A DNA stretch of 64,000 nucleotides from Gammaproteobacteria bacterium (GCA_038142325.1 JAYQJW010000002.1:288001-352000); one strand, 5' to 3'. Counted from the stretch's first letter, positions 1-64,000 are shown. Numbers and translations are program-made. Notes: generated by a model not told the origin, from the letters alone.

Positions 1-1283
1 ACTTTCCTTAGTGAAGACATATCTAACTCATTCAGAAGGTATTTGATAGTCATCTCGCTAAAAACATAATCCATCATAACGTTCTTAGCATCTGATAATG
101 ATTCGAGATACATTGTCTTAGTTTCAAGGACTTGAGTATCTGAGTATATTCCTTTATCAAAGCCAAGTTGTGCGTTTTCATATTTTTTAAGATTAGTTTT
201 TAGTATCTGAAGCGCAGTATGATATTGTTTTTTGCTTAAGTTATATCTATTCAAATTATCAATTATGTCTTTTCGAACCGTTCTCTTAGAGTTCTTATGC
301 TCCAGACGAGCCTTTTCATAATTCATCCTTGCTTCTTTAATCTTGGATGATTGATAACCCCCTTTGAAGATAGGAAAATTTAAAACTATTGATAATGTAG
401 AATCCTCTCTAGTAGTAGCACCGAACTGAGAACCGCCTTGTGTAAGATCTAAATAGTCATACTCAGCTACTAAATCAATTGTTGGATAGTGACGAGATTT
501 TTGGGATGCAATTTCATTCCTATTGATATTAATATTTTCTCTAGACATATTAACCATGAAGTTTCTAGAGTATGCCTTGCTTAAGAGTTGATCCAAAACA
601 TATTCCCGATGATTAATTTTAGTAAGCTTTATATCATTAATATCATTTAATTCTTTACCTGAAAAAATAAAAACTTCATTTTTTATTTCAGTAAGACTGT
701 TTTCACTTAAAGACACATCATTCTGTGATATTTCAAAATTGTTTCTAATTTTTTGAAAATCTTCAAGCGTAATGCTTCCATTTCGAAATAACTTCTCTGA
801 TGCATTGTATTTTGATTTATTGAGATCTCTCTTAGCTTGATTCAGCTCTACTAAATTTTTGTATTTGATAAGATTAAAATAATTTCTTACTGATTCCAAA
901 ATTAATATAGAACTTGCATTATCTTTGCTTATTTCACTTTGCTTTATAGAATTTTTTGCCTTTTTTATTTCATCAAAAACATAAAGATGAATCAGAGGTT
1001 GTCTGATTGTGAGATTATACGTATCTCTATCATAATCTGCTGGATCAAAAGAACCTGAGGATTCATATCTTTCAATTGTCGTTTCACTAGCTTGTGCTCT
1101 AAAGTCAACTTCCGGATATACGGATGATCTTGTTTGTTTTAACGACTCATTAGCTATATTTAGATCAATTGTATTGTTCAATATATTAATATTATGTTGT
1201 CTTGCACGATCGTATAGATCAATGAGATCAGTTGCATGAACATCAATTACGAATATAGCTAGTAATAAAAATATTTTTTTCAT
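1..1283 (-). CDS. tolC: TolC-family outer membrane efflux protein (3' end runs off window)
   Basis: Hand translation from ATG at 1283: MKKIFLLLAIFVIDVHATDLIDLYDRARQHN...TIRQPL...; signal peptide, helical coiled-coil repeats, SRHYPTIDL and FPIFKGG motifs; frame appears open at position 1. Confidence 0.8.
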   Translation of the reverse strand, partial: MKKIFLLLAIFVIDVHATDLIDLYDRARQHNINILNNTIDLNIANESLKQTRSSVYPEVDFRAQASETTIERYESSGSFDPADYDRDTYNLTIRQPLIHLYVFDEIKKAKNSIKQSEISKDNASSILILESVRNYFNLIKYKNLVELNQAKRDLNKSKYNASEKLFRNGSITLEDFQKIRNNFEISQNDVSLSENSLTEIKNEVFIFSGKELNDINDIKLTKINHREYVLDQLLSKAYSRNFMVNMSRENININRNEIASQKSRHYPTIDLVAEYDYLDLTQGGSQFGATTREDSTLSIVLNFPIFKGGYQSSKIKEARMNYEKARLEHKNSKRTVRKDIIDNLNRYNLSKKQYHTALQILKTNLKKYENAQLGFDKGIYSDTQVLETKTMYLESLSDAKNVMMDYVFSEMTIKYLLNELDMSSLRK

Positions 1284-1600
1284 CAATACTTTTCCATTGT
1301 GGGATCAACATCATCAGACCATTTTGCAATTCCACCAGTTAGATTATACAAATTTTTTACACCATTTTGTTCAAGAAAAATAGCAACAGTTCTGCTTCTA
1401 ATTCCATGATGACAGACAATAACATATTCATTACTATCATTAAATAAGTTGATTGAATCTGGAATTTTACCCATGGGTATATGTGTACTGTTTTCAATAT
1501 GACATTTGTCAAATTCCCATTCTTCACGTACATCTATCAGCTTAATAACTGGATTTGAATCCATCATTTTTTTTATTTCTACAGGTGATTTTTCTTGCAT
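1283..1600 (-). CDS. Single-domain rhodanese (sulfurtransferase)
   Basis: LIDVREEWEF, VCHHGIRS active-site loop, NLTGGIAKW. Confidence 0.9.
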   Translation of the reverse strand: MQEKSPVEIKKMMDSNPVIKLIDVREEWEFDKCHIENSTHIPMGKIPDSINLFNDSNEYVIVCHHGIRSRTVAIFLEQNGVKNLYNLTGGIAKWSDDVDPTMEKY

Positions 1601-1735
1601 TATTTACCTACTTACCATTAGTTTTGTGATGTTACTATATTTTATGTTTCTGTGTAACTATTTCTTGTTTATTCAAGCATAATTACATCTGTTAACATCA
1701 TTGTTGAGCTGTTTGTGTTAATATAATTCTATTAG

Positions 1736-3442
<1,707 letters not shown>

Positions 3443-4720
3443 TTATTTTTGTGAGGCCATAAGTGCTTGGTCAAGGTCATCTAATATATCATCAATATTT
3501 TCTAATCCAATTGATAGTCTAACGAGATCTTCAGGAACACCTGCGGCTTTAAGCTCATCTTTAGATAATTGTCTATGTGTTGTACTTGCAGGATGACAAG
3601 CAAGTGATTTTGCATCGCCAATATTAACTAGTCTAGTAATAAGTTTAAGGTTATCAATAAACAAACCTCCTTTTTTCATGCCGCCCTTAATACCAAAACT
3701 TAGAACACTAGATGCTCTGCCGTTCATTAATTTTTTAGTGAGCTCATATTCATTGTGTGATTCAAGTCCAGGATAATTAACCCAAGTTACACATTTATGA
3801 TTCTCTAAAAATTCTGAAACTTTAGTAGCATTTTCACAGTGTCTATCCATTCTCACTGGAAGTGATTCAATGCCTTGAAGAATCATAAAACTATTAAATG
3901 GTGATATTGCTGCACCCATATTTCTAAGCGGTACAACTCGAGCTGCACCAATAAATGCCGCATCACCCATAGCTTCTGTAAATACTACGCCATGATAAGA
4001 CATGTCGGGCGTATTTAGTCTTTTGAATTTGTTTTTATGTTTTGCCCAAGGAAATTTTCCAGAGTCAACTATTATTCCTCCTATGGTTGTACCATGTCCA
4101 CCCATGTATTTTGTCAATGAGTGTACAACTATGTCTGCACCATGCTCGATAGGTCTGAATAAATATGGTGATGGAACGGTATTATCTACTATAAGCGGAA
4201 TGTTATGTTTATGTGCAACACGTGCGATCTCAGGAATATCGACAACATTAGCAGCTAGGTTCCCAATTGATTCACAAAATATTGCCTTTGTTTTTTTGTC
4301 TATTAATTTCTCAAGACTTGGAATATCGTTGTAATCCCCAAATTTAACATCTACACCAAATCTTGGTAGTTGATGTGCAAAAAGAGTGTAGGTCCCTCCG
4401 TATAAGGTGCTGGTACTAATAATATTGTCGCCAGCTTCACAGATAGTCATGATGGCATATGTTGTAGCAGCAGATCCAGAAGCCAGTGCGAGCGCTCCTA
4501 TCCCGCCTTCCATAGCTGCAACTCTCTTTTCTAATACATCAGAAGTAGGGTTCATTATTCTGGTATATATATTACCTGCAACTTTGAGGTCAAATAAATC
4601 TGCACCATGCTGAGTATCATCAAAAGAGTAAGATGTTGTCTGATAAATAGGTACCGCTACAGTTTTTGTAGTTGGCTCCGGTGTATATCCACCATGGATT
4701 GCTATAGTCTCAAATTTCAT
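3443..4720 (-). CDS. metY: O-acetylhomoserine aminocarboxypropyltransferase (MetY/MET17 family)
   Basis: PIYQTTSY, GNIYTRIMNPT, HSLTKYMGGHG PLP lysine, NIGDAKSL; start moved to MKFET at 4720. Confidence 0.9.
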   Translation of the reverse strand: MKFETIAIHGGYTPEPTTKTVAVPIYQTTSYSFDDTQHGADLFDLKVAGNIYTRIMNPTSDVLEKRVAAMEGGIGALALASGSAATTYAIMTICEAGDNIISTSTLYGGTYTLFAHQLPRFGVDVKFGDYNDIPSLEKLIDKKTKAIFCESIGNLAANVVDIPEIARVAHKHNIPLIVDNTVPSPYLFRPIEHGADIVVHSLTKYMGGHGTTIGGIIVDSGKFPWAKHKNKFKRLNTPDMSYHGVVFTEAMGDAAFIGAARVVPLRNMGAAISPFNSFMILQGIESLPVRMDRHCENATKVSEFLENHKCVTWVNYPGLESHNEYELTKKLMNGRASSVLSFGIKGGMKKGGLFIDNLKLITRLVNIGDAKSLACHPASTTHRQLSKDELKAAGVPEDLVRLSIGLENIDDILDDLDQALMASQK

Positions 4721-4777
4721 TGTTGAACCCCTTAAGTATTTTTTTTCTATAAGTTTATAAGATAAAAGCATGATTAT

Positions 4778-5857
4778 CTATTGAAATATATCGTATTGTG
4801 GAGAATCATTCTGAATTTTTAGATTAAAACCTGTCCCGAGCAATCTGATTGGCTTTTCTATCTCAATTATGTTTTTTTTAAATAAATCATAGAATTGGTT
4901 TACATCAATCTTTGAACATTTTTTTTGTCTAGTTATAGTCTCAAAATCATTAAATTTAATTTTAATGAATATTTCTCTAACATCTCTTGATTGAATACTA
5001 CTCGCTTTGCATCTATCAATTAATTTTTTATAAAGAATTTTGATATGATTTTGGCATGAATTTATATCAATTAGATCATCAATAAAAGTGTCCTCAACAC
5101 TAATACTTTTTCTTATTTTATTTGTTTCTATCTCTCTATTATCTATCCCTCTAATAAGATCAAATAATGTATTGCCATATGACCCAAAAATATTAATAAG
5201 TTCATCCCTAGACATTCGATACATATCTTTGCAGACTTCCATTTTTAAACTTTTGCACTTCTTGAAATTTACTTTACCAATACCTGGTATTGCTTTTAAA
5301 TTTACGTTCCTTATGAATGTTTCAATTTCACTATCATCAACCGTGAATTGACCATTAGGTTTTTTCCAATTAGAGCATATTTTTGCTATTAGTTTATTTG
5401 AGGATATGCCGGCTGACGCAGTTATACCAAAATCTTGATAAATACATTGACGTATTTCCCTGGCCATTTCCTCTGGATTACCTCTGCAGTAATTTGAAGT
5501 CGTTACATCCAAGTATGCTTCATCAATTGAAACTGGTTCAATTTTTTTTGAGTAGCATTTAAAGATTTTGAAAATATCTTTTGAACCTTTTCTGTATTTA
5601 TCAATATCAACAGGAAGTATGATTAGGCTATTACATAATTCTAAAGCCTTTTTTGTTGACATAGCTGAGTGAATGCCATATTTTCTTGCTACATAATTAC
5701 AAGTAGTTAAAACACCTCGTTGTGAAGCTTTGCCTCCAACCGCTACAGGTTTATTTATTAAATGAGGCTTGTCTTTGATTTCAAGTGAAGCAAAAAAACT
5801 ATCCATATCTACATGGATTATTTTTTTTGATTTCCAGATTTTATTTTTTTGATTCAC
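4778..5857 (-). CDS. dinB: DNA polymerase IV
   Basis: IIHVDMDSFFAS, NYVARKYGIHSAM, SIDEAYLD, KPNG motifs. Confidence 0.95.
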   Translation of the reverse strand: MNQKNKIWKSKKIIHVDMDSFFASLEIKDKPHLINKPVAVGGKASQRGVLTTCNYVARKYGIHSAMSTKKALELCNSLIILPVDIDKYRKGSKDIFKIFKCYSKKIEPVSIDEAYLDVTTSNYCRGNPEEMAREIRQCIYQDFGITASAGISSNKLIAKICSNWKKPNGQFTVDDSEIETFIRNVNLKAIPGIGKVNFKKCKSLKMEVCKDMYRMSRDELINIFGSYGNTLFDLIRGIDNREIETNKIRKSISVEDTFIDDLIDINSCQNHIKILYKKLIDRCKASSIQSRDVREIFIKIKFNDFETITRQKKCSKIDVNQFYDLFKKNIIEIEKPIRLLGTGFNLKIQNDSPQYDIFQ

Positions 5858-6071
5858 CTAAGGTTGATGCTTTGATTGTTAAAGCATGAATTTCACCAGT
5901 TTTAATATATTCATCAACAATAGCATAAATCATTTTATGTCTGTCTATAGTAGATTTTCCATTAAATGCTTCACTGATTATATTTACAGTGTATTTAGAA
6001 TCAGATCCATCGACATTCAAACTGTCATATTTTAAGTTCTGTTCAATTAAGCTAGATATTTTTTCTTTCAC
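5841..6071 (-). CDS. BolA/IbaG family protein
   Basis: ISEAFNGKSTIDRHKMIY...IHALTIKA; GTG start. Confidence 0.9.
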   Translation of the reverse strand: MKEKISSLIEQNLKYDSLNVDGSDSKYTVNIISEAFNGKSTIDRHKMIYAIVDEYIKTGEIHALTIKASTLGESKK

Positions 6072-6074
6072 AGT

Positions 6075-6509
6075 TTATTTCTCCCATAATTCTGGATTTG
6101 CCCAATTTTTGTTATTTAGCCAATCAGGATTATCCTTGTATGATGATATTTCATAAATGAAAACTTGAAATAAATTATCATCTGAAGGTCCATAGTACTT
6201 ATATCCATATGAAAATAATGTGCTCTCAGTTGCTGTTTGATTGTCACCAAAAGCTGAATCATTAATCAATAAGAGCATAACATCACTTGCGCCGTAGTTA
6301 TATTTCAAAATCGTTTGATTAGACAGGCCTTTTGAATCTGTTATTAATAAAAGTAATTCATCATCTGATAGAGGATTTTTTATGATATTCTCCAACGATT
6401 CCATAACTTTAAATGAACTTATATCACAGAAATTCTTAATGCTTGTGTGGTCCATGGATGTGAATAATTTCACAGATGATTTCTTTTTCAAATATTCATT
6501 AATATTCAT
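6075..6509 (-). CDS. DUF6231-like conserved hypothetical protein
   Basis: C-terminal YKDNPDWLNNKNWANPELW motif recognised from the family that precedes bolA/yciK in Gammaproteobacteria. Confidence 0.6.
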   Translation of the reverse strand: MNINEYLKKKSSVKLFTSMDHTSIKNFCDISSFKVMESLENIIKNPLSDDELLLLITDSKGLSNQTILKYNYGASDVMLLLINDSAFGDNQTATESTLFSYGYKYYGPSDDNLFQVFIYEISSYKDNPDWLNNKNWANPELWEK

Positions 6510-7171
6510 TTTTTGCCATCAATTAAATGAAATTTAACTGTTTTTGATTTGTACGTATTAATAATATCAAAACTCTTATAATCATTTGAATTTATATACT
6601 CTTTTACAATAATCTTACTATTAACTCTTTTAATAGTCTCGTCAATAATATCTTGATTATGCTGCGTGCTATTTTCAGCTATCTTTCTTAAAAACTGTTC
6701 TTTTTTTGAGGGTAATGCACTTTTGTTAACATTAAACATAAAATCAAAATAAAGATAATCAAATTGAAAAGCTGTATCTCTAATAAAACTTAAACAGTCT
6801 CCAAGTCGCATACTGATATCATTGAAAATTGATTTGACATTTTTATCAATAATTCTTGCTTTTGCATCTTTGAGCAGCCTTATTATTAGAGGATTTTTTT
6901 CAATCATAGTTACATTATTTCCGAGCGAGGACATAATTGCAGAGTCTTTACAAAACCCTCCTGTACAATCGAGAATTTTTAAATTATCTTTTTTTAATAT
7001 TTTATTCAGAGGATGATTTCTACTATTTTTCAATATTTCTGAATATTCATCAAAAGAAAGAATGAATTTTACATTGGACTTATTGTCCTTCAGTTGCAAT
7101 CCTTTTTTTGTCTTGTTGAGAGTTAGATTATGAAGACTTGTTAAATAACTATCGCTAATTATATTAGTCAT
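6506..7171 (-). CDS. rsmJ: 16S rRNA m2G1516 methyltransferase RsmJ-like
   Basis: ILDCTGGFCKDSAIM (cf. DATAGLGRDAF), DYLYFDFMF, SALPSKK; divergent. Confidence 0.7.
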   Translation of the reverse strand: MTNIISDSYLTSLHNLTLNKTKKGLQLKDNKSNVKFILSFDEYSEILKNSRNHPLNKILKKDNLKILDCTGGFCKDSAIMSSLGNNVTMIEKNPLIIRLLKDAKARIIDKNVKSIFNDISMRLGDCLSFIRDTAFQFDYLYFDFMFNVNKSALPSKKEQFLRKIAENSTQHNQDIIDETIKRVNSKIIVKEYINSNDYKSFDIINTYKSKTVKFHLIDGKK

Positions 7172-7183
7172 TCTGAAACCCGA

Positions 7184-7642
7184 TTAACCAATATTAAATT
7201 TTCTCCTGACATATCTAAGAGCAAAAAATATGAGCGGCCAGAGAAATGCGTTCATAAACGAACCAATTAATATAGCTTGATATTCAATAGTCTTGCCAAT
7301 GATAATGTATGCCCAGACGAGAAGGTGTTGTTTGACAATAATGAGGAAAAATATGACAAAAGATTGTTGAGCTATAGTCATATACCTAAGAGAGTTATAT
7401 AAACGAAGTACAATATAAATTAAAATAACATAAAAAAGGGATGATATACCTAAAACTTGACCAAGAACAATGTCAACTAGAAACCCTAATACGAAGGCAA
7501 GAAATAATTTATTAATCGAGGGAATAGCGATTGCCCAGTATATTAATACTAAGAGAATCCATTCTGGTGAGTAATAGCCCAGGGGTAATGTTATAAGTGA
7601 TACAAACAGGCTTAAAAGTATTGTTAGTAGTATTAATATCAT
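7184..7642 (-). CDS. mreD: Rod shape-determining protein MreD
   Basis: Hydrophobic, PEWILLVLIYW motif, follows mreC. Confidence 0.9.
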   Translation of the reverse strand: MILILLTILLSLFVSLITLPLGYYSPEWILLVLIYWAIAIPSINKLFLAFVLGFLVDIVLGQVLGISSLFYVILIYIVLRLYNSLRYMTIAQQSFVIFFLIIVKQHLLVWAYIIIGKTIEYQAILIGSFMNAFLWPLIFFALRYVRRKFNIG

Positions 7643-8466
7643 TTGATTTTACTTGGTATAATTGCTTCTGAAATCTTTTCAACCTTCTCTATAGGGTCAA
7701 TGATTGCTTGAATGAAGCGTTCACCATCGTTTTTAATTACATCTTTGACTCTTCCTATTTTTAAAGATGGGATGAACCTATTTGCTTGACCAGATGTAAT
7801 GATTAAGTCGCCAGTTTTTATATCAGAATCATTAGGTAGAAATGGAACTTCTAATAGATTATCCTCTGCTCCACCTTTTACAATGATTTGTTGGCCTGTT
7901 CGACCAATCTTTGCAGGTACATTGCTATTACTATCTGTTATAAGTAATACCTTGCTGGTATACATATTAACTTCTACAATTTGTCCAAGTAGACCATTTA
8001 CCCCCATAACAGTTTGTCCCACTATCAAGTCATAATTTGATCCAACGTTAATTTGAATTGATTTCTTATTTGGTATTACGTTAGTCTCGGTAATCTCAGC
8101 AATTTTTATATTTTTTATTTCATTGTCATGGTTTTGTCTTATTCCTCTTAGTCGTGAAACTTGACTCTCCAAAACATCTAACCTTTGAAGATTGATTTTC
8201 ATCGATATATTCTCTTTCTCCAGCCTTTCTATTTCTTCTTTTAATTCAGCGATAGTCTCCTTCTCAACCATAAATGAAGAGAAGAACATTGATGGTGTTC
8301 TAGCAAGATATTGGATAGGGTTGATTATAAAATCATTTATATAAATTCTTATATAGTTTGAATTTGAGTATTTAATATCTAGAACGATACTAGATATGGA
8401 TAAGGTGATTAAGAAAATTAGTAGGTAAAAGTTAGTAACACTTTTCTTAAAAGTTAGAGAAGACAC
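7639..8466 (-). CDS. mreC: Rod shape-determining protein MreC
   Basis: N-terminal TM, coiled coil, GLLGQIVEV, VLLITD, GDLIITSG. Confidence 0.93.
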   Translation of the reverse strand: MSSLTFKKSVTNFYLLIFLITLSISSIVLDIKYSNSNYIRIYINDFIINPIQYLARTPSMFFSSFMVEKETIAELKEEIERLEKENISMKINLQRLDVLESQVSRLRGIRQNHDNEIKNIKIAEITETNVIPNKKSIQINVGSNYDLIVGQTVMGVNGLLGQIVEVNMYTSKVLLITDSNSNVPAKIGRTGQQIIVKGGAEDNLLEVPFLPNDSDIKTGDLIITSGQANRFIPSLKIGRVKDVIKNDGERFIQAIIDPIEKVEKISEAIIPSKIK

Positions 8467-8468
8467 GG

Positions 8469-10947
<2,479 letters not shown>

Positions 10948-10949
10948 AA

Positions 10950-12398
10950 TTATTTTCCCGGTTCCATTAAATGCCAATCTGTTTCTTTTTGGTAAAGGTG
11001 AGAAATTCTTAGGATGTTCTCTTCATCAAAATGTTTACCAATAATTTGAAGACCAAGGGGCATATTTTCTTTAAAGCCCATTGGAATAGAGATTGCTGGT
11101 AGGCCAGCAAGATTTGTACTAACCGTGTATACATCTGATAAGTACATTGCAATTGGGTCATTCATTTTCTCACCAATCTTAAATGCAATATCTGGTGTTG
11201 TTGGCCCCAGTATTAAATCTACTTCTTTATATGCATTACTAAAATCTTGAGCAATAAGATTTCTTACCTTTTGAGCTTTAAGATAGTATGCATCATAATA
11301 ACCAGCTGAAAGAGCATATGTCCCGACTAATATTCTTCTTTTTACCTCTTTACCAAAACCTTCAGATCTAGAGTTTCTATATAGATCCTCAAGATTTGTT
11401 GATTTGTTGGATCTGTGCCCATATCTCACTCCATCAAATCTAGACAAATTTGATGAACATTCAGCGGGAGCAACAACTTGATAAGCTGACACGCCTAGGC
11501 TTGTATATTTAAGGTTAATTGTTTTAATTTTGCATCCGATTTTTTCAAAAATTTTAATCGAGTCATAAAATGATTCTTTGACATCATCATTCAGGTCTTT
11601 TATAAATTCTTCTGGAATGCCAATTATGTAATCTCTTTTTCCATTCTCTTCACAATATGTTTTATAATCTGGCACCTCAACATCAGAACTCGTTGAGTCC
11701 TTTTTGTCATGCCCTGAAATCTCTTTAAGTAAAGTCGCTGCATCTAGAGCATCTGTAGTAAATAACCCTGCTTGATCTAAACTTGAGGCAAATGCAATCA
11801 TTCCGAATCTTGACACCCTTCCATATGTTGGTTTAAGACCACATATTCCACAAAGAGAAGCGGGTTGTCGAATAGATCCACCTGTATCAGTTCCGGTTGA
11901 GCATGGAGCCATTCTAGCTGCAACAACTGATGCTGAACCACCAGAAGAACCTCCAGGGACATAATCAGTATTCCATGGATTTCTCACCGGGCCATAAAAA
12001 CTTGTCTCATTGGAAGAGCCCATTGCAAATTCATCCATATTAGTTTTTCCAAGCATAATAGTTCCTGCATCATTAAGTTTTTTGATTACAGTTGCATCAT
12101 AAGGACTGATAAAATTATCAAGCATTTTTGAGCCACAGGTTGTCTTAACACCTTTAGTACAAAAGATATCTTTTTGAGCAATTGGTAAACCCGATAAAGG
12201 TCTAAACTTATTATTAGATATTTCATCATCAATTGATTTAGCTTTTGCTAAAGCGATTTCTTCTGTTAATGTTATGAAACAGTTAAATTCATCATTATTT
12301 TTCTTGATTAAACTAAAGTAATGATTTGTAATTTCAGTAGCACTTACTTTCTTATCTCTAACTGCAGTTAAAATTTCATTTACGGAATTTAGTTTCAT
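10950..12398 (-). CDS. gatA: Asp/Glu-tRNA amidotransferase subunit A
   Basis: Amidase signature [30 protein letters not shown]. Confidence 0.97.
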
Positions 12399-12682
12399 AT
12401 TAATCTATAATTTTTAGGAACAATGTAATAGCCGTCTTTTACTTTAGAAGAGTCATTTTGATTTTCGGTTCTGTTGATTGCATCATCTGATTTATCATCT
12501 CTGAGCGGTTGACTAAAGTCTAGTGGATGTGCCATAGGCGCCATATCTTCAGTCGGTGCAGCATCTATGTCGCTAATCAACTTTAATATACTTTTTAAGT
12601 TTGTTTTGAGCTCTTCAATATCATCATCCGGAATGGTAAGTTTCGACAGATGAGTTAATTTTTTTATTGTATCATTATCCAT
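12395..12682 (-). CDS. gatC: Asp/Glu-tRNA amidotransferase subunit C
   Basis: LTHLSKL, PMAHP, LRDD, YYIVPK; upstream of gatA. Confidence 0.9.
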   Translation of the reverse strand: MDNDTIKKLTHLSKLTIPDDDIEELKTNLKSILKLISDIDAAPTEDMAPMAHPLDFSQPLRDDKSDDAINRTENQNDSSKVKDGYYIVPKNYRLI

Positions 12683-13541
12683 TTTCTTTATGTGATGAAG
12701 CGAATCTTGGCATCATATTATAGTCCATGTGGATAGATATGTCTGTAAAATCATTTAACTCTAATAGAGAAATAATTGCTTTAGATTGATCGATTCCGAA
12801 TTCTAAAATTAACGCCCCACCTTTACTAAGAGCTTCAGGAGATGATTCTACTATATTTCTTATAGCATCTAGTCCATCTTTCCCCGAATAGAGGGCAGTA
12901 TGCGGCTCATTGTCAGAAACACTACCTTCGACACGATTATCATTAATAGCAATGTATGGAGGATTGCTAAAAACAAAATCTAATGTATGACTCCCAAACG
13001 GTTTTAGCCAATCACCACATATTAATTCGATGTTATTAAAATTACATAACGCCAAATTCTTTTTCGCTACATTAATAGCAGTTTTGTAGAAATCGCTGAG
13101 AATAATTTTCCATTCTGGTCTTTCATTAGCAACTGTTATACCCACACAGCCCGAGCCACAACCTGCATCTAAAAAAACACATCTACCTCTCTTTTTGTAT
13201 ATTTCATCACCTTGATGAAGTAAATGTTCTATTATGCTCTCTGTTTCAGATCTTGGTATTAATACATTCTCATCAACATAAAATTCATGTTTATAAAATT
13301 TATGTTTCTTTAATATGTATGATAGAGGAACACCATCATTCCTTTTTTTTAAAATATCTTTGATTTGAGCTCTTAAACGTTCTGTAATCTCGGGTATATA
13401 GTCTGAATATAGTTTTGTCTTTTCGTAGTCCATTACATAACTGAAAATTTCTTCAGCTTCAATTTTACATTGCAGGTAAGTTTGGGAAGTAGTTTGTTCG
13501 AGGAACTAAACTGCATCTTTAAATGCATCGAAAGTTTTCAT
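12675..13541 (-). CDS. prmC: Release factor glutamine methyltransferase PrmC (in-frame TAG at codon 12)
   Basis: VLIPRSETE, DAGCGSG, SNPPY; ATG at 13541 overlaps the prfA stop and is in frame with the 12675..13433 ORF via MKTFDAFKDAV*FLEQ. Confidence 0.9.
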
Positions 13542-14599
13542 CATTTCCTAGATTCTTCAATTAATGAATCTATTAATGGTTCAATATTCCCTTCTATAAG
13601 CTGATCAAGTTTGTATAACGTAAGGTTAATTCTATGGTCCGTCACTCTCCCTTGGGGAAAATTGTAAGTTCTTATTCTTTCTGATCTGTCTCCTGAGCCA
13701 ATTTGTTTTTTCCTGCTTTCATCAGTATCTTTTTTTTGTTTTTCTTGTTCGGCTGACAACAATCTAGAGTGCAAATACTCTAGCGCTTTAGCTTTGTTTT
13801 TATGTTGAGATCGATCATCTTGACACTCAGATACTATCCCTGTTGGAAGATGTGTAATTCTAACAGCTGAATCTGTTTTATTAACATGCTGTCCTCCAGC
13901 CCCAGATGCGCGATATGTGTCTATTCTTAAATCTGCAGGATTAATCTCTATATCATCAACTTGATCAACTATAGGAAGAACTGCTACAGTTGATGCTGAT
14001 GTGTGAACTCTGCCCTGTGTTTCTGTATCCGGAACTCTTTGGACTCGATGCGTTCCTGATTCAAACTTAAGAAAACTATATACATTATTGCCCATTACTT
14101 TATAAATTATTTCTTTGAATCCTCCATGATCACTTACGTTGCTGTTTATAATCTCTACACTCCATTTATTTTTTTCTGCGAACTTAGCGTACATCTTAAA
14201 AAGATCGCCAGCAAATATAGCAGCCTCTTCACCACCAGTTCCTGCTCTAATTTCCATATAGATATCTCTTGAGTCATTAGGATCTTTCTCGATTGTTGCT
14301 TCAATAATCTTTAATTCAACTTGTTTAAGCTCCTTCTCATATCCATCTAGTTCATCTCTTGCAATGGCTATCATTTCTTTATCATCATCATTTAAAAGCT
14401 CTTGTGTTTCAGATATTGATTTTTCGATATGAAGAAATTTTTGAAAAAGTTTTACACTTTGTTCTAACTTCGAAAGCTCTTGATTTAGAGACTTCATTTT
14501 TGTTTGATCTGAGTATATTTCAGGTGTGCTTAATTTTTGCGTTATACTTTTGTAACTTGAGAGATTTTTCTCAAGCTTTGATCGTAAATCAGGGGTCAT
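13541..14599 (-). CDS. prfA: Peptide chain release factor 1
   Basis: GAGGQHVN, PDT (PxT) codon-recognition motif, RIRTYNFPQGR. Confidence 0.97.
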   Translation of the reverse strand: MTPDLRSKLEKNLSSYKSITQKLSTPEIYSDQTKMKSLNQELSKLEQSVKLFQKFLHIEKSISETQELLNDDDKEMIAIARDELDGYEKELKQVELKIIEATIEKDPNDSRDIYMEIRAGTGGEEAAIFAGDLFKMYAKFAEKNKWSVEIINSNVSDHGGFKEIIYKVMGNNVYSFLKFESGTHRVQRVPDTETQGRVHTSASTVAVLPIVDQVDDIEINPADLRIDTYRASGAGGQHVNKTDSAVRITHLPTGIVSECQDDRSQHKNKAKALEYLHSRLLSAEQEKQKKDTDESRKKQIGSGDRSERIRTYNFPQGRVTDHRINLTLYKLDQLIEGNIEPLIDSLIEESRK

Positions 14600-15839
14600 T
14601 AGTTTTCCTTGAAGAGGTTATTGAGTTTATTTATCTTATCTTCGTCAAGGTGAGGATATAGTTCTTTTAGTTTTAATGTTGTCTCATGAGCAAGCTTATT
14701 CTTAAGCGATTCTGATACATAATCAATAACAACGTTTACATCTTCAGAATTTTTTATCATTCGTTTAGCTTTTATAACTATTCCATTGGTAATATCATCT
14801 ACATAATCTCTATAATTTTTAATTATCTCAGCACTACTATTTTCTGCTAACCAATTTTTATACTCAACAATTTTAAATTTGATGATTTCTTCAGCTTCTT
14901 TAATAGATTTCTCTCTAATTTTATAATTCTTTTCTATAATCTCTCCTAAATCATCAATAGTATATAGATAGACATTATTAAGGTTTTTAATTTGTGACTC
15001 TACATCTCTAGGCACGCCTAAATCTATAATCACCATTGAGGTATTGTTTCTTTTTTCTAATGCATTTTCTATATTACCTTTACCAATTAATGGAAGTGAG
15101 CTGGATGTAGATGTAATGATGATGTCGAAATCATGAATGATGTTCGACAAGCTGTTCAAATTAGAATATCTACAATTATTATCAACTGCCAACTTCTTTC
15201 CTTTTTCTTCTTTTCTATTACAAATAGTTATTTCATGAACATTATTTGATTTAAGATATTTTAAAGCTAGTTGTGTCATTTCTCCTGCACCTATTAACAA
15301 ACATTTTTTTTCATCAACTGCTGAAAATATTTTCTTTATAAGCAGTATTGATGTGTACATGAATGAAATAGCATTACCACCAATGTCGGTGTTAGTTCTT
15401 ACATTCTTTGCAACAGAGAATGAGTATTCAAAAAGTCTTTTTAGTTTACTGTCTACTGTTTTATTCTCTAACGCAATTTTGTAAGCACTTTTTACCTGAC
15501 CAAGTACTTCGTTTTCACCTATAACCATTGAATCTAAGCCCGCAACAACTCTAAATAAATGTTTTATGGCATCTTCTTCCTCATATGAATATAAATATTT
15601 TGAAAACGACTTATATTCTTTTTCACTGAGAAGCCAGTTTTTTATATCAACGATGCCAGACTGACTTTCAACATAAATTTCTGTTCTGTTACAGGTAGAC
15701 ACAACAATAACCTCCGATATTTGCTCATTTTTTTTATACGACGGAGCAACAGGGAGATAGTATCTCCAGTGAAAGAGAATTTCTCTCTAACTTCGATACT
15801 AGCTGATTTATGATTAAGCCCTAATATTGATATGGTCAT
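14599..15839 (-). CDS. hemA: Glutamyl-tRNA reductase (frameshift in T-run near 15730)
   Basis: GLNHKSASIEVREK in ORF 15642..15839 joins STCNRTE, GLDSMVIGENEVLGQVK, GAGEM, DLGVPRD. Confidence 0.95.
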
Positions 15840-15883
15840 TTATGTTTACCTAATTAGAAATTAGCATGTGCTATTATACATCT

Positions 15884-17602
15884 ATGGCAACAAATATAAA
15901 ATTAATGGCAGTTATCTTATTGATATTTCTAGTGTCTTGTAGCAGTCAAAATTCGTCTGAATCTTCAAAAAATATGAGCAAAGCGCCATATTCAGATGTA
16001 GATTCAAATTTCAAATACAATTCCATATACAATAAATTAGTTGTTGAATTATCACTTCATAAAAATAAGGATGATGAAGCTTTAGAGACTTTTACTTCAA
16101 ACATAAAATATTTCAACGAAGAAAGTGTTTTCTTACGCATGGTTAACAAAGCTCGTGATATGAGAAAATTTGATTACGTAAATAAAATCTCTTCAAGATG
16201 GCTTCAAGTTGACCCCTTAAATGTATCTGCACATAAGATTGCATTTTCTAATAATCTAGAAACGTCAAGTTATGATCAGGCAACCTATCATTTTGAATTT
16301 TTATTTAATGCTTACAAAGAAAACAATAATAAATCATATATTAATATAGAGGATATATTATCTAGAAATATTATTGTTAGTAACATCATTGAATTCTTTG
16401 AGATGAACATAAAACATTATGATAGCGATGAGTTACTATTTCATTACGTTGATATTCTTCAAAAAAATGATTTAGATAATATTGTAATCCCATACTTAAA
16501 TAAGACTAGTTATGAAAACAATAGAATTATCTCAAGAAAGTATTCAAATTCATTGGCCAAACTTAATAGAACTGAGGAAGCAATAAATGTTCTCGAAAAT
16601 TATATTGCCACATCAACCATTACAGACAGGGAGGCTTTATATGACTTGTTAGGATTATATTTGCAAAAGAAAGACACAGAAATGATTGATGAGCTTGTGA
16701 GAAAATTAGTTAATATTGATCCCGAAGACAGTGACTTTATGTTCAGACTAGCATTGTTGTGTTTTGATAAAAATAATTTTGATTTTGCTGAGAAATATTT
16801 CAATATTTTATTATCAAAATCATATGCTCCAGACAATATTAACTTTTTCCTGGGTCAAATTGACTTTAATAATGGACGTTATCAAGAAGCACTTCGCCAT
16901 TATGAAAAAATTCAACAAGGAACATTTATAAATACTAAACTATTGAATGTAGCTAGAGCACTTTCTCGACAATACGGTACATCCCAAGCAGTATCTTATC
17001 TTGAGGAGGAAGTGAAAATAAAAACAAAAAATGATCTTTTAAATTTACTATCTCTAAAGTTATCTATCTATCAAGAACCATATGACATAAATAAAGTTAT
17101 TGATTTAAGCAATGAAATTATCAAATTATTTCCAAGAAATGAACGTGCTCTTTACACGCGTGCACTTGCATATGAAAAGAATGGCGATATTGAGAATATG
17201 ATGAAAGATTTTGAAATGATGATTGATGCTGATCCATATAATTCTGTAGCATTAAATGCCTATGGTTACAGCCTTTCTCTTCACAAGAAAAAGTTAGATT
17301 ATGCTGAAAAACTTATCCGAAGAGCAATAGAAGTTGATCCAGGTAATGCAGCTATATTAGATAGTCTCGCGTGGGTTCTTTATCTCAAAGGTTCATACGA
17401 AAAAGCTTATAACTACTCAAAGCTTGCATACAGCAAAGATCAAGACCCAGAGATTGTTAGTCACTACTATAAGATATTATTAAAAAATGGTTATGCTGAT
17501 GAGGCTCAAAAAATCCTACAAAAATCTATCAAAGATAATCCAAACAATGAGCATTTGCTAAATCTTTTAAATCACATAAATAATGAATCAGCTCAGTTGT
17601 AA
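15884..17602 (+). CDS. TPR-repeat lipoprotein (PA4667-like, divergent from hemA)
   Basis: Lipobox LVSC; ALNAYGYSL, AILDSLAWVLY, DPEIVSH TPR motifs; conserved position. Confidence 0.8.
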   Translation: MATNIKLMAVILLIFLVSCSSQNSSESSKNMSKAPYSDVDSNFKYNSIYNKLVVELSLHKNKDDEALETFTSNIKYFNEESVFLRMVNKARDMRKFDYVNKISSRWLQVDPLNVSAHKIAFSNNLETSSYDQATYHFEFLFNAYKENNNKSYINIEDILSRNIIVSNIIEFFEMNIKHYDSDELLFHYVDILQKNDLDNIVIPYLNKTSYENNRIISRKYSNSLAKLNRTEEAINVLENYIATSTITDREALYDLLGLYLQKKDTEMIDELVRKLVNIDPEDSDFMFRLALLCFDKNNFDFAEKYFNILLSKSYAPDNINFFLGQIDFNNGRYQEALRHYEKIQQGTFINTKLLNVARALSRQYGTSQAVSYLEEEVKIKTKNDLLNLLSLKLSIYQEPYDINKVIDLSNEIIKLFPRNERALYTRALAYEKNGDIENMMKDFEMMIDADPYNSVALNAYGYSLSLHKKKLDYAEKLIRRAIEVDPGNAAILDSLAWVLYLKGSYEKAYNYSKLAYSKDQDPEIVSHYYKILLKNGYADEAQKILQKSIKDNPNNEHLLNLLNHINNESAQL

Positions 17603-18408
17603 TTCATATGCAAAACTAAACCTTTGTTTACATGTATTAGATAAGCGTAAAGATGGATTTCATAATATTCAAAGTATATTTCAGCCGATAGATTTAAGTG
17701 ATCAGCTCACTTTCAAATTAAAAGATGAGGTAATAATAGAATTAAAAACTAATTCTAATGATCTTAATATAAGTAATAATCTCATCACGAAAGCTTATAA
17801 TTTATTACATCGAAGATTTCAGTTTTCAGCATGGACTAGAAATTACCCTTCATAAAAATATACCTATTGGAGCGGGACTTGGAGGGGGTAGTTCTAATGC
17901 TGCCTGTACTTTGTTAGCAATGGATAGAATATTTAATCTAAACATTCCTAAAAACCAACTTATATCATACGCAGAAGAACTAGGTTCAGATGTGCCATTT
18001 TTCATTTATAATAATCCCATGATAGTTTCAGGGAGGGGGGAGAAGCTAAAAAAGGTATCTTTGCCAAGGAAATTCTTTGTTTTGATTTTATCTGATATTT
18101 CTATTTCGACTGGCGATATCTTTAATTGCCTTAATTCAACACACTATTCACGACCCATTGATGATTTGAAATTAATTAGCTCGACTACAAACTGTTTTGA
18201 GTCATTGGTAATGAGCAAATACCCTCAACTATTGGAGACAAAATATTGGCTTTCCTCCTTTGGTAAGGTTAGAATGTCCGGTACGGGAAGCACGCTATAC
18301 ATTGAATTTGATAGTTACGAAAGTGCTAGAGAAGCTGATAAGGAAATTGGAAAAAGATACAAATCAAAAATGGTGAGTAGTCTTGATTCATATGATATTT
18401 TTTCTTAA
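17583..18408 (+). CDS. ispE: 4-diphosphocytidyl-2-C-methyl-D-erythritol kinase (frameshift near 17810)
   Basis: AKLNLCLHV...DGFHNI, KNIPIGAGLGGGSSNAA (17855-17903), GSDVPFF, MSGTGS. Confidence 0.93.
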
Positions 18409-18413
18409 TAATT

Positions 18414-18485
18414 TGGGGTGTAGCCAAGCGGTAAGGCAGCGGGTTTTGATCCCGTCATTCGGAGGTTCGAATCCTTCCACCCCAG
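18414..18485 (+). tRNA. tRNA-Gln (TTG); CCA not encoded
   Basis: TGGGGTG/CACCCCA acceptor stem, GCGGG-TTTTGAT-CCCGT anticodon arm, GGAGG-TTCGAAT-CCTTC T arm; canonical ispE-prs position. Confidence 0.96.
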
Positions 18486-18500
18486 ATTTTCAGGTGATTT

Positions 18501-19454
18501 ATGGTTGATATAAAATCCACAATGATCTTTTCAGGTAATGCCAATAAGCCTTTAGCTAAAATGGTTGCTCAAAATTTAGGTATGACTCTTGGTAAAGCTT
18601 CTGTAAAAACATTCAGCGATGGTGAAATATCAGTCGAAATAGAAGAAAACGTCAGAGGACAAGATGTCTATATAATCCAACCGCTTTGTGATCCTGTAAA
18701 CAACAATCTCATGGAAGTGTTAATAATGGCAGATGCTTTGAAGCGTTCCTCAGTAGAGAGAATTTCCGTGGTACTTCCATATTTTGGATATTCTCGCCAG
18801 GATAGAAGAGCGAGATCTGCTAGGGTACCTATAACTGCAAAAGTTGTTGCTAATATGCTTACAGTTATGGGAGTTGAAAGATTATTAACTATTGACTTAC
18901 ATGCTGATCAGATACAAGGTTTTTTTGATATTCCAGTTGATAATGTCTATGCAACACCACTTTTCCTAGCTGACATTCATAAGCAAAATTATGACAACTT
19001 AATAGTAGTCTCTCCTGATGTTGGAGGAGTAGTTCGTGCAAGAGCTCTAGCAAAACAACTCAATTGCGATTTAGCAATTGTTGATAAAAGAAGACCTGAG
19101 GCTAATGTTTCAGAAGTAATGCAAATCATTGGCGATATTAAAGGTAAATGCTGCATAATTGTTGATGATATTTGTGATACCGCTGGAACTTTATGTCATG
19201 CTGCTGATGCACTGAAAGATGAGGGCGCATCATCTGTATATGCCTACATCACCCATCCAATTTTTTCAGGTAAGGCAGATCAAAATATTAAAGAATCAAC
19301 AATAGATGGTATCATTGTGACAGATACCATTAAATTATCTAAAAAAATTGCCGATACAGGCAAAATAAGACAGATAACTGTCTCAGAAATGCTAGCCGAA
19401 ACTCTTAGACGAATTGATAATAAAGAATCTGTTAGTTCACTTTTTGTAGAATAA
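18501..19454 (+). CDS. prs: Ribose-phosphate pyrophosphokinase
   Basis: [45 protein letters not shown]. Confidence 0.97.
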
Positions 19455-19481
19455 GAGTATAATCCATCTGAAAAATAAATT

Positions 19482-20172
19482 ATGACTACACAATACGAAC
19501 TTCAAGCGACTGAAAGAGATACCATAGGGTCTTCTAGCTCTAAAAAAATTAGAAGAGATAATGGTATACCTGCTGTTATTTATGGAGCTAAAGCTAGCAA
19601 CAGCATAACTCTTGATGCAAATGAAGTTTCGAAAAAAATAAGAGACACCGGATTTTACAGCAATGTTATTCAGCTTAAAATTGGTAAAAAAACTGTTGAT
19701 GTTATTTTGAAAGATCTACAAAGAGATCCAAGAAAATCCTCTATCACTCATATGGATTTCTTAGCTATTGATAAGAACAAAGCGGTTGTGGTCAACGTTC
19801 CAATTATGTTTGTCAATGAAGAAACTTGTGCCGGCGTAAAACTAGGTGGAGGCAAATTATCTCATATTCAAACACAGCTTGAAGTTTCTTGTTTACCAAA
19901 AGATATTCCAGAAAGCATAGAGATTGATGTTGCTGATCTAGAACTCGGTCACAGTGTACACTTGTCAGAAATTAAACTTCCAGCAAATGTTAACTCATGC
20001 TGTTGCTGTTGATGAAGAACATGATTCGCCAATTATAAGTTGTTATGAACCTAGAGCTGAAAAAGAAGAAAGTTGTAGAAGCTGCTGCAGATGATAGCGT
20101 GAACAAAAAGAGAGCTCTGAAGATAAAAAGGATGCAGAAGCATCCCCTGATGATAAAGCTGATAATAAATAA
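19482..20172 (+). CDS. rplY: 50S ribosomal protein L25/CTC (frameshifted acidic tail)
   Basis: IPAVIYG, HMDF, GVKLGGG, IPESIEIDV; acidic tail in alternate frames ends at TAA 20170-20172. Confidence 0.92.
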
Positions 20173-20183
20173 TTTCCACTCAA

Positions 20184-20783
20184 ATGATACCAACAAACAA
20201 TCCTCCATTATTGATTGTAGGTCTTGGTAATCCAGATTCTAAATTTCTTAACACTCGCCACAATATCGGTTTTTGGTTTATTGATTCTCTAATTGAACGC
20301 CTAAATGTTTCATTTATTGATAATCTTAAAAAAGGTTATTTAGACGTTCATTATGAATTAGGTTCTAGAAGCCTAAAATTTTTAAAAGCAATGACCTTTA
20401 TTAATGACAGTGGTACACCGTTAAATAAATTTATAAAAAATACCAATATATTACCAGAGCAAATTATTGTAGCTTACGATGATTTAGATCTATTGCCTGG
20501 ACAAGTTAGATTAAAATTCTCTGGTGGCAGTGGAGGGCATAATGGCATCAAAGACATCATAGAAAAACTTGGAACTAAAGATTTTTGGAGACTAAAAATT
20601 GGTATAGGGAAACCACAACATAAAGATGAAGTTATATCTTATGTACTTGGAAAACCATCGCCTGAGGATAAAAATAATATTAAATCAAGCATTGATGATA
20701 TTTTGAATTATTCAGAGGAACTTATGTCAGGTGATTATTCAAGTTTCATGAATAAAATTAATGGTGTAAAAAATGGGATTTAA
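20184..20783 (+). CDS. pth: Peptidyl-tRNA hydrolase
   Basis: IVGLGNP, TRHNIGF, GGHNG, RLKIGIG. Confidence 0.96.
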   Translation: MIPTNNPPLLIVGLGNPDSKFLNTRHNIGFWFIDSLIERLNVSFIDNLKKGYLDVHYELGSRSLKFLKAMTFINDSGTPLNKFIKNTNILPEQIIVAYDDLDLLPGQVRLKFSGGSGGHNGIKDIIEKLGTKDFWRLKIGIGKPQHKDEVISYVLGKPSPEDKNNIKSSIDDILNYSEELMSGDYSSFMNKINGVKNGI

Positions 20784-21849
20784 ATGTGGTCTTGTTGGGA
20801 TGCCAAATGTTGGTAAATCCTCAATTTTTAATTTATTAACCTCTCAAAAAATAGATGCTAAAAATTTTCCTTTCTGCACCATTGATCCAAACGTAGCCAC
20901 AGTAGAAGTACCGGATGAAAGACTAGACAAGTTATCAGATTTGAATTCATCAAAAAGTAAAGTTAATGCAGTCATTGAATTTGTAGATATTGCAGGACTA
21001 ATAAAAGGCGCATCAAAGGGTGAGGGTTTAGGAAATGATTTTTTAACCCACATCAGAAATACTGATGCAATAGCACATGTTGTTAGATTTTTTGTTGATG
21101 ACGACATCATACATGTTAATGGCCAACCCAATCCAACTTCTGATTTTGATGATATTAATTCTGAGTTAATACTATCTGATATATCAACCCTTGAGAATTT
21201 AACAAAGAGAGTTACAAAAAGTAAATCGAGCGAGAAAGAAAAGTCGTCTTTACTAGAAGAAGTAAACACAGCTATTGAAATACTTAATGATAATAAGTTT
21301 TTAAATTCAAATAATCTAAAAAAAGTAAAAGAAGCATTTCCTGATATAAAAATGTTAACCCAAAAACCTATGTTTGTTATCGCAAATATTAATGAAGATA
21401 CAAATAAAGAGGATGTTGAATTATTTAAAAACAATCTTCCAAACAATATTGTGCTAGTTGATATGAATGTAAAAATAGAAACAGATTTAAATGAGTTGTC
21501 TGATGAAGAAAAGATAGAGTTTATGAAGGAATTTAATATTTCTGAATCAGCATTATCTAAAATTATAAAAACAGGATACAGTTTGTTAGATTTAAAAACA
21601 TTTTTTACTTCTGGTGAGAAGGAATCAAGAGCATGGGCTGCAAAAAAGTATTTCAATGCATATGAATGTTCGGGTATCATACATACTGATATCCAAAAAG
21701 GATTTATAAGGGCTGAAACAGTATCTTATGATGACTACATTATTAGCGGTAGTGAGCTGGCTTCAAAAGCTAATGGTGTTTGGAGACAAGAAGGAAAAGA
21801 TTATGTTGTTAATGAAGGTGATGTAATCTATTTTAGATTTAATGTTTAA
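20773..21849 (+). CDS. ychF: Redox-regulated ATPase YchF
   Basis: GMPNVGKS, NFPFCTIDPN, DIAGLIKGASKGEGLG, C-terminal FRFNV. Confidence 0.97.
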   Translation: MGFKCGLVGMPNVGKSSIFNLLTSQKIDAKNFPFCTIDPNVATVEVPDERLDKLSDLNSSKSKVNAVIEFVDIAGLIKGASKGEGLGNDFLTHIRNTDAIAHVVRFFVDDDIIHVNGQPNPTSDFDDINSELILSDISTLENLTKRVTKSKSSEKEKSSLLEEVNTAIEILNDNKFLNSNNLKKVKEAFPDIKMLTQKPMFVIANINEDTNKEDVELFKNNLPNNIVLVDMNVKIETDLNELSDEEKIEFMKEFNISESALSKIIKTGYSLLDLKTFFTSGEKESRAWAAKKYFNAYECSGIIHTDIQKGFIRAETVSYDDYIISGSELASKANGVWRQEGKDYVVNEGDVIYFRFNV

Positions 21850-21916
21850 GGTCATGTAGCTCAGTTGGTTAGAGCACAGCACTCATAACGCTGCGGTCGG
21901 TGGTTCAAGTCCACCC
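21850..21916 (+). tRNA. Elongator tRNA-Met (CAT), 3' acceptor strand missing
   Basis: GGTCATG-TAGCTCAGTTGGTTAGAGC-A-CAGCA-CTCATAA-CGCTG-CGGTC-GGTGG-TTCAAGT-CCACC-C, then TTAGAAT instead of the expected ATGACCA; canonical position after ychF. Confidence 0.85.
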
Positions 21917-22009
21917 TTAGAATATCGGTATGTGATGTTTCAAAAAATTTACTGCAACGACACCAGCAATACCCTCATTCTCAGCTTTATAAATTGGGAA
22001 TTTCTTTGA

Positions 22010-22700
22010 TATTGTTTTCTGTATTTCTGTAGATGTAGTTATTTATATCAAACAGTTCAATATCAGAGACCGAAGTAAGTTATGGAAATTCCAATATTTC
22101 AATATTCATTAACTTTGAGATTATCCAACCATAAAATGTTTTTCTGTATTCTGTAGTGCAAACAATACCGAAGTAGGAAATTCAACACCAATATTATCAT
22201 TTTCATTCATTTGGCAATAGTGCGCTTGCTGGATAACACGCAACATTTATTACTACAATTTTAGATGCATAAGAAAAAATATCTTTTAAAACTGACTGTA
22301 CATCAGCGATGAATATGTGTTCCAGTACATCAAAGTTAAGAACTGCATCTGAGACCACTCTTTCATCAATATTTCTAGCAGGTTCATATCTATTTACCTT
22401 TTCCAAACAGTAAAACTCTTTTGCAGATTTACCTGAGGTATCAAATCCTTTCATATTCCAATCAGAACCGCCGCAACCATAATCAGAACAGATTTCACAT
22501 TTATAAATGCAGAATTAATATGATCCCTGTAATATCTCGATTCAAAATCAGAAAAGGCATCATTAACCTTTTCACCACTATGTCTCATGTAGCCATTATT
22601 ATAGATTTATATAACAGTAGCTCTTCACCCTTTTTACTCAACATAATTTATAAGATAACTATGGCAGCATATTTTTACAACTTAAAATGCGAATAGGAAT
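22010..22700 (-). pseudogene. Class I SAM-dependent methyltransferase, fragmented or garbled
   Basis: Minus strand gives ...EKVNDAFSDFESRYYRDHI...KSVL(D)YGCGGSDWNMKGF...FDVLEHIF...INVACYPASALLPN across frameshifts; ends approximate. Confidence 0.6.
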
Positions 22701-22756
22701 GGGAATAGAGATATTTTGATTACCCATATATAGCTATAAATAGTGACATTCTGTTT

Positions 22757-22769
22757 CACCCATGTCCAC
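22757..22769 (+). repeat. Possible displaced tRNA-Met 3' end (att-like remnant)
   Basis: CACCCATGTCCAC matches the expected tRNA end CACCCATGACCAC at 12/13. Confidence 0.4.
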
Positions 22770-22782
22770 TAAACTTCTATTT

Positions 22783-24171
22783 TCAGGCAATTTTTAAAGC
22801 ACTTCTTCTGAACTTTAATTTTTTCTCTATATGTTTAATCAGTAGTGACGCTATATCCTTTTGGCTTACTGATTCAATACCCTCTAAACCAGGTGAGGAA
22901 TTAACCTCTAAAACTAGTGGTCCACGATTTGAGTTGATGATATCAACTCCAGCTACATCAAGATTAAGTGCTTTGCATGCTTTAACAGCAAGCGCTCTGA
23001 TTCTTTTTGAAATAATGATTTTTTCTGCAGTACCACCAAGATGCATGTTAGCTCTGAATTCACCAGCTGCTGCAATTCTTTTATATGCACTTATCACTCT
23101 TCCACCTAATATAAAACACCTTATGTCTTGGCCAGAAGATTCTTTAATAAACTCTTGAACAAGTAAGTTTGCTTTTAGAGCTTTAAAACCGTTGATTACA
23201 GATTGAGCAGCTTTTTTAGTTTCAGCTAAAACAACACCTCTTCCTTGAGCACTCTCTAAAAGTTTCACTATAAGCGGAGATCCGCCTACCATATCTATAA
23301 GCTCGTCAGTCTCTACTGGAGAGTTGGCAAATCCTGTAACTGGGATATCAATATTCATCTCTTGTAAGCACTGTAGAGAATAAAGTTTATCACGTGAATT
23401 TCTAATCGCATCAGAATTGTTTAGACAAAATATATTCATAGATTGAAAATGTCTAATTAAAGAACATCCGTAGAATGTTTGACTAGGTCGTATCCTTGGT
23501 ATAACTGCATCTATATTATTTATAACTTCGCCACCTCTATAATGAATTTGTGGGAATTTATTATCTAGTTTTATGTAGCATTGCTTAATATTTAAAAAGG
23601 ACATTTTATGACCAGCTTTCTCACCAGCTTCGATGATTCTTCTGTTGCTATATAATGCAGGATTACTTGCTAAAAGAGCAATATGAAGACCTGATTTTTT
23701 TATTGTTTGTCTTTTATATAATCTTGAGATTGTTTTTTCTGTCTTATCTCCTTGAAGTAACTTTGAGTTTGGGTCGATTAATACGTCTTGGTTAATTGCT
23801 TCTCTGCCTATGAGCATTTTATAACCCATTGAACTTCTATTAGAGAGCGTTAGCTCAATCTCCCAAATTTGTTTACCAACTCTGATTGTTGTAGCTATAA
23901 CATATCTCATCTGTTTATCACCGAACGAGCTTTTTATTAACCTTTTATCTTTTTGAGGGGCAACACAATGGACACATATGTTTTTGTTATCTAATGGATA
24001 TACATCAAATGAGACATAGTCCTGACCATCTTTCTCAAATGATTTGATGTTGACCGCATGAATAGATGATGTTGTAGCACCCGTATCAATACGAGCTTTT
24101 ATTGCAGGTACATCAAGTTCTGGTAACGTACACCACTCCTCTGCGCTCATTATGAATTTTTTTCTAGCCAT
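22783..24171 (-). CDS. rimK: RimB-type retropepsin-like protease fused to RimK ATP-grasp glutamate ligase
   Basis: N-terminal ARIDTGATTSSIHA...MLIGR; C-terminal DAVIPRI, SRDKL, QGRGVVLAET, QEFIKE, FRANMHLGG, LEVNSSPGLEGIE. Confidence 0.9.
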   Translation of the reverse strand: MARKKFIMSAEEWCTLPELDVPAIKARIDTGATTSSIHAVNIKSFEKDGQDYVSFDVYPLDNKNICVHCVAPQKDKRLIKSSFGDKQMRYVIATTIRVGKQIWEIELTLSNRSSMGYKMLIGREAINQDVLIDPNSKLLQGDKTEKTISRLYKRQTIKKSGLHIALLASNPALYSNRRIIEAGEKAGHKMSFLNIKQCYIKLDNKFPQIHYRGGEVINNIDAVIPRIRPSQTFYGCSLIRHFQSMNIFCLNNSDAIRNSRDKLYSLQCLQEMNIDIPVTGFANSPVETDELIDMVGGSPLIVKLLESAQGRGVVLAETKKAAQSVINGFKALKANLLVQEFIKESSGQDIRCFILGGRVISAYKRIAAAGEFRANMHLGGTAEKIIISKRIRALAVKACKALNLDVAGVDIINSNRGPLVLEVNSSPGLEGIESVSQKDIASLLIKHIEKKLKFRRSALKIA

Positions 24172-24242
24172 TTATTTCAAGATTATATAAGAATAATTTC
24201 ATCTGACTACATAAAAAAATTAAAATATATTAAACTATTCTT

Positions 24243-24675
24243 ATGAGACAAATCTCCTTAATTGTGTTGATGACTTTCTTATTTGCATTAAATGCTTTTT
24301 CATATTCTCGTTATTCTAGTAATGAATCAAATCAAGAAAAAAAAAGTTTTCTTCATTACGCCGAGCAATGGCGAGGTTGTCACAAGTCCTTTTAGAGTTG
24401 AATTTGGGATAGAGTGGATGGAAATTGTTCCTGCTGGTGTAGATAAACCAATGTCTGGACACCACCATTTATTAATAAATCTTAAAAAACTTCCCAATAT
24501 GAAAATGCCAATTCCTGCAGATAAAAATCATTTACATTTTGGTAAAGGCCAAACTGAAACACAATTGGAATTGCCTAAAGGTAAGCATACATTACAACTC
24601 CTTCTGGGAAATCACCTTCATATACCTCATGATAAGCCACTCATATCTGAGAAGATTGAGATAACAGTAGAATAG
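24243..24675 (+). CDS. Secreted DUF4399-domain protein (frameshift in A-run near 24340)
   Basis: Signal peptide MRQISLIVLMTFLFALNAFS from ATG 24243, joining VFFITPSNG...SGHHHLLIN...HLHFGKGQTE...GKHTLQLLLGNHLH. Confidence 0.85.
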
Positions 24676-24692
24676 TTATTATAGTAAATTGA

Positions 24693-24854
24693 TTAATCTT
24701 TTAATCTTTTGAATGTGAAGACCCATTCGCGGTAATCATTACAATAATTAATAGTCACCAATTCCCACCCTTCTTCACCCATACTTGAGCTTTCTTCAAC
24801 TGCAATCCTCAGACCACCGGTTGATGTAAATGTTTTATATTCCCATTTAGTCAT
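24693..24854 (-). CDS. DUF4177-like small protein (53 aa)
   Basis: Hand-translated MTKWEYKT...MGEEGWELV...FTFKR; AAGGA ribosome-binding site. Confidence 0.75.
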   Translation of the reverse strand: MTKWEYKTFTSTGGLRIAVEESSSMGEEGWELVTINYCNDYREWVFTFKRLKD

Positions 24855-24881
24855 AATCTATATTCCTTATTCTTAATTAAA

Positions 24882-24983
24882 TTATATAACAAGTGAAATT
24901 ATATATACTCCAAGATATGCAAAGATAGTCAAAACAATAATTGCTATTATTATTCCTTTAAGAATTTTAATAAAATCAGACAA
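24882..24983 (-). CDS. 33-aa single-TM small protein
   Basis: TTG start after AAAGGA; MSDFIKILKGIIIAIIVLTIFAYLGVYIISLVI. Confidence 0.5.
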   Translation of the reverse strand: MSDFIKILKGIIIAIIVLTIFAYLGVYIISLVI

Positions 24984-24985
24984 GA

Positions 24986-25132
24986 CTATTCCTTTAATCT
25001 TGGATAATCATTCTCTGTCATTTCCTCATCGCATGAAGGCTTGAGATAATCTTTGACAATTTGCTCAGCTTTTTCCTTTTCTTTGATTTTTTTATCTATC
25101 GATTCGATTTTATTGTCTTCAGACTGATTCAT
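24986..25132 (-). CDS. 48-aa charged hypothetical protein coupled to csoR
   Basis: ATG overlaps csoR TGA (ATGA); MNQSEDNKIESIDKKIKEKEKAEQIVKDYLKPSCDEEMTENDYPRLKE. Confidence 0.5.
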   Translation of the reverse strand: MNQSEDNKIESIDKKIKEKEKAEQIVKDYLKPSCDEEMTENDYPRLKE

Positions 25133-25392
25133 TTGTTAACTAGTTTAATTAATTCTTCTATTTTAGTGTTCAGCTCACTTTTATTTTTAAACGACTGCTT
25201 TATACAAGACTCAGTGTGTTTATTGAGTACTTTAGACTCAACTCTTACTAATGCAGATTTCACAGCTTTAATTTGATTCAGTATATCGATACAATATTTT
25301 CCATCTTCAATCATCTTAATTACGCCCCTTACTTGACCTTCAATTCTTTTAAGAGATGCTAATTGTTCTTTATGAGAAGGGTGATGTGACAT
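25129..25392 (-). CDS. csoR: CsoR/RcnR-family metal-sensing repressor
   Basis: MSHHPSH...LKRIEGQVRG...YCIDILNQ...KHTESC; C34-H59-C63 with Y33 (Cu(I)-CsoR fingerprint) plus N-terminal histidines. Confidence 0.88.
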   Translation of the reverse strand: MSHHPSHKEQLASLKRIEGQVRGVIKMIEDGKYCIDILNQIKAVKSALVRVESKVLNKHTESCIKQSFKNKSELNTKIEELIKLVNK

Positions 25393-25393
25393 T

Positions 25394-25771
25394 TTATAAA
25401 TAGATAGGGAGAATGTATGTGAAGAAGCTTGCAAAAATGAAAATAGCTGCTGAAATATTGTAAATTTTAGAAGTCCTTTTTCTAGTCTTAAGACATGCAT
25501 CTTTTAATAAAGGATCTACCGGACATGGAAGAAGTTCAGCTTTTTTTATCAAAACTCCAGCCACGATTAAAAGAATTAGAGTAAAGATAGATATATAGAC
25601 TTTGTATTGCGATATTACAATAAGTTGAGGAATGGTATTAACTATTGATACGAATGTCGCTCCTGCACCAAGCGTAACAAACAGTGCTGGTAAAGCGCAG
25701 CATATTAAGGTTGATGATGACGCTAACAGAGTGAATAAACCAAGCCTGGATGAGTTTTCTTTTAATTTCAT
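25394..25771 (-). CDS. MerT-like three-TM metal transporter
   Basis: Cys pair in TM1 (LICCALP), second Cys pair in loop (CPVDPLLKDAC), three hydrophobic segments. Confidence 0.7.
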   Translation of the reverse strand: MKLKENSSRLGLFTLLASSSTLICCALPALFVTLGAGATFVSIVNTIPQLIVISQYKVYISIFTLILLIVAGVLIKKAELLPCPVDPLLKDACLKTRKRTSKIYNISAAIFIFASFFTYILPIYL

Positions 25772-26172
25772 GTTATTTTTTTAAGAATCATACCTGTAGC
25801 TGATTGACCATTTGATAAAAAGATATTTTTAATTTCTCCAAAATCAACCTTCTTAGCATTATCATAAGCTACTAAAACCTTACCTTTCTCTAAGCTAACG
25901 AGCACTTTTTTTACTAACTTATCATCATAAAAGGTCTTCTCGATTCCTCTAGCACAAAAATCGCATACCATTCCATTTACATCTATGATTACTACTTGAG
26001 AAGTGCCTAAATCAGCAATAAACTCATTATATATTTTTTGATCAAGGACAGTCTTAGATCCATCTACGCCTGTCATATTATTATGTTTATGAGAACCATG
26101 ATCATGCGGGTTATCCATTGCATGCAAGCTACCAGTAAACAAAAATATAAAAGCTAAAAATATTTTATACAT
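25768..26172 (-). CDS. Periplasmic heavy-metal-associated (HMA, MerP/CopZ-like) protein with His-rich N-terminus
   Basis: Signal peptide ending SLHA, HDHGSHKH, GMVCDFC. Confidence 0.85.
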   Translation of the reverse strand: MYKIFLAFIFLFTGSLHAMDNPHDHGSHKHNNMTGVDGSKTVLDQKIYNEFIADLGTSQVVIIDVNGMVCDFCARGIEKTFYDDKLVKKVLVSLEKGKVLVAYDNAKKVDFGEIKNIFLSNGQSATGMILKKIT

Positions 26173-26186
26173 ATATATCTCCTAAA

Positions 26187-26792
26187 TTAAAATCTCTTCA
26201 TAAAGTGTAAGTCCCAATGGGAGTTTTTTGTACCCAATTCTAAAAGAAAATCACCTTTAAACAATTTCAAAAATGGGTAGGTATCCCATTCATTATTTAA
26301 TGTGTCTTTTTTAGTTTTAATCATAATCCATGTATGTAATTCATTATAATCTCCTAAATACGGTGCAGCGCCTAATTGCAATTCATATTCTGAGAAATCT
26401 TTCGATACTGTATGCTTATTAATAGCTGAAAATGAGGAGAAGTATCTTCTCGTCTCCCAATCACCATGTATTCCATAGTAAAAATCTTCACTTTTTTTAG
26501 TAGATATAGCACCTGTTAAATACAAATTTCTTTGTGATGATTTTGTATTCTTTCTATCTAAAAGATAAGTTGATCTAATATTAATATATTGATCATTAAA
26601 ATATCTGTCATTGATATATTCTGCACCAACTGAATAAAGATAAGATGGAGAGTAGTGATAGTAATAAGAGGACATCATAGAATTTGATTTATACATTAAT
26701 GTAGAGCCGCCAGACCATGAAATAGGTCGGGATTCTACAAAAGCTGTCGTAATTAAAAGTGACAACGTAATTAATAATTTTATTATACCCAT
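26187..26792 (-). CDS. Exported protein, putative outer membrane beta-barrel
   Basis: Signal peptide, aromatic-rich alternating strands (YYYHYSPS, YYGIHGDWETRRYF), C-terminal LHFMKRF. Confidence 0.6.
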   Translation of the reverse strand: MGIIKLLITLSLLITTAFVESRPISWSGGSTLMYKSNSMMSSYYYHYSPSYLYSVGAEYINDRYFNDQYINIRSTYLLDRKNTKSSQRNLYLTGAISTKKSEDFYYGIHGDWETRRYFSSFSAINKHTVSKDFSEYELQLGAAPYLGDYNELHTWIMIKTKKDTLNNEWDTYPFLKLFKGDFLLELGTKNSHWDLHFMKRF

Positions 26793-26802
26793 ATGGGGTA
26801 TA
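26784..26802. promoter_or_regulatory. CsoR/RcnR-type operator
   Basis: Inverted repeat TATACCC-ATATG-GGGTATA with C/G tracts, overlapping the start codon of the operon containing csoR. Confidence 0.75.
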
Positions 26803-26830
26803 TTAATAATTAATTTTATTAATACAAGTA

Positions 26831-26873
26831 TTGATTATTCAAATAATCTATATGATAATGATTCTCATTATCA
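26831..26873 (+). promoter_or_regulatory. Sigma70 promoter overlapped by a Fur box
   Basis: TTGATT (26831)-N17-GATAAT (26854); GATAATGATTCTCATTATC at 26854-26872 is 17/19 to the consensus GATAATGATAATCATTATC. Confidence 0.8.
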
Positions 26874-26888
26874 GAAATGGAGAAAGAT

Positions 26889-27257
26889 ATGAAAAATGTA
26901 ATTGTGTTAGCGCTTGCTTTATTTGTTGGACAAACATTAGCAGGAGATTATAACTATGTAGGTTCTGAACATGAAATGAAGTTAAAAGATGGTACATATG
27001 AAAAAACTAAGCAAAGAATTGTAATTGGACGAAGTATAAAGATAAATAATTATCAAACTTTTGCTGAAGTTGGATTTGGTGAGGATATAACTGAGGGGCA
27101 ATCAATCGGCCAAGGTGCTGATTATGATTATTATAAAGTTGGTTTTAAAACAAAATATTTTGATGCACTTGATGTAAAAGTTCATTTTGAAAGTAAGTTA
27201 AATACTTATGGCAAAGATGATAATGAGCTACAAATAAATACAAAGTATAAATTTTAA
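26889..27257 (+). CDS. Small exported beta-strand protein with outer-membrane beta-signal
   Basis: GGAG ribosome-binding site before ATG 26889; signal peptide MKNVIVLALALFVGQTLA; ends ELQINTKYKF. Confidence 0.75.
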   Translation: MKNVIVLALALFVGQTLAGDYNYVGSEHEMKLKDGTYEKTKQRIVIGRSIKINNYQTFAEVGFGEDITEGQSIGQGADYDYYKVGFKTKYFDALDVKVHFESKLNTYGKDDNELQINTKYKF

Positions 27258-27317
27258 TTCTTATAATGCATAGATCATGATTGTAGATTATGACTATGCA
27301 ATTTATACTTCTTTTAA

Positions 27318-27506
27318 ATGCCTGATATAGTTTTATATTTGATTCTTGCTGCAATTGCTGCTTTGGTTGTTACTGATTTGTACAAGTTTTTGAATAATTG
27401 GATAAGTAATCCAAAAATGTCATTAGAATTACTTAAGGCTAATCCTTTTGGAAGTGTAATCTTTCCATTGGTTCTAATAATTATCTGGTTCATCGTTTTT
27501 GGATAG
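27318..27506 (+). CDS. Small two-TM hypothetical protein
   Basis: 62-aa ORF with two hydrophobic segments. Confidence 0.55.
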   Translation: MPDIVLYLILAAIAALVVTDLYKFLNNWISNPKMSLELLKANPFGSVIFPLVLIIIWFIVFG

Positions 27507-27520
27507 TTGATAAAAACTCA

Positions 27521-27634
27521 ATGGCAGAAAAGGATAAATCTAAAAAAATAATCATGCTAGAAGTATTGAAGCTGATTGTGATAGGAATATCACTAGTCGG
27601 TCTATCCACCATTATTTTGATATCCATCAAATAA
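27521..27634 (+). CDS. 37-aa single-TM small protein
   Basis: Hand-translated MAEKDKSKKIIMLEVLKLIVIGISLVGLSTIILISIK. Confidence 0.45.
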   Translation: MAEKDKSKKIIMLEVLKLIVIGISLVGLSTIILISIK

Positions 27635-27639
27635 AAATA

Positions 27640-27762
27640 CTAGTCTTTATAGTATGTATGTGCTGCTAGTAGTAACACCAAGAAACCTATCACGAACTGA
27701 TATACATAGAATGCGATTAAGCTAAATATCACTAAGATGACTGCCTTTTTTTCTCTGGACAT
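27640..27762 (-). CDS. 40-aa membrane peptide
   Basis: MSREKKAVILVIFSLIAFYVYQFVIGFLVLLLAAHTYYKD; start trimmed to avoid overlapping the leader ORF. Confidence 0.45.
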   Translation of the reverse strand: MSREKKAVILVIFSLIAFYVYQFVIGFLVLLLAAHTYYKD

Positions 27763-27780
27763 GTATTGTAGTATATACCT

Positions 27781-28008
27781 ATGTTTGAACAGCATGAACA
27801 CAAACATGATGACCACTGTCATCATGATGAGCATGAGATTGCTACAGATGTACAAGTCTGTCATCAATGCGGCAAAGTTCACTCAGTATTTTTTATTAAA
27901 GAACACCACTGTTTAGAAGAAACATTATCAACAAAATTAATAATTCTTCTTGAACAAACTCATAAAAACTTTTTTTCTACTCGAGCTCCACCATATTCAG
28001 TTAATTAA
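27781..28008 (+). CDS. His-rich CxxC/RAPP leader ORF (CruR/CutF/DUF2946-like putative arrest peptide)
   Basis: 75 aa, 12 His, CHQC at residues 27-30, RAPP at residues 68-71 (nt 27982-27993), 30 nt upstream of a TonB-dependent receptor. Confidence 0.75.
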   Translation: MFEQHEHKHDDHCHHDEHEIATDVQVCHQCGKVHSVFFIKEHHCLEETLSTKLIILLEQTHKNFFSTRAPPYSVN

Positions 28009-28022
28009 ACGTTTTAATTAAC
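28000..28022 (+). promoter_or_regulatory. Hairpin covering the leader stop codon, next to the receptor Shine-Dalgarno
   Basis: GTTAATTAAA-CGT-TTTAATTAAC; AAGGAG at 28028-28033. Confidence 0.55.
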
Positions 28023-28038
28023 CTAAAAAGGAGCAAAA

Positions 28039-30005
28039 ATGAACATTTTTAAAAATGCGCTATTTTTAGCGTTTGTCGTCATATCTCATGCGCATGCAGA
28101 GGATATGACACCTATTGAAATTCAGTCATCCATATTGTCTAACACGGTGACTGAAAATCAAAATACTGTAACCATAATACCCGGCGTAGATATTGAATCA
28201 TCACAATCTATCGGTACAAACTTGAGGAGTATTCCTGGAGTATCGAATTCTGATTATGGCACATCAGTTGGGCAGCCAGTGATTAGGGGACTTGGAGGTA
28301 GTAGAGTAAAAGTACTATCTAATAATAACTATGTAAGTGATTTGAGTTTTTTAGCGCTGATCATCCTGTTATGTTAAACATCAACCATGCTTCTCATATT
28401 GAGGTAATCAAAGGACCAACATCACTATTTAATCATAGCGGTAATACAGGTGGCGTAGTCAATGTAATTACAGATTCATCTACAAATAAGTTATATAGTG
28501 AGGAGAAAATAAGCTTTGGTAGGTCTTACGATACAGTAAGCGAAGGTTATTCAAATAATTTTCTTCTAAAAAAGAATATAAATGATCTTGCTGTGTATAT
28601 ATCTCATGATAAAAGGGATTATTTTAAATATGATTTATCTGAGGGATCATTTTTTGAAGAAGGAACAGAGGTGCGTACACTCAATAACTCTGATTATGCA
28701 GACAAGAGCTCAACAATCGGATTGTCTATGATTAAAGATTGGGGATATTTCAATTTTTCTTTTATTAATAATAAAGGAACATATGGAATAGCATATCATG
28801 CTGAAGAGGAGGAGGAAGAAGAGGAAGAAGGGGAACATAGAATTTACAGCGCTCATAAGTCGGACACATATAATTTTATTGGAAGATTAGATAATCTAAG
28901 CTTTGCTAATTCTCTTGATTTTTCTGTAAGCAACACTAACGCTCACATTAAAGAGCATGAAGAAGATGGAACTTTTAAGGTTATGAATAATAACTCTACT
29001 GCATATAATTTAAAGTTTAATTTTGACTCGGTAAATCAAGAACGAAGATTATTATTGAACTATGAACATGCTAAGTCACCATTTTCTAGTAATGCATACG
29101 TACCAAAATCTGAGAGTTTCAACAGATCTTTGGCTTATTATTCTGAAGCAAGCTTATCTAATATGAATATTGCATATGCTCTTAGGTATGATTTCAATGA
29201 AAGATTAACATCAACCAAGAATTATGAAGACTCTGCAATTAGTTTTTCAGCAAATACTGCTCAACAAATTAATGATAGCTTGTCTTACAACTTAGGCTTT
29301 TCTCATGTCTCTAGAAGTCCTAATATGGCTGAGCTATTTGCAGACGGTAAACACGGCCCTACAAATAGATATGAAAAGGGAAATAGTTCTCTTGAAAGAG
29401 AAGTATCAAACAATATCGATATAGGATTAAATTTCAAACATGGAATTTCTAGCATAGATTTATCCTTGTTTAGAAATGACATCAAAGACTTTATTTATTT
29501 ACGAGATTTAGGCACGACCTTATATGACGGAGAACACCAGGATGCTGATTGGTCTCAAAAAGATGCCGTATTTCAAGGTTATGAAGTTTCATATACAAGA
29601 CCATTTACTTTGGGGGATAGAGATTTGTATCTAACTCTTAGTAGAGATGATATTTCTGCAGTCTTTGATAATGATACGTACGTACCTAGAATACCAAGTG
29701 CTAAAAATACAATAGGTCTAACACTATTGGGTGACAAGAATGAGAAGTATTCAATGAGCTTGATTTATGCAGAAAGCCAAAAAGATTTCTCTTCTATTGA
29801 GACCTCGACAAATTCTTATGTAGATCTTGCAGTCAAGTATACTAATAAAATTAGATTGGGTGATAAACAAGATCTTAATGTCATGCTTTATGGTAATAAC
29901 TTATTGGACAAGACAAGAAGAAATCATGCATCTTTTGTAAAAGCACATGTTCCACTTCCAGCAACAAGCTTTGGTTTTAATGTTTCGTTAGATTATAAGT
30001 TTTAG
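28039..30005 (+). CDS. ZnuD-like TonB-dependent receptor (frameshift in T-run near 28350)
   Basis: Signal peptide; plug motifs IPGVSNSDYG...QPVIRGLGGSRVKVL, SADHPV, IEVIKGP; RSPNMAELFADGKH; NNLLDK...RNHASFVK; ends LDYKF. Confidence 0.88.
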
Positions 30006-30020
30006 TAATCTTGTGCATTC

Positions 30021-30056
30021 TGGCTATGTTTAGAGATTCTTCTCTAGACATAGCTA
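30021..30056 (+). terminator. 16-bp stem-loop after the receptor gene (terminator-like, no U-tract)
   Basis: TGGCTATGTTTAGAGA-TTCT-TCTCTAGACATAGCTA with two G-U pairs. Confidence 0.55.
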
Positions 30057-30087
30057 AACAATGGATTATTTAAGCTATAATTAAGAC

Positions 30088-30462
30088 ATGGATACTTTTA
30101 AACTCATATTATTATTTTTTATAGCCTCGATATTGACTGTTCAAACAAACATTTCCTTGCTTGCAAAAGAAAAAGAATACACGCGAAAAGATATTTTAGT
30201 ATGTTCCGCTTATCATTTCAGAGCAAAACTTAATAATCAGTATTCAATGAAACAAAAATACGATTACCATAGTGAATACTTTGAAGCTCTTCAGAAGAAG
30301 TTTCTTGAGGAAAACCAACAATCATCTTTGTCTGATTATATATTATCAATTACAAGTATTATGGAATCATGGTCTTACATTGCTCAAGAGCATAATAGAA
30401 ATTATGCAAATAATAAAATTGAATCTGAATTTGGAAAATTATGTAACACGATTTTAAAATAG
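30088..30462 (+). CDS. Exported hypothetical protein
   Basis: Signal-like N-terminus, two Cys (CSAYH...LCN); TATAAT 6 nt before ATG. Confidence 0.6.
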   Translation: MDTFKLILLFFIASILTVQTNISLLAKEKEYTRKDILVCSAYHFRAKLNNQYSMKQKYDYHSEYFEALQKKFLEENQQSSLSDYILSITSIMESWSYIAQEHNRNYANNKIESEFGKLCNTILK

Positions 30463-30468
30463 TTTTTC

Positions 30469-30645
30469 TTATTTCTTTATTTTTTTCGTACCACCGTATT
30501 GGTAATTTGATGAAAACTTAATTTTTATCTCAGCGAGACACTTTTGGCATAAAAATACCCATTCCTTTTTATTATCATATCTACATCTAAATAGTGCTGT
30601 AGAGCTCTGCGAGCAGTGATGACACACTTTATTGCCTTTCACCAT
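30469..30645 (-). CDS. 58-aa putative zinc-ribbon protein
   Basis: Hand-translated MVKGNKVCHHCSQSSTALFRCRYDNKKEWVFLCQKCLAEIKIKFSSNYQYGGTKKIKK; two CxxC. Confidence 0.65.
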   Translation of the reverse strand: MVKGNKVCHHCSQSSTALFRCRYDNKKEWVFLCQKCLAEIKIKFSSNYQYGGTKKIKK

Positions 30646-30652
30646 ATTTCTC

Positions 30653-30841
30653 TCAAGGAGCTAAATTCATAGCAAGTATAAGCCCAAGTATGCTACTAAC
30701 TACCCAAAATAAAAACAAAAAAGCTAATATGTCAGCTAATGTTTTGTATTGATAATTGACGATATCTTTTAAATAAATAGGCCTCAATATGAAGTAGACA
30801 ATCAAAACTGATAATAAACTTATAAGAGATATTTGGCTCAT
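30653..30841 (-). CDS. Small two-TM hypothetical protein
   Basis: 62-aa ORF with two hydrophobic segments. Confidence 0.5.
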   Translation of the reverse strand: MSQISLISLLSVLIVYFILRPIYLKDIVNYQYKTLADILAFLFLFWVVSSILGLILAMNLAP

Positions 30842-30963
30842 TTATCAATGATATCAAGAAAACAAAAGCCTGCATACAAACGTCAAATACTAAGTATTAT
30901 TACGAAGTTCCTGTTAAAATCTTATTGTTTTTATTAATTATAATTTAGTATATATTCTAGACA

Positions 30964-31086
30964 ATGTTTGATTACGCACCTTATATATTCTGGGCATACT
31001 TTTTAGTTCTAGTACCAATGGTATTAGTAGTATTTATTTTAATATATAAAGGCAGACAGATAAAAAAACAAATTTCGAATAAATAA
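30964..31086 (+). CDS. ccmD: Heme exporter protein CcmD
   Basis: MFDYAPYIFWAYFLVLVPMVLVVFILIYKGRQIKKQISNK: YxxYxWxAY, TM, basic tail; directly before ccmE. Confidence 0.7.
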   Translation: MFDYAPYIFWAYFLVLVPMVLVVFILIYKGRQIKKQISNK

Positions 31087-31094
31087 GGAATCCC

Positions 31095-31550
31095 ATGAAA
31101 AAAAGATCAGCTAGAATCTACTATGTTTCTTTCTTGCTCATAATATTAGGTTTTGTTTTGTATTTATTTATAAATACATTTAATGATAATTTGCTCTATT
31201 ATCGCAGTCCTACTCAACTGGTAAATGGCAATTTCCCTGATAACTATATATTCAGAATAGGAGGTATGGTCGAAGAGGGTTCTTTGATAAGAGAAAGCGG
31301 CACTAAGAAAGTATCTTTCAATGTTACAGATTTTGATAATAAGGTTACAGTTAAATATGATGGAATATTACCTGATTTGTTTAGAGAAGGTCAGGGTGTT
31401 GTTATAAGAGGGCATCTAGAAAAAGATTATTTCGTAGCTGAAGAGGTTTTAGCTAAACATGATGAAACATACATGCCTCCTGAAGTACAAGAATCTCTTG
31501 GTTTGAGTGAAGAGAGTAAATCTAAGACGATTAAAAGTATTAAAGAATGA
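31095..31550 (+). CDS. ccmE: Cytochrome c maturation heme chaperone CcmE
   Basis: RIGGMV, GILPDLFREGQGVV, LAKHDETYMPPEV. Confidence 0.96.
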   Translation: MKKRSARIYYVSFLLIILGFVLYLFINTFNDNLLYYRSPTQLVNGNFPDNYIFRIGGMVEEGSLIRESGTKKVSFNVTDFDNKVTVKYDGILPDLFREGQGVVIRGHLEKDYFVAEEVLAKHDETYMPPEVQESLGLSEESKSKTIKSIKE

Positions 31551-33436
31551 TTATAGATATTGGTTATATTGGTTATTTTCTTCTTTTGATAGGATTAATG
31601 AACTGCATCATTCTTTTGACTCCTAAGCTTGTTAGTGATTTAAATATTTCTAGTGAAATATTATTTTCTGCATCTAAAGCGCATTTTCCTATAATATTAT
31701 TATCTTTTTTATGTCTGATTGTTACATTTGTTGGAGAAGACTATTCGCTAGACTATGTAGCTAAGAATTCAAATTCGAATTTACCCTTGATATATAAGAT
31801 CTCAGCTGCATGGGCAGGTCACGAAGGGTCAATGCTCTTATGGTGTGTTGTCTCAAGTTTTTGGATGTTTCTTGCAAGCTATTATAGTAAAAACCTCTCT
31901 AAGAGTTTAAGAGTTAATTTCTTAGCTATTATGGGCTTACTTAATCTTGGCTTTTTACTTTTTGTTGTTGCTACATCAAATCCATTTGATAGAAATATGA
32001 CTGTTCCTTTGGATGGTAATGACCTTAACCCTCTTCTTCAAGATTTTGGATTAATAGTTCATCCGCCTATGCTTTATATGGGGTATGTTGGATTGTCTGT
32101 TGTCTTTTCTTTTGCAATCGCATGCTGTTTCGAAGATGATTTCAAAAAAGAGTGGGCGTAATGGATTAGACCTTGGATACTTGCTTCTTGGGCATTTTTA
32201 ACACTTGGAATTTCCTTAGGGAGTTGGTGGGCTTACTATGAACTTGGCTGGGGAGGCTGGTGGTTTTGGGATCCTGTTGAAAACGCTTCATTTATGCCAT
32301 GGTTGATGGCAACAGCGCTACTTCACTCGGTTATCGCTACCAGTGAAAAAGGAATCTTTAAAAGTTGGACAATATTGTTATCTATATTTACTTTTTCACT
32401 AAGTTTGCTTGGTACTTTCCTGGTCAGATCGGGTATTTTAATTTCAGTTCACTCATTTGCAAGCGATCCGTCCAGAGGGGTTTTTATCTTACTCATGTTA
32501 ATTGCTTTGATAGGAGGGGGGTTGCTAGCTTATGCCTTGAATTCATACAAGTTCAAAGACGAAAATGAAGTGAAGCTTTTTTCTAAGGAGGGTTTTTTCC
32601 TGCTAAATAATATACTTTTAGTGACCGCAACTTTTACAATCTTGCTAGGGACAATGTATCCACTATTTCTTGATATTTTAGGGCTGGAGAAAATATCTGT
32701 TGGAGTACCATATTATAACGCGGTTTTTGTTCCTTTAATGATTCCTCTAATATTACTTGTTGGATATATACCTATTCTCTTATCAAGACTATCAAAAAAT
32801 AAACAACTAATTCAACTTGTAGCAATACTCATAATCAGCATATTTTTATCTTTAATTTATAATGTTAATACTATTTTATTTTTTATAGGTATATTCTCTG
32901 CTACATGGATAGCTGGCAATATTTTATTTGATTCATTTAAATCATATGACAACAAAATAATGTTTAGAAATAGGATAGGAATGTATTTTGCTCATTTTGG
33001 ATTGGCTGTCTTCATCGTTGGTGCAAGCGTATCTGAAAACATGAAGATTGAAAAAGAATTTACGCTTGATATTGGACAATCTAAACAAGTAGGTTTATTT
33101 AATTATAAATTTGAAAAGCTTAACGAATATAAATCAATGAATTATGATGCTTTAATAGCCTCTATCATTGTGTCAAAAGACGATCAATTCATAACTGAAA
33201 TTAATCCAGAAAAAAGGCTTTATCATTCCAGTGAATCACCAATGACCGAAGCTGGTATTAATGGTCGATTAGATAGAGACCTTTATGTTTCGTTGGGTAA
33301 CATGGTTTCAGAGAATAAGTGGTCAATTCGAGTTTATGATAAACCTCTAATACGGCTAATATGGATTGGAACAATTTTTATGATTCTTGGCGCAATCATT
33401 AGTATTAGATTTAGAAGATCACGACATTATGAATAG
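31547..33436 (+). CDS. ccmF: Heme lyase CcmF (in-frame TAA at 32159-32161)
   Basis: WAGHEGSMLLW, HPPMLYMGY, then in frame WIRPW...WAYYELGWGGWWFWDPVENASFMPW, SVHSFA. Confidence 0.95.
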
Positions 33437-33944
33437 AAGCTTGTTAATTTATAGCTCTATCTTTATTTTAGTAAGCCTTTTTCTTTTTAAAGGCCTCTAT
33501 TATGATCCTAAAAAAATACAATCGCCATTGATAGGCAAAACATTTCCTAATTTTGAGTTATATGATTTAGATAATAATACACTCATCAATAATAATAATT
33601 TTTTAAGTAAGAAAACTATTGTAAATGTTTGGGCTAGTTGGTGTCTTGAATGTGAAAGAGAGCACTCATATTTAATAAATTTATCTAAAAATAAAGAAAT
33701 AGATCTAATTGGAATAAATTATAAAGATAATCCTACCGATGCACTAGCTTGGCTAAGCATGAGAGGCAATCCGTATCGTATGATTATTAAAGATCAACAA
33801 GGAGATCTATCCTTAGATCTAGGAGTGTATGGTGTACCCGAGACATATATTCTTGATGAGAATCAAGTTATTCTATATAAACATATAGGTCCAATTAATA
33901 ATCAAATAATTCAAAAAGAAATGATGCCTTTATTGAGATACTAA
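33429..33944 (+). CDS. ccmG: Thiol:disulfide interchange protein CcmG/DsbE
   Basis: NVWASWCLEC, GINYKD, LGVYGVPETY. Confidence 0.93.
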   Translation: MNRSLLIYSSIFILVSLFLFKGLYYDPKKIQSPLIGKTFPNFELYDLDNNTLINNNNFLSKKTIVNVWASWCLECEREHSYLINLSKNKEIDLIGINYKDNPTDALAWLSMRGNPYRMIIKDQQGDLSLDLGVYGVPETYILDENQVILYKHIGPINNQIIQKEMMPLLRY

Positions 33945-33946
33945 AA

Positions 33947-34300
33947 GTGAAAAGAATAAGTTTATTCATAGCTCTCTTATTTACCTTAAATATATCTTTT
34001 GCAGATGACATTGATAAGCAATATTCAAATTTAATTGAAGAGTTAAGATGTATGGTATGTCAGAATCAAAATCTTGCTGAATCAGAAGCTCCATTAGCAG
34101 TAGACATGAAAGAAAAAATAAAAGAGATGTTAAGATCTGGAAAAAATGAGGATGAAATAAAAATGTTTTTGTCTGACAGATACAGTTCCTATATTTTATA
34201 TGAGCCGCCTGTAAACAAACAAAATATAATATTATGGTTTGGTCCGTTTGTATTCATTATACTCATAGGCTTTTTTCTGTTTAAAAGATATTTAAAATGA
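33947..34300 (+). CDS. ccmH: Cytochrome c biogenesis protein CcmH
   Basis: ELRCMVCQNQNLAES, RYSSYILYEPP. Confidence 0.93.
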   Translation: MKRISLFIALLFTLNISFADDIDKQYSNLIEELRCMVCQNQNLAESEAPLAVDMKEKIKEMLRSGKNEDEIKMFLSDRYSSYILYEPPVNKQNIILWFGPFVFIILIGFFLFKRYLK

Positions 34301-35256
34301 TTTATTTTCTACTTGTACTAATTTTAGCAATCTATATTTTTTTTCTATTTACAAATAGGGATAAGCAAAATAATTCAAAGCTATTGATAATAGTTACGAC
34401 ACTTCTCACAATCTCAATAACTTATTTATTTTCACTAAATTATCAACAATCAAATGTTGATATTTATAAGGAGATTTACAAAAAAAATGTACAGGTTAGA
34501 AACAACATAAAAACTATTAAAGATAATTTACCTAAGTTAGAGGAAAAATTAGTATCAAATCCAAATGACTTTAACGGATGGCTCATGTTAGGTAAATCTT
34601 ATTCGATACTTAAAAAATATCAAAAAGCATCAAAAGCTTATGAGGTTGCCATTAATCTAAGGCCAGATAATTCAGATGTTTTACGTGAATACATTCTTGT
34701 TTTACGAAGTGACAGTGAAACATCGAATAAAGATTCAATTGAGGAATATTTTATCAGATACATCAAACAGACAAATGATCCTCAAGCACTATTAGATCTT
34801 CTTAGTTTTTCATTCAATGTCAATGATAGCCATTTAGCACAAAAGACATTAGAGAAAATCTTAATACATCCTCAGATAAAAAATAAAGATAACTACAAAC
34901 AGATACTTGCTGATCTTAAAGAGAACTCTGTTGATAAAAAAACACTACTAGAGCTGAGAGTATCTTCAAAAAATAACTATCAGGGATACTTTTTTATGAT
35001 TCTTAGAGAAAAAGGTATCAATCAGCCATTTGCAACTCAAAGGATTAGGATTAGTGATAATGATTTCTATGTAAAGTTCACAAATGATAATTTTATGATT
35101 AAGAGTTTAGACAAGATACCTGATGCCTTTGAATTAATTATAAAGCACTCAAAAAGTGAGAGATTTTCGACAGAAGAAAAACCGATCGAAGTTTTTAAAA
35201 TGAATATTGATGATTATGACAGTATTAAAGACAAGGTTCTAAGAGTCACCTTTTAG
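34297..35256 (+). CDS. CcmI/CycH-like TPR protein
   Basis: Two N-terminal TMs, NPNDFNGWLMLGKSY TPR; follows ccmH. Confidence 0.65.
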   Translation: MIYFLLVLILAIYIFFLFTNRDKQNNSKLLIIVTTLLTISITYLFSLNYQQSNVDIYKEIYKKNVQVRNNIKTIKDNLPKLEEKLVSNPNDFNGWLMLGKSYSILKKYQKASKAYEVAINLRPDNSDVLREYILVLRSDSETSNKDSIEEYFIRYIKQTNDPQALLDLLSFSFNVNDSHLAQKTLEKILIHPQIKNKDNYKQILADLKENSVDKKTLLELRVSSKNNYQGYFFMILREKGINQPFATQRIRISDNDFYVKFTNDNFMIKSLDKIPDAFELIIKHSKSERFSTEEKPIEVFKMNIDDYDSIKDKVLRVTF

Positions 35257-35931
35257 AAGTATACGATCATCAAACACAAAGCAGTCTCCTTCCCACAAAT
35301 AATCTTGTTTTTTATTCAGATAGTTGATAATACCCCCTCCTAATTGATAAACATCACTAAATCCATGTTCATTAAGAAACTTTCCGGCTTTTTCGCATCT
35401 TATTCCACCAGTACAAAAAATCGCTGTTTTCTTATTTTTATCTAGTTTATCAAGTTCATCGACTCTATCTTTTAAATCTGTAAAGTTTTTAAGTCGAAGA
35501 TTAATTGCATTTTTAAAGGTACCAAGTGAATACTCAAAATCATTTCTCATATCTATAATTTGTACATGATTATTTAGAAGCTTATTCCATGCTTCTGGAG
35601 TTACTGTTTGTAACTTATTTTTATTCTTATATTGAAATTCATAATTAAATTTTATAATCTCAGCTTTAATTTTCACTTTAAGTTTTTGGAATGCTATACC
35701 ATTACTCTCTGTTCTATTAACATGTACGTCATCTAACTCAATAACCTTACTGATATTTTGAATAGCTTTTTCTAAAAGTTCATATTCTTGACTGATATTT
35801 ATGTTTATTCCTTCTTTAGAAATCAATACTGTACCTTTGATGTTCAGCTTATCTAAACATCTAAATATCTTTTCTCTAATAGTATTTAGATTTGAAATAT
35901 CTATGAATATATAAAGACTATATACAAACAT
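35239..35931 (-). CDS. trhO: Rhodanese-related tRNA U34 hydroxylase TrhO-like
   Basis: KGTVLISKEGIN, KLKVKIKAEI, DMRNDFE, FCTGGIRCEKA, LWEGDCFVFDDR. Confidence 0.8.
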   Translation of the reverse strand: MFVYSLYIFIDISNLNTIREKIFRCLDKLNIKGTVLISKEGININISQEYELLEKAIQNISKVIELDDVHVNRTESNGIAFQKLKVKIKAEIIKFNYEFQYKNKNKLQTVTPEAWNKLLNNHVQIIDMRNDFEYSLGTFKNAINLRLKNFTDLKDRVDELDKLDKNKKTAIFCTGGIRCEKAGKFLNEHGFSDVYQLGGGIINYLNKKQDYLWEGDCFVFDDRILLKGDS

Positions 35932-36593
35932 TATTTAATATAACAAATTGTCATGCCATCATAAATTGATAATAAAGAGTGTTCAACCCTTACGTCTTGT
36001 TTTATTTTATCATTCAAATTTCTAATTGATTGTGTACTTTTGTTATCGATATCATTGTCAAAAACTCTACCTTTCCACAGAGTATTATCAATACATATCA
36101 CTCCACCTTTCTGCATCATTGAGATAATTAATTCATAATATTTTTCGTAATTTGATTTATCTGCATCAATAAATGCAAAATCAAACTTTTCAACATTCTG
36201 ATCTCTTAGTGACAGCAAAGCTTCCAAAGCATTATTTTTTATTAGATTAATTTTATTTTTAATTTCTGCATATTCCCAATACTTCTCAGCAATTTTTAAG
36301 TATTTATCATTATTATCTATTACGGTAAGTTTAGATTCATTTGGTATAGATGTTCCAATGCATATGGAACTATATCCAGTAAATACACCAACCTCTAAGC
36401 AATTTTTGAAATTTGATATCTTACAAAGTATAGATAAAAGTGCGCCTTGAGCCGCACCTACTTGCATAATAGAAATATCTCCTAATTTTTTAGTTTCTTC
36501 TCTATTTTTTTTTAGGAGCTCAGATTCATTGTATCCAACTAAATCTATATATTCTCTTAGGTTATCAGAGTGAATCGGAGAGCTCTTAGACAT
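35931..36593 (-). CDS. Cation-dependent O-methyltransferase (CCoAOMT/TrmR superfamily)
   Basis: LEVGVFTGYS, FDFAFIDADKSNY, IDNTLWKG. Confidence 0.88.
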   Translation of the reverse strand: MSKSSPIHSDNLREYIDLVGYNESELLKKNREETKKLGDISIMQVGAAQGALLSILCKISNFKNCLEVGVFTGYSSICIGTSIPNESKLTVIDNNDKYLKIAEKYWEYAEIKNKINLIKNNALEALLSLRDQNVEKFDFAFIDADKSNYEKYYELIISMMQKGGVICIDNTLWKGRVFDNDIDNKSTQSIRNLNDKIKQDVRVEHSLLSIYDGMTICYIK

Positions 36594-37168
36594 TATTGTC
36601 TTCTTGCTTCAAATTCTATGATTAACTCAATATCATCTCCAACTAGATTGTCTTGAATTGCATACATCATCCCGTGCTCTGATCTTTTAATAACCCCTCT
36701 TGCAGAGATGCCCATTACGTATGGCTTTATGATGCCGCCGAAGGGATATTTAGCAATTTTGTTTATTTTTCCAGTTAGAACAAGTGGTTTTGTGATGCCC
36801 AATAAAGTTAGATTACCATTTATAATGGTCTCATCTTTTTCGATTTTTACATTATCTGCAGTGAATATCATCTCAGGAAATTCATCAACATTTAGAAAGT
36901 CCGGACTCATTAGATGCTCATCTCTTTTAGTGTGATTAGTAAAAACGCTATTAGTTTTTATTTTTATATTGATGTCATTAATTTTATTTTCAGTTAGATC
37001 ATGAGTATATTCTCCCTCTATCTCACGAAACATCCCTAGAGTTTTTGCATACCCAACATGATCAACTAAAAAGCCTACAGCAAAATGAGTTTCATCAATC
37101 TTGTATCTATCTTGGGAAGCAAAGGCAACAACAGGCAACAATAACAAAATAATAAATCTTTTAATCAT
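36593..37168 (-). CDS. YceI-family polyisoprenoid-binding protein
   Basis: Signal peptide, YKIDETH, RDEHLMSPDF, GNLTLLGITKP. Confidence 0.9.
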   Translation of the reverse strand: MIKRFIILLLLPVVAFASQDRYKIDETHFAVGFLVDHVGYAKTLGMFREIEGEYTHDLTENKINDINIKIKTNSVFTNHTKRDEHLMSPDFLNVDEFPEMIFTADNVKIEKDETIINGNLTLLGITKPLVLTGKINKIAKYPFGGIIKPYVMGISARGVIKRSEHGMMYAIQDNLVGDDIELIIEFEARRQ

Positions 37169-37868
37169 ATTTTCTCCTATAAAGATAAAAAGTATCTTTT
37201 ACAAATGAGTAACTAATCAATATAAATACTACGTATAATAATATCCTGATTGAATCTACTGTGCTATAAATATTACATAAGGCAAGTGACAAAATTGTCA
37301 TAACACATATGAGTTTTCTAAAAAAAGACGTAGGAAGGCTTTGATTACTTATTACATTCAATCTTATTAATAGTATAAAAATATATCTATAGATTGGAAT
37401 GATTAAGATTATAAAAATAAAGTCATAATTATAAACTAGTGATATTGTAAGAATCAGAATTAGAAAATTATCAACTTCTTGATCAAAAAGACTACCAAAA
37501 GTTGTATCTTGCATTAAATATCTAGACAAAAAACCATCAGCTCCATCTAAAAGTAAACTAATAAGAATTAAGTTTATGAACAAATATTCATTATAGCCTT
37601 CTATGTTAAAAACTATCGATAATATAAATATGTTGATAGTCAATCTAGCATTAGTTAATGAATTTGGAATATTTAGTTCAGCATTATGCTTTTTGAAATG
37701 AAAAGCTAAGATGAATGAAATGACTAAAAAAATTATAATAATTTTCTTTAGATCTTCTATAAATATTATTTGAGAAAATAGTAGAATAAGCAAACTAAGG
37801 TAAGATAGATTAAATAAAAATAGTTGTAACCCAACATAACTACTATGACTATTTTTGATATAATCCAT
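37161..37868 (-). CDS. CDP-alcohol phosphatidyltransferase family protein
   Basis: PNSLT..R, LDGADGFLSR...FGSLFDQEVD signature. Confidence 0.88.
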   Translation of the reverse strand: MDYIKNSHSSYVGLQLFLFNLSYLSLLILLFSQIIFIEDLKKIIIIFLVISFILAFHFKKHNAELNIPNSLTNARLTINIFILSIVFNIEGYNEYLFINLILISLLLDGADGFLSRYLMQDTTFGSLFDQEVDNFLILILTISLVYNYDFIFIILIIPIYRYIFILLIRLNVISNQSLPTSFFRKLICVMTILSLALCNIYSTVDSIRILLYVVFILISYSFVKDTFYLYRRKYD

Positions 37869-37870
37869 TT

Positions 37871-38836
37871 ATGGAACAGTATACAGCACAATCATTTTGG
37901 TCATCAAAAAAAAGAGGATCAATCAAATCTAAGACTTTAAAATATAAACTTCATGACAGTGAGGTTTTAATAGAAGCTGTCTACTCAGGCTTAAGTTATG
38001 GGACGGAGAAAATTGTCTTTGACGGTCTAGTACCCAAGAATCAATATGATCTTATGCGAGCGCCTCATCAAGAAGGATCATTCAATACCAGCGTTAAATA
38101 TGGCTATTTAAATGTTGGCAAAGTAATAAAAGGCCCTAGAAAATACGAAAATAAAATGGTTTATACAATGTATCCACATCAATCAAAATTTATAATTAAT
38201 TCATCTTTAGCAACATTAATCCCAAATTATATCCCTGCAAAAAGAGCCTTACTCACCGCAAATATGGAAACAGCTATTAATGCTATATGGGATAGCCAAC
38301 CCTCTGTTGGAGATAAAACTTATGTGATAGGTGCAGGTATAGTGGGTTTGCTTATGGCCTATGTGTTATCCAAGACATTTGGAGTTGAGGTAACGATGAT
38401 AGATAAAGATATGAAGAAGAATATTTGTAAAAGACTTAACATACCTTTTATAAACGATATTAATAAAATACAAAATCCTGATATTATTTATGAGTGTTCG
38501 GGGAATATTTCCGTATTGGATAATTTAGTCAATCATATCGCCCTTGATACAAAGATATGTATACTTAGTTGGTATGGAAAACAAAAGTCACAAATAAAAA
38601 TGGGTGAAAATTGTTTTTCTAGAAGATTAAATATGATTTTTTCTCAAGTTGGCAATATCGCTTCATATAAACTAAGGAAGTATGACAATCTCAAAAGAAG
38701 GGCACTAGCACTAGATATGCTCAATGATGATATACTAGATTATTTGATTGATAAGAAAGAATTACAATTAAATGACCTTCCTAAATTTTTTACTAAAACT
38801 TATGATAAAGGTCTAAGTAAAGTAGTTAAATATTGA
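37871..38836 (+). CDS. MDR-family (zinc-type) dehydrogenase
   Basis: SGLSYGTE, MRAPHQEG, TANMETAINAIWD, GAGIVG, SWYG, SQVG. Confidence 0.8.
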   Translation: MEQYTAQSFWSSKKRGSIKSKTLKYKLHDSEVLIEAVYSGLSYGTEKIVFDGLVPKNQYDLMRAPHQEGSFNTSVKYGYLNVGKVIKGPRKYENKMVYTMYPHQSKFIINSSLATLIPNYIPAKRALLTANMETAINAIWDSQPSVGDKTYVIGAGIVGLLMAYVLSKTFGVEVTMIDKDMKKNICKRLNIPFINDINKIQNPDIIYECSGNISVLDNLVNHIALDTKICILSWYGKQKSQIKMGENCFSRRLNMIFSQVGNIASYKLRKYDNLKRRALALDMLNDDILDYLIDKKELQLNDLPKFFTKTYDKGLSKVVKY

Positions 38837-39230
38837 TGTTTGAATTGAAAATAAGAGATTACTGTTTTGTTGCACATAGTTTAAATGACGATTTTTTTGG
38901 GCCAGCGAAAAATCTTCACGGAGTGACTTATGTTGTTGATATGACATTATCTTCAAAAAGTTTGATTGAGAAGAATGTCATCATTGATATTGGCTTAGCT
39001 ACTGACATTTTAAAAAGAGTACTTGATAAATATAACTATAAAAATCTTGATGATTTAGATAGTTTGAAAGGGAATATTACAACGACAGAATTTATGGCAA
39101 AACAACTCACCGATGATATTTATAGTGAGTTAGAATCTAGCAGTTATCCAGTAAAAAAACTTTTCTCAATTAAAGTTAATTTAAAAAAAAAAACCATTTG
39201 GCCTCAGCTTCTTATACAAAGCTCATATAA
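38836..39230 (+). CDS. 6-pyruvoyl-tetrahydropterin synthase family protein, PTPS-IV type
   Basis: AHSL...FFGPAKNLHGVTY, YKNLDD, TTTEFMA; likely true end ...NHLASASYTKLI* beyond the A11 run at 39183-39193. Confidence 0.82.
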
Positions 39231-39231
39231 A

Positions 39232-40215
39232 GTGAATTACTTTATTACTCCAGACCTAAGTGCTATATCTGGCGGCAATAAGTATGATAAAAGTATACTC
39301 GAATTCTTGAATAAGAAGCCTTTCAAGCTTTTAAATATATGCTTAAATAATAAGATAAAAAAACCTCTAAGTTTTTTTAATACTATTAATAAAATACCAA
39401 AAAAATCAAAAATCATTATTGATGGCTTACTTGCTATTAAAATGTTAAACATGATTAATTATCTTACAAAAAAATATGAAGTGATCATTCTGATTCATCA
39501 TCCTGTTTCATATGAGAATAGTAATAATGGCAATATATTTTTAAAACTCAAAGAAAGAAAATTATTTTCTAAGGCACATAGATTAATTACAGTAAGCAGA
39601 ACTATGAAAAGCGTCATTAGAAGGATGATTAATAAAAAGATTAATATTGATGTAGTCAGTCCAGCTGTTGACTGTATATATTATCAAAATCCTATTAGTA
39701 AATTAACTGGACATAACATAATTTGTATCGGATCTGTTATACCAAGAAAGAATATTGAAGCATGTATCACTTCACTTAAATACTTAGATAATCATTGGAC
39801 TCTTACTATAATCGGAAGTTACAAAAACGACTCATATTTTAAATATTTAAATAATTTAATAAGGGAATTTGATTTAAATAAGAGAGTGAAATTTCTAGGA
39901 AAGATTGAGGAAAATAATGATTTAATTAATATCATAAGAAAATCAAAAATTTACATATGCCTTAGTCAATATGAAGGCTATGGTATGGCAAATGTTGAAG
40001 CAGCATCACTTGGAATACCTCTTGTCGTTTCGAATTTGCCTGTCTTCCATGAAAACTTAAAAGGTTTTAAAAGAAAATATGTTGATATAAATTGTCATGA
40101 GTCCATAGCTCAGGCTATTGAAGATTTATCAAATGAAGAAATCTCAGTTATTAGTAAGACTCCTTACAGATGGAGTGATGCAGGAAATAAATTTAAGAGA
40201 GTATTAAATGCCTGA
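39232..40215 (+). CDS. Glycosyltransferase family 4
   Basis: GTG start; SGGNKYD, IIDGLL, LIHHP, GSVIPRKN, YEGYGMANVEA. Confidence 0.85.
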   Translation: MNYFITPDLSAISGGNKYDKSILEFLNKKPFKLLNICLNNKIKKPLSFFNTINKIPKKSKIIIDGLLAIKMLNMINYLTKKYEVIILIHHPVSYENSNNGNIFLKLKERKLFSKAHRLITVSRTMKSVIRRMINKKINIDVVSPAVDCIYYQNPISKLTGHNIICIGSVIPRKNIEACITSLKYLDNHWTLTIIGSYKNDSYFKYLNNLIREFDLNKRVKFLGKIEENNDLINIIRKSKIYICLSQYEGYGMANVEAASLGIPLVVSNLPVFHENLKGFKRKYVDINCHESIAQAIEDLSNEEISVISKTPYRWSDAGNKFKRVLNA

Positions 40216-41077
40216 TTATTTTAGTAAATCTTGGATAAATATGAGAATGCAATATGATGATGCAGCAAGAAGTGATATTTTAATAAACTTTTTAAGAAGT
40301 AATTCTAAGTATGACGACTATAATTTGATTGATATGTGTTCAGGTACTGGAAGTTTTCTCATCTGGTTGCTTAAAAATAATGTAACTTTTAAAAAAAATA
40401 TTCTTATTGATCATGATATGACCCTTCTTAAATCAATTAAAAGTAATTTTAGAAAATATCTCAAAGATAAATATATTGTTAAATCAAACTCTAATAATCT
40501 TAATTTAATCTTGATGGATAAAAATAAGAATAGCATTGATGTTGACATCGAGAAAAGTGATTGTCAAAAATATAATCTTGATGAAAATCAGTCTTTCATT
40601 ATAAGTTATTCTGCTGCTATTGATTTAATGTCAAAATCATCTATCACTAATTCACTATCTAATATGAAAAAAAATAATATTTTATTTTATTCACTTTGTT
40701 TCGATGGAAAGGTTAAATGGTTACCCAGTCATCATTTTGATAAATATATCTTATCTTTCTTTAATAAGCATCAAATGACGGATAAGGGCTTTGGTAAGGC
40801 CCTTGGCTATCAGGCAATAGATTATTTGACCATGAAGGCCAAGAAGTTGGGATATAGAGTAACTAAAAAGGAATCAGCATGGAATATAGTAAATTCTAAT
40901 GAAAAAGATAAGGATTTCATGCGTAGATACATTTTAGACATTAAAAAAGCTTTATATCACATGGAAGGTATAGATAAATCTATGTTAAGTGAATGGTATT
41001 TGAATAAAAAAGAATGTATACACCACAAGAAATTGAAACTATGCGTAGGACATAAGGATATTCTTGTTACCAGGTAG
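40208..41077 (+). CDS. Class I SAM-dependent methyltransferase
   Basis: FSKSWINMR..YDDAARS, IDMCSGTGS, SAAIDLMS, FNKHQ, VGHKDIL. Confidence 0.78.
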   Translation: MPDYFSKSWINMRMQYDDAARSDILINFLRSNSKYDDYNLIDMCSGTGSFLIWLLKNNVTFKKNILIDHDMTLLKSIKSNFRKYLKDKYIVKSNSNNLNLILMDKNKNSIDVDIEKSDCQKYNLDENQSFIISYSAAIDLMSKSSITNSLSNMKKNNILFYSLCFDGKVKWLPSHHFDKYILSFFNKHQMTDKGFGKALGYQAIDYLTMKAKKLGYRVTKKESAWNIVNSNEKDKDFMRRYILDIKKALYHMEGIDKSMLSEWYLNKKECIHHKKLKLCVGHKDILVTR

Positions 41078-41955
41078 TGAAAAAAGTTTTTAATTACATA
41101 TTGTCTCTATTATTGATGGTCATCATTTTGATGACATATGGGAGTGATGTGGCAGCTATTATCACAAGAGTTGATTTACTTTTTTTCCCAATAGTTTTGT
41201 TAATTAGTATCTTACAATACGCATTATCAGCATGGAGATGGAGTTACATAGCATCTAAAACTCAGTCTACAATAAAATATACTGATGCTATTAGATATTA
41301 TTACATCGCTGGATTCTTAAATAATATATTACCTACAGGAATAATCGGTGATATATATAGAACATTTAATATTAAAGTTAACAATCAACAATCTGGAAAT
41401 ATAATTAAATCTTTACAATCTGTGATATTTGAAAGACTATCTGGACAGATTGCTCTAGGAATAACCTTTATTATTTCTCTTGAAATTTACTTTATCGTAA
41501 ATGAGAAATATTTAGCTTCTTTGTATATTTTTTCATTTATTATTTTTTCAATTATCTTGCTTAAGCTGGTTTTTTATTATCAAAAGAAAAATAAGTATAT
41601 CATTAACTTTAAGTATATATTTAGCGGAAAGAGGCTTTACAAACATTTTCTCTTATCACTAATAATCGTGATGACTTATATCATTACATATATAATTTGC
41701 GCTTATTCATTAAATCTTAATATTGATTTAATTAGTTTTTTTGTTTTCGCCCCAATAATACTTCTTTCTATGGCTTTGCCAATAAGTATTGGCGGATGGG
41801 GAATTAGAGAGACAGCAGCTTTGGTCATATCCTTTTTATTGGGATTATCTGTCTCTGCGAGTGTTACAGTTGCAATTGTTTATGGGCTTACTAATCTATT
41901 ATGCTCACTTCCTGGGGCATATTTCTTTTTATCTAGACAACACTCTAAATTTTGA
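41077..41955 (+). CDS. Lysylphosphatidylglycerol-synthase TM / flippase-like protein
   Basis: SAWRW, FLNNILPTGIIGDIYR, ERLSGQ, LPISIGGWGIRE. Confidence 0.85.
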   Translation: MKKVFNYILSLLLMVIILMTYGSDVAAIITRVDLLFFPIVLLISILQYALSAWRWSYIASKTQSTIKYTDAIRYYYIAGFLNNILPTGIIGDIYRTFNIKVNNQQSGNIIKSLQSVIFERLSGQIALGITFIISLEIYFIVNEKYLASLYIFSFIIFSIILLKLVFYYQKKNKYIINFKYIFSGKRLYKHFLLSLIIVMTYIITYIICAYSLNLNIDLISFFVFAPIILLSMALPISIGGWGIRETAALVISFLLGLSVSASVTVAIVYGLTNLLCSLPGAYFFLSRQHSKF

Positions 41956-42709
41956 TATCAAATAGTACGTCTTTACCCATGAGATGATGGACAGATTTAT
42001 AAGATGGCATTTCGTTTATACCTAAGACATCATTTTTAATAAAAGAAGGTCTTCCTCCTCCAAGGATTATTGGACACAAACAAACATGAATTCTATCTAG
42101 AATCTTTTTATCTAGAAAATATGAAATTGTTTTCCCTCCTCCTTCTATATATACAATTTTATTATTAGTATCTATATTTTTTTTAAAAGATGAAAAATCT
42201 GAAAATATTTGACCATCTTCAGCGATTTTATTTTTATTTATAATCTTTTTTGGATCAAAAATATAAATTTTCGGGTTTTTACCATCTACTAACCTTGTTG
42301 TTAGTCTTGGTTTATCTTCTAGGTATGTGTTTGCTCCAACTATGATTATATCTGATATTGCTCTGAGTCTGTGTATATGCTCTAGATTCTCTCTACCACT
42401 TATATATTTTGATTCACCAGAATTTGTTGCAATATAACCATCAAGAGATTGTGCAATATGACCTATGTATTGTATCTTATCTTTACAACAAACTATTGGT
42501 AGAAATATCTCAAAAAGAGATGTTAATTCATCATCAAGTGCTAAATTAGAGCTCTTTATGATATTTTTTTTAATATCATAGATCAGACTTATATCCTTAC
42601 CTGATATATTTTCTTTGATTTTAATTTCTTTGCTCTTGCCAAAGTCACAACTATTGATTTTTAAAATCAGTGACCAAGCATTTTTTTTTGATATACTAAA
42701 TTTACGCAT
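41945..42709 (-). CDS. RibD C-terminal reductase-domain protein
   Basis: AQSLDGYIAT..GESKYISG, HRLRA, DKPRLTTR, IEGGGKT; no deaminase domain. Confidence 0.85.
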   Translation of the reverse strand: MRKFSISKKNAWSLILKINSCDFGKSKEIKIKENISGKDISLIYDIKKNIIKSSNLALDDELTSLFEIFLPIVCCKDKIQYIGHIAQSLDGYIATNSGESKYISGRENLEHIHRLRAISDIIIVGANTYLEDKPRLTTRLVDGKNPKIYIFDPKKIINKNKIAEDGQIFSDFSSFKKNIDTNNKIVYIEGGGKTISYFLDKKILDRIHVCLCPIILGGGRPSFIKNDVLGINEMPSYKSVHHLMGKDVLFDIKI

Positions 42710-42717
42710 AAAAAACA

Positions 42718-42945
42718 ATGGGTTTTTTGAAAAACATAGTTAAAAATATACTTCACGGTTCATTAATATCTGTACCGCTTTTAATTTTTATACATTTCAC
42801 ACATGGATATTTTTCGCAATATAGCCCAATACCCTCAATAATATATTTTTTTTCCTCAATGTCACTGGGTATTCTCTATTTAGCAATTACACTATACTTG
42901 ATGGGTTTGCTAGCTAATTTTTTCGTCAAAAATTTAGATTTATAA
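42718..42945 (+). CDS. Small membrane hypothetical protein
   Basis: 75-aa ORF with two hydrophobic segments. Confidence 0.45.
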   Translation: MGFLKNIVKNILHGSLISVPLLIFIHFTHGYFSQYSPIPSIIYFFSSMSLGILYLAITLYLMGLLANFFVKNLDL

Positions 42946-43395
42946 AATAGTTGGATTAGGCGCATCTCCATACACCTCTTCAGGGTCAAATATTTTTTCT
43001 TCTTCAATAAACTTCAATTCAAGTTGTTTTGAATTAGTATCAATTTCTCTGTAAAAACATGATTTGTATCCCACATGACAACTTGCTTCACCTCTAACGA
43101 TTACATTTAGCCACACGCAATCTTGATCATCATCAATAAATATATTTTTAACATCTTGTATCAGACCACTAGTAGCGCCTTTATGCCACAAGCATTTTCT
43201 GCTTCTACTGTAATAATGAGCTTGCTTAGTAGATATGGTTTTCTCCAACGCTTCTTGATTCATATAAGCATGCATAAGGACAATGCCTGTTTTAGCATCT
43301 GTAGTTACAACTGGTATGAAGCCTTTGTCATCAAACTTTGGCGCGAGATCATTACCTTCTTCTACCTGTTTAATAGTTTGTCTTTCTTTGAACAT
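42940..43395 (-). CDS. hisI: Phosphoribosyl-AMP cyclohydrolase
   Basis: LMHAYMN, YYSRSR..LWHKGATSG, DDDQD, SCHVGYKSCFYR. Confidence 0.92.
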   Translation of the reverse strand: MFKERQTIKQVEEGNDLAPKFDDKGFIPVVTTDAKTGIVLMHAYMNQEALEKTISTKQAHYYSRSRKCLWHKGATSGLIQDVKNIFIDDDQDCVWLNVIVRGEASCHVGYKSCFYREIDTNSKQLELKFIEEEKIFDPEEVYGDAPNPTIL

Positions 43396-43609
43396 TTATC
43401 TTATTATTTTTAAAATCTTTTCTTGTCTTTTTTAGATATTTTTCATGCACATCTTTTGTTACGAATAGTCTACCACAGTAATAGCATTCTGCACGACCTT
43501 CATCAACTGTAAGATATATCAGTGGGTGTTTTCCAGATTTTTCATCACCACTACAGGAGACTTTCGTTTCCTTGTTTTCAATTACTTTGACGTTTTGACG
43601 TTTGATCAT
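43370..43609 (-). CDS. zf-CHCC zinc-finger protein (NDUFS6-like)
   Basis: VSCSG...HPLIYL...CYYCG. Confidence 0.8.
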   Translation of the reverse strand: MIKRQNVKVIENKETKVSCSGDEKSGKHPLIYLTVDEGRAECYYCGRLFVTKDVHEKYLKKTRKDFKNNKINVQRKTNY

Positions 43610-43612
43610 AAT

Positions 43613-44272
43613 TCACAATGATGAAAAATCACCTAACTTCATTAATCTTTCTCTAAATTTTTCTTTAATCTCTTCAGTAAGCGAATCAATATCTAAAGCC
43701 TTTTTCATTAATTCTATGTTCTTTATGTCAACGAAAAGGATAGAAGCTATTTCTTTTATACTCATCGAATTATTCTCTTCATGAATTTTTTCAATAGTAT
43801 CACCTTTTTCAATGCTTCCTTCTTCAATCACCCTCAGATAACTTCCAAGTAAACCAGATTGAGAAAACATTCTAGGAAAATCTCGGCTATTCATTTTAAT
43901 TCCAATTTTGTAACAAGGGATTCTTGGTTGACTAACTTGTAGCACACAATCATTTATTTTGAATCTATCTCCAATTCTAATATCATTTTCGTCAAAGTTA
44001 TCTATCGTTAAATTTTCTCCTACTAATCCATATTCATTAAATTCTTTTTTTAAATGCTCGCCCCATAATTTATAGTGGGTATAGGAATATGCATACACAG
44101 CTTTATCATACCCTCCATGCACGCTGAGATCGGCTTGTCTGTCTCCTTCAATACCATGCGACGTAACTTGAACCTTATTTGAGACAGGTTTTTTATAAAT
44201 ACTTGTGATAAGCTCTTTACCATTAAAAGTAACCTTTTGTGGCTCAGATACATTTATAGACAAAATTTTCAT
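43613..44272 (-). CDS. MOSC-domain protein (YiiM-like)
   Basis: GDRQAD..VHGG.DKAVY, GENLT, QPRIPCYK. Confidence 0.9.
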   Translation of the reverse strand: MKILSINVSEPQKVTFNGKELITSIYKKPVSNKVQVTSHGIEGDRQADLSVHGGYDKAVYAYSYTHYKLWGEHLKKEFNEYGLVGENLTIDNFDENDIRIGDRFKINDCVLQVSQPRIPCYKIGIKMNSRDFPRMFSQSGLLGSYLRVIEEGSIEKGDTIEKIHEENNSMSIKEIASILFVDIKNIELMKKALDIDSLTEEIKEKFRERLMKLGDFSSL

Positions 44273-44292
44273 ATCAATGATTCGATATTAAC

Positions 44293-45174
44293 ATGAATTT
44301 TCTCAAAACTAACTGGTTCCTTCTAATTTTGCTATCAGCAATTTGGGGAGGGGCTTTTACATTAAATAAAATTGCTCTAAATACATTTACACCCGAAGTA
44401 ATAGTTGCAGGAAGACTAATTTCTGGATCAATATTTCTGGTAGCTTTGGTATATTTTTTATATAAAAAATTCACAATTAATATATCGCAGCTGAACTATT
44501 ATTTATTTATGAGCTTGGTTGGGATTGTTATTCCTTTCATTGCAATAATCACTGGGCAAAAAAATATTGATAGTGCAATGGCAGGTATTTTAATGGCAAC
44601 TATGCCAATCTCAACAATCCTTCTCTCTCACATTTTTCTGGAAGACGAAAAAATGAATCAACAGAAATTTATTGGTTTTGTTATCTCATTCTTGGGGGTT
44701 TTTGTTCTGATTTATCGTAAAGATTTATTTGTTGATAATTCAATAAGCGAGACATTTGAATCTCAACTTTTAGTAATATTAGGAGCAACACTTTATGCCT
44801 TTGCAGCTATCTATGGGAAAAAATACAAAATTACTGATCCACTGAGCGCATCAACAGGAACAATTCTTTTTGCTACCTTTTTTATGACCATTTATTTAAT
44901 TTTCATTGATCAATCAAATCCAAGTTATAGCGTCCTTTTCCTTGATATTAATATTCTCCTCTTAGGAATACTATGTACTGCAATTGCTACAATAATTTAT
45001 TTTCAAATTTTACAAACAGAGGGCGCTTCATTTTTATCTATTATGAATTTTTTAATACCGCTTTGGGCTATTTTATTTGGAATAATAATCTTGGAAGACC
45101 AGTTCAGTTGGAACTATATCATCGGTTTAATAGTAATATTATTTGGGATAAAGCTAGCAAATTCAGTTCGTTAA
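44293..45174 (+). CDS. EamA/DMT family transporter
   Basis: IWGGAF, ten TMs, duplicated EamA pattern. Confidence 0.88.
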   Translation: MNFLKTNWFLLILLSAIWGGAFTLNKIALNTFTPEVIVAGRLISGSIFLVALVYFLYKKFTINISQLNYYLFMSLVGIVIPFIAIITGQKNIDSAMAGILMATMPISTILLSHIFLEDEKMNQQKFIGFVISFLGVFVLIYRKDLFVDNSISETFESQLLVILGATLYAFAAIYGKKYKITDPLSASTGTILFATFFMTIYLIFIDQSNPSYSVLFLDINILLLGILCTAIATIIYFQILQTEGASFLSIMNFLIPLWAILFGIIILEDQFSWNYIIGLIVILFGIKLANSVR

Positions 45175-45212
45175 AAATTTCATACCATCTATGTTATGTA
45201 GTACTATTAGGT

Positions 45213-45506
45213 ATGGATAAAAAAACAGAAATTGAGGCGGCTACATTTAGACGTATTATAAAGCACTTGCAAGATAATCCTGAGATTCAAAATATTGATT
45301 TGATGAACTTAGCTGATTTTTGTAGAAATTGTATCTCTAAATGGTATGTATCAGAGTCTTCAAAGTATGATACTGAAATATCTTATGATGAAGCAAGAGA
45401 GCTTGTCTATGGTATGAAATACACTGAATATAAAGATAAGTATCAAAAAGAGGCTACAAAAGAACAATTGGAAAAATTCAATGCAAGCCAAAAAAATAAA
45501 GGCTGA
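45213..45506 (+). CDS. DUF1244 family protein
   Basis: EIEAATFRR...QNIDLMNLADFCRNC. Confidence 0.85.
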   Translation: MDKKTEIEAATFRRIIKHLQDNPEIQNIDLMNLADFCRNCISKWYVSESSKYDTEISYDEARELVYGMKYTEYKDKYQKEATKEQLEKFNASQKNKG

Positions 45507-46248
45507 ACTTCACGATAAAGACCTTTTAAGATATAACAGAAATATTGTTCTACCTGAAATCGATATTGATGGGCAATTAACTTTATCAAACTCAAAAGTT
45601 GCAGTTGTTGGCTTAGGCGGTTTAGGTTGTCCAGCAGCTACATATTTAGCGTCATCAGGTATTGGTGATATTTGTTTGGTTGATTTTGATTCAGTTTCAT
45701 TATCAAATTTGAATCGTCAAGTATTATTTAATGAAAATAATATCTCTGAAGACAAAGTTATCGCAGCAAAAAGAAATCTTAATTTATTAAACTCAGATAC
45801 TAACATTCAAACTATTCCAAAAAAAGTTGATAAGAACTTTGATTATAATTTATTAGATAACTATGACGTTATTATTGATTGTACTGATAACTTTCAAAGT
45901 AGAAGTTATGTAAATGAAATATCATTACATAATAAGATTCCTCTAATTAGTGGTGCTGCAATAAAATTCGAAGGTCAAGTTGCAATTTTTAGAAATGATT
46001 TAACTGACTCGCCATGTTACAGATGTTTATACCCGAATCTACCTCAAGAAGCAGAATCATGCCTGGACTCAGGAATTTTAGGCAGTGTAACTGGGTTAGT
46101 TGGAATGATCCTAGCAACAGAATGCGTAAAATTACTATGCAGTATTGATGATACTCTCAGTAATAAGCTTATGCTTGTAGATTTGAAAAAAAATGAATTT
46201 AGAACTATAAAATTATCTAAAGATGAAAAATGTAAATTCTGTAAATAA
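45481..46248 (+). CDS. moeB: Molybdopterin-synthase adenylyltransferase (MoeB/ThiF family)
   Basis: GLGGLG, SNLNRQ, DCTDNF, PCYRC, C-terminal CxxC; precedes moaA/D/E. Confidence 0.88.
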   Translation: MQAKKIKAELHDKDLLRYNRNIVLPEIDIDGQLTLSNSKVAVVGLGGLGCPAATYLASSGIGDICLVDFDSVSLSNLNRQVLFNENNISEDKVIAAKRNLNLLNSDTNIQTIPKKVDKNFDYNLLDNYDVIIDCTDNFQSRSYVNEISLHNKIPLISGAAIKFEGQVAIFRNDLTDSPCYRCLYPNLPQEAESCLDSGILGSVTGLVGMILATECVKLLCSIDDTLSNKLMLVDLKKNEFRTIKLSKDEKCKFCK

Positions 46249-47248
46249 TACTCTAAAAGATCAGTTATCAAGACGATTTGAATATTTGAGAATTTCAGTT
46301 ACTGACAGATGTAACTTCCGTTGCAGTTACTGTATGCCATCAGATATTTTTAACAAAGATTATAAGTATATCCCACATGACAGAATTCTCTCTTATGAGG
46401 AGATTATAGACATATGTAAATTGTTAAAGAAAGTTGGCTTAAAAAAAATTCGTATTACAGGAGGCGAACCATTACTCAGAAAGAACATTGATAAATTGAT
46501 TTATAAGCTCAAAACCGAAGTTATGATTGACTATATAAGTATTACTACTAATGGCTCTCTTTTAACAAAAGAAAAAATATATCAATTAAAATTATCAGGT
46601 TTAGATTCAATTACTCTAAGTCTTGATACCTTAAATCAAAGTAAAATTAAAAAAATCAATGGAACGAAGATAAATATTAATCTTGCTCAAACTTTAGGGA
46701 ATATTGAAAAATATTTTGGCAGTGTTAAGACTAATACAGTTGTCATAAAAGATGAAAATGATAATGAGATAAAAGATATTGTAGAATTTATGAAAAAATA
46801 TAAATCTGAAGTTAGGTTCATTGAGTATATGGATGTTGGAGAATCCAATGATTGGAACTTAAATAAAGTTATCCCATCAAACGATTTGATCGAGAGACTA
46901 TCTATGGAATATGATCTTGAAGCACAACTTACAGAAGCATCATCCACTGCTACAAAATTTAGAATATCAAATAGTAAAGTTACGCTTGGTTTTATATCGT
47001 CAATTACAAAACCATTTTGTTCTCAATGTAATAGAGCAAGACTATCCGTTGATGGAATGATTTATACATGTTTATTTGCTAATCAAGGTTTTGATATTAA
47101 GAATATCATTCGATCTGATAATCATGAAGAAGCATTCTTAAACTATTTTAATAAAATATGGTCTCAAAGAAATGATCAGTATTCACAAATCAGATTTAGT
47201 AAAAAAACCAAATTACCTAAGGTTGAGATGTCATATATAGGAGGATGA
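46223..47248 (+). CDS. moaA: GTP 3',8-cyclase MoaA
   Basis: RISVTDRCNFRCSYCMP, RITGGEP, FCSQCNR, C-terminal MSYIGG. Confidence 0.95.
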   Translation: MKNVNSVNNTLKDQLSRRFEYLRISVTDRCNFRCSYCMPSDIFNKDYKYIPHDRILSYEEIIDICKLLKKVGLKKIRITGGEPLLRKNIDKLIYKLKTEVMIDYISITTNGSLLTKEKIYQLKLSGLDSITLSLDTLNQSKIKKINGTKININLAQTLGNIEKYFGSVKTNTVVIKDENDNEIKDIVEFMKKYKSEVRFIEYMDVGESNDWNLNKVIPSNDLIERLSMEYDLEAQLTEASSTATKFRISNSKVTLGFISSITKPFCSQCNRARLSVDGMIYTCLFANQGFDIKNIIRSDNHEEAFLNYFNKIWSQRNDQYSQIRFSKKTKLPKVEMSYIGG

Positions 47249-47508
47249 GCTTGAAAATTTTATCTTATTTATTTTATCTTGTTGCAATTCTAGCTGCCTT
47301 TACTGCGAGCTTTGAAATATTAGTTCAGATGTTTCCCGATTATGGCTTATTTCATATGCTGGTTGGATTTATTGGAACAGCTATGTTTTTTCCGTTAGTA
47401 CCCTTATACCCAGCTATATATTATGGAGAGATTATTTATTTAGTTATATGTTACTTGAGTATTTTGTTTGGTGTAATTTTAGGAAATAAAGCCAGAATGA
47501 GTAAATAA
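47245..47508 (+). CDS. Small membrane hypothetical protein
   Basis: 87-aa ORF with three hydrophobic segments, ATGA overlap with moaA. Confidence 0.55.
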   Translation: MSLKILSYLFYLVAILAAFTASFEILVQMFPDYGLFHMLVGFIGTAMFFPLVPLYPAIYYGEIIYLVICYLSILFGVILGNKARMSK

Positions 47509-47563
47509 ACTAAGCACATAAATTTGAACTTAAAGCAACATAAATGTATTATTCACAAGTAAA

Positions 47564-47797
47564 ATGATAATTGTAGTAAAATACTTTGCAAGTATCAGTG
47601 ATGCAGTTGGGAAGACATCTGAAAAACTAACGTTTCAGCAAAAAAAAACAGCTGGTGAAGTTTGGTCAGACGTTTCAAAAGATATTAAATACAATGGGAA
47701 AATAATGATTGCTGTTAATCATGAATATGTAAGCGAGAATCACTCACTAAAAGATAATGATGAAATTGCATTCTTCCCTCCAGTTACAGGCGGTTAA
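47564..47797 (+). CDS. moaD: Molybdopterin synthase sulfur carrier
   Basis: VKYFA, AVN, DEIAFFPPVTGG. Confidence 0.93.
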   Translation: MIIVVKYFASISDAVGKTSEKLTFQQKKTAGEVWSDVSKDIKYNGKIMIAVNHEYVSENHSLKDNDEIAFFPPVTGG

Positions 47798-47799
47798 AT

Positions 47800-48261
47800 A
47801 TGTACATTGAAATTATTAACGAAGAGTTTGATCCATGGCAAAAACTTGTTGAATATAAAAGAGCACAATTAAAAGATAAGAATAATATTGGAGCGTGCAG
47901 TGTTTTTCTTGGAACGATGAGAGACATCAATTCTGGAGATGAAATTAAGTCTATGGAACTACAGCATTATCCAGATATGACTGAATTATATCTTGAAAAG
48001 ATTGTTGAAAACGCCACTAAAAAATTCAAAATAATCGATTCGATTGTCTTGCATAGAGTAGGCTTAGTAAGTCCATCGGATCCTATTGTTTTAGTTGCTA
48101 CTTGGTCAGAACATAGACAAGATGCCTTTGATGCTACTAGAGAGATAATGGAGTCACTAAAAAGTGAAGCTCCTTTTTGGAAAAAGGAATCTACAAACAA
48201 AGGCTTCAGATGGGTTGAACCTGAGCAAGAAAATTCTGAGGATATGAATGAAATCCAATAA
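47800..48261 (+). CDS. moaE: Molybdopterin synthase catalytic subunit
   Basis: [31 protein letters not shown]. Confidence 0.95.
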
Positions 48262-49444
48262 AGTTGTTCTTGCTTATTCTGGAGGACTTGACACATCAGT
48301 AATAGCTAAATGGCTCATGGAACACTATGACCTTGAGGTGGTAACCTTTACTGCTGACATAGGGCAAGGTGAAGAAACCAAAGATGCTCGTCTCAAAGCA
48401 AAAAAACTAGGTATTAAAAAAGTATATATTGAAGATTTAAGGGATGACTTTGTGAAAAACTATGTCTATCCAATGTTCAGAGCTAACGCAATTTATGAAG
48501 GTGAATACTTTTTAGGAACCTCAATTGCTAGACCTTTAATTAGTAAAAGATTAGTAGAAATTGCGAAGAAAGAAAAAGCTGATTACATTTGTCACGGTGC
48601 TACAGGTAAAGGCAATGATCAAGTAAGATTTGAATTAGCTGCATATGCACTTAATCCAAAAATCAAAGTAATTGCTCCATGGAGAGAATGGGATTTTGTT
48701 TCAAGATCAGATCTGATGAAATATGCAAAGAAACATCAAATTGCTGTTGATTTTGATAAAGGTAAAAAGAGTCCGTATTCAATGGACGCTAATATACTTC
48801 ATACTTCCTATGAAGGAGGTATACTCGAAGATCCCTGGAGAAAGCCTGAAGAATCCATGTGGCTAAGAACTAAATCATTAGAAAAAAGCAAGTCTAGGCC
48901 ACAAGTAGTTGAGTTGACATTCTACAATGGTGATATTACAGCTATTAACAATAGAAAAATGAAGCCATCAAAAATATTACACGAGTTAAATATGTTGGCC
49001 GGTAATCATGGGATAGGAAGAGATGATATTGTTGAGAATAGATATGTAGGTATTAAATCTAGAGGTTGTTATGAAACACCTGGTGGAACTATTTATTTTA
49101 AAGCTCATAAAGCAATAGAGTCTATAACTCTTGATAGAGAATTACTTCATCTTAAAGAGGATTTAACCAACAGATATTCTAGATTGGTATACAACGGATA
49201 TTGGTTTTCTCCTGAAAGAGAATCTATACAACATTTAATTGATAAATCTCAAAACAAAGTCTCAGGTGTTGTAAGAGTAAAATTATATAAAGGAAATGTA
49301 ATTATAGAGGGAAGAAAATCGCCTCACTCATTATACTCTGAGGACCTATCAACTTTTGAAAATGACTCAGGCGCCTATGACCAGAAAGATGCGGAAGGAT
49401 TCATTAAAATTAATTCTCTAAGATTAAAGACCAGATTAAAGTAA
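48248..49444 (+). CDS. argG: Argininosuccinate synthase
   Basis: [33 protein letters not shown]. Confidence 0.97.
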
Positions 49445-50143
49445 CTACCTTTTGTACTCGTGAATTTCAGCTTTAAACCTTAATTCATTTAGTCTATATT
49501 GCTCAATTCTAACAGGTAGATAATTTCTTTCTTGCGCATACCATGTGATTGTACTTCTTTTACTTCCCTCTATTTCTTTTCTGATAATTACAGTATCAAT
49601 TTCACCAAGGACACTATCAATTTTTGTTTTACCAATTATGCTAAATGTATAAACCCTTTCTCTACCTTTGTCGCTGACCTTGACCTTTTTCAGCGAATGT
49701 CCAAATATTTGTGCAACCAGTCTATCTATCTTTACTTCTTTGGCATGATTTATACTTTTTTTATCAGCAAAAGTTATAAGCATGTTTTTTATTCTTTGAC
49801 TAGTTATAATTGAGACTTCATTTGACTTAGATCTTTTGTAATTATAATCGACAGTCATTAAATCAAATTCTTTATTAGTATTTTCATTTTGAGAGGATGA
49901 GTTGTACTTAAAACAACTTTTCTCCTCTCTAACATCTTTTTTTAATGAAAAGATACCTATAGTTTTACTTTCAGTATTTATACACCAAATATCCAGTTCA
50001 CTATTGTAAGTCATTTTATGGTTCGACTTTGCAAAGTTCAAACCGCTTTTCTTAAATATATAGGTAGCCTCATATTCCACTGGACTTGATAAAGTCATGG
50101 TAGATGCTGTTAATATTAAAAAAAATGTATTAAGATTTTTCAT
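49445..50143 (-). CDS. DUF3108-like exported protein
   Basis: Signal peptide; RSTITWYA..RNYLPVRIEQ; conserved position after purN. Confidence 0.6.
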   Translation of the reverse strand: MKNLNTFFLILTASTMTLSSPVEYEATYIFKKSGLNFAKSNHKMTYNSELDIWCINTESKTIGIFSLKKDVREEKSCFKYNSSSQNENTNKEFDLMTVDYNYKRSKSNEVSIITSQRIKNMLITFADKKSINHAKEVKIDRLVAQIFGHSLKKVKVSDKGRERVYTFSIIGKTKIDSVLGEIDTVIIRKEIEGSKRSTITWYAQERNYLPVRIEQYRLNELRFKAEIHEYKR

Positions 50144-50784
50144 TATATACTCAGCTCATCAACAAGATAAGTGATGGGAGAATAAATATTCTTATCATTG
50201 AACCGAATGATATTATTTTTTACAGAAACTAAATCATCAGCTATCCATTTAACAACAATAGGATATATCTTATGTTCAACTTTATGAGTTAAATCTTCAA
50301 GCTCTTTGATAGATAATTTTTTTCTGATTTTAAACTTTCCTTGAAGTATAATTGGACCACCATCAAGTGTAGTATTAACATAGTGTATAGTTACTCCGTG
50401 GTACAAATCATTATTTTTTAACACTTTCTCATAAGTATTTAGTCCAGGATATTTAGGTAATAGAGATGGATGAATATTAATTATCTTATCAACATACTTA
50501 TTTACAATGTCATCTGGAAGTATTTTCATATAACCAGCTAAAATTATCAAATCAGGTTTATATTTTGACAAAAACTTTCTCAAGTTAGAGTTTAATTCTT
50601 CCTGATCATTTATTGTCACTTCAATATCATTATCACTACATATATCTATACCTTTTGCACTAGAATTATTTGTAAAGGCTGCGATATATTTTAATTTTCC
50701 ATTCAATGAACCCTGCTTATTAATAAGATTTTTTATATTTGAACCTTTTCCAGAGAAAAGCAAAACACATTTTTTAGTCAACAT
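50143..50784 (-). CDS. purN: Phosphoribosylglycinamide formyltransferase
   Basis: SGKGSN, LAGYMKIL, INIHPSLLPKYPG, LDGGPII. Confidence 0.95.
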   Translation of the reverse strand: MLTKKCVLLFSGKGSNIKNLINKQGSLNGKLKYIAAFTNNSSAKGIDICSDNDIEVTINDQEELNSNLRKFLSKYKPDLIILAGYMKILPDDIVNKYVDKIINIHPSLLPKYPGLNTYEKVLKNNDLYHGVTIHYVNTTLDGGPIILQGKFKIRKKLSIKELEDLTHKVEHKIYPIVVKWIADDLVSVKNNIIRFNDKNIYSPITYLVDELSI

Positions 50785-51814
50785 AAATAATTTTTTTATG
50801 AGAGGGAGATTTTATAATATGACCAATTATTTTATATGGGCATCTATTAGTTTTGAATATTTTATGCGCTTTATCGAGACTATCTTTATTTATAACTGCA
50901 ATCATTCCAATTCCACAGTTAAATGTTTTGAGCATTTCCTCATCCGAGATATTAGCTTGCTCTTGAATATAATTAAAAATGCTAGGTATTTTAAGTTTGT
51001 TGAGCTCAATGCATGCCGCATGTCCAGAAGGTATAATTCTAGGAAGATTTTCAGTAATACCTCCACCTGTGATGTGCGCTAAACCATTTATATTTATTTT
51101 TCTCAATAATAGGTCAATAATTTGAACATATAGCTTTGTTGGTTTAATGATTAGGCTCCCTATAGTTCTTCCATTAAAAAGTTTATTAAGCTTCAATCTT
51201 TTTTCATCAATGAGTTTATTAATTAATGAGTAACCATTAGAGTGAAATCCACTCGAAGATATACCTAAAATAATATTCCCACTTCTTATTTTATTTGGTG
51301 TTAAAATTTTTCTTCTAGATACTATACCCACACAAAATCCTGCTAAATCATAATCATTATTATGATACATCCCAGGCATCTCAGCTGTTTCTCCACCTAT
51401 TAAACACATGTTACTTTTTTTGCATGCCCTCTTGATACTATTCAAAACAGTTGAGTGCACTTTATGATTAATCTTACTAGTTGCTAAATAATCAAGAAAA
51501 AACAGTGGTTTTGCACCACTGGTAATCACGTCATTTACACACATGGCTACAAGATCTTGACCAATGTACCTATGATTTTTTAAAATTTTAGCGATTTTTA
51601 GTTTTGTTCCAACGCCATCAGTCCCTGAAACTATTACAGGATCATCTATATTTTTGTCTATTTTGTACAAGCTTGAAAATCCGCCTATCTGGGACAGCAC
51701 GTTCTTATCTTTATTTTGCTTACCTTTCTTAATCGTAGCGATAAGTTTATCTGCTCTATCAATACTTACGCCTGACTTTTGATAATTAATTTTGCTTTTA
51801 AGCTTGCTCTTCAT
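50774..51814 (-). CDS. purM: Phosphoribosylformylglycinamidine cyclo-ligase
   Basis: GTDGVGTK, AMCVND, GGETAEMPG, HSNGYSL, AHITGGG, TFNCGIG. Confidence 0.96.
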   Translation of the reverse strand: MKSKLKSKINYQKSGVSIDRADKLIATIKKGKQNKDKNVLSQIGGFSSLYKIDKNIDDPVIVSGTDGVGTKLKIAKILKNHRYIGQDLVAMCVNDVITSGAKPLFFLDYLATSKINHKVHSTVLNSIKRACKKSNMCLIGGETAEMPGMYHNNDYDLAGFCVGIVSRRKILTPNKIRSGNIILGISSSGFHSNGYSLINKLIDEKRLKLNKLFNGRTIGSLIIKPTKLYVQIIDLLLRKININGLAHITGGGITENLPRIIPSGHAACIELNKLKIPSIFNYIQEQANISDEEMLKTFNCGIGMIAVINKDSLDKAHKIFKTNRCPYKIIGHIIKSPSHKKIIYVD

Positions 51815-51866
51815 TGTGTTAGGTAGGATATAATTATATCTCAAACAATTTATTATAGATACTTAT

Positions 51867-52556
51867 ATGGTACAAGAGCTTATATATAACCAAATTCCAA
51901 TAGATTTTGAATTCTTGAAAAAGAAGACATTTGATAATTTTATTATTGGAAATAATGAAAAACTATTTCATGAGTTAGCTGATGTTAGTAACAGTAATCA
52001 AATCATATTAATTTATGGACAAAAGTCATCTGGTAAAACTCATATTTGTAATGCTCTTCTCAACGAATCTAATGCATTTAATTTATTTATTAACATTGAA
52101 GTTAATTTAGACCTAATAAATCCATCTGATTCATATGATTTGCTGGTGATAGATGATCTTGATCAACTAATCAGCAAACCGATATTTGAAGAGAAATTAT
52201 TTACTATATTAAATAATCAGATTCTCAATAAAATGCCTGCAGTCATAACCTCTTCTAGAGATATCAGTGAATGTAGCTTTACTTTGAAAGATTTATCTTC
52301 AAGACTTCTATCAGATAAGATATTTACAATAAATGAGTTATCTGATTCTGAAAAAATTAAAATGATGATTTCTTTAAGTTCACAAAGAGGTCTGGTGATT
52401 CCAGAAAAATCTCTTAATTATATTATCAATAACTGCAATAGAGATTTTTTTTTTTTATGTGCTTTTATTAGAAATTTGGATGATGTTTCTTTATCTGAAA
52501 AAAAAAGAATTACAATTCCATTTATAAAAAAGGTGATTGATTTGATTAGTCATTAG
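51867..52556 (+). CDS. hda: DnaA regulatory inactivator Hda
   Basis: N-terminal clamp motif QIPIDF, TFDNF, GKTH, DLSSRL, RITIPFIK. Confidence 0.85.
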   Translation: MVQELIYNQIPIDFEFLKKKTFDNFIIGNNEKLFHELADVSNSNQIILIYGQKSSGKTHICNALLNESNAFNLFINIEVNLDLINPSDSYDLLVIDDLDQLISKPIFEEKLFTILNNQILNKMPAVITSSRDISECSFTLKDLSSRLLSDKIFTINELSDSEKIKMMISLSSQRGLVIPEKSLNYIINNCNRDFFFLCAFIRNLDDVSLSEKKRITIPFIKKVIDLISH

Positions 52557-53115
52557 GGGATAGCTTGCGAACAATTTCAGCAAATCTTTTACCATAAGAA
52601 AGACAAATAGTTTTTTCTTCATCACTTAGTTCGATTGCTTCATTAAGAGAAAGATGAGTCGGACCGTATGGCGAACCTCCAGTTTTAGTTTTTGATAAGG
52701 TTTTTTCGCTATATGGCACTCCAGCGATAATCATGCCATGATGAATTAGTGGCACCATCATAGTTAGCAAAGTGGATTCTTGGCCACCATGCATACTTGA
52801 TGACGAAGTAAAGACTCCACCAAGCTTATTTTCAAGCGTTCCATTGAACCATTCTTGCGTAGTATTATCTAAAAATGCTTTAAGTGGTGAGGCCATGTTT
52901 CCAAAGTGTGTAGGACTTCCAATAATCATGCCAGAACATCTTTCTAAGTCATCTTTAGATACTATGATATCATCAGAATCTTTATATATATAAGAATCAA
53001 CTGTTCTAACTGTTGAAGTAATACCATCGACAGATTCTATACCCCTGGCGATTGACCTTGCCATTTTTTTGGTTGAATCATTTTTAGAGTAATATACTAT
53101 TAGTACATCTTTCAT
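52546..53115 (-). CDS. wrbA: NAD(P)H:quinone oxidoreductase WrbA
   Basis: GSPTHFGNM, SSSMHGGQESTL, TGGSPYG. Confidence 0.92.
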   Translation of the reverse strand: MKDVLIVYYSKNDSTKKMARSIARGIESVDGITSTVRTVDSYIYKDSDDIIVSKDDLERCSGMIIGSPTHFGNMASPLKAFLDNTTQEWFNGTLENKLGGVFTSSSSMHGGQESTLLTMMVPLIHHGMIIAGVPYSEKTLSKTKTGGSPYGPTHLSLNEAIELSDEEKTICLSYGKRFAEIVRKLSPND

Positions 53116-53133
53116 GTTATTAGGATACCTTTT

Positions 53134-53535
53134 ATGAGATATAAAAAGAATAGCTTAAAACTATTTTCATTATTATTAATCTCATCTCTTATTTCGTGCT
53201 CATCAAACATTCAAGATATTGAAGGCACAACACGATTTTCCACAATTGAATCAGATTCTAATTCATATAAATATCATGAGGTGAATTATGGCGACACATT
53301 ATGGTCTATTTCTGATAGATACTATCGTAATCCACTTTTATGGCCAGACATTTATAAGAAGAATCAAGAAAAAATTTATGATGCAGATTTGATTTTGCCA
53401 GGTCAAAGGCTCATAATAAATAAGCAAATTTCACCTAATGACAATAGAAAAGCAATCGGTCATGCAAAATCGAGAGGTTTATGGGTCGTAGGATATCGTG
53501 AGGAGTCAGATATAAATTTTTTGGAGAATAACTGA
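53134..53535 (+). CDS. LysM-domain lipoprotein
   Basis: Lipobox LISC; V..GDTLWSIS..YY.NPLLWP.IY..N...DADLILPGQ. Confidence 0.85.
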   Translation: MRYKKNSLKLFSLLLISSLISCSSNIQDIEGTTRFSTIESDSNSYKYHEVNYGDTLWSISDRYYRNPLLWPDIYKKNQEKIYDADLILPGQRLIINKQISPNDNRKAIGHAKSRGLWVVGYREESDINFLENN

Positions 53536-53840
53536 TGAGAATATTTTTACTTTTAACTGTCTTTTTTGCTTTTGCTTCATTTACATCACTTAATGCTAAC
53601 GAACTTAATCAAGAAACTTCTGCTAAAATAATTAAACAAGCTGAGACAAGTTATAAAAAAGTTCTGAGGGTGAAAAATGCTTGGAGAGATACCAATAAAA
53701 TTATAAAGCAAGCCAAGAAAGCGCATAAAGCAAAAGATTATGAAAAATCAGTGATGCTTGCCAAGAAAGCTCTTAATGAAGCTAATATGGCTTACGAACA
53801 ATATGACAAGCAAAAAGATAAATACAGGTTTTTAGATTAA
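53535..53840 (+). CDS. Exported helical protein, SoxXA-binding (SoxK)/DUF4398-like
   Basis: Signal peptide; AWRDTNKIIKQA...DYEKSVMLAKKA. Confidence 0.55.
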   Translation: MRIFLLLTVFFAFASFTSLNANELNQETSAKIIKQAETSYKKVLRVKNAWRDTNKIIKQAKKAHKAKDYEKSVMLAKKALNEANMAYEQYDKQKDKYRFLD

Positions 53841-55095
53841 TTTTCAAATATCTTATCGATTGAGTCTCAAGCTGATTGAGCTTTTTTAGAATCACCTCTC
53901 TTTTTTTGAAAGTAATAGATTCAGAATCCGCCTCTGCTCTTCCGATTATTAAAAATTTTGTAATTCCTATTAATTCCCAATCATGAAGTTTGGATCCGAG
54001 CTTACTATTTCTGTCATCAAGTAAAATATCAAAGCCTTTATCAACAAGGTCACTATAAACTTTGTTTGATAGCTTTCTAACTTTCTCATTTTTATGGCCA
54101 TCAATTTCGATAATTACTACATGAAAAGGTGAAATATTCTCTGGCCATATGATTCCCTTATCATCATGATTTTGTTCAATGGCAGCTGCGATGATTCTTG
54201 ATACTCCGATACCATAGCAACCCATCTGAATATATTGATTTTTATTATCAGAGTCTGGAATCATAAGACTCATTGATTTGCTATATTTATCCCCTAGTTT
54301 GAATATGTGGCCTACTTCTATACCTTTTTTATGAACAAGATTATATTTTTCTATAATTTTTTTTATATCATCGCTTTGATATTTTTCTTTTGCAATTTCA
54401 AAATTAATACCTATACCATTTTCATCAATTAATAAATCATCTTCACCAGTATCTGCAATTACATGAAACTCATTTGATTTACTTCCACCAATGTTTCCAC
54501 TATCAGCATCAACCATTGTGTATTCAAGCCCTAGTCGCTTGAATATCTTATTGTATGTAGCCTTATATATTTCATACCATTCATCTAGGCTAGCTAAGTC
54601 TAGATGAAAAGAATATGCATCTTTCATGATAAACTCCCTTGCCCTCATTATGCCGAATCTAGGTCTTATTTCGTCTCTAAACTTTGAGGATATTTGATAC
54701 AAGTTGAGAGGAAGCTGTTTATAACTATTCAAGTTCTTTCTTACAAGGTCAGTGATAACCTCTTCAAAAGTTGGCCCAACACAATATTCACGGTCATGCC
54801 TATCTTTTAGTCTTAATAATTCTGGACCATAGTCATCCCATCTTTCTGACTCTTGCCATAATTCCGATGGTTGTATTGATGGCATGAGAATTTCTGCTGC
54901 ACCAATGCTGTTAATTTCATATCTAATTATATTTTCAATATTTTTGAGAACTTTTAGCCCTAATGGAAGAAAATTATACTGACCAGATGACTGTTGTCGG
55001 ATAAGCCCAGCTTTTATCATTAGTTTATGACTGACAATTTCAGCATCAGAAGGTTCATTTTTTTGTGTAAATAATGGAAATGTTGATGCTTTCAT
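53782..55095 (-). CDS. proS: Proline--tRNA ligase, short form without editing domain (extreme C-terminus probably frameshifted)
   Basis: SHKLMIKAG, LWQESERW, KFRDEIRPRFG, MKDAYSF, GIEVGHIF, MGCYGIGVSR. Confidence 0.95.
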   Translation of the reverse strand: MKASTFPLFTQKNEPSDAEIVSHKLMIKAGLIRQQSSGQYNFLPLGLKVLKNIENIIRYEINSIGAAEILMPSIQPSELWQESERWDDYGPELLRLKDRHDREYCVGPTFEEVITDLVRKNLNSYKQLPLNLYQISSKFRDEIRPRFGIMRAREFIMKDAYSFHLDLASLDEWYEIYKATYNKIFKRLGLEYTMVDADSGNIGGSKSNEFHVIADTGEDDLLIDENGIGINFEIAKEKYQSDDIKKIIEKYNLVHKKGIEVGHIFKLGDKYSKSMSLMIPDSDNKNQYIQMGCYGIGVSRIIAAAIEQNHDDKGIIWPENISPFHVVIIEIDGHKNEKVRKLSNKVYSDLVDKGFDILLDDRNSKLGSKLHDWELIGITKFLIIGRAEADSESITFKKREVILKKLNQLETQSIRYLKINLKTCIYLFACHIVRKPY

Positions 55096-55178
55096 TTTAA
55101 ATAACTAAAAGGTTTATTTGTTTAAGTTTAACATGATTGTATGTATCATATATATCAAATAATTTTGAACAATAGTTA

Positions 55179-56233
55179 ATGATCAAATACTTAAAACAAT
55201 GGTATGATGCAAATTTCACAGATCCTAATCAGGTCTCCCTTGCTTTAATATTAATATTTTCAATTTTTATCACTTATATACTAATTCAAACAATATCTCC
55301 TATTTTGGTAGCAATAGTTTTGGCATATATGTTAGAGGGTCTTGTTCAAAATTTAATGAAAACTACAAACATAATGAGAAATATATCTGTCATCATTGTT
55401 TTTTTCATTTTCTTAGTGGTTAGTGTTCTTACATTATTCATGCTTATACCTCTGTTATTAGATCAACTAACATTATTTGTAAAATCATTGCCAGAAATAT
55501 TCGATAAAAGCAAAAACCTTATTCTAGGAATGTATGATAAAAATGAATATATTCCAAAAGATTATATTGATAAAATTTTCCTAGGTCTTCAGGGCGAGAC
55601 GTCAAAATTAGGAAATTCTATTTTTGCATTCTCTCTGGCATCTGCAGGCGGACTATTTGCTATAATAGTTTATACAATTCTCGTACCCATCATGATATTT
55701 TTTATGCTCTTTGATAAAGAATCAATAAATGGCTGGATAGCAAAATTCTTTCCACAAAAACTAGAGCTTACTCAAAAAGCTTATACTGAATTAAATTTAA
55801 AAATTGGCAATTATATACGATGCAAGTTCATCGAAATTGTAATTGTCTGGTAGCATCGTTTATATTGTTCGTTCTTTTGGATCTTAACTATTCATTATTA
55901 TTGAGCTTCTTGTGTGGTGTTTCTGTAATAATTCCATACGTAGGCATGATAGCTGTAACAATTCCAATAATTCTAGTTAGTTATTTTCAATGGGGCATTG
56001 CTCCTGAGTTTTGGTATGTACTTATAGGTCATTTGTTGATTCAGGCTATTGATGGAAATGTTGTTGTTCCAATTTTATTTTCGGATGCTGTAAACATTCA
56101 TCCGTTTGCTATATTATTATCCATACTATTTTTTGGTTCTGTTTGGGGTATTTGGGGCGTATTTTTTGCTATACCTCTCGCAGTACTCATTAATACAATA
56201 TTGAATGTATGGCCTAGAGTGACTACAACATGA
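55179..56233 (+). CDS. AI-2E/PerM family transporter (frameshift near 55850)
   Basis: PILVAIVLAYML, IGNYIRCK, IPYVG, DGNVVVPILF, WGIWGVFFAIPLA. Confidence 0.85.
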
Positions 56234-57118
56234 ATATATTTAAAGGAAGTATGGTTGCAATAGTAACACCCATGAATGAGGACGGCTCCTTAGATTTTAA
56301 CTCGCTAAAAAATCTTATTGAATTTCACATAGAAAATCAAACAGATGTAATAATTTCTGTAGGAACAACTGGTGAATCAGCAACATTAGATTTTGATGAA
56401 CATTCACAAGTTATAAAAAAAACAATTAGATTTCGTAAATGGAAGAATACCAGTAATTGCTGGAACTGGAGCTAATTCTACAACTGAAGCAATTGAGCTA
56501 ACAAAAAGCGCTAAAAATAATGGAGCAGATGGATGTTTGCTTGTGACACCTTACTATAACAAACCTACCCAAGAAGGCCTTTACCAACATTACAATAAAA
56601 TTGCAGATGAGGTAGACATACCACAAATACTATACAATGTACCTGGAAGAACTTCGGTTGATATGCTGCCTGAAACAGTATTTAGATTATCAACACATGA
56701 AAATATTGTTGGCATTAAGGAAGCGTCAGGTAATAAAGAAAGATCAGAAACTCTTATGAAATTATGTTCTGAAAACATCAAAATTTTTACTGGGGATGAC
56801 AAGACATCTATGGGAGATATTATTGATGGCTTCAGCGGCAATATTTCTGTAACTGCAAATGTTGCTCCTAAAATGATGCACGAGATGTGTCATTTTGCTG
56901 CAAAAGGAGATTCAGCAAAGGCATCAGAATTAAACAATAAGTTAGATATTTTGCATGACTCGTTATTTTGTGAGTCTAATCCAATACCTGTAAAGTGGTG
57001 TTTGAATAGAATGGGTCTTATCAAAAAAGGTATAAGATTGCCATTAACATGGATGGATGAAAAATATGATGACACAATGAACAAGGCGCTTAATGAATCA
57101 GGAGTACTGAGTGAATAA
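56230..57118 (+). CDS. dapA: 4-hydroxy-tetrahydrodipicolinate synthase (frameshift near 56425)
   Basis: GTTGES, PVIAGTGANST, VTPYYNKPTQ, LYNVPGRT, GIKEASG, ESNPIPVK. Confidence 0.95.
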
Positions 57119-58194
57119 GTTTACTCAAATTATATGTTTATCTGTAATAATTTCAGGATGCTCCGGACTTTCTGATTATGCAAAGAATATTTTATCTGAT
57201 CCAAGAAATGAAAAGTTGGTTTATAAAACTGATAATGATTATTCATCAAGCCAAATAGATTTAATTATTCCACCTGATTTATCGCAACCAAATACAAGGA
57301 ACTCACTTACTTTGCCTGAAATTGTAAACAATGATAGTGAAAAACTTTTCACCATCGATTCTGAATTAGAAAATATAAAAATTTTTAAACAGGGTAAGGA
57401 TATGTTCTTAGCTGTAAATACTGATAATAAGATTGACTTATGGAATCAAATTAAAGAATTTTGGCTTCAAGAGGGTTTTCAAATTCTTAATGAGGACATT
57501 ACTATTGCTTCTATAAGAACAAATTATCTAGAGAATTTAAGCGAGGCTCAGCTAGGTACTATACAAAGAGTTGTTGGAAGGTATGTGCCACTTCTGGTTT
57601 CACCAGAGACTAGAGATAGTTACAGCACTAGGCTTATAAAAAAAGAAAATGGCTATGACATATTCATAACCCATTATGGCAAAGAATTCATGTCAGATGG
57701 AGATACAGATTTTAGATGGCAAAATAGACCTAGAGATCCAGAATTTGAAAACGAAATGATTAGCCGAATGTACATTTATCTTGGTGGTGACGAGGCTAGA
57801 GAGGCCGGACTTATTGTCTCAAAGTCAACTGGAATAAAAAAAAGCTTCAATTTTCACCGATGAGCAAGGATTACAAACATTATATATTCCTGATATATAT
57901 GAACGTGTTTATCCTACAGTGATAACATCGCTTGAGATTTTAGGAGTAAATATTATTAATCAAGATCAGTCAAGCGGAACCATAGAAGTCACACTTGAAG
58001 ATAAAGTAGCATCCAGTCAAGGATTTTTCGCTAACCTCTTTGGAACAAGTACTTCCGAAAACTTGAATATAAAAGTTGGTCTAGGTGACCAAGGTAAGTC
58101 AACTCTTATTACTATTGAAAATGACACATTCACACAAATAAATAGTCCAGCTTCAGAAGAGGTTCTAAGGGGACTTTTTGTAAACTTAAGATAA
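57111..58194 (+). CDS. bamC: Outer membrane assembly lipoprotein BamC (frameshift near 57840)
   Basis: Lipobox ISGC, LIIPPDL, FWLQEGF, WQNRPRDPEFE; follows dapA. Confidence 0.8.
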
Positions 58195-58200
58195 TTTTAT

Positions 58201-59013
58201 CTAACTATCTTTTACTTTGTGAATTTGCGCGTAGGCAGAGTGATTATGTATCGATTCAAAGTTTTCTGATTCAACAACATATTCTGTAACTCTGTCATCA
58301 TTGTTAAAATGAACTGCTATATCTCGAACCATATCTTCAACGAATTTAGGGTTATCGTATGCTCTCTCGGTAACAAACTTCTCATCTGGTCTTTTCAATA
58401 GTCCATATAACTCGGATGATGCCTCTTTTTCAACAATATCTATTATTTCTTCAATCCATATAAAGTCATTGATAGTTACTGTAATTGTCACATGAGACCG
58501 TTGATTATGAGCGCCGTAGTCAGATATTTTCTTTGAACAAGGACATAAACTTGTAACCGGTACGAGAACTTTAACTTTCAATTTCGATTTACCATCTTCT
58601 ACCTCACCAATTAACGACACAGTATAGTCCAATAAACTCTGAACTTTTGACACTGGTGCAGTTTTATTGATAAAGTATGGAAATTTCATTTCTATATGTC
58701 CCGACTGTGCTTCAAGTAATATAAGCATCTCATCAATCATATTTTTAAATGAATCAACTGTAATTTGATCTTCATGTTTATTTAGAATATGTACAAAACG
58801 TGACATATGCGTGCCTTTAAAATCATGGGGAAGATTTACATACATATTAAAGTTTGCAATCGTTGATTGATTTTTACCGGACCTTTGCTTTATTACCATG
58901 GGATGTACAATGTCTTTAATACCAACTTTGTTGATTGGCATGTTTCGAGTGTCTGCTTGTCCTTGAGTATCAGGTAAGTTATTGATTTCTAATTTTGATT
59001 TATTTGTAGACAT
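58201..59013 (-). CDS. folE2: GTP cyclohydrolase FolE2
   Basis: [42 protein letters not shown]. Confidence 0.96.
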
Positions 59014-59029
59014 TATATCCCCTTATAGT

Positions 59030-59398
59030 CTAATTTGAATATATTACAGCTGAACTGTTTGTTTCCCACAACTTAATTTCACTGACTTTAATGTTATCAG
59101 TATTAATATTTTTTGATAGTTCTTTATAAATATATTTTGAAATATTTTCTGCCGTAGGGTTATTTTCAATGAATGGTTCTAAATCATTTAAATATTGGTG
59201 ATCTAACTTAGAAATGATATTTTCAAGTTCGTTTTTTATGTCTTTAAAATCAATTACCATACCTATTTTGTTGATTTGTTCACCTTCAACCTTTGCTTCG
59301 ACTACCCAATTATGACCATGCATTCTTTTACAGGCACCAGGATGACCTATAAGTATGTGTGCCGAGGAAAATTCTTTTTTTACAACAAGCCTAAACAT
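59030..59398 (-). CDS. queD: 6-carboxytetrahydropterin synthase QueD
   Basis: FSSAH, CKRMHGHNW (C-x3-HGH), LDHQYLND, PTAEN, WET. Confidence 0.93.
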   Translation of the reverse strand: MFRLVVKKEFSSAHILIGHPGACKRMHGHNWVVEAKVEGEQINKIGMVIDFKDIKNELENIISKLDHQYLNDLEPFIENNPTAENISKYIYKELSKNINTDNIKVSEIKLWETNSSAVIYSN

Positions 59399-59403
59399 TT
59401 ATA

Positions 59404-61290
59404 TTATTTAACTACTTTTTTATCGTTTGCAATTCGATTGTATATCTCATTGATTTTAAACTCTAATGATTTTTTATCTAAACCAATTTCCTTATATAAT
59501 TCATCTTGACTACCATGAGATATAAATTTGTCTGGTATTCCAAAATTAGTCACATTCACCTGATACCCTTTTTCATTAATGTATTCATTTACAGCAGAAC
59601 CGGCTCCACCTAATATAACATTCTCTTCTATGGTTACTATGTGATTATGTGTTTTGGAGATATCATCTATAACTTCATTATCTAAAGGTTTGGCAAATCT
59701 CATATCAACAAGAGTAAGTGTTAGTTTTTTTGAAATATCAATAACATTATTTAACAAAACACCAAAAACAAGAATAGCAATGCTTTGACCTTCGTTAACA
59801 ATCTTAGATTTACCAATAGTTAAAAAATCATCACATGATATTTTCTTACTACCATTCGTATTGCCTCTTGGATATCTAACTGCCGAGATACCTTTATAAT
59901 TTAAACCTGTGTTTAACATTAATTGCATTTCCTCTTCATTAGATGGAGTCATCAGAACAATATTTGGAAGTATTCGCATAAAAGAGATATCATAAATTCC
60001 ATGGTGTGTCTCACCATCAGCACCTACAAGTCCTGCTCTGTCAATGGCAAACATTACGTTAAGATTTTGTAGATTAACATCATGAATTAATTGATCATAT
60101 GCTCGTTGAAGAAATGTTGAATAAATAGCAACAATTGGTTTTAATCCTCCAATTGCTAAACCAGCAGCTAGTGTTACAGAATGTTGTTCAGCTATTCCTA
60201 CGTCAAAAAATCTATCTGGATAATTATTTTCAAACTCAACTAAACCAGAACCTTCTCTCATTGCAGGTGTAATTGCAACAAAATTAGAATTCTTTGATGC
60301 AGCACGATTAATCCAATCACTAAAAATATTAGTGTATGAAATTGTATCTTCAGATTTTTTATCACTTGCGCCGGTTTTTACATTAAATGGCGTGACTCCA
60401 TGATATTTAACTGGGTCCATCTCAGCAATCTTATAACCTTTACCTTTTTTTGTTATGATATGGAGCAGTTGAGGACCTGATTTAAGTTTTAAGTTATTCA
60501 AGACCTTGTTAAGAGACTTAATATCATGCCCATCTATAGGTCCGTAATAACTAAACCCCATCTCTTCAAATAATTGTCCTGGGGATAAAATATTTTGTGT
60601 ATTGTCTTTAATCTTTTTTAATATTTTTTTTAAAGGATGTTTATCACCTAACAATCGATCACTTTTTTGTTTTATAGTCGACAGAGTTTTACCAGATAAA
60701 ATTTTGGTAAGGTAGTTGTTCATCGCACCAACGTTAGGCGATATGGACATTTCATTATCATTGAGTATTACAAGTATATCTTTTTTAAGATAACCTGCAT
60801 GACATAGGGCTTCATATGCCATGCCTGCTGTCATTCCTCCGTCTCCAATAACAGAAATAATTTTATAATCTTGTTTTTTTAAATCTCTTGCTATGCACAT
60901 TCCAACTGCAGCACTTATTGATGTGCTTGAATGTCCAGCACCAAAGACGTCATATTCACTCTCATCAATTTTAAGAAAACCTGATATCCCTTTATATTTT
61001 CTTATTGTATGTAATTTCTTTTTTCTCCCAGTGAGTATCTTATGCGGATAACATTGGTGACCAATATCCCAAATAATTTTATCTCTAGGTGTATCAAATG
61101 TGTAGTGAAGAGATATAGATAACTCAACAGTTCCGAGACCTGCAGCAAGATGACCACCAGTTTTCGAAATCACATCTAAAATATAATTTCTTATATTATC
61201 AGCGAGAAGTTCTAATTCATTATCGTTGTATTTTTTAAGGTCAGAGGGATAATCAACTTCATCCAAAAATGAATAATCATTACTTTTCAT
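59404..61290 (-). CDS. dxs: 1-deoxy-D-xylulose-5-phosphate synthase
   Basis: GGHLAAGLG, WDIGHQ.YPHK, GAGHSSTS, DVGIAEQH, DRAGLVG. Confidence 0.97.
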   Translation of the reverse strand: MKSNDYSFLDEVDYPSDLKKYNDNELELLADNIRNYILDVISKTGGHLAAGLGTVELSISLHYTFDTPRDKIIWDIGHQCYPHKILTGRKKKLHTIRKYKGISGFLKIDESEYDVFGAGHSSTSISAAVGMCIARDLKKQDYKIISVIGDGGMTAGMAYEALCHAGYLKKDILVILNDNEMSISPNVGAMNNYLTKILSGKTLSTIKQKSDRLLGDKHPLKKILKKIKDNTQNILSPGQLFEEMGFSYYGPIDGHDIKSLNKVLNNLKLKSGPQLLHIITKKGKGYKIAEMDPVKYHGVTPFNVKTGASDKKSEDTISYTNIFSDWINRAASKNSNFVAITPAMREGSGLVEFENNYPDRFFDVGIAEQHSVTLAAGLAIGGLKPIVAIYSTFLQRAYDQLIHDVNLQNLNVMFAIDRAGLVGADGETHHGIYDISFMRILPNIVLMTPSNEEEMQLMLNTGLNYKGISAVRYPRGNTNGSKKISCDDFLTIGKSKIVNEGQSIAILVFGVLLNNVIDISKKLTLTLVDMRFAKPLDNEVIDDISKTHNHIVTIEENVILGGAGSAVNEYINEKGYQVNVTNFGIPDKFISHGSQDELYKEIGLDKKSLEFKINEIYNRIANDKKVVK

Positions 61291-61483
61291 CGTCTAAGAC
61301 TTTAATAATCTGTTTAGCTTCGCTTAGTGCTTTTTGACACTTTTTAGACAATTCCACACCTTCTTTATACTTCTCTAAAGACTCTTCCAATGACAGTTTA
61401 TCAGATTCAATTTCTTCTAATATCTCTTGAAGTTTTTTTAGGTCATTTTCAAAGCTACTTATATTGGTTTTTCTTTTATTCAT
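61280..61483 (-). CDS. xseB: Exodeoxyribonuclease VII small subunit
   Basis: SFE..L..L, LSLEESL..Y.EG..L...C...L. Confidence 0.9.
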   Translation of the reverse strand: MNKRKTNISSFENDLKKLQEILEEIESDKLSLEESLEKYKEGVELSKKCQKALSEAKQIIKVLDDEK

Positions 61484-62738
61484 TTTCGACTTCTTTAATA
61501 ATAGCTTTTTCTACAAAATTTTTATTAACTTCCATTACTTCTATAATAATATTATCTTGTTTAAATGTCATACCTGCTTTTGGTATCTCTTGCAAAGATT
61601 CTAGGATAAAACCATTGATTGTTGTTACTGAGACATCAGACAAGCTTATTCCAAGTTTTTTATTAATATCCCTTAGTTGTACTGAACCATGAATTTCTAA
61701 TTTATTTTGCGATAGTTGTTTGATTAATTCATTTTTATCATCGACTATACTATATTCACCAACTATTTCCTCTAGAATATCGTCAAGTGTCAATATACCT
61801 TTTATGTCTCCATATTCATCAACAACACAGCCAATTCTCTTCTTTTCTTTTTTAAAAGTTATTAGCTGGCTTAGTAACGATGTATCTTCAGGTATGAAGT
61901 AAGGCTCTGTAACATAATCCAAGAGCGCATCTATGTTAATAATATCATTATTTTGAATCATTGAAGGGATATGTTTTTTATTTAGAAAACCTTTTAGATT
62001 ATTCAAAGAATTTAAATAAATAGGCATCCTTGTGTGATTTATATTAATCAATTTATCGTTAATTTTTTTGATATTGTCTTCTAGGTCAATGCCCTCAACT
62101 TCATTTTTTGGTATCATTGCTTGCTGTACTGTAACCTTTTGTAGATCAAGCAAGTTTAAAAGCATTTCTTCATAATTTTCCGTAATCTTACTTGACGATT
62201 CTTTTACTATTGTTTTTATTTCTTCATTAGAAAGATTATCTGTCTCTTTAGCCTTACTATTTGCGCTAAAGATACTCAAAATAAAATTAGAAAAAATATT
62301 TATAAAAATTACTACTGGAGAAAATAATTTAAGCGAGTAGTAAAATATAAATGAAATTTTATATGCAATTATATCTGAATATCGAGATGCAAATGTTTTT
62401 GGTGTAACTTCAGAAAATACCAAAATCATAAAAGTTAGTATGCCGGCACCAATCGCGACACCTTTATCTCCATATGTTTCTATGGCAATAATTATTGTTA
62501 TTGCTGACGCAAGTATGTTGACAAAGTTATTAAGCAAGAGAATTAAACCTAGAGTTCTATCTGTATGTCTTAGTAAATAATCTACTCTAATAGCTGACGA
62601 TTCATTATTCTTAACTCTATGTTTGAGTTTATATTTGTTAACGCTCATTAATGCTGTTTCAGAACCAGAAAAAAAGGCAGATAAAAATAAAAGCACTATT
62701 AATATAATAATTAGAGTATCTAATGTTAGTGAGCTCAT
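61476..62738 (-). CDS. CNNM/HlyC/CorC family transporter (YfjD-like)
   Basis: SAFFSGSETA, EVTPKT, CBS pair, VVDEYG, LEEIVGE. Confidence 0.92.
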   Translation of the reverse strand: MSSLTLDTLIIILIVLLFLSAFFSGSETALMSVNKYKLKHRVKNNESSAIRVDYLLRHTDRTLGLILLLNNFVNILASAITIIIAIETYGDKGVAIGAGILTFMILVFSEVTPKTFASRYSDIIAYKISFIFYYSLKLFSPVVIFINIFSNFILSIFSANSKAKETDNLSNEEIKTIVKESSSKITENYEEMLLNLLDLQKVTVQQAMIPKNEVEGIDLEDNIKKINDKLININHTRMPIYLNSLNNLKGFLNKKHIPSMIQNNDIINIDALLDYVTEPYFIPEDTSLLSQLITFKKEKKRIGCVVDEYGDIKGILTLDDILEEIVGEYSIVDDKNELIKQLSQNKLEIHGSVQLRDINKKLGISLSDVSVTTINGFILESLQEIPKAGMTFKQDNIIIEVMEVNKNFVEKAIIKEVENE

Positions 62739-62746
62739 TACTTAAA

Positions 62747-63517
62747 TTAACCTATGAATAATTTTGTGCCTAGGTAAGCTAATATCAGGAAAATTAATCC
62801 ACCAATAGTCATGTTTGCTGCAGTAATATCATTTAATCCATATACTGATCTTCTAAAGAGCAAATAAGAATAAGTAACCCATGCAATTAATGAAAAAATA
62901 ATTTTTTGAATATTTTCAGAATCTACTGTATCTGTCATGTAAGGCATTCCTGTGAGAAGAGAAAGTGTGAGGAGAACAAAACCTCCGATAAGTAACCTAA
63001 GCATAATTTTACCCATTTCTTCGATTGATGGATAGGAATTGAGCAATGTTGAGTGATGAATTTTCTTAATATTTTTAATTTGATATCTTAATAAAAAAGC
63101 TTGGAATCCTGCAAGAAAAAGAAAACCGTATGATGATAGGGAAAATATTATATGTATATATAAACTTTTCTCCACATTAGTTCCATCATTAGGTAAGTCA
63201 AACAAGATAAATGTTAGTAGTGATAAAAAAATTATCGGATTAAGTATAAGCCCAATATAGTCCACAGGTTGATAATAATTAAGTACTACGTAAAAGAGGT
63301 TAATTATAAAAAGTATGATAAATAGTGAGCTGACGAAACTAAAAATATTGAAAGGATATGCTAAGTTGAACACAAATAAAGTAAATAAAAATAATCCTAT
63401 CATTCTAAGGTAGACGATAGTATTAGGTATTTTACAATCTCTTCCTTTGTAGAGATTTAGTAAGCACAAAGACATGGCTAAATAGATAATTCCTAAAATA
63501 TGAGGCAAGTAGGGCAT
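62747..63517 (-). CDS. Cytochrome c assembly family inner membrane protein (YpjD-like)
   Basis: HIIFSLSSYG, PSIEEM, KIIFSLIAW, LAYLGTK; upstream of yfjD-like gene. Confidence 0.8.
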   Translation of the reverse strand: MPYLPHILGIIYLAMSLCLLNLYKGRDCKIPNTIVYLRMIGLFLFTLFVFNLAYPFNIFSFVSSLFIILFIINLFYVVLNYYQPVDYIGLILNPIIFLSLLTFILFDLPNDGTNVEKSLYIHIIFSLSSYGFLFLAGFQAFLLRYQIKNIKKIHHSTLLNSYPSIEEMGKIMLRLLIGGFVLLTLSLLTGMPYMTDTVDSENIQKIIFSLIAWVTYSYLLFRRSVYGLNDITAANMTIGGLIFLILAYLGTKLFIG

Positions 63518-63692
63518 TATTATTAATTGCTAAATGCTAGATTATAAGCTTCATATATGATTTCACAGTCCATCTGAGTAGATTATATCTAAATTTATCC
63601 TTTATTAGATTAATATTTTGAGATTTTTAACCAAAAAGTATGAGTTTTTTATTTGTGGTGATATAATCACATGATTCTAAATTGAGGTATAA

Positions 63693-64000
63693 ATGGTTAG
63701 AGTAAGACTATCAAGAGGCGGCGGTAAGAAAAGACCTTACTATCATATTGTTGTTGTTGATCAAAGGTCCAGAAGGGATGGAAAGTGCTTAGAGAGAATT
63801 GGTAGCTATGACCCTAATCTAGACACTGAGAAAAGGATTACCCTTAAACAAGATAGACTCGAGCACTGGGTTAATCTAGGAGCTCAAATGTCAGACAGAG
63901 TAAGGTTACTGCAAAAATAGTCTTTAGATCCAAAAAATATAGAGAACAGGCAAAAAATCAAAGCCTCTCTTTTAGAAAAAAATAAAGCTAAAAAGCTAAA
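63693..64000 (+). CDS. rpsP: 30S ribosomal protein S16 (TAG at 63918-63920; same frame stays open to window end)
   Basis: MVRVRLSRGGGKKRPYY.IVV.D.R.RRDG..LE.IG.YDP, GAQMSDRV. Confidence 0.95.

Follow-up and report, generated by a model that had tools for sequence, protein, structure and literature searches.

The window (the whole stretch of 64,000 nucleotides of gammaproteobacterial DNA analysed here) contains, immediately upstream of a gene for a ZnuD-like TonB-dependent receptor, an ORF of 75 codons that, judging from sequence comparisons, is a real gene under protein-level selection. We consider it probable (about 0.6) that the leader peptide it encodes is a cytoplasmic metal-sensing arrest switch for the receptor, in which CruR-type logic would be combined with CutF-type masking of the Shine-Dalgarno sequence (SD). 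Beyond the features of the sequence itself we infer every mechanistic step, and the metal response is predicted. The elements of the locus are collected in Table 1.

Table 1. Elements of the leader-receptor locus (positions in the window)
Feature	Position	Strand	Basis
Leader ORF, 75 aa, His/Cys-rich, signal-less, ending in RAPP plus 4 residues	27781-28008	+	sequence, family comparison
N-terminal acidic His-rich tail, residues 1-26, 7 His	27781-27858	+	
Cys/His core, residues 27-49, candidate metal-binding mini-domain (C27, C30, H34, H42, C44)	27859-27927	+	
Spacer between CxxC and RxPP, fixed at 37 residues	27871-27981	+	
RAPP codons CGA GCT CCA CCA, residues 68-71, predicted ribosome-arrest site	27982-27993	+	
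GCUCC, predicted anti-SD of the window's clade, within the Ala-Pro codons	27985-27989	+	
10-bp A-T-rich hairpin holding the leader stop codon	28000-28022	+	
GGAGC within AAGGAGC, core of the receptor SD	28030-28034	+	sequence
ZnuD-like TonB-dependent receptor, regulated gene	28039-30005	+	plug and barrel domains found
TAGTAT, -10-like hexamer, 6 nt before the leader ATG	27769-27774	+	sequence
Divergent 40-aa membrane-peptide gene	27640-27762	-	

The composition of the ORF is as the original prediction described it: 7 of its 12 His are among the first 18 residues, and CHQC and RAPP occupy residues 27-30 and 68-71. The sequence likewise bears out the absence of any SD-like 4-mer before the start codon, the position of TAGTAT 6 nt before the ATG, and the in-frame TAG of this hexamer (27769-27771), which closes the frame upstream and blocks an N-terminal extension. 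The stop codon (TAA, 28006-28008) belongs, as claimed, to a 10-bp hairpin with a 3-nt loop, where it is part of the 5' arm (28000-28009, the 3' arm being 28013-28022), near the AAGGAG (28028-28033) of the receptor gene, whose ATG at 28039 follows the leader stop at a distance of 30 nt. The gap between CxxC and RAPP, given previously as about 38 residues, comprises 37 intervening residues. Comparison of the leader with Pfam and NCBIfam profiles returned no match (Pfam E <= 0.1). We rejected an 80-aa minus-strand ORF that overlaps the leader (27640-27882), since conservation as a gene is confined to its last 40 codons.

Related DNA contains 61 complete homologous leader loci, which encode 49 distinct proteins of 74-88 aa. 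The original prediction had proposed to look for conserved His/CxxC/RAPP ORFs and conserved spacing upstream of homologous receptors, and both were found, with RxPP as the conserved form of the motif: in 61/61 complete loci the leader sits 27-41 nt before a member of the same ZnuD-like receptor family, and in 61/61 the CxxC is separated from RxPP by 37 residues. Ten residues are invariant (C27, C30, G31, H34, I39, H42, C44, R68, P70 and P71) among 48 distinct DNA sequences that differ synonymously at the very codons concerned, with 4, 3 and 3 codons used for R68, P70 and P71, respectively; this is why we regard the leader as a gene selected for its protein product. Residues 50-66 are variable in sequence and constant in length, without a single gap in the family alignment, and in 61/61 loci the R-x-P-P is followed by a tail of 2-6 residues; residue 69, the x of this motif, is most often A (36 loci), followed by D (16), G (8) and a single S. 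The N-terminal tail (23-38 aa across the family, with 2-12 His, 0-3 Cys and 5-8 Asp+Glu) varies in sequence but is conserved in composition, the clade with RDPP having just 2-5 His in it. RAPP, RGPP, RDPP and RSPP are absent from all 937 ORFs of at least 150 aa in the genome, where about 2.4 occurrences would be expected, a deficit that is weak on its own. Among the weak matches from outside the genus (E-values of 0.019-0.27), five loci (L011, L012, L013, L016 and L018) were checked and found to be unrelated, their identities being a phosphoesterase-like protein, adenylate kinase and a short open frame. A 1454-aa repeat protein (P0034) was judged spurious, and a Thermoplasmata contig (L026, 43% identity over 44 residues) does not form part of the set.

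The leaders of this family have no conserved N-terminal hydrophobic, signal or transmembrane segment in hydropathy windows. The median of the best 15-aa window, taken over the whole open frame, is 0.95, compared with 2.40 for 25 DUF2946 control proteins, in agreement with the lack of a signal peptide claimed for the window leader. A few loci (L010, L105) have a hydrophobic frame upstream, but it is not kept in frame in close relatives. These extensions were rejected as alternative starts, given that L009, a close relative, has a broken frame here and that the counterpart of this stretch is not hydrophobic in L096 and L104. As any N-terminal extension is excluded, be it by an in-frame stop or by a lack of conservation of the frame upstream, polishing of the assembly will not bring back a signal peptide. 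All computational tests that the original prediction proposed thus support it. Its translocon independence is not new in principle: the signal peptide of CruR was shown to be dispensable, and cytoplasmic copper sensing has been proposed for it (Roy 2022, PMC9426467).

An SD-like 4-mer precedes the leader in only 1/49 distinct family proteins. A TAnnAT box ending 5-10 nt before the start codon was found in 41/43 distinct upstream regions of the family (116/887 control ORFs), and a TG-extended -10-like box in 30/43 (25/887 control ORFs of this genome), both family counts being biased by a choice of start codons that favoured -10-like boxes. A generic sigma-70 scan for -35 and -10 elements reported 2 promoter-like sites against 3.9 expected, the TAGTAT box not being among them. 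The missing SD together with a -10-like box 5-10 nt upstream suggests that the leader mRNA is leaderless, or nearly so, and starts from the putative TAGTAT promoter. This promoter must overlap the divergent 40-aa gene, whose start is 19 nt from that of the leader; the divergent gene is conserved in L002, L004 and L005 and has no family match in profile searches. Nothing convincing as a Fur or Zur box was seen by eye at the leader promoter.

Among the closest known systems is CruR (Bp2923, DUF2946/PF11162), which precedes the gene of the TonB transporter BfrG in Bordetella pertussis (PMC9426467). As far as the CruR system is described there, it shares with the window leader a small same-strand ORF upstream of a TonB receptor gene, a CxxC metal motif, RAPP within a few residues of the stop codon, and the proposal that metal relieves the stall and thereby switches an importer off. 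It differs in its spacer of 45 residues, against 37 in the window leader, which adds the invariant candidate ligands H34, H42 and C44; moreover, the window receptor is of the ZnuD type, unlike that of the CruR system, and the window transcript is probably leaderless. Another is CutF, located before cutO in Rhodobacter capsulatus, which according to the report of Ozturk 2023 (PMC9973294) depends on its Sec signal peptide and responds to copper in the periplasm, and in which copper promotes the stall, opens a stem-loop and switches the detoxification gene on. CutF and the window leader have in common a Cys motif (CxxxC in CutF), a Pro-rich C-terminus and, by prediction in our case, a stem-loop that shields the SD of the next gene and is opened by the ribosome on the leader. 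With ApdA and ApdP, as described, the window leader shares an R-x-P-P core near the C-terminus of a small protein whose gene precedes the regulated one, but these two monitor protein export, unlike the signal-less window leader. More generally, upstream ORFs with RAPP or RGPP before TonB receptors are presented as an enriched class (PMC12992588; PMC10951233).

No profile places the leader in DUF2946. PF11162 matched nothing in any of the six frames of the whole genome, and hhalign between 34 family members and 25 DUF2946 proteins aligned just 18 C-terminal columns with a probability of 10.9%, so that no profile similarity to DUF2946/CruR extends beyond the RAPP tail. PF11162 is, however, insensitive in this lineage: a canonical exported RAPP leader encoded in the same AT-rich genome is also left unmatched, and among 13 leaders of related genomes (see below) the best result was a hit to 1/13 with just 14.8 bits. 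Many DUF2946 members, like the window leader, have a His-rich stretch before CxxC, but more than 95% of them carry an export signal, which the window leader lacks, and the CxxC-to-RAPP spacing is 43-47 residues in 23/25 DUF2946 controls. A spacing fixed to within 1-2 residues (at about 45) is typical of DUF2946 too, so that the window family follows the principle with another value. It also resembles DUF2946 in its conserved CxxC, in the RAPP close to the C-terminus and in standing, on the same strand, at the head of genes for metal homeostasis.

In sister genera, and also in a single genome of the same genus, the orthologous receptors (45-64% identity) are preceded by R[AS]PP leaders of a different build. 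Of these 13 leaders, 8 have an N-terminal membrane segment and 5 lack it but have a central hydrophobic stretch; in all, a His-rich stretch is followed by CxxC or CxCxxC and, after a spacer of 43-45 residues, by R[AS]PP, which leaves 1-4 residues to the C-terminus; the gap to the receptor is 35-88 nt. The same-genus leader (L116) aligns weakly with the window family from CxxC to RAPP (hhalign probability 66.9%, E-value 5e-5), and in profile comparisons the other leaders have just the C-terminal tail in common with the window family (probability 8-69%). As orthologous receptors in the sister genera carry membrane-anchored leaders, the signal-less leader is a derived variant and not a separate invention of the principle.

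In this assembly the receptor gene is split into two frames (28039-28377 and 28371-30005), owing to a 1-nt deletion in the run of T residues at 28347-28352, which has six T in the window and seven in 4 close relatives. Whichever of the four tested clades the receptor is taken from, ZnuD comes first both among the families (NF038289) and among the solved structures (4rdr). Four intact relatives score 187-220 bits against NF038289 and the two window fragments 145 and 37 bits, with a curated cut-off of 950 bits; by these scores the receptor is ZnuD-like and not a member of the ZnuD family. The high-affinity zinc ligands published for ZnuD are Asp99, His100, Glu340 and His499 (PMC4557270). In the phmmer alignment to 4rdr_A, chain residues D113-H114 and H513 face D-H and K-H of the receptor; we infer a numbering offset of 14, by which they would correspond to the published D99, H100 and H499, and the region of Glu340 falls outside the alignment. 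Given an arrest-leader mechanism, the ZnuD matches in four clades and the putative counterparts of three ligands make Zn2+ the most likely sensed metal, with chances slightly better than even.

The neighbouring genes, which encode a CsoR/RicR-type repressor, a periplasmic HMA protein and a MerT-like protein at the window locus, and a P19-type Fe2+ transport protein and a redoxin in some other clades, point to copper or iron rather than zinc. The same arrest leader could accordingly respond to copper, as CruR does and as the CxxC would allow, this being described as the copper motif of CruR and CutF, or to cobalt, nickel or haem, the last because ZnuD-type receptors are related to haem receptors, which are the second-best NCBIfam matches. 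We regard a ligand other than zinc as unlikely. The scores of the receptor against a copper receptor model (37-47 bits) are far below those against ZnuD, and three of the four ZnuD zinc ligands have putative counterparts in the alignment. The genome also encodes the canonical exported RAPP leader before a separate copper-type receptor (216 and 67 bits), so the copper role appears to be already filled. By general coordination chemistry, three Cys, two His and a poly-His tail make a ligand set fit for Zn, Co or Ni. The presence of two Fur-family genes in the genome means that ordinary transcriptional control of the receptor is also possible.

Between the end of the conserved core of the leader and the A-site Pro (P71) there are 22-27 residues, so at a stall of the RAPP type, whose geometry we take from Morici et al. 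2024 (PMC10951233), the Cys/His core would be located in the distal exit tunnel or vestibule, with the His-rich tail already outside the ribosome. The original prediction had the His/Cys domain just clear of the tunnel, a placement that has to be corrected. An engineered parallel is the 29-aa zinc finger ADR1a fused to the SecM arrest peptide, for which Zn-dependent release of the stall is reported, working best at 24-26 residues from the critical Pro (Nilsson 2015, PMC4571824). The two arrangements are alike in the distance of a small Cys/His domain from the Pro, but ADR1a-SecM is artificial and uses the RAGP motif of SecM, whereas that of the window is natural, conserved and known from sequence. 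We speculate that the leader could be a natural, fully cytoplasmic force sensor, in which a zinc-finger-like mini-domain, positioned by the 37-residue ruler, would fold around Zn2+ in the distal tunnel and so pull the R-x-P-P arrest open; we offer this tentatively, as a possibility with the odds somewhat against it. An AlphaFold2 model of the leader shows a β-hairpin (residues 24-35) followed by a helix (36-62) with low confidence (mean pLDDT 63.4). Foldseek searches with this model gave nothing significant (best E-value 1.2, small zinc fingers heading the list), and neither did a PDB profile search with the leader (best E-value 0.42, zinc-ribbon ribosomal proteins). A protein-atlas feature search, which supplies leads, ranked unnamed clusters first, a CzcI cluster at rank 10 and a cluster with DUF2946 in 25% of its members at rank 17 (score 0.91).

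The strongly conserved Cys/His core and the His-rich tail could also belong to a peptide that acts mainly as a stable cytoplasmic metal buffer or chaperone, its RxPP merely being a pause that aids translational coupling, with which the short distance from the leader stop to the receptor start would be compatible. Such a role is improbable in our view, as it leaves unexplained the invariant 37-residue ruler over a freely varying linker, the position of the anti-SD at or after the Pro-Pro codons (see below) and the restriction of residue 69 to arrest-permissive amino acids. According to Fujiwara 2025 (PMC12992588), Gly at the x of RxPP enhances arrest, while Ser, Asp and Pro are partly permissive (RDPP just partly so in ApdA and ApdP), and the A, G, D and S of the leader family are all among the permissive set. 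The same report states that ordinary proteins strongly avoid RAPP-like motifs.

At the junction with the receptor gene the original prediction needs to be modified. The hairpin exists, with all pairs but one being A-T, but the SD lies outside it; in the minimum-energy folds of the window's clade the SD is predicted to pair instead in an outer 5-bp helix, GCUCC (27985-27989) with GGAGC (28030-28034), whose strands are brought together by the hairpin. The junction folds with -12.3 kcal/mol (z = -4.06 relative to shuffles). Across the family the receptor SD is paired in the minimum-energy fold of 39/39 distinct junctions, compared with a base rate of 23/55 genes (42%) in the genome. A complement of the SD of 5-8 nt begins 0-1 nt after the Pro-Pro codons in 33/39 junctions, the chance frequency of a 5-nt complement in control windows being about 10% (median). 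The forms encountered are CUUCU:AGGAG, CUCCU:AGGAG and CUCUC:GAGAG, and the anti-SD varies together with the SD between clades (CUCUC/GAGAG as against CUUCU/AGGAG), a covariation based on per-sequence folds and a count of complementarity. When a ribosome was modelled as covering the mRNA through +13, the SD became free in 31/39 junctions. For the clade of the window itself the predicted masking is weaker than for the other members of the family: this clade has no anti-SD after the Pro-Pro codons, a match of the length of GCUCC:GGAGC arises by chance in 9-26% of control windows, and even under the modelled ribosome part of the SD stays paired, in a 3-bp CCU:AGG helix. Two other roles for the hairpin were rejected, that of an intrinsic terminator because it is followed by A's and not U's, and that of a repressor operator (as a 23-bp palindrome) because other clades have different hairpins of the same geometry.

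It is conceivable that the hairpin is incidental and that the stall acts through transcription or mRNA stability, as CruR is reported to work through Rho (PMC9426467), the more so as pairing of the SD is frequent in this genome and RNAalifold applied to a MAFFT alignment of the 39 junctions returned 0 consensus pairs, the helices being in differing registers between clades. We give this reading little credence. The spacer of 27-41 nt, for which SD masking is predicted, is A/U-rich and leaves no room for a separate rut site, whereas the cruR-bfrG spacer, with its Rho-dependent termination, measures 162 nt. Furthermore, the anti-SD changes in step with the SD, and the second, exported leader of the genome has a 7-bp match between its Pro-Pro codons and the SD (z = -4.3).

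The arrest switch that we favour would operate as follows. Transcription would begin at or beside the leader ATG from the -10-type promoter, so that the leader would need no SD. A ribosome stalled at R-x-P-P would cover the stretch that otherwise pairs with the receptor SD (the Ala-Pro codons in the window's clade, the bases directly past the Pro-Pro codons in most relatives), and the receptor would be translated for as long as the stall lasts. With sufficient metal in the cytoplasm the core would fold around it, pull on the nascent chain and release the arrest; termination would follow 4 codons on, the SD-masking structure would re-form and receptor synthesis would fall, with no export step involved. 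Each half of this scheme has a precedent as described for the known systems, the relief of a RAPP stall by metal in CruR and the shielding of an SD by a stem-loop in CutF. The reverse logic, in which metal would prolong the stall and turn the receptor on, follows the CutF model, where copper causes arrest and opens the stem-loop (PMC9973294), and is very improbable, as an uptake-type receptor lies downstream, an importer switched on when metal is plentiful would be harmful, and CruR, which also precedes a TonB receptor, is described as relieved by metal (PMC9426467).

It is only recently that metal-sensing arrest leaders such as CruR and CutF have been discovered, and a signal-less family would remove export from the mechanism entirely. 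Short, soluble, and equipped with a strict ruler and a clear set of ligands, the members of this family could serve as a simple model for the release of arrest by metal-induced folding. The three leader architectures found before orthologous receptors in related genomes suggest that such leaders change quickly; all of them would escape surveys based on the DUF2946 profile or on a filter for signal peptides. The locus suggests that very small marine genomes may regulate a zinc-type importer by translation. If the force-sensor reading is true, the family would be a natural counterpart of ADR1a-SecM and would show how CruR-type leaders read metals, and the translating ribosome itself would be the cell's zinc gauge for an outer-membrane importer, without a step at the membrane or the translocon.

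The leader ORF directly upstream of the gene for the ZnuD-like TonB-dependent receptor has most of the features that the original prediction attributed to it: its length, His content and the CHQC and RAPP motifs, the stop codon inside a 10-bp hairpin near the receptor AAGGAG, the lack of any Shine-Dalgarno (SD)-like sequence ahead of its start, and TAGTAT together with the in-frame TAG that blocks extension were confirmed in the sequence (see the table). A scan flags 27805-27826 as a terminator-like minus-strand site; this 9-bp palindrome is built by His/Asp/Cys codons of the N-terminal tail and probably arises from the use of CAT, GAT and GAC. For the divergent gene on the other side, a longer 80-aa ORF was considered and rejected, as conservation is limited to 40 codons.

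Features of the leader-receptor locus and its surroundings (positions within the window)
Feature	Position	Strand	Remarks
DUF4399 protein	24292-24675	+	signal peptide; edge of metal-gene cluster
CsoR/RicR-type repressor, MerT-like membrane protein and periplasmic HMA protein	25129-26172	-	cluster; HMA protein CopZ/MerP-like, His-rich N terminus
201-aa conserved secreted protein	26187-26792	-	no family match; recurs beside locus in relatives
126-aa small beta-barrel protein	26877-27257	+	PF24653 cyanophage outer-membrane-protein domain; recurs beside locus in relatives
40-aa hydrophobic peptide gene	27640-27762	-	conserved, divergent; start 19 nt from leader start; no family match
In-frame TAG	27769-27771	+	shuts leader frame four codons upstream; part of TAGTAT, 6 nt ahead of ATG
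Leader ORF	27781-28008	+	75 residues, 12 His (7 among first 18), 4 Cys; CHQC 27-30, RAPP 68-71
A-T-rich hairpin, 10 bp	28000-28022	+	5' arm contains leader stop codon
Receptor SD AAGGAGC	28028-28034	+	followed by receptor ATG at 28039
Receptor Plug ORF	28039-28377	+	one half of split receptor
Receptor barrel ORF	28371-30005	+	other half of split receptor
58-aa protein, two CxxC pairs	30469-30645	-	zinc-ribbon-like, only weak Pfam matches; just 3' of receptor
Cytochrome c maturation genes	~30964-34300		beyond the 58-aa protein

When 61 related genomes were searched in six frames, convincing copies of the leader (E <= 5.5e-8) turned up in 10 of 13 genomes from the window's genus, including the window's own (1.1 Mb, 31.8% G+C). 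A word-indexed protein search returned 31 related proteins (57-95 aa), and in a profile search only 10 of 1.84 billion representatives matched at E <= 0.001, one of them judged spurious; the family is therefore small and restricted to a single lineage. Another 5 and 47 loci came from scanning genome and metagenome contigs, with record titles of uncultured marine Gammaproteobacteria. Of 62 loci inspected, 61 have a complete leader (L102 is truncated by the contig end; L026 was excluded), which in every case lies 27-41 nt upstream of a homologous receptor gene, as expected from the original prediction. One 5.8-kb contig (PBVH01000005.1), on which leader and receptor are present as a 96%-identical copy, is titled as a Flavobacteriales MAG; it is probably mis-binned, because all other records are gammaproteobacterial. 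Across the 48 distinct DNA versions of the stretch from CxxC to RxPP, C27, C30, G31, H34, I39, H42, C44, R68, P70 and P71 are unchanged in spite of varying codons (four each for G31 and R68), the near-invariant L49 uses six codons, and residues 50-66 vary freely; P0003, a protein from the word-indexed search, has Ser at position 44. Judged by this pattern of conservation, the leader is a real, conserved gene.

The C-terminal R-x-P-P motif is present in 61/61 loci (x = A in 36, D in 16, G in 8 and S in 1) and is followed by a tail of 2-6 residues. Arrest is supported or enhanced by Gly at position x and partly retained with Ser, Asp or Pro there, and few other four-residue motifs are avoided as much as these in bacterial proteomes (Fujiwara et al. 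2025, PMC12992588). RAPP, RGPP, RDPP and RSPP are absent from the 937 ORFs of at least 150 aa in the window's genome, where only ~2.4 occurrences would be expected. The CxxC-to-RAPP gap, originally put at about 38 residues, is 37 in all 61 loci, despite the non-conserved sequence of its distal half. The region between the conserved start and CxxC comprises 23-38 residues, is acidic and contains 2-12 His. For controls we used 25 proteins of DUF2946 (PF11162), the CruR/CutF leader family, from 30 loci found in a 401-genome search (4 lacked an ORF by our rule and 1 was spurious). The best 15-residue hydropathy window of whole stop-to-stop frames has a median of 0.95, versus 2.40 in these controls, which bears out the claimed absence of a signal peptide. 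Hydrophobic upstream frames at two loci (L010 and L105) were rejected as parts of the leader, being out of frame in their closest relatives. Of 49 distinct proteins, one has an SD-like 4-mer ahead of the leader. In 41/43 distinct upstream regions, versus 13% of control genes, the start is preceded by a TAnnAT box ending 5-10 nt away, and its TG-extended form occurs in 30/43 versus 2.8%, counts to be read with the bias that our start-choice rule favoured -10-like boxes; a generic promoter scan did not pick the TAGTAT box of the window. We infer that the leader transcript is leaderless. Motif, ruler, missing export signal and start type are four sequence features that point to an arrest sensor.

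The AlphaFold2 model of the leader (low confidence, mean pLDDT 63.4) comprises a beta-hairpin with a CxxC knuckle, followed by a helix carrying H42 and C44. Foldseek and PDB profile searches reported no significant match, with small zinc fingers and zinc-ribbon ribosomal proteins at the top of both lists. If P71 occupies the A site, the end of the conserved core is 22 (L49) to 27 (C44) residues away. This resembles an engineered SecM arrest peptide fused to a zinc finger of 29 residues, in which the finger folded inside the exit tunnel and Zn-dependent stall release showed a sharp optimum at 24-26 residues (Nilsson et al. 2015, PMC4571824). By this analogy, the distance match may explain the invariant 37-residue spacer.

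At the junction between leader and receptor, the minimum free energy (MFE) fold of the window contains an outer 5-bp helix of GCUCC (27985-27989, Ala-Pro codons) with GGAGC of the SD (101 nt: -13 kcal/mol, z = -2.0; 66-nt junction: -12.3 kcal/mol, z = -4.1). The SD is paired with an upstream partner in the MFE folds of 39/39 distinct junctions, which alone is weak evidence, because 23/55 genes with a GGAG-type SD in the window's genome pair it likewise. More telling than the pairing itself are the position and co-variation of the anti-SD, the stretch complementary to the SD. In 33/39 junctions a 5-8 nt complement to the SD region starts 0 or 1 nt past the second Pro codon, with pairs differing by clade (CUUCU/AGGAG, CUCCU/AGGAG, CUCUC/GAGAG), while control windows inside the same leader match the SD equally well in 0-26% of cases (median ~10%). 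The window's clade (5 junctions) pairs GGAGC with GCUCC of the Ala-Pro codons instead, and one junction (L079) the Pro codons. A ribosome footprint extends ~12-13 nt past the first P-site base. RAPP arrest leaves Arg-Ala-Pro-tRNA in the P site and Pro-tRNA at the A site (Morici et al. 2024, PMC10951233). From this geometry and the footprint, all anti-SD positions are predicted to lie inside the stalled ribosome. When the stretch under the ribosome was forced unpaired in the model, the SD was freed in 31/39 junctions; among those where it was not are junctions of the window's clade, in which a 3-bp CCU:AGG helix persists and stability drops from -12.3 to -3.8 kcal/mol. On a MAFFT alignment of the junctions RNAalifold recovered no consensus pairing, since the register of the helices differs from clade to clade. 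We rate the RNA evidence for the predicted SD masking as moderate across the family but as weak at the locus in the window.

A T6 run (28347-28352) splits the receptor just ahead of the plug's conserved Ala-Asp-His; in four close relatives the run is T7 and the gene intact. The run is either a plausible assembly error, since a second TonB receptor of the same genome is also split, or the mark of a real pseudogene. ZnuD is the best NCBIfam model of the receptor in 4/4 clades tested (187-220 bits, far under the 950-bit cut-off; copper-receptor model: 37-47 bits), and the best match among solved structures is ZnuD 4rdr. Residues opposite D113, H114 and H513 of the 4rdr chain are retained, with the Glu340 region outside the alignment; subtracting 14 from these chain positions gives the numbers of the zinc ligands published as Asp99, His100 and His499 (Calmettes et al. 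2015, PMC4557270). Against zinc we count the neighbouring CsoR/RicR-type repressor, MerT-like protein and periplasmic HMA protein, a cluster that adjoins the leader-receptor pair again in several clades, as well as a redoxin and a P19-type Fe2+ transport protein in other clades. A point for a metal other than copper is a separate RAPP leader with a copper-type receptor on another contig of the same genome (L109 1653-3846, contig C7 of G000). This second leader has 130 residues with a hydrophobic signal at the N terminus, CxCC, a spacer of 45 residues, RAPP and a tail of 2, and lies 36 nt upstream of the receptor (TIGR01778, 216 + 67 bits, likewise divided into two ORFs); tonB-exbD-exbD and exbB flank the pair. 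The SD (CUGGAGG) has a complement in the leader's Pro-Pro codons (CCUCCAG; -18.8 kcal/mol, z = -4.3). No similarity between the two leaders is detectable.

The window leader has no Pfam or NCBIfam match, and PF11162 has none in the window's genome. In the profile-profile comparison with the DUF2946 controls only the RAPP tail was aligned (probability 10.9%). Little weight attaches to the negative profile result, as the canonical L109 leader has no match either. The controls differ from the window family in their spacers (43-47 versus 37) and N-terminal membrane segments. Orthologous receptors (45-64% identity) occur in 28/61 genomes, and 14 loci were inspected (leaving out L134-L136 and L138, with partial receptors, and L128, with no upstream DNA). 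In 13 of them (L116, L121-L127, L129-L133), from five sister genera and one genome of the window's genus (L116), the leader is a different one, which has a 43-45 residue spacer and ends in R[AS]PP; the 14th, a 25%-identity receptor in another family, has no such leader. Eight of the 13, including L116, have an N-terminal membrane segment; the other five have no such segment but a hydrophobic stretch in the centre, together with CxCxxC. The two types are homologous (hhalign 96.6%), with no detectable relation to DUF2946 (~5%), and match the window family in the tail only (8-69%). L116 taken singly aligns with the window family from CxxC to RAPP (probability 66.9%, E 5e-5) and matches one member by BLASTP (E 0.011). 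At L132, from a sister genus, leader and receptor are 88 nt apart, versus 35-43 nt, and the interval contains a 12-bp G+C-containing palindrome that may be an operator or an extra RNA hairpin. Three leader architectures thus occur within a single receptor lineage, and we infer that the signal-less leader with the 37-residue spacer was remodelled from a membrane-anchored CruR-like ancestor.

CruR does not need its signal peptide; metal relieves its RAPP stall, and Rho mediates the output (Roy et al. 2022, PMC9426467). CutF depends on its Sec signal, and the SD is shielded by a stem-loop (Ozturk et al. 2023, PMC9973294). RAPP/RGPP upstream ORFs are enriched ahead of TonB receptors, nearly all of them signal-bearing (Fujiwara et al. 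2025, PMC12992588). Our literature search found no zinc- or ZnuD-linked arrest leader, although supplements may contain such cases. Every available comparative test supports the interpretation of the leader as a candidate metal-sensing arrest switch, as far as sequences can tell. What appears new is an entire leader family without any export signal, with its own candidate sensor core, a 37-residue ruler and a probable leaderless start, which is predicted to make a ZnuD-type receptor the target of an RxPP leader and which coexists with a canonical copper-type leader system in one genome.
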